Source: a virus (taxonomy: Duplodnaviria; Caudoviricetes). From it: a stretch of 42,137 nucleotides of DNA. A program made the translations under genes and the position numbers. The DNA lies in the IMG/VR virus record IMGVR_UViG_3300027710_000050, positions 1 to 42,137 of that record, one strand, 5' to 3'. How positions within the stretch are numbered: the first letter of the stretch is position 1; each line of letters opens with the position of its first letter. Under the pieces are notes generated by a model that worked only from the letters and a program-made list of their open reading frames with translations, was not told the origin of the DNA and ran no database searches. This document shows positions 1 to 42,137 of this stretch, piece by piece.

Positions 1-1
1 T

Positions 2-187
2 AATGCAATCGGCTCGGTTAAAGAGTTGGCGGCAATGCTGAATATCAGCGTTCAGGCCGTCTATGACTGGCCAGATGTAATTCCCGAAGCAATGGCTGCG
101 CGTTTGGACAGAATTACAAATGGCAAATTGCGGTATGACCATGAGTTTTACATGGCATACAAAAATGAAAGAAAAAAAGCCGCTTAA
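2..187 (+). CDS. cro: Cro-like HTH repressor (5' partial)
   Basis: Frame 2 reads NAIGSVKELAAMLNISVQAVYDWPDVIPE...KLRYD, a typical Cro/DicC-like HTH; divergent from cI across the window ends. Confidence 0.8.
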   Translation, partial: NAIGSVKELAAMLNISVQAVYDWPDVIPEAMAARLDRITNGKLRYDHEFYMAYKNERKKAA

Positions 188-258
188 CTTCCTCCTTTGG
201 TGAGACTGATTTAAGCATAGTCCAAAAAATCAACAACAAAAGAAAGGTAGTAGAACAA

Positions 259-378
259 ATGGACAATCTCAGCTTATTACAGCAATTTTTAATTTATATC
301 GCTGCAATTTGTGCGGCACTAGCAATTGCTGTCGGCTTGATTGCAGGCGGCAAAGATGATTTTGACGACATGGCTTAA
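259..378 (+). CDS. small single-TM protein (39 aa)
   Basis: Read manually: MDNLSLLQQFLIYIAAICAALAIAVGLIAGGKDDFDDMA, AAGG-type RBS upstream. Confidence 0.5.
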   Translation: MDNLSLLQQFLIYIAAICAALAIAVGLIAGGKDDFDDMA

Positions 379-435
379 ACGGGCGAGCAAGGATAGGGAC
401 GGCAGACTGACTCGCTGCGCTTGGTAAGAGTCAAG

Positions 436-1579
436 AATTCTAATTTGGTGGAATTCAACGGAATTAAAAGGCGGCTCACTCCGTCTCAGTGGTGACTCAA
501 CAATTGAGAAACGGTCTTTGCGTCATGTTTGAACGCTTAAAGATGCAGGAATACACGAAATATAAAAGTGACGAGTGACTCACGTTAAGAGTCAACAACT
601 AAAAGCATTTTTACGAGAGTGTTTCTAGTTGTTGTGAAAAACGCGGAGCGTATGGCGGCATAAAGTGGCGTGGTGGTCAGTGCCTAAAAACATCTTACCA
701 GTGTGCCATGTAAAGAGTACTTCAAACGGTAAGTTTTTACCTACTTTTTACGCCAAACGGATTGGCCACAACAACAAAATTCTAATTCCATCGAATTCGA
801 TGGAATTAAAACTAATTCGGTGAATTTACACCATTTTAACGAGTGATTTTTATGAATCCGATTCAACCAACTGTGGGGCGTGTTGTTTATTTTACGCCTG
901 CAATCGTTAATGACCAATCAATTATTCCAGACTGGCAATCAGGTGTTTGTGCTGCGATTGTGACGGCTGTGCACAACGATAACTGCGTAAATTTAGCGGT
1001 ATTTGATGTTAGCGGCAATCAATATGGCCGCTGTTCTGTATGTCATGTTAGCACAGTGCCTGACGGCGAAGATGTCAAAAAATATGACACTTGGGACTGG
1101 ATGCCTTATCAAAAAGGCCAAGCCGCTAAGACTGAGCAGCTAGAAGCAAAACTAACATCTGTTGGAAGTGCAACAAATGTTGCTGCATCCAGCTCCAGTT
1201 ATGACGATAGCGAGATTGATATTGAGCAGCAAATCCAAGCCAAAGGCTTAAACGCACCACGCCTAACACCTGCCGATATTGATTCAAAAATCTTAGGTGC
1301 TGATTACCACCGCTTTAACGGCACTACCGTCACTATCTGCTGCCTTTATTTAGAAAATGGGTTCACGGTTACAGGTGAAAGTGCCTGTGCATCGCCTGAA
1401 AACTTCGATGAAGAAATTGGCCGCAATATTGCCCGTAACAATGCCCGTGAAAAAATTTGGCAGTTAGAGGGTTATTTGCTGCGTCAACGTTTGCATGATG
1501 CCGAAATGGCAGAAGCGATTGAAGGCTAAATAACAGTCAACACAAAATTTTAATCCTGTCGAATTCGATGCTTTTAAAA
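436..1579. repeat. dispersed ~34-bp imperfect palindromes centred on GAATTC (436-469, 778-811, 1546-1579)
   Basis: 783-808 TAATTCCATCGAATTCGATGGAATTA is a perfect palindrome; the other two are diverged copies. Confidence 0.7.
843..1529 (+). CDS. two-domain phage protein with C-terminal N4 Gp49/Sf6 gp66 family domain
   Basis: APRLT..ID, LENGFTVTGESACASPENFDEEIG, REKIWQLEGYLL motifs. Confidence 0.8.
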   Translation: MIFMNPIQPTVGRVVYFTPAIVNDQSIIPDWQSGVCAAIVTAVHNDNCVNLAVFDVSGNQYGRCSVCHVSTVPDGEDVKKYDTWDWMPYQKGQAAKTEQLEAKLTSVGSATNVAASSSSYDDSEIDIEQQIQAKGLNAPRLTPADIDSKILGADYHRFNGTTVTICCLYLENGFTVTGESACASPENFDEEIGRNIARNNAREKIWQLEGYLLRQRLHDAEMAEAIEG

Positions 1580-1786
1580 GAGATTCTTATGATGAAAAGA
1601 ATGGCGATTTTATCAGTGATAGCAGGGATGGGGTTGATGCCGCATCGGTTTAATCCCGTATTTGCTCATCCAGTACACGCCGAATATGCAGTGCGTACAC
1701 CTAAAGCCAAACGCAACCGCAAAAACACAGGCTCAGGCGTTATTAAAGCCAAGCGTCTAGCGCGTAAAGCTAAAAACCGTAAATAA
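1568..1786 (+). CDS. hypothetical basic protein
   Basis: ORF in the early operon, followed by a hairpin. Confidence 0.5.
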   Translation: MLLKEILMMKRMAILSVIAGMGLMPHRFNPVFAHPVHAEYAVRTPKAKRNRKNTGSGVIKAKRLARKAKNRK

Positions 1787-1793
1787 CAGGCAA

Positions 1794-1820
1794 CAAAAAG
1801 CCCCGTTACAGCGGGGCTTA
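1794..1820. terminator. intrinsic terminator-like hairpin
   Basis: AAAAAGCCCCG-TTACAG-CGGGGCTT. Confidence 0.6.
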
Positions 1821-1856
1821 ATGTGAATCAAAAACAAAACAACCGAGTTAATTATT

Positions 1857-2132
1857 ATGCAGAAAAATGATTTAGTCAACAAAAAAGCGCAATCGAGGGC
1901 AGCACTAAGAATGTTCTATGAGTTGTTGTTTATCTCAGAAGCTAAAGGCCGCCGTATTGGCACGGAAGAAATACAAGCCAAGTTATCAGAGCTTGGCCTT
2001 GTCGCATCTCTAAGAACCATTCAGCGCGATTTAAATAGCCTAAGAGATATTAACGCACCAATTAAAAGTGATGGGTGTCACCCACAAGGCTGGTCGTTTT
2101 TTAGTGCAAACTTATTAAAAGAGGTGGCCTAA
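1857..2132 (+). CDS. stand-alone winged HTH resembling the N-terminus of WYL-family regulators
   Basis: IQAKLSELG...SLRTIQRDLNSL...PQGWSF motif. Confidence 0.6.
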   Translation: MQKNDLVNKKAQSRAALRMFYELLFISEAKGRRIGTEEIQAKLSELGLVASLRTIQRDLNSLRDINAPIKSDGCHPQGWSFFSANLLKEVA

Positions 2133-2324
2133 GTGAACACGGAACGTCATCGACTTAAAAACCTTGCATTACGCAAAGTGCAGCAGGAAAAGCCAAAACC
2201 AACGATTCAGCCATGCGCAAAATGTGGCCAAGATTCTTTCTTATTCGATTTTATACGGCCTGTGACAACAAAAACTTGCAAAAACACTGCTTGTAAGTCT
2301 GTCGAATTGGTGGAGGTGGTATGA
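2133..2324 (+). CDS. small Zn-ribbon protein
   Basis: CAKC...CKNTAC; coupled to neighbouring genes. Confidence 0.5.
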   Translation: MNTERHRLKNLALRKVQQEKPKPTIQPCAKCGQDSFLFDFIRPVTTKTCKNTACKSVELVEVV

Positions 2325-3301
2325 GTCAGTCTTACCCGTGGTTTAAATTTGCTCATGTTGAGTATTTGCTTGATCCAATGATTACAAGTTTATCTTTGGC
2401 TGCTCAAGGTGCTAATACTCGTTTAATGGCTTATGCAGCGCGTCAATTGCCGTTTGGCACATTACCCAATGATGACAAAGTATTGTTTGCTATGAGCGGC
2501 GCAAAAACTCCTAAGCAATGGCAAAAGCTGTATCAAGAGCTAATAGGTACAGTTTGGTTTTGTGATGATGATGGACGTTTGTATTGTCCTTTGATGAATG
2601 TTGAGCCTGCCCCTGTTGTTGAGCAAGAAGCACAAGAAGATAAGCCAAAAAAAGCATTAACTAATGCAGAGCGTCAAGCTGCATACAAAGCACGTCAAGC
2701 AGAGTTGGCGTTACTAAAAGAAAAAAGTAACGCCGTCGGTAACGAAACTGGTAACGAAAAAGTAACGTGCGGTAACGAAACTGGTAACGCTCAGGTAACG
2801 GACGGTAACGAAACTGGTAACGGCAATTCGTTACTTTTGGGGGGTAAGGGGGGAGATTTAGATTTAGATTTAAATAAAGATTTAGATTTAAAACAAGAGG
2901 TTAACTCACACTCTAAAACACGCGAGGCCGAAAAAAATTCGCGAGGTTTTTTTGATGACGAATTACGACCTGATTTAAATTTGTTAAACGCAAAACTCGG
3001 CGCAAATTTAGTTACTCAAAAATTTATTGATGAAAATTTATTTTCGTTCAACTCGCATTATGAAACACAACAACTCACTGATAACCAACGTTTAGCTAAG
3101 TGGATTACTTGGTGGAAAGGTGAGCAAGCCAAACAGCAAGCAAAATCTATTCAACAGCAACGAACACCAACGCCAAAAAAACAAGTCTTTGGCAACTTTA
3201 ACGATTCATTCCCAATTGACCCTAATGACCGCTTGCTAACCCAAGCAGAACGCGAAGCCATCGCAAGAGAATTGGAGGAAGATGAAAATGTTGTGTTCTG
3301 A
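2321..3301 (+). CDS. phage replication initiator (YdaU/DUF1376-like N-terminus)
   Basis: YPWFKF N-terminus, internal iterons, followed by a DnaC-like loader. Confidence 0.75.
   Translation: MSQSYPWFKFAHVEYLLDPMITSLSLAAQGANTRLMAYAARQLPFGTLPNDDKVLFAMSGAKTPKQWQKLYQELIGTVWFCDDDGRLYCPLMNVEPAPVVEQEAQEDKPKKALTNAERQAAYKARQAELALLKEKSNAVGNETGNEKVTCGNETGNAQVTDGNETGNGNSLLLGGKGGDLDLDLNKDLDLKQEVNSHSKTREAEKNSRGFFDDELRPDLNLLNAKLGANLVTQKFIDENLFSFNSHYETQQLTDNQRLAKWITWWKGEQAKQQAKSIQQQRTPTPKKQVFGNFNDSFPIDPNDRLLTQAEREAIARELEEDENVVF
2709..2893. repeat. replication origin iterons
   Basis: Nine GTAACG copies at 2727-2822 (10-12 bp spacing, 33-bp period), inverted CGTTAC on both flanks, then AT-rich GATTTA repeats. 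Confidence 0.75.
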
Positions 3302-4034
3302 ATACAAAATTAATTCATGCCAAAAACATGGCGAGTTTAAAAATAACAAATTGTTTGGTCGTTGGTTAGGTTGCCCATCATGCGCCCAAGAGATTGTTAT
3401 TGAACTTGATAAAAAACGCGATGCTGAGGAATTGGAAAAGCGTAGAGCTGGGTACATCGCACAAGCCAACATACCCACCATGTTTGAAGATGCTGGCTTT
3501 AAGACCTATCAGCAAGAATCAAACGCTCAAACAATGGCGTTTGTTGCTGTTAAAGATTATCTGTCACGCCTAAAAACAGATTTAAAAACGGCGGGCAACC
3601 TAATTATGACTGGCCGCACAGGTAACGGCAAAACACATCTAGCTTGTGCTGTTATTCGCACTATGGCGCACTCGATGCACAGAGTCCGTTATGTGACAGC
3701 CGCTAAATTCGTTAATGAGTGTTTTGCTACTTGGGATGACAAGTCAAAAAGCATTGACTCAATTGTTGAGCATTACGCTTCTTACGATGTTTTGTTGGTT
3801 GATGAAGTTGGCTTGAATGATTGCACAAACGAAAAAGCACAGTCTTATTTTAACTTGCTGATTGATGCGCGTTATTTAGAAAAAAGACCAACAATCATTA
3901 CATCAAATCTATTTGAAGCAGAGTTGGCAAAGTTGCTCGGAGACCGTTCCTTTAGCCGTGTTTGTGAAAATGGTTTGTTGTTGCGTTTTGACTGGGTTGA
4001 TTATCGTCAGCGTTCAAGAAGGGGCGCAGCATGA
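3282..4034 (+). CDS. DnaC/IstB-like AAA+ helicase loader
   Basis: Walker A GRTGNGKT, Walker B LLVDEVG, PTIITSN, N-terminal Zn motif. Confidence 0.9.
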   Translation: MKMLCSEYKINSCQKHGEFKNNKLFGRWLGCPSCAQEIVIELDKKRDAEELEKRRAGYIAQANIPTMFEDAGFKTYQQESNAQTMAFVAVKDYLSRLKTDLKTAGNLIMTGRTGNGKTHLACAVIRTMAHSMHRVRYVTAAKFVNECFATWDDKSKSIDSIVEHYASYDVLLVDEVGLNDCTNEKAQSYFNLLIDARYLEKRPTIITSNLFEAELAKLLGDRSFSRVCENGLLLRFDWVDYRQRSRRGAA

Positions 4035-4393
4035 ACAGCCTACAAGAACGCGCAACCCCCACATTGCTATCCGATTTTATTTGGCAATTTCCACTGCAAC
4101 CCGCCACTTTTGCCGCTTGTCCTGTGTGCAAAGACACAATGGGCGGCCGTGGTGGCTGGTATTGCCGTAACTGCATCAAAAACGAGCTGATTAAGCGTGG
4201 TGTGAATAAAAACCGCTTAAACGATTTAGAGCAACGTCTGGTACGGGCGCAAGTGCTACAGCAAGAAATACGCGATTTAGGGCGTGAGTTGGGGGCGGCA
4301 CTTGGTCGGGTGGTCGCCATACCCGCGGGCAGGGCTATCAAAACGACTGCGAGAAATATAACTGGGCGGCGGCGAACGGCTGGACTGTGCTGA
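4031..4393 (+). CDS. hypothetical Zn-finger protein
   Basis: CPVC...CRNC; ATGA overlap with the upstream gene. Confidence 0.55.
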   Translation: MNSLQERATPTLLSDFIWQFPLQPATFAACPVCKDTMGGRGGWYCRNCIKNELIKRGVNKNRLNDLEQRLVRAQVLQQEIRDLGRELGAALGRVVAIPAGRAIKTTARNITGRRRTAGLC

Positions 4394-4454
4394 GATTTAC
4401 GACTCAACAGGTTAATTCAGGTGCGGCAATAAATACGATTTTGGAGACGTTGAA

Positions 4455-4571
4455 ATGAAAAATTTATCGTTGATTTTTTTGGTTTTGCTTGTGGTTTTGT
4501 CATTTGTTGGCTGCGCGAATCAACCCGCGTTTTGCCCTGAAGTTAGAGTTAATTTTTGTCCGACCAGATAA
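4455..4571 (+). CDS. small lipoprotein (38 aa)
   Basis: Read manually: MKNLSLIFLVLLVVLSFVG-CANQPAFCPEVRVNFCPTR, lipobox, GGAG RBS. Confidence 0.6.
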   Translation: MKNLSLIFLVLLVVLSFVGCANQPAFCPEVRVNFCPTR

Positions 4572-4840
4572 TAAAAACGAGGTGCTGCGTGAAATTATGT
4601 ATTGCACTAAACAAGAATGGGCGAAGAATTGGCGAAACACATCATAATGCAAAATTAACAGATGATGATGTTAATCATATTAGGTTGTTAAATATCGAGC
4701 ATGGCATATCTTTTAGGGAGCTTGCTCGGAAATTTGAGGTATCTCATACTACAATAGAAAACATTTGCGGATATAAAAAACGGTGTCAGGTCGCCGAAAA
4801 GTTTAAAACAATTGAGGTGGGTGATGGCAAGAACGGATAA
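4556..4840 (+). CDS. HTH DNA-binding protein (start probably GTG 4589)
   Basis: GETHHNAKLTDDDV..IR...SFRELARKFEVSHTTI. Confidence 0.7.
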   Translation: MSDQIIKTRCCVKLCIALNKNGRRIGETHHNAKLTDDDVNHIRLLNIEHGISFRELARKFEVSHTTIENICGYKKRCQVAEKFKTIEVGDGKNG

Positions 4841-5333
4841 CCGATTGACTTTTGCTGCCGAATACATAAAAGATTTTAACGGTGCGGCTGCGGCTGTAAG
4901 GGCTGGATATGGCAAAAAAAACGCAAGGATTATGGCAAATAGGCTGCTTAAAACAGAAATCGTTATCAAGGAGATAGCTAAATTGAAAAAAGAACGCAAT
5001 GAGCGATTAAAAATTGATGCTGATTTTGTACTGTCTGAATTGGTTGAAATCCACAATATGGATGTTTTGGATATTTTGAATAATGACGGAACAGTGAAGC
5101 CTGTTGCTGAATGGTCTAAAACTTGGCGGCAATTTATTAGTGGTATTGATGTTGCTGAATTGGGCGACAGTGCGGCATTAGTTAAAAAAATTAAATGGCC
5201 AGATAAAATTAGAAATTTAGAGTTAATTGGCAAGCATGTGGATGTGCAAGCGTTTAAGGAATCAATCAAAATGGAGGTTGAGGGCGGTTTGGCTGACAGA
5301 CTAGCTAGAGCGAGAGAACGTGCAAAAAAGTGA
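4824..5333 (+). CDS. terS: terminase small subunit
   Basis: EYIKDFNGAAAAVRAGY, KIKWPDK..NLELIGKH; upstream of TerL. Confidence 0.9.
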   Translation: MARTDNRLTFAAEYIKDFNGAAAAVRAGYGKKNARIMANRLLKTEIVIKEIAKLKKERNERLKIDADFVLSELVEIHNMDVLDILNNDGTVKPVAEWSKTWRQFISGIDVAELGDSAALVKKIKWPDKIRNLELIGKHVDVQAFKESIKMEVEGGLADRLARARERAKK

Positions 5334-6780
5334 ACTTGATGAGCAGATAATTGCTTTAGCTGCCGAGTGTACGCATGACCCTGTGACATGGGCATTGATG
5401 GCGTATGATTGGGGTGTTGGTGAGCTAAAAAACTATCAACAGCCCAAGGAGTGGCAATTAGATACATTAACAGATATTAAAAACCATCTTCAAAATCCTG
5501 AAACACGATACATGCCTTTATTGCTAGCAACGGCATCGGGGCATGGTATTGGTAAATCTGCTGATATAGGCATGATTATCAATTGGGCAATGTCAACTTG
5601 TGAAGATTGTAAGGTTGTTGTTACCGCTAATACTGACACCCAGTTAAGAACAAAAACAAGCCCAGAGATTGGGAAATGGACAAGGCTGTCAATCACAAGC
5701 GATTGGTTCGATGCTCAAACTATGTCTATTGTCGCAAAGGATAGAGAGCACGCTAAAAATTGGCGGTGTGATATGGTGCCATGGTCTGAACACAACACCG
5801 AAGCGTTTGCGGGCTTACACAACGAAGGCAAGCGTATTGTTTTGATATTTGATGAGGCCTCCGCAATCGCTGATAAGGTTTGGGAAGTGGCCGAGGGTGC
5901 ACTAACTGACGAAAACACAGAGATTATTTGGATAGCATTTGGAAACCCAACTCGAAACAGTGGGCGGTTTAGAGAGTGTTTTAGAAAATATAAACATCGT
6001 TGGATATGTCGCCAAATTGATAGTCGTACAGTTGAGGGTACAAACAAGAAACAGATTCAAAAATGGGTAGAGGATTACGGCGTAGATTCAGACTTTGTTA
6101 AGGTTCGTGTCAGGGGGATATTTCCGAGTATGTCAGCAAAACAATTTATCGGCGAGGCCGATGTCGATGCGGCATTTGGTCGAATCATTAAAGAGCATCA
6201 ATATAATTTCGCACCAAAAATATTATCAATTGACCCTGCGTGGGAAGGTGATGATGACTTTGTTATTGGGTTAAGACAGGGTTTGGTATTTAAAATACTT
6301 AAGGTTATCCCTAAAAACGATAATGATGTGCAGATGGGTAACATTATCGCGCAATTAGAAGATGAGCATCAGGCCGATGCTGTTTTCATTGATGGCGGTT
6401 ATGGTACGGGTATTAAATCAGTGGGCGATACATTAGGCAGGGATTGGATGTTAGTGTGGTTTAGTGGGGAATCTTCGGACGCTGGTTGTTTAAATAAACG
6501 TGCTGAGATGTGGAAAAATATGCGAGACTGGTTAAAGGAAGGCGGGTGCATTCCAGAAGACCAAGTTTTAAGAGATGAAATTATCAGCCCAGAGACGGTT
6601 GCAAGGCTTGACGGAAAAATCCAGCTTGAGTCAAAAAAAGACATGAAAATTAGGTTGTTACCATCCCCAAACCGCGCTGATTGCCTAGCTATTTCGTTTG
6701 CGTATCCTGTGCAGAAAAAACAGCGAGGCCATGATTTTGGTGGTGGAAGAACATCAAGAAGTGATTATAACCCTTATTGA
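5320..6780 (+). CDS. terL: terminase large subunit
   Basis: ASGHGIGKS Walker A, LIFDEAS Walker B, GNPTRNSG, SPNRAD nuclease motif. Confidence 0.95.
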   Translation: MQKSELDEQIIALAAECTHDPVTWALMAYDWGVGELKNYQQPKEWQLDTLTDIKNHLQNPETRYMPLLLATASGHGIGKSADIGMIINWAMSTCEDCKVVVTANTDTQLRTKTSPEIGKWTRLSITSDWFDAQTMSIVAKDREHAKNWRCDMVPWSEHNTEAFAGLHNEGKRIVLIFDEASAIADKVWEVAEGALTDENTEIIWIAFGNPTRNSGRFRECFRKYKHRWICRQIDSRTVEGTNKKQIQKWVEDYGVDSDFVKVRVRGIFPSMSAKQFIGEADVDAAFGRIIKEHQYNFAPKILSIDPAWEGDDDFVIGLRQGLVFKILKVIPKNDNDVQMGNIIAQLEDEHQADAVFIDGGYGTGIKSVGDTLGRDWMLVWFSGESSDAGCLNKRAEMWKNMRDWLKEGGCIPEDQVLRDEIISPETVARLDGKIQLESKKDMKIRLLPSPNRADCLAISFAYPVQKKQRGHDFGGGRTSRSDYNPY

Positions 6781-6974
6781 ATTTTTAATGCTGCCATCCA
6801 TTGCTCTAACGGCATATCACGATGGTTTTTTACTGATACATCGGCAACCCATTTGCCGACAGTCCTGATATTAACGCCGATTTTTTCGGCAAATTGTTTT
6901 TGAGTCCATCCTTTAGACTCAAGCAAAAAACGTAAGTTGGCTGGCGTGTAGCCAACTTCGGGAAAATTTGACAT
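6774..6974 (-). CDS. aca3: anti-CRISPR-associated HTH regulator, Aca3-like
   Basis: PEVGYTPANL...TQ...W...KN..DMPL..W matches the Aca3 signature as I recall it (PEIGYTPANL...DMPLVKW). Confidence 0.8.
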   Translation of the reverse strand: MSNFPEVGYTPANLRFLLESKGWTQKQFAEKIGVNIRTVGKWVADVSVKNHRDMPLEQWMAALKIQ

Positions 6975-6996
6975 GAGTATAAACCTTGGTTAAACT
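6968..6996 (+). promoter_or_regulatory. sigma70 promoter for the mini-array
   Basis: TTGACA-17 bp-TAAACT, ~30 bp upstream of repeat 1; overlaps the aca3 start codon. Confidence 0.7.
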
Positions 6997-7028
6997 GTTT
7001 TTACTTTGTGATAACTCACTAAGTAATG

Positions 7029-7160
7029 TTTATCTGTCACATAGACAGCTTAGAAAAGCTTTCATGCTGAATTTACTTATTAGTTCACTACCGCACAGGT
7101 AGCTTAGAAATATGAGTAATTAAACCTGATGCTTTTACTGTCACATAGACAGCTTAAAAA
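7029..7160 (+). CRISPR. type I-F mini-array: 3 degenerate 28-nt repeats, spacers 26 and 22 nt, no cas genes
   Basis: 7029-7056 TTTATCTGTCACATAGACAGCTTAGAAA; 7083-7110 GTTCACTACCGCACAGGTAGCTTAGAAA; 7133-7160 TTTTACTGTCACATAGACAGCTTAAAAA; all keep the 5-bp stem/5-nt loop and 8-nt handle. Confidence 0.9.
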
Positions 7161-7188
7161 GCCCCGACTGCATATCGGGGCTTTTTTT
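7156..7188. terminator. bidirectional intrinsic terminator
   Basis: AAAAAGCCCCGA-CTGCATA-TCGGGGCTTTTTTT. Confidence 0.85.
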
Positions 7189-7423
7189 ATCTTGAAGTCC
7201 ATACCCCGCTTCTAATTTCAACAGGAATAAATTCTAAGACATCTTGAGGGGCAATAATAACATATCTTATATTTGCATAAGACATAGCTAAAGTTATAGC
7301 TTTTGCCGCAGCAGCAGACGGGCCAACACCTGCATCGTGTCCAATGCTTTGAACCTTTCCGTTTTGAGCTAATGCATAACTAAAACGGTTTCTGCCCATG
7401 TCTGTAATAGTTATAACTAACAT
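7187..7423 (-). CDS. candidate anti-CRISPR/anti-defence protein (78 aa)
   Basis: Small ORF in the operon upstream of the aca3-like gene; association only. Confidence 0.55.
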   Translation of the reverse strand: MLVITITDMGRNRFSYALAQNGKVQSIGHDAGVGPSAAAAKAITLAMSYANIRYVIIAPQDVLEFIPVEIRSGVWTSR

Positions 7424-7428
7424 GATAA

Positions 7429-7899
7429 TTACCCCACAAAATCAAAACTTATTTCTTCATCTTCAATAGAAGAAAATTGTAACTCTAATTTTTTAGCAAA
7501 ATCTTCGCCTACTGAGTTGATAATATCGTCACTCAGTTTTGAAGCGTTGATTAAGTAATAATTAAATAAAATTTCAGCAATCTTGCTGTTTTTGTTGACT
7601 GTAAAATTAAAAGAATTTAAAGGGAGAGCAACATTGCCGTTTTTAAATGTAATTCGGCAGTAAATATCCGAAGAAATACCGTGAACACGGTCTAGTCCTG
7701 ATGCTTGAAATTCGATGTTTAGGTATTTTCCGAAAATCACTGCGCGACAAGGGTTTGTGCTTGAGTCGTCAACTAAAACAGCGTTAATGCCTTTTTTGTT
7801 AAAAAAGGCTACAACATCTTGCATATTGCAAGAGTAAACAACAGCATCAACAGGAGCGTTATCATACTGACTCAATACAACTGGCTTGATAGTTTTCAT
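7429..7899 (-). CDS. candidate anti-CRISPR protein (ATG 7899), acidic C-terminus
   Basis: First gene after the operator-containing promoter; tail SSIEDEEISFDFVG. Confidence 0.55.
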   Translation of the reverse strand: MKTIKPVVLSQYDNAPVDAVVYSCNMQDVVAFFNKKGINAVLVDDSSTNPCRAVIFGKYLNIEFQASGLDRVHGISSDIYCRITFKNGNVALPLNSFNFTVNKNSKIAEILFNYYLINASKLSDDIINSVGEDFAKKLELQFSSIEDEEISFDFVG

Positions 7900-7969
7900 A
7901 ATCGTTCTCACTAAGTAATGTTTTGATTTATCAAGATTTGATTCTGCATCATCTCGTCTTGATGAGCTT

Positions 7970-8005
7970 AGTATATGCCCATATTGGGCTTATTTAAAGT
8001 GTCAA
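7970..8005 (-). promoter_or_regulatory. acr promoter with inverted-repeat operator
   Basis: Minus strand TTTAAA-17-TATACT with GCCCA-ATA-TGGGC between the boxes; extra TTGACA upstream. Confidence 0.7.
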
Positions 8006-8022
8006 TTTAGGCCAATTTTCAT

Positions 8023-8055
8023 TGGCAACCTAAAAAAACTTTAAAACTGTACGAT
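8023..8055 (+). promoter_or_regulatory. putative late promoter motif (also 11226-11258 and 27135-27167)
   Basis: TGGCAACYTAAA-N15-TAnnnT with identical spacing in three intergenic regions. Confidence 0.65.
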
Positions 8056-8063
8056 TACCCGAG

Positions 8064-8552
8064 ATGACAATAGTTTACTTGGGTTGTTTTATGGGTGATT
8101 TGACTGCGTGTGCTAGTGATTTGGTCATGTTTGATGAGTCAGACAGGCTGTCTATGCGCGAGCAAATAGAAGAATTTGAAGAATTCTTATTACAACAACC
8201 ACAGGTTGATATTTCTGAGTTTCAGGTTGAAAATATTTTCTGTGATGGTATTTATATCAAAAAGGCGGTGATTCCTGCTGGTGTAGTGCTGACTGGCGCA
8301 CTGCATTTGACTGAGCATATTAACATTATCATTAGCGGTAAGATTAAAGTCCTAACAGAAGAATCAATAGAAACAATCACCGCGCCCTGTATTTTCATCT
8401 CCCCACCTATGACTAAGCGCGTCGGCCTTGCGTTAGAAGATACCGCTTGGCTCAACGTACACGCTAATCGTGACAATCTCGATTTAGATACATTATCAAA
8501 ACTACTCACAGTCAGAACACACAAAGAGGCTCAAAAATGGTTGCAATCGTAA
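8064..8552 (+). CDS. cupin-like phage protein
   Basis: F.DGIY....IPAG..LTG..H..EH motif. Confidence 0.65.
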   Translation: MTIVYLGCFMGDLTACASDLVMFDESDRLSMREQIEEFEEFLLQQPQVDISEFQVENIFCDGIYIKKAVIPAGVVLTGALHLTEHINIIISGKIKVLTEESIETITAPCIFISPPMTKRVGLALEDTAWLNVHANRDNLDLDTLSKLLTVRTHKEAQKWLQS

Positions 8553-8812
8553 CGGCTGTTTTTGCTGCGCCAATGATTCAACAATATCAAGCTAGCAAAG
8601 ACCAAAAAAAAGCGCAAGAAGCTGAAATACAACAGGCTGCAAAACTTGCTGCTGAGCAAGAGCGCGAATTAAACAGGGTCAATCAAAAGAAGCCAAACAT
8701 CGCGTCATTGCTAACAGCGAATACATCAACATCAAATACGATGCTGACAGGCTCAACAGGCATTGATTCTGCAAAGCTAAAACTCAGCAAAACTTCTTTA
8801 TTAGGCGGTTAA
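8537..8812 (+). CDS. small virion-associated protein preceding the portal
   Basis: TMLTG..G....L.KTSLLGG tail typical of this position in BPP-1-like phages. Confidence 0.6.
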   Translation: MVAIVTAVFAAPMIQQYQASKDQKKAQEAEIQQAAKLAAEQERELNRVNQKKPNIASLLTANTSTSNTMLTGSTGIDSAKLKLSKTSLLGG

Positions 8813-8814
8813 AT

Positions 8815-10488
8815 ATGTTTGATGTTCAACGCGCCAAAAAAAGGCACTCAGCACTAAAAACAGAACGGTCTAGTTGGGATTCGCACTGGCAAGAAATTTC
8901 TGATGTGTTAATGCCTCGTTCTGGTCGTTTTGAGTCAACAAAGCGCAATGATGGCCAAAAAAAGCACAACAAAATCTATGATAATACTGGCACGTTGGCA
9001 CTAAGAACATTATCGGCTGGCCTCATGGCTGGTATGACATCACCAGCGCGCCCATGGTTTCGTGTTTCAATAAAAGAAAAAGAATTGACCGAAGTTCATG
9101 CGGTCAAATTGTGGTTGTCAGAAGTCACCGAAATCATGCTCACTGTTTTTCAGCGTTCTAATTTTTATCGCGCATTACATGGTTGTTATGATGAGTTGGG
9201 CGCATTTGGCACGGGCGTTATCTTTGTTGAAAAAGACTACAAAGACGTGATTTGCTGCTATTTGCTGACAGTTGGTGAGTATTGCATTGCTACTGACTAC
9301 AAGGGCAAGGCTAACGCACTATACCGCGAATTTGATATGACAGTGGAGCAGCTAGTAAAGCAGTTTGGTTATGATAATTGCTCAATGACTGTTAAAAGCT
9401 TGTACGACAATAAAAACTTAGATGCTTGGGTTACGGTTGTTCATGTTGTCGAACCGCGCATTGATAGAGATACAACCAAAGTTGACAGTAAAAATATGCC
9501 GTTTGTCTCGGTGTATTTTGAATTATCGTCAGATAGCCAAGTATTACGCGAGTCGGGTCTAAAATCGTTTCGTGTATTAGCTCCGCGTTGGGATGTGACA
9601 GGCAGCGATATTTACGGCGAGTCTCCTGCAATGGAGGCTTTGGGTGATATTAAGCAGTTACAGCATGAGCAATTAAGAAAAGCTCAGGCAATTGACTATC
9701 AAACTAATCCGCCCTTGCAGATTCCTGCATCTTCAAAAAATAAAGACACCAATCTCTTACCAGGTGGAATCACCTACGTTGATATGACAAGCAATACAAA
9801 TGTCATTCGGTCGGCGTTTGATGTGCCTTTACGCTTAGATTATTTATTGCAAGACATCGGCGATGTTCGTCAGCGTATCAACTCCGCGTTTTATGCCGAT
9901 ATGTTTTTGATGATGGCTAACACTGTCAACAATCGCATGACAGCTACAGAAGTAGCAGAACGTCACGAAGAAAAGTTGTTAATGATTGGCCCTGTACTTG
10001 AGCGATTGCATAACGAGTTATTACAGCCAGCAATTGAAATCACTTTTGAAATCATGCTTGAAAGTGGGCTTGTGCCTGAGCCACCGCAAGAACTACAAGG
10101 TATTGAATTGGATGTCGAGTTTGTCTCAATGCTTGCACAAGCTCAACGTGCAATCAGTGTTAATAGCCTGGATAGATTTGTTTCGTCTATTGCTGGTTTG
10201 AGTCAGTACAAGCCTGAAATTCTAGATAAATTAAACCCTGATGCGATAGCAGACCACTTGCAAGAGTCTTTGGGTATTAGTCCTGAGTTAATCCATTCAA
10301 ATGAAACAGTTCAAGCCATGCGTCAAGCGCGTATTGATGCACAACAACAACAAGCGCAACAAGAACAAATGATGCAAGCCGCTGAAACAGCTAAGGCGTT
10401 ATCTCAGGCAAAAATGAATGATGAGAGCGCACTAACTAACGTGACTGGCATGTTCAACGGCTATTCAGCCCCGAACATTTTGCAGTGA
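8815..10488 (+). CDS. portal (head-to-tail connector)
   Basis: GMTSPARPWF, YGESPAMEALGD, MTATEVAERHEEKL. Confidence 0.95.
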   Translation: MFDVQRAKKRHSALKTERSSWDSHWQEISDVLMPRSGRFESTKRNDGQKKHNKIYDNTGTLALRTLSAGLMAGMTSPARPWFRVSIKEKELTEVHAVKLWLSEVTEIMLTVFQRSNFYRALHGCYDELGAFGTGVIFVEKDYKDVICCYLLTVGEYCIATDYKGKANALYREFDMTVEQLVKQFGYDNCSMTVKSLYDNKNLDAWVTVVHVVEPRIDRDTTKVDSKNMPFVSVYFELSSDSQVLRESGLKSFRVLAPRWDVTGSDIYGESPAMEALGDIKQLQHEQLRKAQAIDYQTNPPLQIPASSKNKDTNLLPGGITYVDMTSNTNVIRSAFDVPLRLDYLLQDIGDVRQRINSAFYADMFLMMANTVNNRMTATEVAERHEEKLLMIGPVLERLHNELLQPAIEITFEIMLESGLVPEPPQELQGIELDVEFVSMLAQAQRAISVNSLDRFVSSIAGLSQYKPEILDKLNPDAIADHLQESLGISPELIHSNETVQAMRQARIDAQQQQAQQEQMMQAAETAKALSQAKMNDESALTNVTGMFNGYSAPNILQ

Positions 10489-10495
10489 GGTTTTT

Positions 10496-10915
10496 ATGAA
10501 GCTACTCATTCAGCGTGAAGCATCAACAGAAAAAAGTACACCAGGTAAGCTCTATTTAATTCAAAACGAAAAGCCTGTTTTTTTCTGCTACACGCTGGAA
10601 GATGTGGTACGCGATGTAAAAGTGAAGGGCAAAACAGCAATACCAAGCGGCAATTACCGCGTTATCGTGAATTTATCTAACAGATTTAAAAAACGCCTGC
10701 CTTTGCTTTTGAGTGTTCCTAATTTTGAGGGTGTTAGGCTTCATGGCGGTAATACTCACGAAAATACAGATGGCTGTCCGTTGCTTGGAAAAAACAGAGA
10801 TAGCCTAGACCGTATTAGTAACTGCGCTCCTGCCGTCAAGTCTGTTATTCAGTTGATTGATGCTGCAACAGCAAGAAAAGAACAAGTTTATTTGGAGATA
10901 AAGAATGCGTCTTAA
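10496..10915 (+). CDS. DUF5675 family putative endolysin
   Basis: CYTLED, TAIPSG.Y, VPNFEGVRLHGGN...TDGCPLLG; adjacent to a holin. Confidence 0.75.
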   Translation: MKLLIQREASTEKSTPGKLYLIQNEKPVFFCYTLEDVVRDVKVKGKTAIPSGNYRVIVNLSNRFKKRLPLLLSVPNFEGVRLHGGNTHENTDGCPLLGKNRDSLDRISNCAPAVKSVIQLIDAATARKEQVYLEIKNAS

Positions 10916-11225
10916 TGATTTGGGTGGCGCAAGCAATGAAGCTATTAGCGCACTATCTTCGCCTTTTTTGGCGTTTTTAACTGCGATTGTTCGCTCGTCT
11001 TATTACGGTAAAAAACCTTGGTCTAAGCGGTTTTTAGAGGCGTTATTAATCGGCTTGGCAACGGCTGGCATCATACCGATTGTGATGTATTTTAAGTTGT
11101 CTCTAACACTCACGGTTTTTTTTGCTGTGTTTATAGGGATTTTAGGTATTGAAGTGATTACTGATTTAATTCAAATGTACATCGAGCGTAAGACAAAAAC
11201 TCAAATAAATATGAAAAGAAGATGA
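10905..11225 (+). CDS. holin (lambda-type, 2-3 TM)
   Basis: Hydrophobic helices, basic C-terminus, overlaps the lysin gene. Confidence 0.7.
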   Translation: MRLNDLGGASNEAISALSSPFLAFLTAIVRSSYYGKKPWSKRFLEALLIGLATAGIIPIVMYFKLSLTLTVFFAVFIGILGIEVITDLIQMYIERKTKTQINMKRR

Positions 11226-11258
11226 TGGCAACCTAAACAAACTTTCAGGACTTATATT

Positions 11259-11573
11259 GTGTCATATACCGAAAAAGACGAACTAAAAGATTTAGAGGCT
11301 CAACAGCAAATAAGTGATTTGCTTGCTGTGATGAGTACGGCACAAGGAAGACGATTTATTTGGCGGCTGCTGAGTGAGTCGGGAGTTTATCGCACTTCTT
11401 TTAGTTGTGATATTGCGCTGATGTCATTCAATGAGGGTAAGCGCAATATAGGTCTTGAGTTATTAAGCGAATTAGTTAGCAACTGTCATTCCAGTTATTT
11501 AAAAATGGTTGAAGAAGCAAATGTCAACAGAACCAACGCCACAGCCAAGCCCAGAACCGACCCCGACTCCTGA
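11259..11573 (+). CDS. Bbp19-like protein
   Basis: VMST.QGRRFIWRLL...FNEGKRNIGL. Confidence 0.8.
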   Translation: MSYTEKDELKDLEAQQQISDLLAVMSTAQGRRFIWRLLSESGVYRTSFSCDIALMSFNEGKRNIGLELLSELVSNCHSSYLKMVEEANVNRTNATAKPRTDPDS

Positions 11574-12093
11574 GCCAACGCCAAGTCCGTCACCTGAGCC
11601 AAGTCCTGCACCAACGCCTGATGTAAAGGCCGATACTGGTTTAGTTATTCCTGAAAAGTATGATTTTAAATTGCCTGATGGTGTTTCTTTTGATGAAACA
11701 GGTATTACGGCTTTTAGTGAATTTGCCAAAGAAAACAAATTAAGCCAAGAATCGGCACAAGACCTTTTGGCTAAATTAGCTCCTGCCTTAGCTCAACGTC
11801 AAGAGCAAGCACTTGAGCAGGTTAAAACACAATGGGCTGATACAGCTAAGGCCGACAAAGAGTTTGGCGGCGATAAGTTAAATGAAAATTTGGCGATTGC
11901 TAAAAAGGCAATTGATAAATTTGGCTCTCCTGAGTTGTCGGCGTTTTTAAATGAAAGCGGCCTAGGTAATCATCCCGAAATTATTCGGGCTTTTTATCGT
12001 GCAGGAAAGGCAATTAGTGAAGATGTTTTTGTGGGTGGTGGTAATCGGACAGAGACCGACCCTGCAAGACTTATGTACCCAACAATGAAATAA
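11521..12093 (+). CDS. capsid scaffolding protein
   Basis: Pro-rich N-terminus, PEKYDF, ADKEFGG, GLGNHPE; upstream of the capsid gene. Confidence 0.8.
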   Translation: MSTEPTPQPSPEPTPTPEPTPSPSPEPSPAPTPDVKADTGLVIPEKYDFKLPDGVSFDETGITAFSEFAKENKLSQESAQDLLAKLAPALAQRQEQALEQVKTQWADTAKADKEFGGDKLNENLAIAKKAIDKFGSPELSAFLNESGLGNHPEIIRAFYRAGKAISEDVFVGGGNRTETDPARLMYPTMK

Positions 12094-12105
12094 AGAGGCT
12101 AGACG

Positions 12106-13116
12106 ATGACTGCTTTATCTACTATCTATCCAAATCTCTTAGATGTTACTCGTCGTTTAGACCCAAATGGCGCGATTGATAGCATTGCAGAGATGCTGAT
12201 GCAAACTAACCCGATTCTGGACGATGCTGTTTGGCGTGAAGGTAATTTACCTACAGGTCATCGGGCAACGATTCGTACAGGTTTACCAACTCCAACATGG
12301 CGTAAGCTCTATGGTGGTGTGCAACCTGCAAAGTCAACAACTCGTCAAGTCACTGATGCTTGCGGTATGTTAGAAGCGTATGCCGAAGTTGACAAAGCAT
12401 TGGCTGATTTAAACGGCAATGCTCCTGCTTTCCGTCTCTCCGAAGACCGCGCTCACATTGAATCGATGAGCCAAGAGCTTGCTTCGACCTTGTTCTATGG
12501 TAACGAAGGCAGTGAACCCGAAGCCTTTACTGGTTTTGCCCCTCGTTTTAATGACCAATCAGCCGAAAATGGCGTAAACATTATTACTGATGCAGCCACT
12601 CCTGATGGTACAGACAACGCCTCTATGTGGTTGGTTGTGTGGGGTGATAACGTACACATGCTTTATCCAAAAGGCTCAAAAGGCGGCCTGCAAATGACCG
12701 ACAAAGGTCAAGTTACTATTGAAAATGTTGATGGTAACGGTGGTCGCATGGAAGCATACCGCACTCACTATCGTTGGGATTGTGGCTTGCACGTTAAAGA
12801 CTGGCGTTATGTTGTGCGTATTCAGGTTGATTTAGAAGATTTAACCAAGAATGCCGCTACTGGCCCCGATTTAATTGACTTAATGGCTCAGGCAGTGGAT
12901 TTAGTGCCAAACATTAACGCGGGCCGTCCTGTGTTTTATGCTAATCGTGCTTTGCGTGGTTTCTTGCGCCGTCAAATCATGAATAAAGTCGCCAACTCTA
13001 CGTTGTCGATTGAGCAATTAACTCGTCCAAATGGTGCGATGTTACGCGAAATTATGTTTGACGGTATTCCTGTTCGTCGCTGTGATGGCTTGTTAAGCAC
13101 TGAGTCAGGCATTTAA
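12106..13116 (+). CDS. major capsid protein
   Basis: EGNLPTGH...RTGLP, HYRWDCGL.VKDWRYVVRI; BPP-1/epsilon15-type. Confidence 0.9.
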   Translation: MTALSTIYPNLLDVTRRLDPNGAIDSIAEMLMQTNPILDDAVWREGNLPTGHRATIRTGLPTPTWRKLYGGVQPAKSTTRQVTDACGMLEAYAEVDKALADLNGNAPAFRLSEDRAHIESMSQELASTLFYGNEGSEPEAFTGFAPRFNDQSAENGVNIITDAATPDGTDNASMWLVVWGDNVHMLYPKGSKGGLQMTDKGQVTIENVDGNGGRMEAYRTHYRWDCGLHVKDWRYVVRIQVDLEDLTKNAATGPDLIDLMAQAVDLVPNINAGRPVFYANRALRGFLRRQIMNKVANSTLSIEQLTRPNGAMLREIMFDGIPVRRCDGLLSTESGI

Positions 13117-13142
13117 TGCAATTTAGAGTTGGAGTATAAAAC

Positions 13143-13616
13143 ATGATTCTTGATAAATTAACTGAATTTGCTGATGCCGTTTCTGTTGCTGCTGCTGCTG
13201 GCACTGCTTTAATCGGCAATCAGATTGATATTTCTGCAGCTTTGGGCGATATTGGTCACGGCGAGCCGATTTACTTGGTAATTACCACAGACACCGAAAT
13301 CATTACGGGCGGCTCTGCTGGCACAATTAAGTTCCAATTGGTGTCCGATAATTCCGCATCTATCGCTGTGGATGGCTCTGCTACGGTGCATTATGACACA
13401 GGTACTTTTGTGACTGATGATGCTGCGGCCAATGATAGCCAATTAAATGCTGGTGGTGTGATTGCCTGTGTTGCCTTACCAATGGAAGGTAAGGTTTATG
13501 AGCGTTATTTGGGTATCTTGGCGATTGTTGCCACAACCACAGTAACGGCTGGCAAAATCAACGCTTTCTTAACCAAAGACCCGTCAAAATGGAAAGCATA
13601 TCCTGACGCTATTTAA
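13143..13616 (+). CDS. capsid cement protein (Bbp16-like)
   Basis: MILDK..EF start, YERYLG, TAGKINAFL; follows the capsid gene. Confidence 0.8.
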   Translation: MILDKLTEFADAVSVAAAAGTALIGNQIDISAALGDIGHGEPIYLVITTDTEIITGGSAGTIKFQLVSDNSASIAVDGSATVHYDTGTFVTDDAAANDSQLNAGGVIACVALPMEGKVYERYLGILAIVATTTVTAGKINAFLTKDPSKWKAYPDAI

Positions 13617-13627
13617 GGTGGTGGTGT

Positions 13628-13861
13628 ATGCGTGTTATTGCAACAAAAGACGGTTTTTATAATGGTAAGCGTGTGCCAAAAGGCAAAGAGTTTGATTTTT
13701 TAGGTAAACGTTTAGGTTCTTGGATGAAGCCAGTTGATAAAAAGATTGGTAAAGAAGCCAAACCAAAACAAGAAGAAGTTTTAACTTTTTCTGAAATGAC
13801 CAAAAAAAATCAAGAAGAAGAACAGTCTTTGATTGATAAAAAGACTGGCAAAGAAGCCTAA
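13628..13861 (+). CDS. hypothetical head-module protein
   Basis: RBS, position, followed by a terminator. Confidence 0.6.
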   Translation: MRVIATKDGFYNGKRVPKGKEFDFLGKRLGSWMKPVDKKIGKEAKPKQEEVLTFSEMTKKNQEEEQSLIDKKTGKEA

Positions 13862-13885
13862 AAGCGGCCTATCTATAAAAACCAT

Positions 13886-13912
13886 AAATGGGGACGCTAT
13901 GTCCCCATTTTT
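13886..13912 (+). terminator. terminator after head genes
   Basis: AAATGGGGAC-GCTAT-GTCCCCATTTTT. Confidence 0.7.
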
Positions 13913-13923
13913 GTAGGTGATAT

Positions 13924-14532
13924 ATGACAAGTGTTGTTGATATTTGCAATTTAGCATTAACACATATTGGCGATGAGGCCAATGTCACCGCCATTGCTCC
14001 ACCTGATGGCAGTACACAAGCAGCATTATGTGCAACGTATTATCCTGTCGCTCGTGGTATCGCATTAGAGGCGCATAATTGGACGTTTGCCACTAAAACA
14101 GCCGAGTTGTCTTTGTTGGATTACGAAGATGATACTTGGTTTTATGCCTACAGTTTGCCGTCTTCATGCTTGAAGATTATCGGCTTATCGCCATTGCCTA
14201 CAGATAGCGACTATCAAACAGATAAAGACTTCACGATTGAAGCCAAAAGCGATGGCTCTCTAATGCTTTTGACTAATACCGAGTCAGCATCCTGCAAATA
14301 CATTTACAACATCACGGACGTTAATAAATTCAGCAATAAATTTGTTGAGGCATTATCGTATTTGTTAGCGTCACAACTTGCAGGGGCGTTAATCAAAGGT
14401 GATGTAGGTATAAAGGTTGGCCAAAATATGCGAGCTAATTACGAGGCTCTTATTAACCAAGCTGCTGTTTCTGACCTAAATCAAACTAAAAAAATTCATT
14501 CACATAAACCTGTTTGGATGAGCAATAGATAA
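13924..14532 (+). CDS. tail tubular protein A / adaptor
   Basis: SVVDICNLAL, HNWTFA, YAYSLP. Confidence 0.85.
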   Translation: MTSVVDICNLALTHIGDEANVTAIAPPDGSTQAALCATYYPVARGIALEAHNWTFATKTAELSLLDYEDDTWFYAYSLPSSCLKIIGLSPLPTDSDYQTDKDFTIEAKSDGSLMLLTNTESASCKYIYNITDVNKFSNKFVEALSYLLASQLAGALIKGDVGIKVGQNMRANYEALINQAAVSDLNQTKKIHSHKPVWMSNR

Positions 14533-16991
14533 TGGCCAACACCAAAGTATTACAACAGTCATTTAATGGCGGCATTATTTCTGATGAGATGCTTGGTCGG
14601 TTTGATGATGTAAAACGAACAAACGGCGTGTCTGAGTTAAAAAACTTTATTGTCACACCGCAAGGGCCGATAACAAAAAGAACAGGCACAGCATTTGTGC
14701 GTGAGGTGGAGGATTCGGACGATAACTGCATAATCATTCCGTTTATTTATTCGATTGACCAATCCTTTGTAATTGAAATAAGTAATAGCTATTTTAGATT
14801 CCACACTAACGGAGCGACTTTAATGATTCCCGACTTGGGCGATATTCCGACATGGGATTCATTAACCAGTTATGAGGCGGGTGATTTTGTTATTAAAAGC
14901 GGCACCGTGTATCAAGCAAAAGAAGATAACGTAAATCAAGACCCTGCCGTTGGTAGCGGATCAGGTGGGTATGTTTGGAATATCATGCCAAGCTCTGGCA
15001 TATACCAAATAAAATCGGAGTATTTCGGATTAGACTTAAACAAAATCAATTTTGTGCAATCCAATGATGTCGTTACGCTTGTACATCCTGATAGCCCTCC
15101 GTATGAACTAAAGCGCATGAGCGAGAGCTTTTGGCGGTTTGATAATGTTATAAATGACAGTCTTGATGCGCTTATTCCAGATAGTCCCGAAATAGATACC
15201 GCCCGATCTGTTGGCTCTGGTGACACAGTTTATAGATACAAAGTAACATCTGTTAATAGTGATAGTGAGGAGAGTTTGCCAAGCGGCGAAATGCTTGGTA
15301 ATGCTTGGACAATTGACATTGTGACATCGGGAGCAGCAACCACTGTTTCGACTGTTCTTGATAATGATTTTAAAGTCGGTCAACGTATTAGTATTAGCGG
15401 TGTTGGCTCTGACATGAATTTTGTTGAGGGTGATTTCGAGGTTTACGCAATCAGTACATCGAAGATATTCACTATTTCACAAAACGGTGTTCCTTATAAC
15501 ACAACAGGTGCGGGAACATCAGGAAGCGGCGGCACTGCCCGTGCTTACGGCTATGTTAATGACCTACTCACAACAGGTAATAAGAACGTATTTACATGGA
15601 CGGCTGTTAGTGGTGCAGCAAAATACAAAGTTTACAAAGAAAGCTCTGGCCAATTTGGTTTTGTGGGTGAGACAGAATTACCGTTTTTTATTGATGATAA
15701 TATCGCGGCTGATATTGCAAGAACCCCACCAATTGACCGTGACATATTAAACGCGGCTAATGATTTTCCTCGTGCGGTGACTTATCACGAACAAAGACGA
15801 GTGTTTGCTGGCTCTAATAATGCGCCACAAACCGTGTGGATGACACGAACAGGCACAGAAGCAGACTTTAACTATCATATCCCTGTGCTTGATGACGACA
15901 GTATTGTTTTTAGAGTTGCAAGTCGTGAAAACAATGCTATTCAGCACCTTGTTCCGTTGGGTGATTTGCTTCTGTTAACAAATGCGGCCGAGTGGAAGCT
16001 ATACGGGCAAGGCTCTGTTATTACGCCAACAACATTAAGCGTCAATCCACAATCATATATTGGCTGTAACGGCGTTCAACCTGTCACCATAAACACTACC
16101 GCTTTATTTGCTGAGGGTACGGGCGGCCATGTACGCGAAATTGCATATAACTGGCAATCAGGCGGCTATGCTACGCGAGACCTTTCTATACGCTCTCCGC
16201 ATTTGTTTGAAAACAAGAGTATCGTTGATATGGCCTATTCTAAATCACCGATTCCTGTGGTGTGGTTTGTTAATGGTGATGGTGAGTTGCTTGGTTTAAC
16301 GTACATGCCAGATCAAGAGGTTTTTGCTTGGCACCAACACGACACAGATGGCCTTTTTGAGAGTGTGTGCTGTGTTCCTGAAAACGGGCAATCTGTGCTT
16401 TATGCCATTGTTCAGCGCGAAATTGATGGTAATACAGTGAGGTACATCGAGCGATTTGCTGAAAGGTTTGCAGGAGTTACTGCTGATGCTTTCTTTGTTG
16501 ATTGTGGCGCAACGTATGATGGCGCAGCAACCACCACGATTACAGGGCTTGATTTTATAGAAGGCAAAACGGTAGCAATTCTTGCTGATGGCGCGATTCA
16601 CCCACAAAAAACAGTAACAGGCGGTGAGATTACACTTGATTACGAAGCCTCAAAAGTGCAAGTCGGACTGCCTATTGTATCAACACTAAAAACATTACCC
16701 GTTGCGATACAAGTTGAAGCCTACGGCATGGGCAGAAACAAAAACATAAACAAAGCCATTGCTAGAGTAAAAGATGCGAGTGGTTTATATTTTGGATATG
16801 ACGAAGACCATCTAGTCGAATATAAGCAACGGTCAACTGAGGTTTACGGCAGTCCTCCAAATTTAATAAGCGGCGAAATTGAATTAAATGTAACAGGCAA
16901 TTGGAATAAATCGGGTCAGATTTGCGTGAGACAATCAAGCCCTTTGCCGTCAACAATTATTTCATTAACCCTTGAGTTATCTATAGGTTAA
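14532..16991 (+). CDS. tail tubular protein B / nozzle
   Basis: SFNGG, PQGP..KR.GT, QSNDV, FP.AVTYHEQR, AWHQH. Confidence 0.9.
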   Translation: MANTKVLQQSFNGGIISDEMLGRFDDVKRTNGVSELKNFIVTPQGPITKRTGTAFVREVEDSDDNCIIIPFIYSIDQSFVIEISNSYFRFHTNGATLMIPDLGDIPTWDSLTSYEAGDFVIKSGTVYQAKEDNVNQDPAVGSGSGGYVWNIMPSSGIYQIKSEYFGLDLNKINFVQSNDVVTLVHPDSPPYELKRMSESFWRFDNVINDSLDALIPDSPEIDTARSVGSGDTVYRYKVTSVNSDSEESLPSGEMLGNAWTIDIVTSGAATTVSTVLDNDFKVGQRISISGVGSDMNFVEGDFEVYAISTSKIFTISQNGVPYNTTGAGTSGSGGTARAYGYVNDLLTTGNKNVFTWTAVSGAAKYKVYKESSGQFGFVGETELPFFIDDNIAADIARTPPIDRDILNAANDFPRAVTYHEQRRVFAGSNNAPQTVWMTRTGTEADFNYHIPVLDDDSIVFRVASRENNAIQHLVPLGDLLLLTNAAEWKLYGQGSVITPTTLSVNPQSYIGCNGVQPVTINTTALFAEGTGGHVREIAYNWQSGGYATRDLSIRSPHLFENKSIVDMAYSKSPIPVVWFVNGDGELLGLTYMPDQEVFAWHQHDTDGLFESVCCVPENGQSVLYAIVQREIDGNTVRYIERFAERFAGVTADAFFVDCGATYDGAATTTITGLDFIEGKTVAILADGAIHPQKTVTGGEITLDYEASKVQVGLPIVSTLKTLPVAIQVEAYGMGRNKNINKAIARVKDASGLYFGYDEDHLVEYKQRSTEVYGSPPNLISGEIELNVTGNWNKSGQICVRQSSPLPSTIISLTLELSIG

Positions 16992-16994
16992 TTT

Positions 16995-17504
16995 ATGAAT
17001 CCAATTTTAATGCTGCAAATGTTTAACGCGGGAAATAATGCGATAGGGAGCTTTTTTGGCGCAAAACAACAGCGTCAAGACCTGAATTTTCAAGCTAACA
17101 TGGCCGAAATAAACGCGGGCTTGTACGACTTAAAAGCCAAAGATGCTATGCAGCAAGGTATTGCAGCCGAGCAACAATACCGCATGAAGACGGCGCAAGA
17201 AAAAGGCAGTTCTCGTGTAAAGGCAGCCTCTCGCGGCATTGATTTATCAAGTGATGTGGTTGTTAATGAGCTAACAACTCAAGATTACATTACCGAGATT
17301 GATACAAACACCATTCAGGCGAATACAATCAAGTCGGCATTTGGTTATAAAACAGAAGCACAAAACCAACGCTCTCAAGCCAACATGATGAGAACATCTG
17401 CTAATTCTATCAATCCAGCAATGGCAACATTTAACTCACTGCTTGGTGGTGCTACCGATATTGCGTCCACCTGGCATGGTCAAAAGAAAGCAGGAGTTAA
17501 ATAA
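16995..17504 (+). CDS. internal virion (ejection) protein
   Basis: Position; helical A/Q-rich with AASRGID motif. Confidence 0.7.
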   Translation: MNPILMLQMFNAGNNAIGSFFGAKQQRQDLNFQANMAEINAGLYDLKAKDAMQQGIAAEQQYRMKTAQEKGSSRVKAASRGIDLSSDVVVNELTTQDYITEIDTNTIQANTIKSAFGYKTEAQNQRSQANMMRTSANSINPAMATFNSLLGGATDIASTWHGQKKAGVK

Positions 17505-19207
17505 TGAGAGTGCCTGTTGTCGACCCATCTGTACGCGGAGGCGGTTTTGATGCGCCAATGCCAACAAACTACGCCCAAAAACAAGCAGAGCAAACTGGAC
17601 AGCTTATAGATAACGCCTTAGGTACTGCCGCAAAAATTCAAAATGATATGCAAGTGCAAGCAAATCAATTGCGTGTCGATGATGCGAGTGTGCAGGCGCA
17701 AAACATCATGATGAGGCGTCAACAGGAGTTTATGCAGTACAAAGGAAAGGATGCAATTCAGCGCGGTGATAAATCATTAGACCAAGAATTTGATGAGCTG
17801 CTGACTAAGGATTTTGAGGAAATTGGCAAATCATTAGGTAATGATGCACAGCGTCAAGTTTGGCATTTACAGTCAAACGATATGCGCCGTTCGTTTGGTT
17901 CAAAAGTTAATAATTATATGCTTGGTGAGTACAAGTCGTACAACGAAAGCGTACAACAAGGGAAAATAAGCACGGGCTTGCAAATGATTGCACAAAATCC
18001 TGATGCCAAGAGCGAAGATTATCAGCGCGGGAAAATGGCCATTGTTAATGGTGTTGCTTCAATCAATCAGGGAATGGATGCTGATTTTGTCAAAACCAAA
18101 ACCATCGAGGCATTAACCCCTGCTCATGTGTCGGTTATTGATGGGTATTTAACATCTGGCAATGTACAGGCTGCACGAGATTATTTTGCTATGCCTGATG
18201 TACAAAACGAACTGACGGTTACTGCAAAATCAAAATTAAGTAATGTTTTAACTGTGGCGGCTAATGAGTTTAATGGTCAAGAGCTTGGCCGTGCCGCCGT
18301 GTCTGCTTTGGGTGAAAACGCCTCAAGAAAAGCGATTGATGCCTATATTTTAGAAAAGGCGGGCAATAATCCTGGTGTGATTAAATACGCACGAACTGAG
18401 GCTAATTATCAGGCGGAATTGATTAAGGATAGTAAGCAGCAAGCCAAAAACTCACTTATGGAGCCAATCAACACCCATCTTGGCCAAGCAAAAATAAACG
18501 GCTCTTTTATTGATAAAGGTCAAGCCAATACATTGCTATCAAAATTAAGACTAAATGACACTGAAGGTTATTTGCGTGCCTCTGCACTTATTGACCAACA
18601 TAATGATGAGATTCGCTCTGAGCGTAATTCAGCAGAAGATAGGGCAAGAATCGCAACAGACAGAGCCAAGAAAAACGGTGCAAAGGGCGACGATGCAAGT
18701 GTAGCGGCTTGGTACGAACTAAAGATTAACCCTTCGGCATTGCGTGTTATTGACCTTAAGAAAATGCTGAATAGTGGTGTTTTAGGCGAAAAACATTTTA
18801 ATGATTTGGTAGGCGACCAAGCAGCACTAAGAAACAAAAAAATATCGGATAATAGTATCTTGGACGATAAGGCTGCTGTTGATTTAGTGCTTAAAGGCGC
18901 GAATATCAAAACATCGGGCGAAAATGCAAACTATGCACAGCTTGGTAAATTTTACGAACGGTTCAGCCAACGCGCCAAAGAAACACAGGCTGTTACCCAA
19001 GAGCAAAAAATTAGTATTGCGCGTGAGTTACTGGCTGAGACAGTTCGAGAGCGTCCGTTATGGTTCGATACCACGCAAAAAGTATTTATGGTTGATGTGC
19101 CAGTGAGTGATAGAGAGCAAATTATTAACGCGCTAAGAAAAGCCAACAAGCCAGTCACAGAGCAAAACATTGTTGAAACATATCGCCTAGCTAACGAGAA
19201 TAAATAA
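17504..19207 (+). CDS. internal virion (ejection) protein
   Basis: Position; helical composition. Confidence 0.65.
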   Translation: MRVPVVDPSVRGGGFDAPMPTNYAQKQAEQTGQLIDNALGTAAKIQNDMQVQANQLRVDDASVQAQNIMMRRQQEFMQYKGKDAIQRGDKSLDQEFDELLTKDFEEIGKSLGNDAQRQVWHLQSNDMRRSFGSKVNNYMLGEYKSYNESVQQGKISTGLQMIAQNPDAKSEDYQRGKMAIVNGVASINQGMDADFVKTKTIEALTPAHVSVIDGYLTSGNVQAARDYFAMPDVQNELTVTAKSKLSNVLTVAANEFNGQELGRAAVSALGENASRKAIDAYILEKAGNNPGVIKYARTEANYQAELIKDSKQQAKNSLMEPINTHLGQAKINGSFIDKGQANTLLSKLRLNDTEGYLRASALIDQHNDEIRSERNSAEDRARIATDRAKKNGAKGDDASVAAWYELKINPSALRVIDLKKMLNSGVLGEKHFNDLVGDQAALRNKKISDNSILDDKAAVDLVLKGANIKTSGENANYAQLGKFYERFSQRAKETQAVTQEQKISIARELLAETVRERPLWFDTTQKVFMVDVPVSDREQIINALRKANKPVTEQNIVETYRLANENK

Positions 19208-19208
19208 T

Positions 19209-22200
19209 ATGCCTAATTATGATGATATTGTCGGTCAGTTACCACAAGACACCACGCCTAATCAAAACCTTTATTTGGCCAGTGATGTTAATCCTGATGA
19301 GGAGGCATCATTACGCAACTTGTCTAAACAGACAGGTATGCCAGTGGAGGCGTTGCGTTTAAAGCCTGTGGCTCAAGAAGTTAAACGCTCATTAACTGCC
19401 AATAAATACGACAATATCATCAAAACATCGCCTAAGTTGGCGCAATTTTTATCTAATCCTAATAATGCGAATATCTCTCATGATGATGTCGATAATTTAG
19501 GCTTGTTAGAGCGCACTTTTCGTCAATTAACAGGCGGCAACATCGAAAATGTTGGCATGACTTCTGGCGGTTTTGGCGAGTTATTCAACATTGGCCAGCG
19601 TAAGTTAATCAACACGCTCTCTGATTTGTTATTGCCTCCAACATCTGACGGTCAAAAAATAAATCCTGAGTCTTTATATGGGCCAATGATTGGCGAGGGA
19701 TTAAAAGACACGGGCAAAATCGTTAAAGATTATGCGCGTAATACCGTTAAAGTACCTCAAAATCAGCAAACCTTCTATGACCAAGTTGTCGGCGGCATTG
19801 GTCAGGTGACTTCACAGGTTATTACTACACCTTTAACGCTTGGTACTGGATTATATGCCCAAGGTGCTGATGCTATGGCTGAGAAAATAGCCACAGATAA
19901 CGCACCACAGGACACCAAAGACAATGCTGTTTTGCTTGGCTCATTAGTGACAGGTTTAACCGAAAAGTGGGCATTGGATAAATTAACGGGGCCACTAGAC
20001 ACAAAAGTAAAATCTCAACTTGGCCAAGTGTTAGCAAGAATTGGTATTGCAGGCGGGGCTGAGGGCGTTCAGGAGTTTTCGGAAAACCTTTTACAAGACA
20101 CCATTCGTCAACAAATGGTTAATCCAAATGCCACTATTGATGTGATGCAATCGGTAGAGGAGGGGCAAGTAGGGGCGACAGTTGGCGCGGTTGTACGTTC
20201 TTTTGTTGAGGCAGGGCTACACATTAAAAAGCGCAACGATGCGGCATTAAAGGCACAGGCAGAACAAGAACAACTAAACAATATCAACCAACTATCACAA
20301 GCAAGCAGAGTGTTACAGCGTGATCAAGCCACGTTTGAGGATTACTTAAAATCTGTGACTGACGAACAAGGCGCGGTGACTGATTTATATATTGATGCTC
20401 AAACATTGGCACAATCAGGCCATGCTCAAAAAATTACAGAAGTCATGCCGTCCGTAGCTGAGCAATTGCCTAATGCTTTGGCGACTAATGGCGTTATCCG
20501 CTTAGATGTAGCTGAGTATGCCTCGCGTGTAGGCAATCAGGAGTTTGCTCAGTCATTGGTACAGGATTTAAAAACCGACCCTGATGGATTTAGTGCAAAC
20601 GAGGCCGCCGATTTTGTTAAGACCAAAGCAGCCGAGGAACTACAAAAAGAATTTGAAATTGCCAACAAAAACGCGCAACAGTCGGGCGAATTTGAGCAAA
20701 GCAAAGAGAAAGTCAGACAGGCTATCTTTGACGGACTAAGCTCAACAAAACGCTTTAGAGGTGACATTAACGAGGCTTATTCTAATTTGATGGCTTCTTA
20801 TTTTGCCACTCGTGCGCGTAATCTTGGCCAAACGCCTGAGCAAGTGTTTAATGATTACACGGTTAAGATTGCAAGCAAGGTGAGTGGTGGGGATGTTTTG
20901 GGGCAGTCATCGCCTGAGTTTTCAACAAAGGAACAAGCAGAGGCAAAGGCTAGAATACTTCAAAAACAGCTCGATAGACAAAAGGCAAAACTAACACCTG
21001 ACAACATAAAATTTAAAGAGTTGGAAATTAAGCGTATTTCTGATGCTTCTAAATCTTTGCCAAGTGAAAGCAATTTGTCAGTAAATACCGATATTGCTTA
21101 TGATGAAACCAAATTCACGCACAAAGCACCAAGCCCAAAAAACGGGCAATCTATTTTAGATTTTAATCAACGGATAGAGTCTGATGGTTTTTCTTTTGAT
21201 AATTTGGCTCAGGCGTTTATTGATGATGTAAAGAATAATCCAAACAAAAAAGCCACTATTTATCGTGCTGTTGCTGTTGATGGCAATGCTGATATTAAAA
21301 ACGGCGATTGGGTAGCATCAACAAAACAGTATGCTGAAAATCACGGCATGAGTGTTTTTGGTGAGGGAAAGTATAAGATTATTGAAAAAGAGGTATTGCC
21401 AAAAAACATCTTTACGGATGGTAATAGTATTCATGAGTTTGGTTATGTTGAGGATGGGGATGTTTTAAATAAGTCAAAAACTACTGAGCAAAACCAATTC
21501 ACCGAGATGCTATCCCAAGCAGACAAGATGATTGCCGAGCAAGGCCAATTACTTGCACCTAATGGGAAACCATCTAAACTAAACCGTGTGCAATGGGCGC
21601 AAGTACGAACTGATAACTTTAAGACATGGTTTGGAGATTGGGAAAATGACCCTGCCAATGCGTCAAAAGTGGTTGATGATAATGGTGAGCCGTTGGTGGT
21701 TTATCATGGGACTAATGCTAGTTTTGATGAGTTTAAAAAGAATAATGTTATTCATGGATTAGAGTATGGCGATGGTTTTTATTTTACAACAGATAAAAAA
21801 CAGGCAGAAAATTATGGTGAAAAAATCAAAGATATTTTTCTAAATATTAGAAATCCGTTTAATCCATTTGGAGGTAATAAAAAAAGAGCTTATTTTGATA
21901 ATACAGAAGACGCTAAATTGCTATTCAGGCAAAAAATGGCAGAATTTGAAAAAGAAGGCAAAGGCTATGATAGATTTAAGCCGATAATAAACAAGGAAGA
22001 CAACGGATTTTCAATAGATTATTCAACAGCCTATGATTTAGAGCCTAGCTTATTTAATGATGGGTACAATCGCGGAAATATATTCGTTGCTTTTGACCCC
22101 ACACAAATAAAATCCGCCACGGGCAACAATGGCGAGTTTAATCCTGCCGACCCCAATATATTAAAACAGTCCTCCGATGTAGACCTCGGCTCATTCGACC

Positions 22201-25200
22201 CTTTACGCAACATTATCACCTTATTAGCCGATGCCAACTTATCAACGTTCCTGCATGAGTCAATGCACTTCTTTTTAGAAACAGATATTACGATTGCGGC
22301 TCAAATCATTAGCCAAAATGATATTTTTGATGTTTCTACCATGAGCAAGGGCGAGCAACAACACCTTAGAGATGTGTCGTTATTGCTTAAGCAAGTAGGC
22401 TTAGAGGGTGACATTCAACAACAAATTACCGCTTGGCAAACAATGGATTTTGAGGAAAAGCGTACTTATCACGAAAAAGTAGCCGAGATGGGGGAAAAAT
22501 ACTTCTTTGAGGGGCGCGCTCCAAGCATCGAGCTAATTCCTGTGTTTAATCGCTTCCGTAATTTTATGGTGAGCGTTTATAAGAGTATTAAGAAGTTTTT
22601 AACTGCTAATCCTGACGCTGGCAAAATCAACAATGAAGTGCGTATGGTCTTTGACCGTATGATTGCTACAGAAGAAGAAATTGCCTTAGCTGAAAAAGCA
22701 CGAAGCATGATGCCATTGGTAGGCACAGCCGAAGATCTTGGCATGACCGAGCAAGAGTTTGCAGACTACCAAGAGCAAGCCAAGCAAGCCACACAAGACG
22801 CAATCACCGAGCTACAGACAAAAGGCTTGCGTGACATGAAGTGGCTTAGAAACTTGCAAAGCAAGGAGCTAAAACGCTTGCAGAAGATGGCACAGGCTCA
22901 ACGTGCTGAGGTTAGACGCACAGTTCGCGCTGAGGTGTTATCTGAGTCTGTTTATCGTGCTTACAGCATGCTTACGGCACGTATGACCGATGAGGACAAG
23001 TTGCCTGTACAGCCTAAGGTTAAACCATCTAATAATGTTGTTGACCCAACAACAGATAGCTTGTTTGTGGCTATTGCCAAATTGGGTGGCATTAACTTTG
23101 ATGATGCGGTGCGCGAATGGGGTGTTGACCCTAAAGAAAACATAAAAACGCCTATTTTTGGCAAGCCAGTATTGCGTAAAAAAGGCGGCAGAAGTATTGA
23201 TGATATAGCACGGGCATTGGCCGAGGATAGTTATATTGAGGTCGATGACAGTGGACAATATGACACTAGCGAGCTTGAGCAGCGATTCAATGATGAGTTG
23301 TTTGGCACCATCCAATACAGTGTTTTACGCGATTATAGTCTTAAGGAGCAAAAGGCGGGTGATGGCATTGACTTAACAGGCGTTAATGCTCTGCGTTTTG
23401 ATTACGATAGCTTATTGAATATGGATATTGGCAAAGAGGTGTTTGATATTCTTGTGGCGCGTAAGATGACTTCAAAAACTGGCGGCATTCATCCTGATTT
23501 TGTGGCCGAGTATTTACAGGCTGATGGCTGGGAATCGGGTTCTGAGTTGGTTAACGCTTTGGCAACAAGTAACACGCCACAAGAAGAAATAGAAAACCGC
23601 ACCGACCAACGCATGACCGAGCAATATGCTGAATTATCCTCTGAGGCTGCTATTCAACGGGCGGCAGATATTGCTGTGCATAATGAGGCAAGGTCAAGGC
23701 TGATTGAGACTGAATTTAAGGCATTGGCCAAGGCATTAAATGAGCGCGTACCTGATGGCCAAGACAAAAACAGCAGGGCTAGAACACTGGCGGCTTTGCC
23801 TATGGCGGCTAAAGAATTGGCTAACCGTGTTATCTCGCGTGTGCGTGTGCGTGATGTTCGACCCTCTCAGTATGCGGCGGCCGAGACAAGAGCAATTAGA
23901 GCCTTTGAACGTGCGCGAACTATTGAGGAACGTATCACTGAAAAGAAAAACCAGTTGATTAACTTCCATTTGACCAGAGAGGCTTATGCAGCCCAAGAAG
24001 AAGTTAAGGTCGCTTTGCGCTATGTGAAAAAGTTTGATAGTAAAAATATATCTAAGCGCATTGAGCCTGATTACATGGAGCAAATCGAAGCGTTTTTGGA
24101 AAAGTACGATTTTAGACAGGTATCGAATAAGGCTGTTGATAAGCGTAAATCTTTAAAAAAATGGATTGCAGCACAAGAGGAATTGGGCTTATCACCCGAT
24201 ATTGACCAACGCTTAATAGATGATGCCAATAAAACACATTACAAAGACTTAACCGTGGATGAGTTTAGGGGCGTGGTTGAGGCAATCAAGCAAATTGAAC
24301 ACATGGGGCGGTTAAAGACTAAGCTGCTCAATGCCCAAAAACAGCGCAATTTTGAAAAGGTCAGGACTTTGCTGCTTGAGGCTTTGGCTAGTAACTCCAA
24401 AAACGCAGAAATCTTAAACCGAGAGCCAAGCAACAGCGAAGAACGTAAAAGATATGGAGCTAAAGGCTTTTTGTTGGCGCATTTAAAAGGTTCAACATTG
24501 GCCAGAGAATTTGACGGCGGCAAGGATGGTGGTATTTGGTGGGATGTGCTGATTAGACCTGCCAATGATGCGGCAGACATGGAGACGCTATTAAACCATG
24601 AGGCAAGCATGAAACTTACTGAGATATTAAAGCCAATTTTAGCTAACTCGAAATGGTTTAAAGGATTGGAGGGTAAGGGAAAGACTTACACTATGGGCGA
24701 TAAACAGCGTACTTTTAACCATGCTCAACGTATTGTTATCGCGCTGAACATGGGTAACGCTGGCAATACTCAAAGGTTGCTTGATGGCGAGGGGTGGACA
24801 AGGGCGGATGTAGAGCAGATTTTGCAGGATTTTAACGCGGATGAGTTGCAAGCTATTCAGCAGGTTTGGGATCTGTTTGAGTCATATCGCCCAAAGGTCG
24901 CTGAATTGGAAAAGCGTATTTATGGCAAAGAGCCTGAATGGATTGAAGCGGTACCATTAACCGTAAAATCTAAAGACGGCCAAGAATTAACATTGAGAGG
25001 CGGTTATTTTCCGATTAAATACGACAAAGAGGCAAGCAGTCGCACCGAAGAACTGGCAAACGCTGAGACAGCAAAACAGGCCATGCAAGGCGCATTTAGC
25101 GCGGCCAATGTTAGACGCTCGTTTGCAAAATCTCGCGTAGCAGAGGTTAAAGGCCGTCCATTGTCCTATGATATGGCGGGGATGTTTTCTAGTTTGCGCG

Positions 25201-26390
25201 AGTTGCATCACTATTTGTCATGGGCTGAATGGGTAATTGATGCCAAGCGCGTTATTGGCGATGACAAGGTAAAAGATGCAATTAGAAGCAATTATGGCGG
25301 CAAAGTATTGAGAGAGCTTAAGGGATGGGTTGATGCTGTTGCCAAAGGCGACCAGTCCGAAAATGATGCGGTTGCTCGGTTTTTTAATAAAGTCAGGGCG
25401 AATGTTAGTATTGCAGGGCTTGGCTTTAATGTGATGACAGGTGCATTGCAGTTGACTGGCTTTTTAAATGGTGCTGTTCGCAATGGTTATAAGTATCAGG
25501 CTATAGGCTTGTCAAAATTAGCATCTAATCCATTAGCACTTGCTAAAGAGATTCGTGCAAAATCCAAATTTATGGATGCTCGTACAAATACCATGTTCCA
25601 AGAATTAAACGAGAATATGAATAAGATTCGCGGGGACATGGGCATACAAGACACAATGATTAAGCATGGGTTTACCTTAATCCGTATCATGCAGCAACAG
25701 GTTGATGTGGTGACATGGCAGGGAGCTTACGAGAAAGCCGTTGCGGAGGGACATGGCGATGACAAAGCTATTGCTATTGCTGACCAAGTGGTGAGGGATA
25801 CGCAAGGCTCTGGCTTATGGCATGACTTGTCTTTTGTGCAAAGAGAGCGTAATTTGAAGTTGTTTACTGTGTTTTATAACTATATGGGAACAGTTTTAAA
25901 CACGATTTACACTCAAGCCAAGACCGCGCCAAACAAGAAAAAGCTAATTGCTGATATGCTGCTTTTAACGGTTGCCGTTCCTGCTATGACTGCATTATTG
26001 CGTAATGGATTAACACCAAGCGATGATGATGAGGGCGAAGACTGGCTCTGGAAGGTGTTGCGCGAAATAACAGGCAGTGCATTAGGTTTGTTTGTTGCCT
26101 TTAGAGAGATTCAGGCTTTATCCAATCTATTTGTGGATGACCCTGTGGATTATTCAGGCACAACAGGCACAAAAGCCTTTGCTGATATTATGAAGTTTGC
26201 AGAACAAGCAAAACAAGGTGAGGCTGACGATGGATTTACTCGTGCATCTATTAATTTGGCTGGTGATTTGTTTGGCATTCCATCAGCACAAATCAATAAG
26301 ACTATTAAGGGTGCTGATGCTATCGAGCAAGGCAAGACAGATGGTGCGGTCGAGGATGCTCAGGCTTTGATGTTTGGGTATAAGCAGTAA
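19209..26390 (+). CDS. giant ejection/polyvalent protein with ADP-ribosyltransferase-like and HExxH domains
   Basis: FKTWFGDW..SKVVD.NGEPLVVYHGT..GFYFT..F.PTQIKSATGN (ART-PolyVal); STFLHESMH. Confidence 0.8.
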   Translation: MPNYDDIVGQLPQDTTPNQNLYLASDVNPDEEASLRNLSKQTGMPVEALRLKPVAQEVKRSLTANKYDNIIKTSPKLAQFLSNPNNANISHDDVDNLGLLERTFRQLTGGNIENVGMTSGGFGELFNIGQRKLINTLSDLLLPPTSDGQKINPESLYGPMIGEGLKDTGKIVKDYARNTVKVPQNQQTFYDQVVGGIGQVTSQVITTPLTLGTGLYAQGADAMAEKIATDNAPQDTKDNAVLLGSLVTGLTEKWALDKLTGPLDTKVKSQLGQVLARIGIAGGAEGVQEFSENLLQDTIRQQMVNPNATIDVMQSVEEGQVGATVGAVVRSFVEAGLHIKKRNDAALKAQAEQEQLNNINQLSQASRVLQRDQATFEDYLKSVTDEQGAVTDLYIDAQTLAQSGHAQKITEVMPSVAEQLPNALATNGVIRLDVAEYASRVGNQEFAQSLVQDLKTDPDGFSANEAADFVKTKAAEELQKEFEIANKNAQQSGEFEQSKEKVRQAIFDGLSSTKRFRGDINEAYSNLMASYFATRARNLGQTPEQVFNDYTVKIASKVSGGDVLGQSSPEFSTKEQAEAKARILQKQLDRQKAKLTPDNIKFKELEIKRISDASKSLPSESNLSVNTDIAYDETKFTHKAPSPKNGQSILDFNQRIESDGFSFDNLAQAFIDDVKNNPNKKATIYRAVAVDGNADIKNGDWVASTKQYAENHGMSVFGEGKYKIIEKEVLPKNIFTDGNSIHEFGYVEDGDVLNKSKTTEQNQFTEMLSQADKMIAEQGQLLAPNGKPSKLNRVQWAQVRTDNFKTWFGDWENDPANASKVVDDNGEPLVVYHGTNASFDEFKKNNVIHGLEYGDGFYFTTDKKQAENYGEKIKDIFLNIRNPFNPFGGNKKRAYFDNTEDAKLLFRQKMAEFEKEGKGYDRFKPIINKEDNGFSIDYSTAYDLEPSLFNDGYNRGNIFVAFDPTQIKSATGNNGEFNPADPNILKQSSDVDLGSFDPLRNIITLLADANLSTFLHESMHFFLETDITIAAQIISQNDIFDVSTMSKGEQQHLRDVSLLLKQVGLEGDIQQQITAWQTMDFEEKRTYHEKVAEMGEKYFFEGRAPSIELIPVFNRFRNFMVSVYKSIKKFLTANPDAGKINNEVRMVFDRMIATEEEIALAEKARSMMPLVGTAEDLGMTEQEFADYQEQAKQATQDAITELQTKGLRDMKWLRNLQSKELKRLQKMAQAQRAEVRRTVRAEVLSESVYRAYSMLTARMTDEDKLPVQPKVKPSNNVVDPTTDSLFVAIAKLGGINFDDAVREWGVDPKENIKTPIFGKPVLRKKGGRSIDDIARALAEDSYIEVDDSGQYDTSELEQRFNDELFGTIQYSVLRDYSLKEQKAGDGIDLTGVNALRFDYDSLLNMDIGKEVFDILVARKMTSKTGGIHPDFVAEYLQADGWESGSELVNALATSNTPQEEIENRTDQRMTEQYAELSSEAAIQRAADIAVHNEARSRLIETEFKALAKALNERVPDGQDKNSRARTLAALPMAAKELANRVISRVRVRDVRPSQYAAAETRAIRAFERARTIEERITEKKNQLINFHLTREAYAAQEEVKVALRYVKKFDSKNISKRIEPDYMEQIEAFLEKYDFRQVSNKAVDKRKSLKKWIAAQEELGLSPDIDQRLIDDANKTHYKDLTVDEFRGVVEAIKQIEHMGRLKTKLLNAQKQRNFEKVRTLLLEALASNSKNAEILNREPSNSEERKRYGAKGFLLAHLKGSTLAREFDGGKDGGIWWDVLIRPANDAADMETLLNHEASMKLTEILKPILANSKWFKGLEGKGKTYTMGDKQRTFNHAQRIVIALNMGNAGNTQRLLDGEGWTRADVEQILQDFNADELQAIQQVWDLFESYRPKVAELEKRIYGKEPEWIEAVPLTVKSKDGQELTLRGGYFPIKYDKEASSRTEELANAETAKQAMQGAFSAANVRRSFAKSRVAEVKGRPLSYDMAGMFSSLRELHHYLSWAEWVIDAKRVIGDDKVKDAIRSNYGGKVLRELKGWVDAVAKGDQSENDAVARFFNKVRANVSIAGLGFNVMTGALQLTGFLNGAVRNGYKYQAIGLSKLASNPLALAKEIRAKSKFMDARTNTMFQELNENMNKIRGDMGIQDTMIKHGFTLIRIMQQQVDVVTWQGAYEKAVAEGHGDDKAIAIADQVVRDTQGSGLWHDLSFVQRERNLKLFTVFYNYMGTVLNTIYTQAKTAPNKKKLIADMLLLTVAVPAMTALLRNGLTPSDDDEGEDWLWKVLREITGSALGLFVAFREIQALSNLFVDDPVDYSGTTGTKAFADIMKFAEQAKQGEADDGFTRASINLAGDLFGIPSAQINKTIKGADAIEQGKTDGAVEDAQALMFGYKQ

Positions 26391-26413
26391 AAAAGCCCCA
26401 ATTAAGGGGCTTA
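26388..26413. terminator. terminator-like hairpin
   Basis: AAAAAGCCCC-AATTAA-GGGGCTT. Confidence 0.6.
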
Positions 26414-26480
26414 ACCTTACTTGATATTTTTTTGCAAGTTGGGTATACAAACGCAAATCTAACAATTTCATGGAGCGATT

Positions 26481-27101
26481 ATGTTTTCTAAAATAGACAA
26501 CACTATAAGGAAATCCAGTAAGTACAAAATCATAGTGTCTATGTTTGGATTTTGGTTTTCTTTTGTTGTGTCTGTGTCAATAGTTAATGCCATTTCCGAT
26601 GAATTAGAAATCTATAATCCAAAGTTGTTGTTTTTATTATTGTTTGGCTTTCCGATTTCTTTGTTTTTAATATTTTATAGCCTCAGCTTAATGAATAAAA
26701 AAACAAAAATTCTGGTTTTCTCGTTGTGTTTTTTGGTTTTTTTAATTTATTTTTTATTTCATCTGCTTTCACAAAAAAAAGAATTAGCTCCATCTGTTGT
26801 TTTAAATGATAACAGATATGACCAGTATGTTGATTTAATTGAAAAATCAAAAAACAATTCAGATAATATTTTTTTGAATAACAAAAAAGACAATAATAAA
26901 CATGAAGAAATATTAGAAAATTATTATGAAGATATAACGCTAGAGAGTGATAAAGAGAAAGAATTACAGGCATTAAATGATAAAATATCAAAACCGTATT
27001 TGGATAAATGCTATGGTGATTGCGGAAATAAAGACGCATGCAAAATACAATGCGATATAAAATACAAATACGCTGATGCATCATCAATTATAGAGCAGTA
27101 A
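26481..27101 (+). CDS. AT-rich membrane protein (moron)
   Basis: Three TM segments, very low GC, C-terminal Cys cluster. Confidence 0.65.
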   Translation: MFSKIDNTIRKSSKYKIIVSMFGFWFSFVVSVSIVNAISDELEIYNPKLLFLLLFGFPISLFLIFYSLSLMNKKTKILVFSLCFLVFLIYFLFHLLSQKKELAPSVVLNDNRYDQYVDLIEKSKNNSDNIFLNNKKDNNKHEEILENYYEDITLESDKEKELQALNDKISKPYLDKCYGDCGNKDACKIQCDIKYKYADASSIIEQ

Positions 27102-27190
27102 CCCATCATAGCCACTAATACGTTTTTTATTCAGTGGCAACTTAAACCGCTCCTCACTGAGTACACTTCTTTTAACTAAGAGGTGTACTC

Positions 27191-27925
27191 ATGGCAATAT
27201 CATCTACTAATCGAAAAGCGGGGCCATACCTAAGCGATGGTGAACAATTATCCTATTCTTTTGACTTTAAGGTATTTATCGCGCAAGACTTGCGAATTGT
27301 CACGGCAGATACTAATGGTGCAGAAACAGATTTAGTCTTAGATACAGATTACTCCGTCACACTTAATGAAGACCAAGAAAACGATGCAGGCGGCACAATC
27401 ACCTTAATAGAAGCACTTACCGAAAACTATACACTTATCATTACGTCAAACATTGAATTAACCCAAGATTTGCAATTATTGAACGGCGGTAATTTTTCGC
27501 CAAAAGTTATCAATAATGCCTTAGATAAAATTGTTATCCAGTTACAGCAAGTCAATGAAAAAGCAGATAGGGCGGTTAAATCACCGATTACTGGTGAAGA
27601 TGACCCTGATGAAGTTATTGCACAACTAATACAAGCGACAACAATTGCTCAAAACGGAACAATTAAAGATTGGGCTTACTCTGAATCGTTCGCTGTTATA
27701 TCTGCCACAAGAAATGCAAACAATGTAATTACATCGGCAAATATCAAATGGCCTGACGGGGTAAGCGGTGTTTTTACGACTGATACAATCAATGCAACAC
27801 ATAACACCATTGACGCATGGCACGCAACATATGTTGGCACAACAACTAAAACAGTCACGCAAACGGCAGTTACACGCAACGCAGACGGAGCAGTAACAGC
27901 ACAACCTGAAATTACAATTAGTTGA
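27191..27925 (+). CDS. tail fibre adaptor (T7 gp17 N-terminal-like)
   Basis: RKAGPY..DG...F.FKVF, DYSV, ALDK...QQ. Confidence 0.8.
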   Translation: MAISSTNRKAGPYLSDGEQLSYSFDFKVFIAQDLRIVTADTNGAETDLVLDTDYSVTLNEDQENDAGGTITLIEALTENYTLIITSNIELTQDLQLLNGGNFSPKVINNALDKIVIQLQQVNEKADRAVKSPITGEDDPDEVIAQLIQATTIAQNGTIKDWAYSESFAVISATRNANNVITSANIKWPDGVSGVFTTDTINATHNTIDAWHATYVGTTTKTVTQTAVTRNADGAVTAQPEITIS

Positions 27926-27932
27926 GGTATTT

Positions 27933-29819
27933 ATGGGTATTTTAGATACGCCGTTTAATAAAAAAATGGCTGTTTATTATGATGGTTTAGCATCGGCAAA
28001 CGGTTTAAAAATCGTAGGACGTAATTTTGGATTATCAGAAGTTTTGCAAGCCGCAACTACAGATATTGGCGGAACGTCTCGTTTTGCTTATACGCCCGTA
28101 AGTGATATTAGCAAAATAGCTTGCCTTGTTTCCTCGCAATTCTTAGTAACAGCAGGTTCAGGAAAGGCAGAAGCGTCGGGACATACAACAATAAATCAGG
28201 TTTATTATGAGCTTTACGGAATAACCTCAGCAGACGGGAAAAATGGAAAATTAAATATTGTCAGTGAATCGGCAGTCGGAATGGTGCAGAGTGACGGTGT
28301 TGGAATGCAAGTTCCTGCACTCACGCCGTTTTTTGTCAGAATGTATCAAACGTTTGCGTTTCTACCAAGCGGCACTCCAACTGCCACAGCAGTCGCTGGT
28401 GGGTCGTTGGCTGCACAGGCTTGGTATTATGTAGCAACGCGAGTAATGCAAGGGTATGAGTCAAGCCCAACTGCCGAATTTACAGCAACTACAGCCGCAG
28501 CTAATTTAGCTATTGCAATAACAATCGTGGATACAAAAAGCGCAACGGCAGACTACTACAACATTTACCGATCCTCAGCTTCGGGCGGCACAAAACAATA
28601 TTTAGGTCAGACATTTGGGCGTACAAAACGCTTTGTCGATGACGGCTCATTAACAGTAGATACGACAATCACGCCGCCAGCAGCTGGGAAAACCTATTTC
28701 GGTAATCGTATTACAACAAAAAGCACGGATTGCTCAACGCATATATCGTTAGCAGGGCAAGACGGACGAAACGTAGCATCAGGCGCATACACGTTTAGCG
28801 CGACAGGGCCAAGTTTTACCTATGGAGTTACTCCGATATGTATTCTTGGTGACGATAGAAGCGGTCGGTCAATTTTAGTTTTGGGTGATAGTATTTTTGC
28901 TGGGGCTGGCTTTGGTCAACAAAGCCCATATTATCGTCAAGAATATGGGTGCTGGGAGCAATCATACAGTGACGGCGAGATTAACTCACTAAATTGGAGC
29001 TTCCCTGGCGCATCACTTGTCGAAATTTTACACTCAACAACAATTGGCGGCGGTCGTTCGAGACTAAAATCCATTCCTTACGCTGATTGGGTATTTGACG
29101 AATTAGGCACAAATGACATTACGCTTGGCCGAACTTGGCAGCAGTTAGCAAACGATAAACTAGCACTTGCTGCAATCTGTAAACGGTTTGGCGTTAAATA
29201 CGTCACGACAACAATCTTGCCTCGTGGCACAAGTCTTACATCAGCAGGGGTGACAATCGCAGGGCAAACTCCGCAGCCGTATGACGCACAGCGCATCAGT
29301 TTTAATACATGGGTTCGTGCAGGATGTCCAGTTAACGGTTCAGGCGTAGCGGATATTGCAGGCAGTCCAAGCCCTCTGGTGCATTCACTTGTTGATTTGG
29401 CTGCTACTGTTGAAGTCAATGCAAGTAATGTGTTGACGCTAAACGGCGGCTATTGGCTTGTCCCGATCGCACCGATCGCCAGCGGTATTGTTTTAACTGG
29501 TACACCTACAGCAACAAGCTTACCGACAGGTACAACACTTGTAACAAATGAAAATGTAGGGCGTGCAATCAAAATAACGTCAGGCGCGAGAAATGGTCAG
29601 TATGCAGTTGTTAAAAGCAACAACACATCGACTTATACACTGTACACAACAGGTGATTCAACGTTAGGTGTCACTGCTTTAACAGGCGCACCAGCCGCTG
29701 GGGACACGTTTGAAATTTACGAAACAAATGCGGCTGATTCAGTACATCCTAGCCGATACCGACATGCTCAACTCGCAGACGTTATCAGAACATGGCTTTT
29801 AGCTAATGTTTTAATTTAG
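27933..29819 (+). CDS. tailspike/receptor-binding protein with SGNH hydrolase domain
   Basis: VLGDSI (block I), ELGTND (block III), DSVHP (block V). Confidence 0.75.
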   Translation: MGILDTPFNKKMAVYYDGLASANGLKIVGRNFGLSEVLQAATTDIGGTSRFAYTPVSDISKIACLVSSQFLVTAGSGKAEASGHTTINQVYYELYGITSADGKNGKLNIVSESAVGMVQSDGVGMQVPALTPFFVRMYQTFAFLPSGTPTATAVAGGSLAAQAWYYVATRVMQGYESSPTAEFTATTAAANLAIAITIVDTKSATADYYNIYRSSASGGTKQYLGQTFGRTKRFVDDGSLTVDTTITPPAAGKTYFGNRITTKSTDCSTHISLAGQDGRNVASGAYTFSATGPSFTYGVTPICILGDDRSGRSILVLGDSIFAGAGFGQQSPYYRQEYGCWEQSYSDGEINSLNWSFPGASLVEILHSTTIGGGRSRLKSIPYADWVFDELGTNDITLGRTWQQLANDKLALAAICKRFGVKYVTTTILPRGTSLTSAGVTIAGQTPQPYDAQRISFNTWVRAGCPVNGSGVADIAGSPSPLVHSLVDLAATVEVNASNVLTLNGGYWLVPIAPIASGIVLTGTPTATSLPTGTTLVTNENVGRAIKITSGARNGQYAVVKSNNTSTYTLYTTGDSTLGVTALTGAPAAGDTFEIYETNAADSVHPSRYRHAQLADVIRTWLLANVLI

Positions 29820-29822
29820 GCA

Positions 29823-29845
29823 ATAAAAAACCATCCGAAGATGAC
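29823..29845 (-). terminator. terminator for leftward transcription
   Basis: Minus strand CATC-TTCG-GATG followed by GTTTTTTATT. Confidence 0.6.
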
Positions 29846-29859
29846 TAAATTGTCTTACA

Positions 29860-29925
29860 TGATTATGCGTCACTAATGACGTAAAATAATACGTTAATTA
29901 GGACGCATATACCTAGTTATGCGTC
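29860..29925 (+). other. attI-like recombination site (crossover G/TT at 29916-29917)
   Basis: CGCATAT-ACCTA-GTTATGC inverted L/R boxes 5 bp apart; upstream direct repeat TTATGCGTC; core complementary to R'' of the first attC. Confidence 0.6.
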
Positions 29926-29935
29926 TATTTCAGTG

Positions 29936-30625
29936 TTATTGCAAAGGCAAAGACATTTGCACACGCTGTACCAAGTAAGCACGGTCTTGACGTAAAAACT
30001 CTGTTTCGCGGTCATGTTGTTGGCTTAAAAACAAACTTGCCTCGACTTCTAAGGACTTTAAGACGTTGACGGCTTGGTCATACATGGTCACAGGTAATTT
30101 AGCGGCCACTTCGCCACTGGCTAAAGCGCGAACGTGTTTCCATGCCCAATGCTCCCAAGAACCGCTACGGTGAAAGCCACAGGCAATACTATTTACCATT
30201 AAGCGCAAGTTGTGATATTGCGTGGGCGTGATGGTTTCGATAGCGGCTTTGGCAGTAGGCAAAACATAGCTACCTGTTTTCATCACTGTATCAATTACCT
30301 CAGCCGCCCAATTCGTAAACGCATCGGCTTCGGGTTTGTTGCTACGAAAAGCAATTTTGCATAAGCCTTTAAAGTTGACAGTTTGTAGGCTTTGCTCGCT
30401 CTTAATATCAGTACCATGTTGATTAGTTTGGGGGGTTGTAAGTTTCACAACCCCCCTCCAATCTTCGGGGATAATGTTCAAGGAACGTACACCTGCCCAA
30501 TAAACACCAAGCACAGCAAACACGTCTTTAGCGACAAACCAAAGTTCATTATTTTGAAATACGGTACGGACTTTGTGGGCTTCTTGAAATGTAAAAACTT
30601 CGGGGATAGCAATAGCAGCGTTCAT
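29936..30625 (-). CDS. Bro-N domain antirepressor
   Basis: FTFQ...VRTV....LWFVAKDV...FRSNKPEA..F..W.......KTGSY. Confidence 0.85.
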   Translation of the reverse strand: MNAAIAIPEVFTFQEAHKVRTVFQNNELWFVAKDVFAVLGVYWAGVRSLNIIPEDWRGVVKLTTPQTNQHGTDIKSEQSLQTVNFKGLCKIAFRSNKPEADAFTNWAAEVIDTVMKTGSYVLPTAKAAIETITPTQYHNLRLMVNSIACGFHRSGSWEHWAWKHVRALASGEVAAKLPVTMYDQAVNVLKSLEVEASLFLSQQHDRETEFLRQDRAYLVQRVQMSLPLQ

Positions 30626-30675
30626 AATGGTTTCCTGTATAACGGTATATTTTCCGCAACCCGATTGTCACAGCG

Positions 30676-30753
30676 GGTGGCAGACCGAACGGGGGTGACA
30701 ATGCCAGATACAGGTCTGACCAGCCAAATGGCTGCCCCATTCAGTCCACCATA
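30676..30753 (-). ncRNA. c4-like antisense RNA
   Basis: Minus-strand multi-stem fold closed by GGTGG/CCACC carrying TTGTCAC, complementary to GTGACAA targets at 30665-30671 and 30829-30835; upstream of an antirepressor as in P1/P7. Confidence 0.75.
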
Positions 30754-30866
30754 ACAGGCAAACTGAACTTTCGGACACAAAAAAACCGCCTAAACAAGGT
30801 TTGGCGGGTGTCCGCCTGCATTATCGGGTTGTCACGCCCGACTACTCAATGTGGAGTAGTGGAGCA

Positions 30867-30895
30867 ATCATATCCTTAACCCCATTCTTTGTCAA
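30867..30895 (-). promoter_or_regulatory. sigma70 promoter of the c4-ant unit
   Basis: TTGACA-17-TATGAT. Confidence 0.75.
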
Positions 30896-30900
30896 ACCAC

Positions 30901-30997
30901 GCATAACTCACGGTTTAAGCCCGACAAACACCCAGCCTTTAATTGCTTGAGTCGGCTGTCAGTGTGGGCGTTTGCGGCTTAACCTAAGCAGTTAGAT
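30901..30997 (+). repeat. attC-like site 1
   Basis: GCATAAC-TCACG-GTTTAAGC...GCTTAAC-CTAAGCA-GTTAGAT. Confidence 0.85.
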
Positions 30998-30998
30998 A

Positions 30999-31187
30999 CT
31001 AGCGTTCAGGCATCGCTATAAGCTTGCCATCAATTTTTACATAGCTTATTTCTATGCTTTGGTGTTCTTGCTCACTTGGTTCAAGATTGCAAACTAGGTT
31101 TTCCTTGTTTAAATACCCCATCTCATCATCAGGCCAGTCAACAATCTCTGTTACTGTTGACGTGTAAGTTACAACTAATCTAGCCAT
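30999..31187 (-). CDS. cassette ORF, acidic hypothetical protein
   Basis: AGGAGAGG RBS; fills the space between attC1 and attC2. Confidence 0.75.
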   Translation of the reverse strand: MARLVVTYTSTVTEIVDWPDDEMGYLNKENLVCNLEPSEQEHQSIEISYVKIDGKLIAMPER

Positions 31188-31200
31188 TTTCCTCTCCTGT

Positions 31201-31322
31201 ATCTAACTCTCATTGCAGTGTGACAAGTACCCAGCCACTAATTGCTTAATTTTTGATGCTTTTGGCAACTACTGCATTTTTTGCAGCAGTTGGGTACTTG
31301 CACCTGAATTTTTTAGTTAGGC
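31201..31322 (+). repeat. attC-like site 2
   Basis: ATCTAAC-TCTC-ATTGCAGT...CCTGAAT-TTTTTA-GTTAGGC. Confidence 0.8.
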
Positions 31323-31550
31323 ATCACGCTTGTAATTAGGCGTAAGCCCTAGTCTTTCACGCAATACAACAATGTCGGTATGTCTTTTACCAACCCAATC
31401 GTCATTTAAAGCATCAAGATACCGCTCTGTTAATGCTCTTGATGTTTTGTCGTGATGAAGATAGCGATTATCTTCTTCAAGCATAATTTTAAAGCGTTCT
31501 ATTTTTGCTTCGAGTTCTTCAAGCCGTTTTTTTGTACCAAAAGGCCACAT
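31317..31550 (-). CDS. cassette ORF, hypothetical protein
   Basis: GAGG RBS; stop codon inside the GTTAG core. Confidence 0.75.
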   Translation of the reverse strand: MWPFGTKKRLEELEAKIERFKIMLEEDNRYLHHDKTSRALTERYLDALNDDWVGKRHTDIVVLRERLGLTPNYKRDA

Positions 31551-31582
31551 ATAATTACCTCATTTGTTTTATCGCAAATCAT

Positions 31583-31705
31583 GCCTAACTCGCGGTTCAA
31601 GTCAGATGCTAACCCAGCATCTAACTGTGTATTTTTCTCTGTCATTTCATCACCTCGTTAATTCAATAAAAGTGGGGTTAGCACTGCTTAACCTAGTAGT
31701 TAGAC
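31583..31705 (+). repeat. attC-like site 3
   Basis: GCCTAAC-TCGCG-GTTCAAGT...GCTTAAC-CTAGTA-GTTAGAC. Confidence 0.85.
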
Positions 31706-31969
31706 GCTACTACGCGCTTTAATCATTGCATCGGCAATACTGTAAGCATCAATAGCAATACCCATTCTCCATTCTTCGTCGTACCCGTGCTTTTCCGCAT
31801 AATCACAATAGTTTTTCATAACAGTTGGCAGTGCTTTTGCTGCGAAATAATCACGAATTGTTAGCCCACCAACAGCTTCATATTCTTCAACATAAGCACC
31901 GTCGGTTCTCCCGCCTGCCATAGTCACTTTTTTGGCTTTTAGCCCTGCGTTTACTAATTCATTGCTCAT
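31700..31969 (-). CDS. cassette ORF, common phage protein (G.T.RDYFAAKA family)
   Basis: GLTIRDYFAAKAL...AYSIADAMIKAR. Confidence 0.8.
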   Translation of the reverse strand: MSNELVNAGLKAKKVTMAGGRTDGAYVEEYEAVGGLTIRDYFAAKALPTVMKNYCDYAEKHGYDEEWRMGIAIDAYSIADAMIKARSSV

Positions 31970-31998
31970 TATAAAATCCTCTTAATTTTCACTACGCT

Positions 31999-32090
31999 TT
32001 CTAACTCTCATTCAAGCCGATAAATACCCAGTCAATCATCAAGTGTTCTCTGTCAGTGTTGGCATTTACGGCTTAATTTTTTAGTTAGGT
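31999..32090 (+). repeat. attC-like site 4
   Basis: TTCTAAC-TCTC-ATTCAAGCCGA...CGGCTTAAT-TTTTTA-GTTAGGT; arms resemble the aadA-type attC. Confidence 0.85.
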
Positions 32091-32342
32091 TTTAACCCCT
32101 TTGCTCTTTAATAGTTTTTTCTTTGCGCGTTTACACGCAGAGATAATCACGTCAAGACTTAACGGGTTTCCTGTTACTATCGTCAATATTGGGTTTAATT
32201 CTGCAACTGTATTTGCGCCAGTATCCACAACTTCGCCTACATTTGCTGGGTGATTACTTATAGCAATGCCAGCCCACTCGCCATTAGTGTCATCGTAAAT
32301 ATCAGTTACAATCTTATTTCCACATCCAAGCTCTATTTGCAT
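32085..32342 (-). CDS. cassette ORF, hypothetical protein (start MQIELG)
   Basis: GGAG RBS before ATG 32342; stop in the core. Confidence 0.7.
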   Translation of the reverse strand: MQIELGCGNKIVTDIYDDTNGEWAGIAISNHPANVGEVVDTGANTVAELNPILTIVTGNPLSLDVIISACKRAKKKLLKSKGVKT

Positions 32343-32354
32343 TTTAGTCTCCAA

Positions 32355-32475
32355 ACCTAACATTGCAATCAAGCAGGAACGCACCCTAGCCGATTGCTAC
32401 GTTAATATTAAATCTTGGCAACATTGCCATTGTTTACATCAAAGAGGGTGCGTCCTCTTATTGCCTGTGTTAGGC
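32355..32475 (+). repeat. attC-like site 5
   Basis: ACCTAAC-ATTGC-AATCAAGC...TCTTATT-GCCTGT-GTTAGGC. Confidence 0.8.
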
Positions 32476-32631
32476 AGCCACAACAATAACCCTATCCGCA
32501 GTTAAGCACCCGTACCCGCTTTGGTGTAAATACTTCAAAGTGCCATTATCGCTTACAAGCTGAAATATAGGCTCATTTCCGCCTGCAACATCTTCAAATA
32601 CAAACTGGCTTATCTGTCTTAAAATTACCAT
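32470..32631 (-). CDS. cassette ORF, 53 aa
   Basis: Read manually: MVILRQISQFVFEDVAGG...IVVAA; TAATG coupling; stop in the core. Confidence 0.6.
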   Translation of the reverse strand: MVILRQISQFVFEDVAGGNEPIFQLVSDNGTLKYLHQSGYGCLTADRVIVVAA

Positions 32632-32906
32632 TATTTTGCATCCTCAATAGGTTCAAGATTGCCGTTTTGCGCGGTTCTATACATACCCTTTGGTAAATAC
32701 TTGCGCTCAAATTGCTCATGCCATTTACCAAACTCAGTAGGCGTTTTATCGGAGTGCAATGTTGGCGCACAAGCACTACAAAGCAACATTTCGCGCCGTT
32801 CTTCAATCCCTTCCCAGTCAAAATGTTTTGCCATTGGCTTAATGCCTTGACAAGACAACGCTGTATTTTCAACGCAACCGCATTTTTCACACTGAAATAA
32901 GCTCAT
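32631..32906 (-). CDS. cassette ORF, Cys-rich Zn-binding phage protein
   Basis: MSLFQCEKCGCVENTA...LCSAC...GKWH. Confidence 0.75.
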   Translation of the reverse strand: MSLFQCEKCGCVENTALSCQGIKPMAKHFDWEGIEERREMLLCSACAPTLHSDKTPTEFGKWHEQFERKYLPKGMYRTAQNGNLEPIEDAK

Positions 32907-33076
32907 TAAAACTCGCCCCTATCTTTTCTTGGTGCTGTTACTTCAAAACCAAGTTGCCATATTATTGCACCAATAAATGAACCAGCTATTGCCGAGTCTT
33001 TATCCGCACCAAAAATAATATACGTTAGCAAAAATGCAAAAAATGCAGGTATTGCCATAAAAAATAATCGCGCCAT
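32906..33076 (-). CDS. cassette ORF, 56-aa two-TM protein
   Basis: Read manually: MARLFFMAIPAFFAFLLTYIIFG...; TAATG coupling. Confidence 0.6.
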   Translation of the reverse strand: MARLFFMAIPAFFAFLLTYIIFGADKDSAIAGSFIGAIIWQLGFEVTAPRKDRGEF

Positions 33077-33104
33077 AACACTATTCTCATCTATCGCTAA
33101 AGTT

Positions 33105-33188
33105 GCCTAACTCTACGTCAACGCGACCAGTACCCAATCAACAAAATACCGTTTGCCTGTGGCTGGCGCGTTACGCACTTAGTTAGAA
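33105..33188 (+). repeat. attC-like site 6
   Basis: GCCTAAC-TCTA-CGTCAACG...CGTTACG-CACTTA-GTTAGAA. Confidence 0.8.
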
Positions 33189-33189
33189 C

Positions 33190-33390
33190 CTACTTTTTAA
33201 CAAACTTATTGCAAAGTGATGTTGGCATAACATTAAACTTAAAATCAGGATTTCTAGCGCAAGAATCATCACCAATCCTAAGTGGCGGTCTTTTGTTTTT
33301 TTCAAAAAACATGCAGCTTTCGCAGTTTGGAGAAAACTCGCTGTAGCAGTTTTCTTTCTTTAAGTGTTCTACAATCTCTTTCTCGTTCAT
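33190..33390 (-). CDS. cassette ORF, Cys-rich protein (start MNEKE)
   Basis: AGGAG RBS; CESC...C...LCNKF. Confidence 0.7.
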   Translation of the reverse strand: MNEKEIVEHLKKENCYSEFSPNCESCMFFEKNKRPPLRIGDDSCARNPDFKFNVMPTSLCNKFVKK

Positions 33391-33407
33391 CGCAATATCT
33401 CCTGCGG

Positions 33408-33430
33408 TTCTAGCTCTCATTCAAGCCGAC
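33408..33430 (+). repeat. truncated, mutated attC-like half site 7
   Basis: TTCTAGC-TCTC-ATTCAAGCCGAC (AAC to AGC), right arm absent. Confidence 0.7.
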
Positions 33431-33434
33431 CAAT

Positions 33435-33461
33435 AAAAAACCCACTTTTTAGGGTGGGTTT
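33435..33461 (-). terminator. intrinsic terminator
   Basis: Minus strand AAACCCAC-CCTAAAAA-GTGGGTTTTTTA. Confidence 0.65.
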
Positions 33462-33472
33462 GTTTGTGTTGC

Positions 33473-33680
33473 TTTTTGCGTGTCGTTTGCGTGTCATTCT
33501 GTAGGCACTTATAGGCACTTATAGACACACTAGAAAACAAAAAAGCCTAGATTTCTCTAGGCTTTTCAATGGTTTGATTGGTGGAGATGGCGGGAATTGA
33601 ACCCGCCAACAATATAAAAATAACCTTTTATTATCAATATATTGCAGCTATGCCTCTTTTTTGCGTGTCGTTTGCGTGTC
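33473..33680. other. attP region with arm-type sites
   Basis: TTTTTGCGTGTCGTTTGCGTGTC at 33473-33495 and 33658-33680; TAGGCACTTA tandem at 33502-33528; terminator 33540-33566. Confidence 0.8.
33579..33606 (-). other. attP core: 3' end of tmRNA (ssrA)
   Basis: GCGGGTTCAATTCCCGCCATCTCCACCA, T-arm plus acceptor only. Confidence 0.8.
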
Positions 33681-34901
33681 GATTTGCTCAAAATCAGCAT
33701 AATTCCCCGATGGTTTATAGCCATTTTTCTTGCTTGAGTCGGGTATCCATTTTCCATAGTTGCGCGTAATCATTTCAGCGTCAACGTGTCCCATTTGTTG
33801 AGACAACCACCAGATATTCTCACCACGCGAAAGCAGGGTGCTGGCAAACGTATGACGAGTTTGGTATGGATTACGATAGCGTACACCAGCCTTTTTTAAA
33901 ACGTGTTCCCACAGTGTCTTTCTAATCTGTGCGTCCGTTTCCCAAGGGGTCTTAGTGCGCGGATTGTGAAATACTCGCTTACCCTCAATAAATGTATGCT
34001 CTTTTTGAGCATTAAGCGCGGCAAGTGCCAAAGGCCAAAGCATCACTTCTCTTGTGCCAGCCGCGGTCTTAGTTCCCTTTTCTGTTTTTTCAACCACGGC
34101 ACGAGACACCATAGCTTTGTTGTTCACAAAATCAATGTCCTGCCATTCAAGCGCGATTAGTTCGCTGGTGCGTAGTCCCGACCAAAAAGCAAACTGGATT
34201 AAGTTTTTACCTTGGCCATCACAATTATTAAGTATCGCTTTAATTTCGTCCGTATTAAACGGGTCAATTTCGTATGTGCTTTTAGTTGTGGTTTTAGTTA
34301 AAAGTTTATTTAGAGCGATTTTATCAAGTGGATTATTTTGTATTAGGCCGTCATTTAGTGCGTCATCTAATACAGAACGTAGGGGAGTTAATATGTTTCG
34401 TACTGTTTTAGCAGTTTTGTTTTGAGTTAATACCCATTCTTTAATGTGGGTCGGTTCAATCTCAATAACGGGAATTGAACCAAAGGCAGGGATTAAATGA
34501 CCATGTACTATTTTTTGATAGCCATTAAAAGTTGACGGCGATATTTTGCCGTTGTCGGTGGCTTGTTGGTACAAAGCAAGAAAGTCGGCCAATAAGTCGC
34601 CAATGGTTTTATCAGTGACAGCATGGCCAAACAATCTCGCTTTTGATGAATCAGGAAAATAAACCGAATAGTCAAACGTGTCGCGTTCAATAGCGTTTTG
34701 AATTTCTGACTTGAGCCGTTCGGCGTATTTGATGTTTGCAGCCGTGTGAGGCAGGGCAAGGTTTTCACGGCATCGAACGCCGCGATAAGAAAATGAGATT
34801 TGGATGGATTGCGTGTGCTTATGCTCACGCAGCATTATGCCGCGTGGAGCTTTTGGCTTTTTATCGACTTTTGTGTCGCTTGGTTTCCGTTCTCCACCCA
34901 T
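33648..34901 (-). CDS. int: phage tyrosine integrase with arm-binding N-terminus (DUF3596-like)
   Basis: FSYRGVRCRE; SGLRTSEL, YQTRHTFAS, QMGH, Y catalytic motifs. Confidence 0.95.
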   Translation of the reverse strand: MGGERKPSDTKVDKKPKAPRGIMLREHKHTQSIQISFSYRGVRCRENLALPHTAANIKYAERLKSEIQNAIERDTFDYSVYFPDSSKARLFGHAVTDKTIGDLLADFLALYQQATDNGKISPSTFNGYQKIVHGHLIPAFGSIPVIEIEPTHIKEWVLTQNKTAKTVRNILTPLRSVLDDALNDGLIQNNPLDKIALNKLLTKTTTKSTYEIDPFNTDEIKAILNNCDGQGKNLIQFAFWSGLRTSELIALEWQDIDFVNNKAMVSRAVVEKTEKGTKTAAGTREVMLWPLALAALNAQKEHTFIEGKRVFHNPRTKTPWETDAQIRKTLWEHVLKKAGVRYRNPYQTRHTFASTLLSRGENIWWLSQQMGHVDAEMITRNYGKWIPDSSKKNGYKPSGNYADFEQIDTQTTRKKEA

Positions 34902-35071
34902 TTTTCAATCTCAATTAAATTAACCCAGATATTGCCGTCACCCGCTATTTTGCAGTGAATCCCATCTAAGAATACACCACTTGAGCGTTTTTTCATTACC
35001 GCATCGCGTGTTTCGCCTGATAACTCACAGTATTTTGCGAGTTTTACCCATTTTAATTGCTTTTCGCTCAT
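34835..35071 (-). CDS. xis: excisionase
   Basis: KWV.L.KYCELSG...GIH....DGNIWVN....EKWVE; overlaps the int start. Confidence 0.8.
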   Translation of the reverse strand: MSEKQLKWVKLAKYCELSGETRDAVMKKRSSGVFLDGIHCKIAGDGNIWVNLIEIEKWVENGNQATQKSIKSQKLHAA

Positions 35072-35211
35072 TTATTTGCCGCCTTTTAAATGATGACACT
35101 CGTAACGCACTTTATGCCTGATGCCTTGATGATTGCATTGCCCGTTCTTTTTGACAGGGCATCTGGCCGATTTTTGGCATGGCTGGCCGATGTTGAGGGA
35201 TGGGATTTTAT

Positions 35212-35877
35212 TCATCGTTTTATCTCAACTACTTTGAATGTAATCACCCACACCCAAGGATTGCTTTCTAGTGATTCGCGTCCGTTGATGGATTCCCACA
35301 ATGAAAAATAGCTATTTTTTGCGGCATTTTTGCCAAACCAAGTATTAAAACCATCACCGCCGATGTAATTCTTAAATTCAATCGATTGGTCGATGACATC
35401 ACACTCAATCCCCTCAGCAATCGCGTCATGCTCGCTAATGCTCCGCAAGTATTCGGCACGAACGTCTGTTATCTCAAGCAAAATGCGTGATGCGGCACGA
35501 GGCATAAAGATTGACGGTTTCCATAAGCCTTTAAACTCTTTTGCCGTTTCATCATCAACACTGGCTTTATAGATTTTTACATCTTCACCATTATCTTTAA
35601 CGCCAATACAAAAAGTCTCTCTCACCCAAAGACGGTCGCCAACTTGGCCATAGGGGCATTTGATATTAGATAACTCAAGAGTTGTGCCACGTCGATAACA
35701 GTAAACTGTGTTCCCTTGCTTGTTTTTGTAGCTTTCAAGTCTTGCATTGTCAGGTATGAAAGCCTTCACAACACGCCGTGTCTGTGTCTTCTGCCTAGAC
35801 AAAATCGCTTGCACCATCGGCGCACTGAAAAGCATAGGCCGCTCTTTTGTTTTATTCATCATGTTCACCAAAAACAA
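35212..35877 (-). CDS. ASCH/PUA-like phage protein
   Basis: KERP.LFSAPMV.AIL...KTQTRR, CPYG..GDRLWVRET, WKPSI.MPR.ASRI, NPWVWV. Confidence 0.75.
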   Translation of the reverse strand: MFLVNMMNKTKERPMLFSAPMVQAILSRQKTQTRRVVKAFIPDNARLESYKNKQGNTVYCYRRGTTLELSNIKCPYGQVGDRLWVRETFCIGVKDNGEDVKIYKASVDDETAKEFKGLWKPSIFMPRAASRILLEITDVRAEYLRSISEHDAIAEGIECDVIDQSIEFKNYIGGDGFNTWFGKNAAKNSYFSLWESINGRESLESNPWVWVITFKVVEIKR

Positions 35878-35915
35878 AAACCGCCCTAAGGCGGTTTGAT
35901 GTGACTACTAAAAAA

Positions 35916-36725
35916 CTAAACAATCGCTTCGATGATATCGCCTTGTTTCATGCTGTTTTTTATCGTTTCGATAATTTGTTTTACAGCATCTTCACGCGCA
36001 ATATGTGGACGAATTAACTCATACCACATCGTTAATTTGCCTTCTTTAATACGATAACGAAAGTTTGCCTCGATGCGATAAGCAGCATCGTCGCCACGAA
36101 AAATCCGTAAGGCAATAGCAATTTTTTGTGGAATGTTAAGCTGACCACTTACCCCAGCCGACCCCTGAATGTTTTCTTCATAAGTCATTTGGGCTTGGCC
36201 GTTATCTAGCCGCACACCAGAGCGAAAATTAACAGCATTTTTGGCTTGTAAGGTGCTTGCAATCTCAAGCATTTCACTGCCGCTAGGCTCAATAATTTCC
36301 AATAAACCATCTTCAATAAATTGAGCAAAGTCTGCTTGATTCATTGCGACTTTATGATTATCAAACCATTTTTTAGCTTCGGGCGTGAGCGGGCATGGAT
36401 AAGTGACCGTATGCTTGCCGTGTTGAGGAATAATATCGTCCGTTTCTACAACATGATAATCAATGACACCATGAATTTTGGCTTTTTCAATATCCACTAA
36501 AATCGTGCTATCGGAATTAGCAAAGCGATTAAAGTATGCAATAAAAGAGGCGGCACTGGTGACAGTAACCGAGGCGGTGACATGAGGAGGACATTCACGC
36601 AATTCGGGGAATGTTTTTAATTCGCAACCATGAGGCACGATAACAAACGGAGTGCCTTGGACAAAATCTACGCTAGCAATTGAGCCGTTGATATTTGAAT
36701 AAACAGCGTTATTTGAGTCGTTCAT
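35916..36725 (-). CDS. DUF2303 (YfdQ-like) protein
   Basis: SFIAY.NR, IDYH, QADFAQFIED, FRYRI. Confidence 0.8.
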   Translation of the reverse strand: MNDSNNAVYSNINGSIASVDFVQGTPFVIVPHGCELKTFPELRECPPHVTASVTVTSAASFIAYFNRFANSDSTILVDIEKAKIHGVIDYHVVETDDIIPQHGKHTVTYPCPLTPEAKKWFDNHKVAMNQADFAQFIEDGLLEIIEPSGSEMLEIASTLQAKNAVNFRSGVRLDNGQAQMTYEENIQGSAGVSGQLNIPQKIAIALRIFRGDDAAYRIEANFRYRIKEGKLTMWYELIRPHIAREDAVKQIIETIKNSMKQGDIIEAIV

Positions 36726-36757
36726 GTTAATAAACCTTTAAAGAATGATAAAAAGTG

Positions 36758-37129
36758 TTAGTTAGCCATTTGCTTAACAGCAACAGGCAGGTCGTGGACA
36801 TTACGAATTTTTGATGCAGAGATAGTGGGTTCATCTAACTCACGCAATGGCAACTTTTGTTGATGTGGGTCATCGCGCAATAAATTGCCGTCAGGCGTAC
36901 CAAAAAGAATGGTTTTTTCTTTGGCAAAAGAGGGGAGTTTTGATTTAACCTCGTCCGTTAAAAAATACTGACCGCTTGCCCCCTTAGGTTCGATAGTGAC
37001 CGTGATGGATACTGTGGCTTTTTTGCCCGTATCACGAGCGCGTTGAACCGCTTCGGTTAATGCTTCATCTAAATCTTGTTCGGCTTGACCGTGTCGCAAA
37101 TTAGATAAAGTCTCTGTAAACTTCGCCAT
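36758..37129 (-). CDS. conserved phage protein partnered with DUF2303
   Basis: TGKK..V...I, F.TPDGNL.R.DP.Q. Confidence 0.7.
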   Translation of the reverse strand: MAKFTETLSNLRHGQAEQDLDEALTEAVQRARDTGKKATVSITVTIEPKGASGQYFLTDEVKSKLPSFAKEKTILFGTPDGNLLRDDPHQQKLPLRELDEPTISASKIRNVHDLPVAVKQMAN

Positions 37130-37268
37130 AATAACTTACTCAAAAATGACAATAAAAAACCCTCACTTTGAGGGAGAGGGGTATAAAAAGCCTACTTGTT
37201 TAATGCAGGCCAAAACTAATCTAAAAAATCTTCGGCATACGCGCCGTCATCTTCAAAATCATCATCGC

Positions 37269-37649
37269 TCACGACTTAATCCCCCAATTTTCAACAGTGT
37301 CTAAAATTAACTGGCGTTCCCGATTGTCGGGTAATCTTTCGCCTGCCAACACTTGCGTAATTAAACTAAGACGCAATTTTGTCTTAGTCGCCAAGCCGCC
37401 TTTCGTGATAAATTTCTCGCGCATGACTTGTAAAACATACGAACGCTGCGGCCAAACTGTGAAATTATCGCCCATGACAAATTGCGTGGTTTTGTCGATT
37501 TTATTGCTTTGGCTTGTTTTGATTTTGCCGCCCTTTGCCAAAAACTCATCAACCAATCGGGAAATCTCGGCGGATTCCTCATGTTTTGGTTTATGAGTTG
37601 GAGGAGATGGTGGAATAAATTTCGCATCTAATATCGGCTCGTTAATCAT
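37269..37649 (-). CDS. SutA-like motif plus C-terminal HTH
   Basis: EISRLVDEFLAKGGKI; GLATKTKLRLSLITQVLAG. Confidence 0.55.
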   Translation of the reverse strand: MINEPILDAKFIPPSPPTHKPKHEESAEISRLVDEFLAKGGKIKTSQSNKIDKTTQFVMGDNFTVWPQRSYVLQVMREKFITKGGLATKTKLRLSLITQVLAGERLPDNRERQLILDTVENWGIKS

Positions 37650-37714
37650 TATTATTCTCCAAAAATAACGCCTATTTCGCTAGGCCGCTTATGCAGCGGC
37701 CATATTCGAAATGA

Positions 37715-38704
37715 TTATTGATTTTCCATTTCAGCAAGACGTTTAGCTTCTTGCGCTTCAAAGGCCGCAATATCTTCGGGGCTGGGTTGATTTGCCGCGT
37801 CAATCAATGTTTGTTTTTTGGTTTTGTACAAAACATTGATTTGCTTTTGTTCAGCTTCGGTTAAACCTAAATTTGCAAAACCTTTAGCCAGTATTGCTAA
37901 ATCCTCTACAGTGTCTGCAATCTCAATCGCTGACACTGCTTTTTCAAGGGCAGGGCAATCATGGACTTGTTTAACGTCTTCTTGATTGATGACTTGGCCT
38001 TGTTTCTTGGCGGCTACTTTGTCACGAACAGAGGCAGTTTTGCTGGTTAGGGGTTGTTGTGGCGTTACGTCTTTAGGCTCAAAATCTTCGGCCTCATCTG
38101 CTGTATAAACGCCTAAAATCACATCAGGACAGTACAAACGAGACCAACGCTTTGTTGCTAAGTAAGCAAGCTGTTGACGCGGGTCATTCACCCATAATGG
38201 CGAATTACGCACCGTTCCCACTTGCGCCATACTAATGCTGAGTGTGCGCGGCTCTGATTCGCCGCGCATGGTTGCCGACACAATGACACCAATATCATCA
38301 CTGTTGCTCGTTTTGCCGTTGACCTTTGACCAATCACCAAACCACTCATAATTTAATCGTGTGGTGATGGGTGCGCGTGAGTTAATCACAGCATTAACCA
38401 ATTGCGCCTCATAACCCAATACACCATTCACAAGATGGGTTTTTTGAGCCACAGCGAACGGGTTCATGCCCCATTGCATCGCTTGCATGACAATAGCAAA
38501 ACAGTCGCCTGCATTGCCTTGTAAATGCTTGGGGATGGTGATTTTGCTAGTAGCCATCATTTCGCTAAACTTGAGCATTTTTTCCATGCTATCGCCACTT
38601 AACACCATTGCCGATGTATTGTTGACGTTGACCATTGGGCTGTTGGTGGCCTCAATTTCAAGAGCGGGATTGATAGCGGTTACTGTTGCAGTTTGAGTAT
38701 TCAT
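37715..38704 (-). CDS. recT: RecT-family ssDNA annealing protein
   Basis: PKHLQG..GDC.A..MQA.QWGMNPFAVAQKT, P.QQLAY, PDVILGVYT.DE. Confidence 0.9.
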   Translation of the reverse strand: MNTQTATVTAINPALEIEATNSPMVNVNNTSAMVLSGDSMEKMLKFSEMMATSKITIPKHLQGNAGDCFAIVMQAMQWGMNPFAVAQKTHLVNGVLGYEAQLVNAVINSRAPITTRLNYEWFGDWSKVNGKTSNSDDIGVIVSATMRGESEPRTLSISMAQVGTVRNSPLWVNDPRQQLAYLATKRWSRLYCPDVILGVYTADEAEDFEPKDVTPQQPLTSKTASVRDKVAAKKQGQVINQEDVKQVHDCPALEKAVSAIEIADTVEDLAILAKGFANLGLTEAEQKQINVLYKTKKQTLIDAANQPSPEDIAAFEAQEAKRLAEMENQ

Positions 38705-38717
38705 GTTTATTTCTCAC

Positions 38718-39668
38718 TTAGATAATGCGTAAAACGCGTGTAGAGGATGTTTTTTTGTACTGTGCGTACAGTTCGGGATGGTCTTTTTCAAAGGCTTTTG
38801 CGTCAAAACTTGTGCGTGTTTGCGTCTTGCAGGTGGCTACCTTAACGCCTTGATATAACAACGTCTCAGCACTTTCTAAGGCCAACAACACACGCGCCTT
38901 CAATGCGTCTTCTTGCGCCTCTAACTCTTTTACTTGCGCCTTAATACTTTGGATTTGCTCCAAGTCATCAACGAGTAAATCATCAGCTTGCACACTTAAT
39001 GACGGGTCAGACTTTGACCATTTTTTGACAGCTTCGGGATAATTAACAGGGTCGGGTTCGGTGCGTGATTGCACCAATTCCCAAAATGCCGCGCCTTGGA
39101 TAAGCAAGTCGTTAATCAAGTCATCGTCACGCAGGATGGTGTAAATGCGAAAGTCTTGGCCACCAATTAACACGGCCAAGTCACAAATGCTCGCACCAGT
39201 CACGCCCATGTACCACTGGCATTGAATCAGGTACGAATCGGGTACTTGGTCACTGCCAACTTCGCCCCATTGTTTAGCCATGAATCCGTTTGCAGTTTTG
39301 CACTCTAAAATGCGGTCAGTAGTGAGTTTGCCGTCTTTCCAAAACACACGTCCTGCAATATCAGGATTGATAATTGCGCGGTCAATGTTAGCAATGGCAA
39401 AGTTAAAATCAGGGTGCATCATTTGCTTTGTTAGTCGCTGCACCTTGCGGCCTGTACGCAATGCGTACTCTTTAGCAACAACATCTTCAAGCACTGTACC
39501 CCAGTAAGCAGGTTGGCTTGTTTCTTCATCTGCAACAGGATTAACTTTAGATTCCCACACATGCATAGGCGTGCGGTATTGACTAAGGCCAACAATGGCG
39601 GCAATCTCGCTGCCGCCAATGCCTGACTGACGGCCTTTAAGCCAATCAATGCGTGGTTGTGATGTCAT
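38718..39668 (-). CDS. YqaJ-like viral recombination exonuclease
   Basis: GIGGSE, ANIDR, ILECKT, YLIQCQWYM. Confidence 0.9.
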   Translation of the reverse strand: MTSQPRIDWLKGRQSGIGGSEIAAIVGLSQYRTPMHVWESKVNPVADEETSQPAYWGTVLEDVVAKEYALRTGRKVQRLTKQMMHPDFNFAIANIDRAIINPDIAGRVFWKDGKLTTDRILECKTANGFMAKQWGEVGSDQVPDSYLIQCQWYMGVTGASICDLAVLIGGQDFRIYTILRDDDLINDLLIQGAAFWELVQSRTEPDPVNYPEAVKKWSKSDPSLSVQADDLLVDDLEQIQSIKAQVKELEAQEDALKARVLLALESAETLLYQGVKVATCKTQTRTSFDAKAFEKDHPELYAQYKKTSSTRVLRII

Positions 39669-39679
39669 GGTCTTGACTC

Positions 39680-39844
39680 CTAAGCAGCCAAACGCGCATA
39701 AGCGCGTAATTTAGCCACTTCAAAAATGAGTTGTTGGTGTACGCTTTTGGCAGTGTCGCCATTGGCGTAGAAGCAAAAAGGGATGCCTTTAATGCACCCC
39801 TTTACTTGGCCTTGATAGCCGTATTTGGTTGGTGTTATTTCCAT
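39680..39844 (-). CDS. hypothetical protein, 54 aa
   Basis: Read manually: MEITPTKYGYQGQVKG...RLAA. Confidence 0.5.
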   Translation of the reverse strand: MEITPTKYGYQGQVKGCIKGIPFCFYANGDTAKSVHQQLIFEVAKLRAYARLAA

Positions 39845-39846
39845 GC

Positions 39847-40014
39847 TTACACCCCGTTGCTTTCGTCAAATGCCTTGTTACGCGCAAGCACTGCATCAAA
39901 ATTAAAAGGCTTGGTCTTATCAAGAAGATCCAAGACAACAGCCCACACCACAGCTAAAAAGCAGCACATAAAAAATATGTGTGCGAAAAAATCTTTTAAT
40001 AATTCAAGAAACAT
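39847..40014 (-). CDS. small membrane protein, 55 aa
   Basis: Read manually: MFLELLKDFFAHIFFMCCFLAVVWAVV...; GAGGGA RBS. Confidence 0.5.
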   Translation of the reverse strand: MFLELLKDFFAHIFFMCCFLAVVWAVVLDLLDKTKPFNFDAVLARNKAFDESNGV

Positions 40015-40090
40015 GGTTAAATCCCTCTAGTTGTTGTACGACTACAAAAAACTAAGCCCTTGCTATCTTGTCCATAGCAGGGCTTTTTTG

Positions 40091-40333
40091 TTAAGCTGCG
40101 GCTGCGTGATGTACGCTTGCCACATAATCTAAATGCTCAGCTTCGGCTTTTGCGCTCGCTTCGGCTTGTTCGCCGTTTAACTCTGCATAGACAGAATCAG
40201 CATGAGACTTTAACGATACTAAAATATCGCCAGTGTTTTGATTGTTTGCCAATGCCCACACCAACTCATCAATCAATAACAACGCCGCGTTGTTGTCATA
40301 AACTTTTTCAACAACTTCTTGTTTAATACTCAT
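40091..40333 (-). CDS. hypothetical protein, first gene of the PL operon
   Basis: GGAG RBS; followed by a hairpin. Confidence 0.6.
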   Translation of the reverse strand: MSIKQEVVEKVYDNNAALLLIDELVWALANNQNTGDILVSLKSHADSVYAELNGEQAEASAKAEAEHLDYVASVHHAAAA

Positions 40334-40644
40334 CTTCTTTTCTCCGTTGGACTACAAAAACAACTAACCACTCCTGAGCAAAATCCCTGTTGAGCAAATG
40401 GCTAGTTGTTTTAAAAGTCTAATCATCAGTAACCAAGCTCAGACTCCCATCTTTTAGTTTGCTTTGGTTCGACATATTCACTGTGATGCAGCTAGTCGCT
40501 TTACTGTGTTGTCGCATTGCTCAACAAGGCATGAACTGTCAGTCATTGACTGTCGGCTGTCGTTTATTTTTAGGCTCGCACCGCGTTGGAGCTTGGCTCG
40601 TTTAGGCTCGGAGTAGAGTTGCTAAGTTGTTCGCTTGGCATGGG

Positions 40645-40760
40645 TATATTAAAGCATTCTTTAATTATCTATGCAAGCAAACTTTAAATACAAATTAAAG
40701 AATACTTGTCAAATGCTCAAAATTTAATCAGTTGAAGTTTTGCGTTAAAGCACTTTTTTA
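40645..40760 (-). promoter_or_regulatory. PL/OL region
   Basis: TTGCAT-17-TTTAAT; several AAGnnnnCTT palindromes shared with the PR region. Confidence 0.65.
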
Positions 40761-40902
40761 GAGAGGGGTGTAAGATAGGCAAAATAAAACCCGCATGGTG
40801 CGGGTTAAGTGAGGTGAGTTATGAGCAGTAGCCAAATCCATGAAATAGTTATGGCACTAATCAGCAAGGGCTGGAATGAGCCTGAGCATATTGTTAAATT
40901 TA

Positions 40903-41166
40903 TCAATCAGCTTGACCAGAGTCTTTATCAGCCTCCGAAGCCTTAATAGCTCCTTCGGCTGTATATCTATTTTCACTCGTTACTATACGCCTGCATTGGT
41001 CATATAGTCGCAACCAGTAAACTCTATCTTGTTGTTGTTTTGAGCGTTCCGCAACAGTGGAAAACTCTTTATCAGCAATTAGCACCATCAAATCATAGGC
41101 AACTCTAGCCCCAGAGTTGTCTTTGATTTCAATAGCTTCTTTTACAACGATTTCATCTTTACTCAT
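40903..41166 (-). CDS. hypothetical protein downstream of cI (start MSKDE)
   Basis: AAGGAG RBS; ARVAYDLM..I. Confidence 0.6.
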   Translation of the reverse strand: MSKDEIVVKEAIEIKDNSGARVAYDLMVLIADKEFSTVAERSKQQQDRVYWLRLYDQCRRIVTSENRYTAEGAIKASEADKDSGQAD

Positions 41167-41358
41167 CTTAATCTCCTTTTGGACGGTAAAATAAAAGCCG
41201 CCGTCCTTTTCGGCGTTAATTATTAAAAAACCCAAACACCATCAAGAACACCACCATCATCAACGCAAGCTTAAACCGCCACACCCACCATGAGGCAGGG
41301 TAGTCGTATGTGCCGCGATTGTGATACGACTTTGTTTTAAACGTCCTTGTTTTTCTTT

Positions 41359-42054
41359 TCATAGCATCCCACCAGTCCATACCACACGACCAATAATATG
41401 CAGCCCTGCCAAGTCATTCGCGCTTATAGTTTCATCGGGATAAAGCGTTTTGTTTTGGTTGTCGCTTGATATACGGCAATCACCACTAAACCCGATAAAC
41501 AAACGCTTCACACGCACTTCATCGCCAACCATTAACGCATATACACGGCCATTCTCTATGCGGCTGTAGTTTGAGTTGACAAGTAGTATTGCGCCCTCAC
41601 TGATAGTGGGCGACATAGAATCACCTTTGGCTGTAATGATGGCCAAGTCTTTTTCTTGCAAGTTTTCAGCTTTTAACCATGTACGTTTAAAAGCAAGCTC
41701 ACCCTTAATCACCACATGGTCGCCATTGTGATAACCATTGCCGCATGATGCTTTTACATCGTAGAACGGGATAAATGCAAAATCTTCGTCTGTTGCGATA
41801 ATTGGCTCTTGCTCTTGAGTTATATCACCAGTGCCACTAATCAACCACTCTAGGCTTGCATTGTACTTCTTGGCTATTTTTGCCAAGTGCTGAGACTCTA
41901 TGTTTTTTGTTGAGCCGTTAAACCACTGGCTAACAGCTTGATAGCTGATTCCACATATTTCAGATAATTGCCTCCGCACTTCACGGGACGCAACACCATT
42001 ATTTTTTAACAGATATTCGATTCTATCGCTAACGCTTGACATAAAAGCCTCCAA
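41359..42054 (-). CDS. cI: CI repressor (HTH plus S24 peptidase)
   Basis: ISYQAVSQW HTH; SCG.G cleavage region; GDSMSPTI; VKRL. Confidence 0.92.
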   Translation of the reverse strand: MEAFMSSVSDRIEYLLKNNGVASREVRRQLSEICGISYQAVSQWFNGSTKNIESQHLAKIAKKYNASLEWLISGTGDITQEQEPIIATDEDFAFIPFYDVKASCGNGYHNGDHVVIKGELAFKRTWLKAENLQEKDLAIITAKGDSMSPTISEGAILLVNSNYSRIENGRVYALMVGDEVRVKRLFIGFSGDCRISSDNQNKTLYPDETISANDLAGLHIIGRVVWTGGML

Positions 42055-42064
42055 TTCACGCCTT

Positions 42065-42120
42065 TATACAAGTTTTCTTGTCAAATATGCTTGCTAAATA
42101 AAAACAAGAATGCTTTAATT
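42065..42120 (+). promoter_or_regulatory. PR/OR region
   Basis: TTGCTA-17-TTTAAT; operators CAAGTTTTCTTG and AAGAATGCTT. Confidence 0.65.
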
Positions 42121-42137
42121 AAGAGACGTTAAATTAA

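Follow-up and report, generated by a model that had tools for sequence, protein, structure and literature searches.

The locus described here raises the question of what a miniature type I-F CRISPR array does within the anti-CRISPR (acr) cassette of a phage that lacks cas genes. The window, i.e., the whole stretch of DNA analysed, is a complete virus record of 42,137 bp (CheckV completeness 100%). The carrier is a complete, cas-less temperate podophage: its genes include a terminase, a portal and a tyrosine integrase, its major capsid protein is BPP-1/BcepC6B-like (58-62% identity), and no match to the Cas1, Cas6f or Cas7f families was found across the complete 42-kb contig, in agreement with an earlier note on this DNA, which had reported no cas genes. 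The acr/aca cassette, with its genes on the - strand, sits between the terminase and the portal region, and the mini-array (7029-7160) is placed in antisense orientation between an acrIF5 homologue and an aca3 homologue. The location inside an acr-aca locus claimed by the earlier note was thus confirmed by the flanking genes, with the amendment that the array occupies the strand opposite to them. The features of the cassette are the following:

6774..6974, - strand: aca3 homologue, HTH regulator of 66 aa (phmmer E 2e-11 to Aca3, PDB 9vt3; HTH_3)
6968..6996, + strand: predicted sigma-70 promoter of the array, TTGACA-17-TAAACT (10/12 match)
7015..7030, no strand given: 16-nt word, repeated at 7907-7922; a similar word precedes the acr and aca genes of a related cassette (L105)
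7029..7056, + strand: repeat 1, a degenerate I-F repeat (CRISPR-DR4 match)
7047..7106, + strand: 60-nt block equal to host creA, comprising handle, spacer 1 and most of repeat 2
7057..7082, + strand: spacer 1, 26 nt, exact copy of a host creA guide, with a CC-PAM target upstream of creT
7083..7110, + strand: repeat 2, the first 24 nt equal to the downstream repeat of host creA
7111..7132, + strand: spacer 2, 22 nt, resembling creA guides of TATGA type
7133..7160, + strand: repeat 3, with an altered handle, merged into the terminator
7156..7188, no strand given: intrinsic terminator (hairpin 7156-7186) with A and T runs on either side
7187..7423, - strand: acrIF5 homologue, 78 aa (phmmer E 4e-9 to AcrIF5, PDB 7eqg)
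7429..7899, - strand: 156-aa gene, first of the acr operon, an anti-CRISPR candidate by position only

Direct reading of the sequence bore out the proposed layout of an I-F mini-array with three repeats and spacers of 26 and 22 nt, followed by a terminator. The Rfam family CRISPR-DR4 matched repeat 2 above the gathering score (46 bits, E 3e-9), and repeats 3 and 1 with 26 bits (E 0.005) and 24.7 bits (E 0.012), respectively. The 5-bp stems of all three repeats form in the predicted transcript, and within the whole transcript the stems CTGTC/GACAG and CTACC/GGTAG fold with pair probabilities of 0.70-0.98. The differences between these stems had been taken for compensatory changes; both stems do form, but the differences reflect mixed origin rather than change within one lineage, as repeat 2 comes from a host creA and repeats 1 and 3 resemble a phage solitary repeat. 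Similarly, the handle, which had been described as kept in all three repeats, is intact in repeats 1 and 2, but repeat 3 ends in CTTAAAAA and not in CTTAGAAA, and runs into the terminator.

The source of spacer 1 was traced through a stretch of 24 nt, identical in repeat 1 and in the mini-array of an Acinetobacter cas locus (L014), which pointed to the Moraxellaceae. This family was reached via the LepA marker, and csy1 was found in 92 of its 401 genomes (97 matches); 80 csy1 loci were taken, these being the best 82 less two, with the 15 weakest left out. The L014 mini-array, of A. baumannii type, was rejected as the donor because its spacer is different, and served as a pointer to the family only. 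The record that carries it, although labelled as an Acinetobacter phage, is a chromosomal contig and includes a complete I-F locus; this CreR-like mini-array, which has a CC-PAM target, lies in the cas1-cas3 gap (5980-6085).

Positions 7047-7106 of the window were identical (60/60, E 3e-26) to G307:C2:144115-144174 on the - strand, located in the cas3-csy1 gap of genome G307 (locus L066). The spacer of the host mini-array equals spacer 1 (26/26), and its second repeat begins with the same 24 nt as repeat 2. At the level of sequence, the identity of spacer 1 as a host creA guide is certain. Of the 461-nt gap, the phage holds the 60-nt creA block only, without the creT gene and target that stand beside creA in a complete CreTA module, and it appears to have acquired the antitoxin alone, the toxin being absent. 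The earlier note had remarked that the 26-nt spacer is one Cas7 step short; the length is indeed so, but the host guide itself has this length, and the phage copied it without truncation.

A search for CC-PAM matches near host cas genes, as the earlier note had suggested, located the best site of spacer 1 among the 80 loci in the same gap of G307 (19/26; mismatches at positions 6, 10, 18, and 23-26). The G307 creA lies about 90 nt from this target on the other strand, and the creT mini-ORF about 120 nt downstream of it; a strong Shine-Dalgarno sequence follows the target, and then a 33-bp ORF. Wang et al. (2023; PMC10097628) define such an arrangement as creTA, and row 23 of their supplementary file 4, for Agitococcus lubricus, has an identical spacer, target, CC PAM and creT ORF, while row 24 gives a 19-nt version of this guide type in a MAG. 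In the Acinetobacter homologue, the creT promoter is repressed by Csy under the guidance of CreA, and the toxin CreT acts as a bactericidal RNA (PMC10097628). Positions 6 and 18 of the tested Acinetobacter CreA are unpaired and position 10 is dispensable (PMC10097628); in I-F guides generally, every sixth position is unpaired (PMC10120712). In shuffle controls over 59 cas-operon gaps, the match count of spacer 1 was reached by 3 of 5000 shuffles and its seed run by 386 of 5000; over all 80 loci, the match count was reached by 10 of 2000. The earlier note had suggested that a non-cleaving Cascade acts on host, cas or competitor promoters. This was upheld as to the host but not as to competitors: since spacer 1 copies creA and has a CC-PAM target upstream of creT, the target would be the promoter of a CRISPR-guarding toxin, not a competitor phage.

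Spacer 2 probably represents a second creA type directed to a creT promoter. Its best site, in locus L071 of genome G353, has a CC PAM with positions 1-11 and 13 matched and precedes a creT-like ORF; L055 (G561) has a similar but weaker site. The creA spacer of G353 itself shares positions 1-5 and 8-15 with spacer 2 and fits the target less well than spacer 2 does, so that spacer 2 alone falls short of a strict rule of at least nine PAM-proximal bases in common with a host guide. The best sites of both spacers are in cas3-csy1 gaps with creT-like ORFs, a situation found, under a strict pattern, in 6 of the 80 loci. The seed run of spacer 2 was reached by 4 of 5000 shuffles over the 59 gaps and by 58 of 2000 over all 80 loci, and its match count by 174 of 5000 over the gaps. 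A scan of the 401 family genomes with the handle plus the spacer 2 seed gave six hits, namely the two real creA genes of G353 and G561 and four chance matches. Both genomes belong to genera other than that of G307 (LepA 88 and 97% versus 85%). Within the genus of G307, no spacer 2 target was found at a cas locus (four csy1 loci, one of them partial; five of the nine genomes were searched whole); a lone hit at the end of a kinase gene was rejected as chance, as was a hit in G343 (away from any cas locus). Rows 3-24 (22 rows) of supplementary file 4 of PMC10097628 contain no spacer like spacer 2. The creTA-like modules with TATGA-type guides in the cas3-csy1 gaps of L071 and L055 are likewise absent from these rows, and the L071 mini-ORF carries ATA ATA where others carry arginine codons.

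Neither spacer has a CC-PAM match beyond nine positions in the phage itself, and long matches were absent from the phage and plasmid collections searched. A likeness of spacer 2 to the array's own promoter was rejected, as it requires a 2-nt gap and is without a CC PAM. A mini-array for immunity or inter-phage competition would have near-identical repeats, 32-nt spacers and full protospacer matches; here the repeats are divergent, the spacers are of 26 and 22 nt, and the targets are partial and confined to hosts.

The host is very likely an Agitococcus-like member of the Moraxellaceae, from the genus of the copied creA, given the phage matches of G307 spacers, an attP-like match to tmRNA, and the integrase and Aca3 homologues of G350. 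Three of 61 spacers in the I-F array of G307 match the phage with a CC PAM, and the features of the phage that bear on its host are:

4651..4682, - strand: protospacer of a G307 spacer, 31/32, CC PAM
17311-17342: protospacer of a G307 spacer, 28/32, CC PAM
ending at 36789: protospacer of a G307 spacer, 25/32, CC PAM
33579..33606, no strand given: attP-like core of 28 nt beside the integrase, equal to the tmRNA 3' end in four of nine genomes of the genus of G307

A fourth G307 spacer matches the phage at 27/32 without CC, and four further matches at 23/32 were set aside as likely chance. These matches lay in a part of the array outside the spacer set of the 80 loci, and the 1861 CRISPR spacers of that set gave no convincing phage match (one gapped match of 24 nt). 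Genome G350, of the same genus, encodes an integrase 76% identical to that of the phage and the sole Aca3 homologue among the 401 family genomes.

Taken together, the preferred reading, to which a probability of roughly 0.7 is given, is that the element is a phage copy of host creA guides, a Cracr-type array which would steer the host Csy complex onto creT promoters and keep the toxin silent. Such action, i.e., guidance to creT promoters and diversion of Csy from immune crRNAs, was demonstrated experimentally for Cracrs in other systems (10.1101/2024.10.29.618823). Judged by its sequence, the present element qualifies as a Cracr: it is carried by a 42-kb podophage with an integrase, outside any CRISPR-cas locus; it has the Cas6f hairpin, and the 8-nt handle is intact in the repeats that start the guides; at least nine PAM-proximal bases are common with a host CreA spacer, all 26 in the case of spacer 1; and partial PAM-flanked targets occur in cas/creT promoter regions (L066 for spacer 1, L071 for spacer 2).

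In this mechanism, the + strand would be transcribed from the promoter at 6968 to the terminator at 7156-7188, and cutting by host Cas6f at the stem bases would release RNAs of 54 nt (7049-7102) and 50 nt (7103-7152), expected from published structures to hold about five and four Cas7f subunits, respectively; complexes with five Cas7f form on a 54-nt guide whose spacer is of 26 nt, and complexes with four on a 49-nt guide (10.1101/2024.10.29.618823). CreTA modules are specific through their repeats, and heterologous creA repeats are often poorly used (PMC10097628). The stems of repeats 1 and 3 differ from those of the host CRISPR repeat and of the first host creA repeat, and cutting by host Cas6f is therefore not certain. 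Once loaded, the guides would bring Csy to creT promoters, adding to or replacing host CreA, with spacer 1 covering the toxin of G307 type and spacer 2 a second toxin variant. Csy would bind these targets without cutting, because the match ends at position 22 for spacer 1 or 13 for spacer 2. The phage guides would in addition compete with immune crRNAs for Csy.

The AcrIF5 homologue would act beside the array by blocking Cas2-3 recruitment with DNA binding intact. AcrIF5 acts on DNA-bound Csy only, leaving DNA binding intact and blocking Cas2-3 recruitment (PMC9637919), and a guide of host length could thus keep working beside it with no shortening needed. AcrIF5 also failed to trigger a CreA-repressed toxin (10.1101/2024.01.05.574328), which weakens the need for an extra antitoxin; the trigger of the toxin could then be either the 156-aa gene or competition for Csy by the array itself.

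Transcription of the array was considered from its flanking signals. The earlier note had assigned the array its own promoter. By count alone such matches are not above chance, with 10 found in the window against 10.5 expected from shuffles, but an unrelated virus (L137) has TTGACA-17-TATATT at the same place and spacing in the same cassette, and the array promoter gains support from this conservation. The -35 element overlaps the start codon of aca3, and that of L137 likewise overlaps the start codon of its HTH-like gene. The terminator is likely bidirectional. Contigs from RNA libraries span the array in a relative (run X2); as assembled contigs, they are silent on transcription, ends, strand and level.

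The array is gap-free in relatives from wastewater runs of two studies. Record 1 of run X2 covers 6883-7187 with 23 differences over 305 nt, and record 10 of run X3 covers 6946-7167 with 10 differences over 222 nt; among the matches listed, the differences lie upstream of repeat 1. Related cassettes hold a solitary repeat in the same slot before an identical terminator hairpin, namely L105, L137 and a 7048>7156 joint in runs X2 and X8. In L137 (1203-1844), the promoter, solitary repeat and terminator stand between genes for a 70-aa HTH-like and a 103-aa acidic protein, and L105 (G350:C341) carries aca3, one repeat with the stem CTGGC/GCCAG and then another acr candidate. The 211-aa gene of L105 (334-969) and the solitary I-F repeat beside its aca3 homologue (985-1029) are further Acr and Racr candidates.

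These single-repeat relatives favour a different role, in which the array is a multi-unit Racr-like sponge whose RNA soaks up Cas6f/Cas7f or Csy and whose spacers are passengers. Cas competition belongs to both Racr and Cracr action and is probably a side effect of the array. As the main role, however, the sponge is unlikely and was not favoured, although the earlier note had put it forward, because the spacers have PAM-flanked targets: both carry a proper 8-nt handle, are creA-like and find CC-PAM targets in creT promoters. Moreover, the release of CreA-repressed toxins has been reported for a pure sponge (10.1101/2024.01.05.574328), an outcome that would be harmful to the phage.

The position of the spacer 1 target, about 260 nt upstream of csy1 and on the same strand as creT, suggests instead that the main effect could be repression of the csy operon and a lowered supply of Cascade, as by CreR. 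L066, L071 and L055 all have the target, the creT ORF and csy1 in colinear order, and at one P. aeruginosa CreTA locus promoters are common with the adjacent cas genes (10.1101/2024.10.29.618823). Against this, in the homologous module tested from Acinetobacter it is the creT promoter that is repressed (PMC10097628), csy transcription may come from cas3, which lies upstream in the same orientation, and a putative hairpin follows creT on its 3' side, so that this effect is quite improbable as the principal one. That the array was captured recently as a passenger with no function, or serves as an antisense RNA tuning aca3, fits the 60-nt block, whose continued identity to the host copy suggests recent capture, and the promoter on the opposite strand over the aca3 start codon, but is very improbable, as the array stays gap-free in relatives with diverged flanks (the X2 and X3 records above), the chance collection of two different creA-like spacers is unlikely, and the predicted transcript begins beyond the aca3 coding region.

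Under the preferred reading of a copied antitoxin guide, the relatives also bear on the origin of the array. The 5' part of repeat 1 equals the solitary repeat of the related cassettes, and its last 10 nt, together with spacer 1 and most of repeat 2, equal host creA. The simplest reading is that a solitary-repeat cassette acquired pieces of host creA through recombination at the handle common to both; in the reverse direction, single repeats could have arisen by loss from an array. Scans with the stems of repeats 1 and 3 in IMG/VR and JGI metagenomes returned this phage's own contigs only, and of 16 hits to the terminator pattern, two carry a repeat (L137 and this phage's own contig). Scans of IMG/VR with handle plus seed gave two and one other loci, which lacked a repeat and were rejected as chance. 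A wider proposal, which is tentative and for which the odds are below even, is that a Racr is here turning into a Cracr: a mobile acr cassette of promoter, solitary repeat and terminator would have captured host guides serially at the repeat handle, and beside AcrIF5, a post-binding inhibitor, the unshortened guide would silence the toxin with Cas3 excluded. This would be a second solution to the compatibility of RNA and protein anti-CRISPRs, with the 156-aa neighbour as a new toxin-tripping anti-CRISPR.

The element was also compared with known systems. Liu et al. searched IMG/VR and described Cracr arrays, including multi-spacer I-F ones (10.1101/2024.10.29.618823), and the general phenomenon is thus already described in other phages. 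As in that preprint, a phage mini-array outside a cas locus mimics host creA and adjoins an acr gene, its spacers are short with partial CC-PAM matches to creT promoters, and several spacers face different variants of one subtype. The described I-F Cracrs are linked to acrIF24 and have spacers of 17-21 nt which escape AcrIF24 (10.1101/2024.10.29.618823), whereas here the array stands beside aca3 and the genes for the 78-aa AcrIF5 homologue and the 156-aa protein, and spacer 1 is an exact copy, of host length (26 nt), aimed at an Acinetobacter-type CreT. AcrIF5, aca3 and Agitococcus are absent from the main text of 10.1101/2024.10.29.618823, whose tables may list this contig.

With the host CreTA of Wang et al. 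(PMC10097628), the element shares spacer 1 and 24 nt of repeat 2, which equal Agitococcus lubricus creA, as well as the target and the creT mini-ORF; it differs in having the antitoxin only, in a three-repeat array with a predicted promoter and terminator of its own and neither toxin nor cas genes. Shmakov et al. (PMC10120712) reported I-F1 prophage mini-arrays resembling host ones in Moraxella osloensis, Acinetobacter baumannii and Pseudomonas. The M. osloensis array likewise has three repeats and two spacers, but its spacers are largely identical and those of the present phage differ; the hosts that carry those prophages are without a mini-array of their own, whereas the best-matching host here retains its creA. 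As in Racrs (Camara-Wilpert et al., 2023; PMC10651486), which the L105 and L137 cassettes resemble, an I-F repeat mimic with its own promoter lies inside an acr locus. In place of a single repeat with no targeting spacer, however, the phage element combines three repeats with two spacers that follow 5' handles and have PAM-flanked targets, and should therefore build full targeting complexes, unlike a Racr.

Literature listings, with bioRxiv supplements outside their scope, gave no description of the locus under AcrIF5 with aca3, mini-array, crlRNA or solitary repeat, under Cracr, or under Agitococcus with CRISPR and phage. In the texts searched, the AcrIF5/Aca3 context, the exact host-length copy aimed at an Acinetobacter-type CreT and the single-repeat relatives appear to be new. 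The locus offers a resolved case of a phage-copied antitoxin guide, for which the donor locus, the target, the toxin, the genus of the host and a likely precursor cassette were traced, and a cultured environmental bacterium is on record with the matching creTA module. If the preferred reading is true, Cracr action reaches beyond Pseudomonas and includes the CreT toxin of Acinetobacter type, short spacers are a rule tied to AcrIF24 and not to Cracrs in general, and a way is suggested in which Cracr arrays arise from solitary repeats.

Regarding the neighbouring genes, 18 other homologues of the AcrIF5 homologue were found in metagenomes. A scan of GTDB contigs with the AcrIF5 alignment gave nine loci with weak hits of 26-40 aa in SAR116 genomes, which were rejected as spurious. 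The available text of PMC12658196 makes no mention of Aca3. The 156-aa protein has an acidic tail, and eight close metagenome homologues plus three distant ones of similar length were found; no match was obtained in Pfam, PHROG, NCBIfam or PDB. A first structural model had a pLDDT of 32 and a second of 66; PDB and BFVD yielded no fold match to the second at E<=0.001. Atlas hits stayed below 0.8. The gene is nominated as an anti-CRISPR candidate that could be screened by a CreTA read-out.

The 16-nt word occurs before the array (7015-7030) and again, as a leader, ahead of the acr operon's first gene (7907-7922), and is likely a leader or ribosome-binding element of the - strand genes of the acr cassette. 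Similar words were also observed in loose ends of relatives, and the word is possibly a leader common to swappable acr cassettes. Two short inverted repeats at 7975-8035, in the predicted promoter of the acr operon, are possible Aca3 operators. Elsewhere in the phage, a 45-nt palindromic element around ATCGAATTCGAT is present in three copies in the early/replication region (432-476, 774-818, and 1542-1586), which are possible operators, and a virion-type protein of 2393 aa (19209-26390) has patches in common with several contigs of G350, G338 and G307.

What the first reader, a model, noticed from the sequence alone, without database searches (positions are those of the whole stretch)
29916..33430. 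Phage-borne integron-like cassette array without an integron integrase
Seen: six complete attC-like sites (84-123 bp) and one half site, each with R''-L''-variable stem-L'-R' and an unpaired base in L''. Cores flanking each cassette are complementary, as expected for units that once circularised: GTTATGCGT/ACGCATAAC, GTTAGATAC/GTATCTAAC, GTTAGGCAT/ATGCCTAAC, GTTAGAC/TTCTAAC (1 mismatch), GTTAGGTTT/AAACCTAAC, GTTAGGCA/TGCCTAAC, GTTAGAACC/GGTTCTAGC (1 mismatch). Sites share an ACCC(A)G-like motif, suggesting one family. The cargo looks like phage genes, not resistance genes. The only recombinase is an ordinary arm-type phage Int. Inference: the phage uses host IntI (SOS-induced in many integrons, like prophage induction) to shuffle accessory or anti-defence genes. 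To my knowledge this is not a well-described phage system.
Basis: partly seen in the sequence, partly recalled or inferred. Interest (0 to 1): 0.93.

Follow-up and report, generated by a model that had tools for sequence, protein, structure and literature searches.

The report
Phage borrows host integron, genes flipped
This phage carries a copy of the integron docking site of its likely bacterial host, followed by seven small gene cassettes whose genes all face backwards, and it likely borrows the host's integron enzyme to swap them, since such backwards cassettes also turn up in unrelated phages and in host chromosomes.

Summary
Confirmed and extended. There are six genuine attC sites and one truncated site. 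Their cores pair as cassettes require (best of 5,040 orders).

First, the left end (about 29855-29922) is a host-type attI. It matches, with identical spacing, the site beside a true IntI gene in Agitococcus-group genomes, and it recurs without intI in many phage-like contigs, nearly always with a different first cassette. Second, every cargo gene is inverted relative to its attC: 42 of 46 viral cassettes reversed, none forward, 4 uncalled. Host chromosomal cassettes are mostly forward.

One host integron holds four inverted phage-type cassettes at its attI. Two complete relatives lack any tyrosine recombinase. Best reading: an integrase-less integron serviced by host IntI (inferred; no assay, no circles seen).

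SOS induction is unsupported (no LexA in 9 genus genomes), and anti-defence cargo is unproven here. Phage CALINs are published (Qi 2023). The attI copy plus systematic inversion was not found in my literature searches. This scan has noted inverted phage arrays before on other DNA.

The parts
29855..29922 (+). Host-type attI (accessory repeats, L box, 5-bp spacer, core G|TTATGC; crossover after G29916)
   Evidence: Aligns without gaps over the 52 nt before GTT to the sites upstream of intI in G001 and G004; recurs in 37 other loci
29917..30991 (+). Cassette 1 (attI-proximal, newest under the integron model): antirepressor module plus attC1
   Evidence: Cores match 9/9; homologues in five runs begin at 29914, one behind a host-type attC arm
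29936..30625 (-). Bro-N antirepressor gene, 229 aa
   Evidence: PHROG anti-repressor 8.6e-20; PF02498 1.5e-11
30673..30895 (-). C4 antisense RNA (30673-30756), a1/b1-target and IsrK-like leader (30779-30873) and a sigma70-like promoter (30895-30867) inside cassette 1
   Evidence: Rfam RF01695 57 bits, over its gathering score of 45; RF03163 and RF01394 below theirs; TTGACA-17-TATGAT, 11 of 12
30901..30997 (+). attC1, 97 bp
30999..31187 (-). Cassette 2 gene, 62 aa, no family
31201..31322 (+). attC2, 122 bp
31317..31550 (-). Cassette 3 gene, 77 aa, no family; stop codon inside the core
   Evidence: 38-member cluster; 95% match in L015 starting exactly at G31316
31499..31645 (-). Short leader ORF that starts inside attC3 and overlaps the start of the cassette 3 gene
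   Evidence: 8 of 47 phage attC have such an RBS+start, 0 of 37 host attC
31583..31705 (+). attC3, 123 bp (G16/A20/T24)
31700..31969 (-). Cassette 4 gene, 89 aa, phage family of unknown function
   Evidence: phrog_2201 8.3e-17; Atlas look-alikes unnamed, mostly viral
31999..32090 (+). attC4, 92 bp; near-identical copies flank other genes in other phages
32085..32342 (-). Cassette 5 gene, 85 aa, no family
32355..32475 (+). attC5, 121 bp
32470..33076 (-). Cassette 6: three genes (32470-32631, 32631-32906 phrog_11861, 32906-33076), probably a fusion of cassettes
   Evidence: Middle gene sits in other cassettes in L003, L006, L018; a contig joins 32468 to 33182, skipping 713 bp
33105..33188 (+). 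attC6, 84 bp
33190..33390 (-). Cassette 7 gene, 66 aa (76 aa from an upstream ATG), no family
33408..33430 (+). Truncated attC7 (R'' and L'' arm only); would lock cassette 7 in place
   Evidence: a similar half site ends the array of L012
33438..33461 (.). Terminator-like hairpin on both strands between attP and the array
33475..33680 (.). attP of the phage's own Int: arm-type repeats, terminator 33540-33567, core 33577-33606 = 3' end of tmRNA gene
   Evidence: 30 of 30 bases match the ssrA end in G001
33648..34901 (-). Arm-type phage integrase (ssrA integration; not part of the cassette system)
   Evidence: 80% identical Int in G001 has attP but no array

Best explanation
The phage carries a copy of a host-type integron attachment site (attI) and seven attC-bounded cassettes whose genes lie on the opposite strand to those of ordinary integrons, and the host's chromosomal IntI likely inserts, excises and reorders them in trans. 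Shown from sequence: genuine attC anatomy and strand; an attI homologous to the one beside IntI in Agitococcus-group chromosomes; content that changes exactly at G|TT; near-total inversion in phages; the same cassettes in unrelated phages and at a host attI. Inferred: IntI recombines the bottom strand as usual, so the mobile unit is a gene plus the attC at its 5' side, and new cassettes enter at the 3' end of the phage transcript. The genes would be read by phage early transcription coming from the far end of the array (or an internal promoter, as in cassette 1), not from a Pc in front of attI. Inverted cassettes would therefore be expressed in phages and not from Pc in the host, and forward host cassettes (some anti-phage) would be silent if a phage captured them. 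The phage's own Int only integrates the genome at ssrA.
For: attC control: a model built only from phage sites scored the class 1 attC sites it found higher on the strand opposite their genes (4 of 4 sites), but the window's sites on the gene strand (these six were in the training set). Host: the attC4 pattern hit an Agitococcus MAG; 30/30 ssrA core and an 80% identical Int in that genome; the same attC family in 8 of 9 genus genomes; IntI over the cut-off in 5 of 9, 53% identical to IntI1. attI. Of 33 loci with enough sequence, 28 have different first cassettes; identity to the window is 0.83 at -29..-6 (outside the search pattern) and 0.25 at +21..+39. Orientation: 42 reversed, 0 forward, 4 uncalled of 46 viral cassettes; 9 forward, 3 reversed, 3 uncalled of 15 in an intI-linked host array. 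Behind attI copies without intI: 17 reversed, 1 forward, 9 too short of 27. L166 is a host chromosome with intI, attI and four inverted cassettes; their matches in L017 and L045 start exactly at crossovers. No tyrosine recombinase in 10 of 10 related viral records, two of them complete. In 21 gene-bearing homologous pairs the right-hand attC is kept (>=0.8) in 5, the left-hand in 1. Forward host cassettes: 5 of 37 match defence models.
Against: No recombination assay. No free cassette circle was seen in 8 runs, all contigs. In 15 of the 21 homologous pairs neither attC is kept, and contigs join the same gene to other attC types (31570->32001, 33078->32001), so something besides IntI reshuffles or rebuilds cassettes. 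Two terminator-like hairpins lie between int and the array and no promoter was found at the array's head, so how cassettes 2-7 are expressed is open. Phage attC sites are a related but distinct set (median nearest host site 0.61, nearest phage site 0.75; 24 of 47 are <=96 bp, host sites 121-127 bp). Host assignment rests on MAGs; similar contigs also sit in a Saccharibacteria bin, probably by mis-binning. The viral loci were found with patterns taken from this system, so the counts are not a random sample.
Confidence: 0.8

Rival explanations
1. The array is an inert piece of a host integron captured by the phage (ordinary CALIN by transduction-like pick-up).
For: It lies next to attP, where host DNA is often picked up; the attI is host-type; the last attC is truncated; Vibrio phages with captured integron fragments are published (PMC9892861).
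Against: Host arrays are mostly forward with 121-127 bp attC; the cargo is phage-type and reversed; the same attI sits after tail genes or inside early operons of unrelated phages with 28 different first cassettes; a relative with the same Int/attP has no array.
Confidence: 0.05
2. The attC-like repeats act mainly as homology joints for the phage's RecET system or as translation/regulatory modules, and IntI plays little part now.
For: RecE and RecT are encoded; genes swap attC partners, with joints near or inside the attC arms; 8 of 47 phage sites encode leader peptides.
Against: Exact core pairing per cassette, breakpoints at G|TT rather than spread along the repeat, kept extrahelical bases and a conserved attI all need a site-specific enzyme. 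RecET probably explains the attC swapping as a second process.
Confidence: 0.1
3. A dedicated phage-encoded or non-IntI recombinase, supplied by other phages, moves the cassettes (as earlier notes of this scan proposed for Bacteroidota phages).
For: Phage attC sites differ from host sites; earlier scan notes e1-9705115 and e1-6262769 (unchecked leads).
Against: No PF00589 match in 10 of 10 related viral records; the attI is the one beside canonical IntI, and that integron has taken up such cassettes (L166).
Confidence: 0.04
4. Ordinary cassettes were inserted backwards by top-strand recombination.
For: This route exists (PMC5027507, Fig. 1D legend).
Against: It would invert the attC together with its gene. 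Here the attC sites keep the polarity of attI and only the genes are reversed.
Confidence: 0.01

Closest known systems
Phage-borne CALINs and integrons (Qi et al. 2023, PMC9892861)
   Same: attC clusters without intI in phage genomes; methyltransferase cargo; sites recombined by IntI1 in their assay; host-integrase use is the natural reading.
   Different: In the parts I read (abstract, part of methods and results, section 3.4, supplement part 1 of 2; figures and the Dryad file not seen) no inversion of genes against attC and no host-type attI copied into virulent or temperate phages as a docking site is described, apart from captured integrons. Their TJE1 array is canonical; their MW202573 array is inverted by my test.
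Sedentary chromosomal integrons (here the Agitococcus-group integron; Vibrio type in PMC5371416 and bioRxiv 2024.07.02.601686)
   Same: Same attI, same attC family, IntI 53% identical to IntI1, anti-phage cassettes in the host array.
   Different: No intI and no Pc-side expression; genes reversed; small phage-type genes (median insert 320 vs 552 bp); shorter and more varied attC.
Class 1 integron (IntI1, attI1, attC)
   Same: R''-L''-VTS-L'-R' anatomy, extrahelical G and T, 5-bp L-R spacer in attI, terminal cassette with a truncated attC (the qacEdelta1 parallel is recalled).
   Different: No integrase, no resistance genes, opposite gene polarity.
C4/IsrK antisense-controlled antirepressor modules (P1/P7 immI recalled; Gifsy-1 IsrK, PMC4825925, search listing only)
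   Same: Promoter, C4 RNA, target sites and Bro-N antirepressor in one unit.
   Different: Packaged as a mobile integron cassette.

Membership tests
attC site | R'' (RYYYAAC) and R' (GTTRRRY) cores with L''/L' boxes, folding as a hairpin | tested here: met
attC site | Extrahelical bases on the L'' arm near positions 16, 20, 24 | tested here: met
   PMC5027507 passages
attC site | Similarity to known attC by a covariance model | tested here: met
   Reverse test: a model of phage sites finds 4 class 1 attC sites at E 1.6e-6 to 2e-4; my finder found 8 in the same loci, so the model missed 4. IntegronFinder's own model was not available.
attC site | Bottom-strand recombination by IntI | not testable with these tools
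   Indirect only: breakpoints at G|TT
Integron cassette | Complementary cores at the two ends of each unit; unit found in other contexts | tested here: met
Integron cassette | Gene on the top strand, 5' of its attC, readable from Pc (usual, not universal) | tested here: not met
   All seven reversed
Complete integron | intI gene beside the array | tested here: not met
Complete integron | attI site | tested here: met
Complete integron | Pc promoter reading through attI into the array | tested here: inconclusive
   No + strand promoter-like site before attI in the scan from 29700; irrelevant to reversed genes
CALIN | Two or more attC sites with no neighbouring intI | tested here: met
SOS-regulated integron | LexA repressor and LexA box at intI | tested here: inconclusive
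   0 of 9 incomplete genomes over the LexA cut-off; best hit UmuD-like; box not tested formally

The most novel reading that the evidence does not exclude
Phages and their host run one integron economy with an orientation code: phages dock copies of the host attI, build their own pool of cassettes from phage genes placed backwards to attC, and hijack host IntI to shuffle them. Each side then expresses only its own pool, and host defence cassettes are silent in a phage. The repeated pairing of one gene with different attC sites would make these phages a place to watch cassettes being made, a long-open question. A bolder extension (about 0.05): hosts that capture inverted cassettes at attI, as in L166, transcribe antisense RNA against phage early genes from Pc.
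Probability: 0.4. Interest if true: 0.88.

Novelty: new variant of a known kind. Interest (0 to 1): 0.74.

Why it matters
Integrons are seen as bacterial devices and, lately, as stores of anti-phage defences. Here phages appear to use the same machine for their own accessory genes (antirepressor, methyltransferases), with a canonical IntI and an identifiable host genus. That makes it directly testable with standard attC x attI assays. It would add a site-specific route to phage mosaicism, put phage genes into host integrons, and offer a handle on how cassettes are created, since gene polarity against attC is reversed and gene-attC pairings change often.

Tried and rejected
Relatives by integrase gave one contig that ends before the array; the tail-protein query gave none. 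Cultured phages hold no counterpart of the array, only short matches to two cargo genes. attC4 has no match in plasmids. Rfam has no attC hit in 28.5-35.5 kb. Pfam, NCBIfam, PADLOC and the ESM Atlas gave no function for cassettes 2-7. A first orientation count by longest ORF left many cassettes uncalled and was replaced by a coding model. Of the 3 'reversed' calls in the host intI-linked array only one is a phage-type cassette; one looks like an inserted IS gene and one is a short ORF in a gene-less repeat. Mixed MAG contigs (28 forward, 27 reversed, 8 uncalled) could not be split cleanly into host and prophage and were not used for the host count. Covariation was not counted on the attC alignment. 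RNA-run contigs cannot show strand or level, so no claim of expression is made. The joint 31714->31585 has unknown sequence between its sides and is not counted as a circle. Top-strand insertion, simple capture and a dedicated recombinase were rejected as above. PMC13676570 (passages) found no CALIN in 71 Acinetobacter phages screened, so the system is not general in the family.
Full report
Context. The window is a 42-kb temperate phage record with cI, replication, terminase, head, tail, RecE/RecT, xis and int genes. No terminal repeat was found, so completeness is judged from gene content only. The array lies between the last tail gene (ends 29819) and attP. The attP core (33577-33606) is the 3' end of a tmRNA gene, flanked by arm-type repeats.

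Observation. Extra bases sit on the L'' arm and the minus strand folds as the bottom strand. Site 3 shows G16/A20/T24, as described for attC-oxa2 (PMC5027507, passages). The seven core pairs carry 5 mismatches over 9 nt; 1 of 5,040 orderings, the observed one, is as good. Shuffled windows gave 2 hits >=13.5 in 20 and none >=17 in 20. The phage Int is not an IntI (39.9 bits against 265).

First addition: inversion. All cargo genes are on the minus strand, which is the attC bottom strand. As a strand control, a covariance model built from 33 phage sites found 4 attC sites in four class 1 integron loci and scored each higher on the strand opposite its gene. My finder placed the top strand on the gene strand for 8 sites there, with one stray hit. 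In the window the model scores on the gene strand (these sites were in the training set). A 20-mer of attC4 found 19 stretches in viral contigs, belonging to phages with very different gene sets. With a coding model, 42 of 46 distinct viral cassettes were reversed, 0 forward, 4 uncalled; 5 of 5 inter-attC cassettes in the window were reversed. These loci were found with patterns from this system and are not a random sample.

Host. The attC4 pattern hit an Agitococcus MAG and four short contigs in a Saccharibacteria bin. The Agitococcus genome has the 30-bp ssrA core without mismatch and an 80% identical Int whose attP is followed by a tail-like gene and no array. The same attC family occurs in 8 of 9 genus genomes and IntI over the family cut-off in 5 of 9, 53% identical to IntI1. 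In the intI-linked array of G003, 9 of 15 distinct cassettes are forward, 3 reversed, 3 uncalled; only one of the 3 is a phage-type cassette. Host forward cassettes have 121-127 bp attC and 5 of 37 match defence models, one weakly. Phage cassettes have 84-125 bp attC and 5 of 41 are DNA methyltransferases. The viral proteins were not scanned against PADLOC, except the window's 9, which gave none.

Second addition: attI. The left end of the array aligns without gaps to the site upstream of intI in G001 and G004, with G|TT 52 nt after a shared motif. That motif gave 40 loci. I dropped the window's own contig and two chance matches, leaving 37; five have intI directly upstream. Dropping two more that could not be aligned in register, 33 of 35 had enough downstream sequence and showed 28 different first cassettes. 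Identity to the window was 0.83 at -29..-6, 1.0 at GTTA and 0.25 at +21..+39; the 0.93 at -52..-30 is by construction. Among 27 distinct loci with no intI in the flank, the first cassette was reversed in 17, forward in 1, too short in 9; many lie just after tail genes. A second attI type, like that of G005 and G007, docks arrays in other phages.

Exchange. L166 is a host chromosomal stretch with intI, this attI and four inverted cassettes. Its first cassette matches L017 from the crossover (90%), its third matches L045 from the crossover (96%). Host array L061 holds reversed cassettes 76% and 83% identical in protein to viral ones. In public runs, homologues of cassette 1 start at 29914 in five runs, once behind a host-type attC arm. 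Loose ends cluster at the cores. One contig joins 32468 to 33182, skipping cassette 6; it may come from another phage. No circle was seen. Ten related viral records, two complete, have no tyrosine recombinase.

Mechanism. Shown: sites, strands, turnover at G|TT, a host IntI with the same attI. Inferred: host IntI acts in trans on the bottom strand. The unit is gene plus right-hand attC (kept in 5 of 21 gene-bearing homologous pairs, left-hand in 1), so new cassettes enter at the 3' end of the phage transcript. In many relatives the array continues an early operon on the same strand. In this window two terminator-like hairpins intervene, so cassettes 2-7 would need antitermination or unseen promoters; cassette 1 has its own promoter and C4 control. 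A possible benefit, untested because the origin was not located: genes co-directional with a fork would put the bottom strand on the lagging-strand template, whereas the leading-strand placement limits excision in chromosomal integrons (PMC5371416, abstract and section 12). Against a pure IntI story: 15 of 21 pairs keep neither attC and the same gene joins different attC types, pointing to RecET or repeated cassette making.

SOS coupling is unsupported: 0 of 9 incomplete genomes reach the LexA cut-off, and the best hit is UmuD-like beside umuC. Anti-defence cargo is not shown in this window.

Known work. Qi et al. 2023 (PMC9892861; abstract, part 2 of 7 of the text, section 3.4, supplement part 1 of 2; figures and the Dryad file not seen) report 17 phage CALINs and IntI1 recombination of five of six sites tested. 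I checked three of their phages: TJE1 is canonical, MW202573 is inverted, and P12002L gave no clear site with my finder. The text I read does not mention inversion. Searches found no paper on inverted phage cassettes or copied host attI; the library lacks most subscription journals. Also seen as passages only: PMC8876359, PMC13676570, PMC8618304, bioRxiv 2024.07.02.601686. This scan has noted inverted phage arrays many times on other DNA (325 notes held the search words), often with Bacteroidota hosts and a different recombinase. They are unchecked leads, not support. The idea of separate phage and host pools also stands in one of them. What this case adds from my own tests is a canonical IntI, an exact host attI and phage-type cassettes at a host attI.

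Verdict. Real feature; a new variant of the integron/CALIN kind: an integrase-less, attI-bearing array of inverted cassettes, likely serviced by host IntI (0.8). Interest 0.74.

Noticed in passing
L060, L061, L062 (G003 host integron): A gene-less cassette of about 213 bp is repeated at least nine times in the host array; it may carry a promoter or an RNA.
   Followed up: no
L181:2066-2706 (MW202573): A published phage CALIN (Qi 2023, Fig. 2D) has its genes on the attC bottom strand, i.e. inverted, while TJE1 is canonical.
   Followed up: partly
window 31499-31645 and seven other phage attC sites: The attC itself carries an RBS and start codon and encodes an N-terminal or leader peptide; 8 of 47 phage sites, 0 of 37 host sites.
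   Followed up: partly
L163:1811: An attI of this type lies about 300 bp downstream of a cassette-type gene, apparently inside an array.
   Followed up: no
L034:4300-5140 (G001:C110): A two-gene cassette resembling a HicA/HicB toxin-antitoxin pair (by eye, not scanned) with this attC family interrupts another gene outside the integron, as at an attG-type site.
   Followed up: no
window 33408-33461 and L012: The attI-distal attC is truncated after the same left arm in two unrelated phages, and contigs in two runs join that arm to the same terminator region.
   Followed up: partly
window 19209-26390: A 2,393-aa gene (phrog_9880, with a ParB-like stretch) among the virion genes, probably an injected multi-domain protein.
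   Followed up: no
L102: The Agitococcus-group genomes show a umuDC pair with a 203-aa UmuD-like protein but no LexA over the cut-off, so intI regulation there is unknown.
   Followed up: partly
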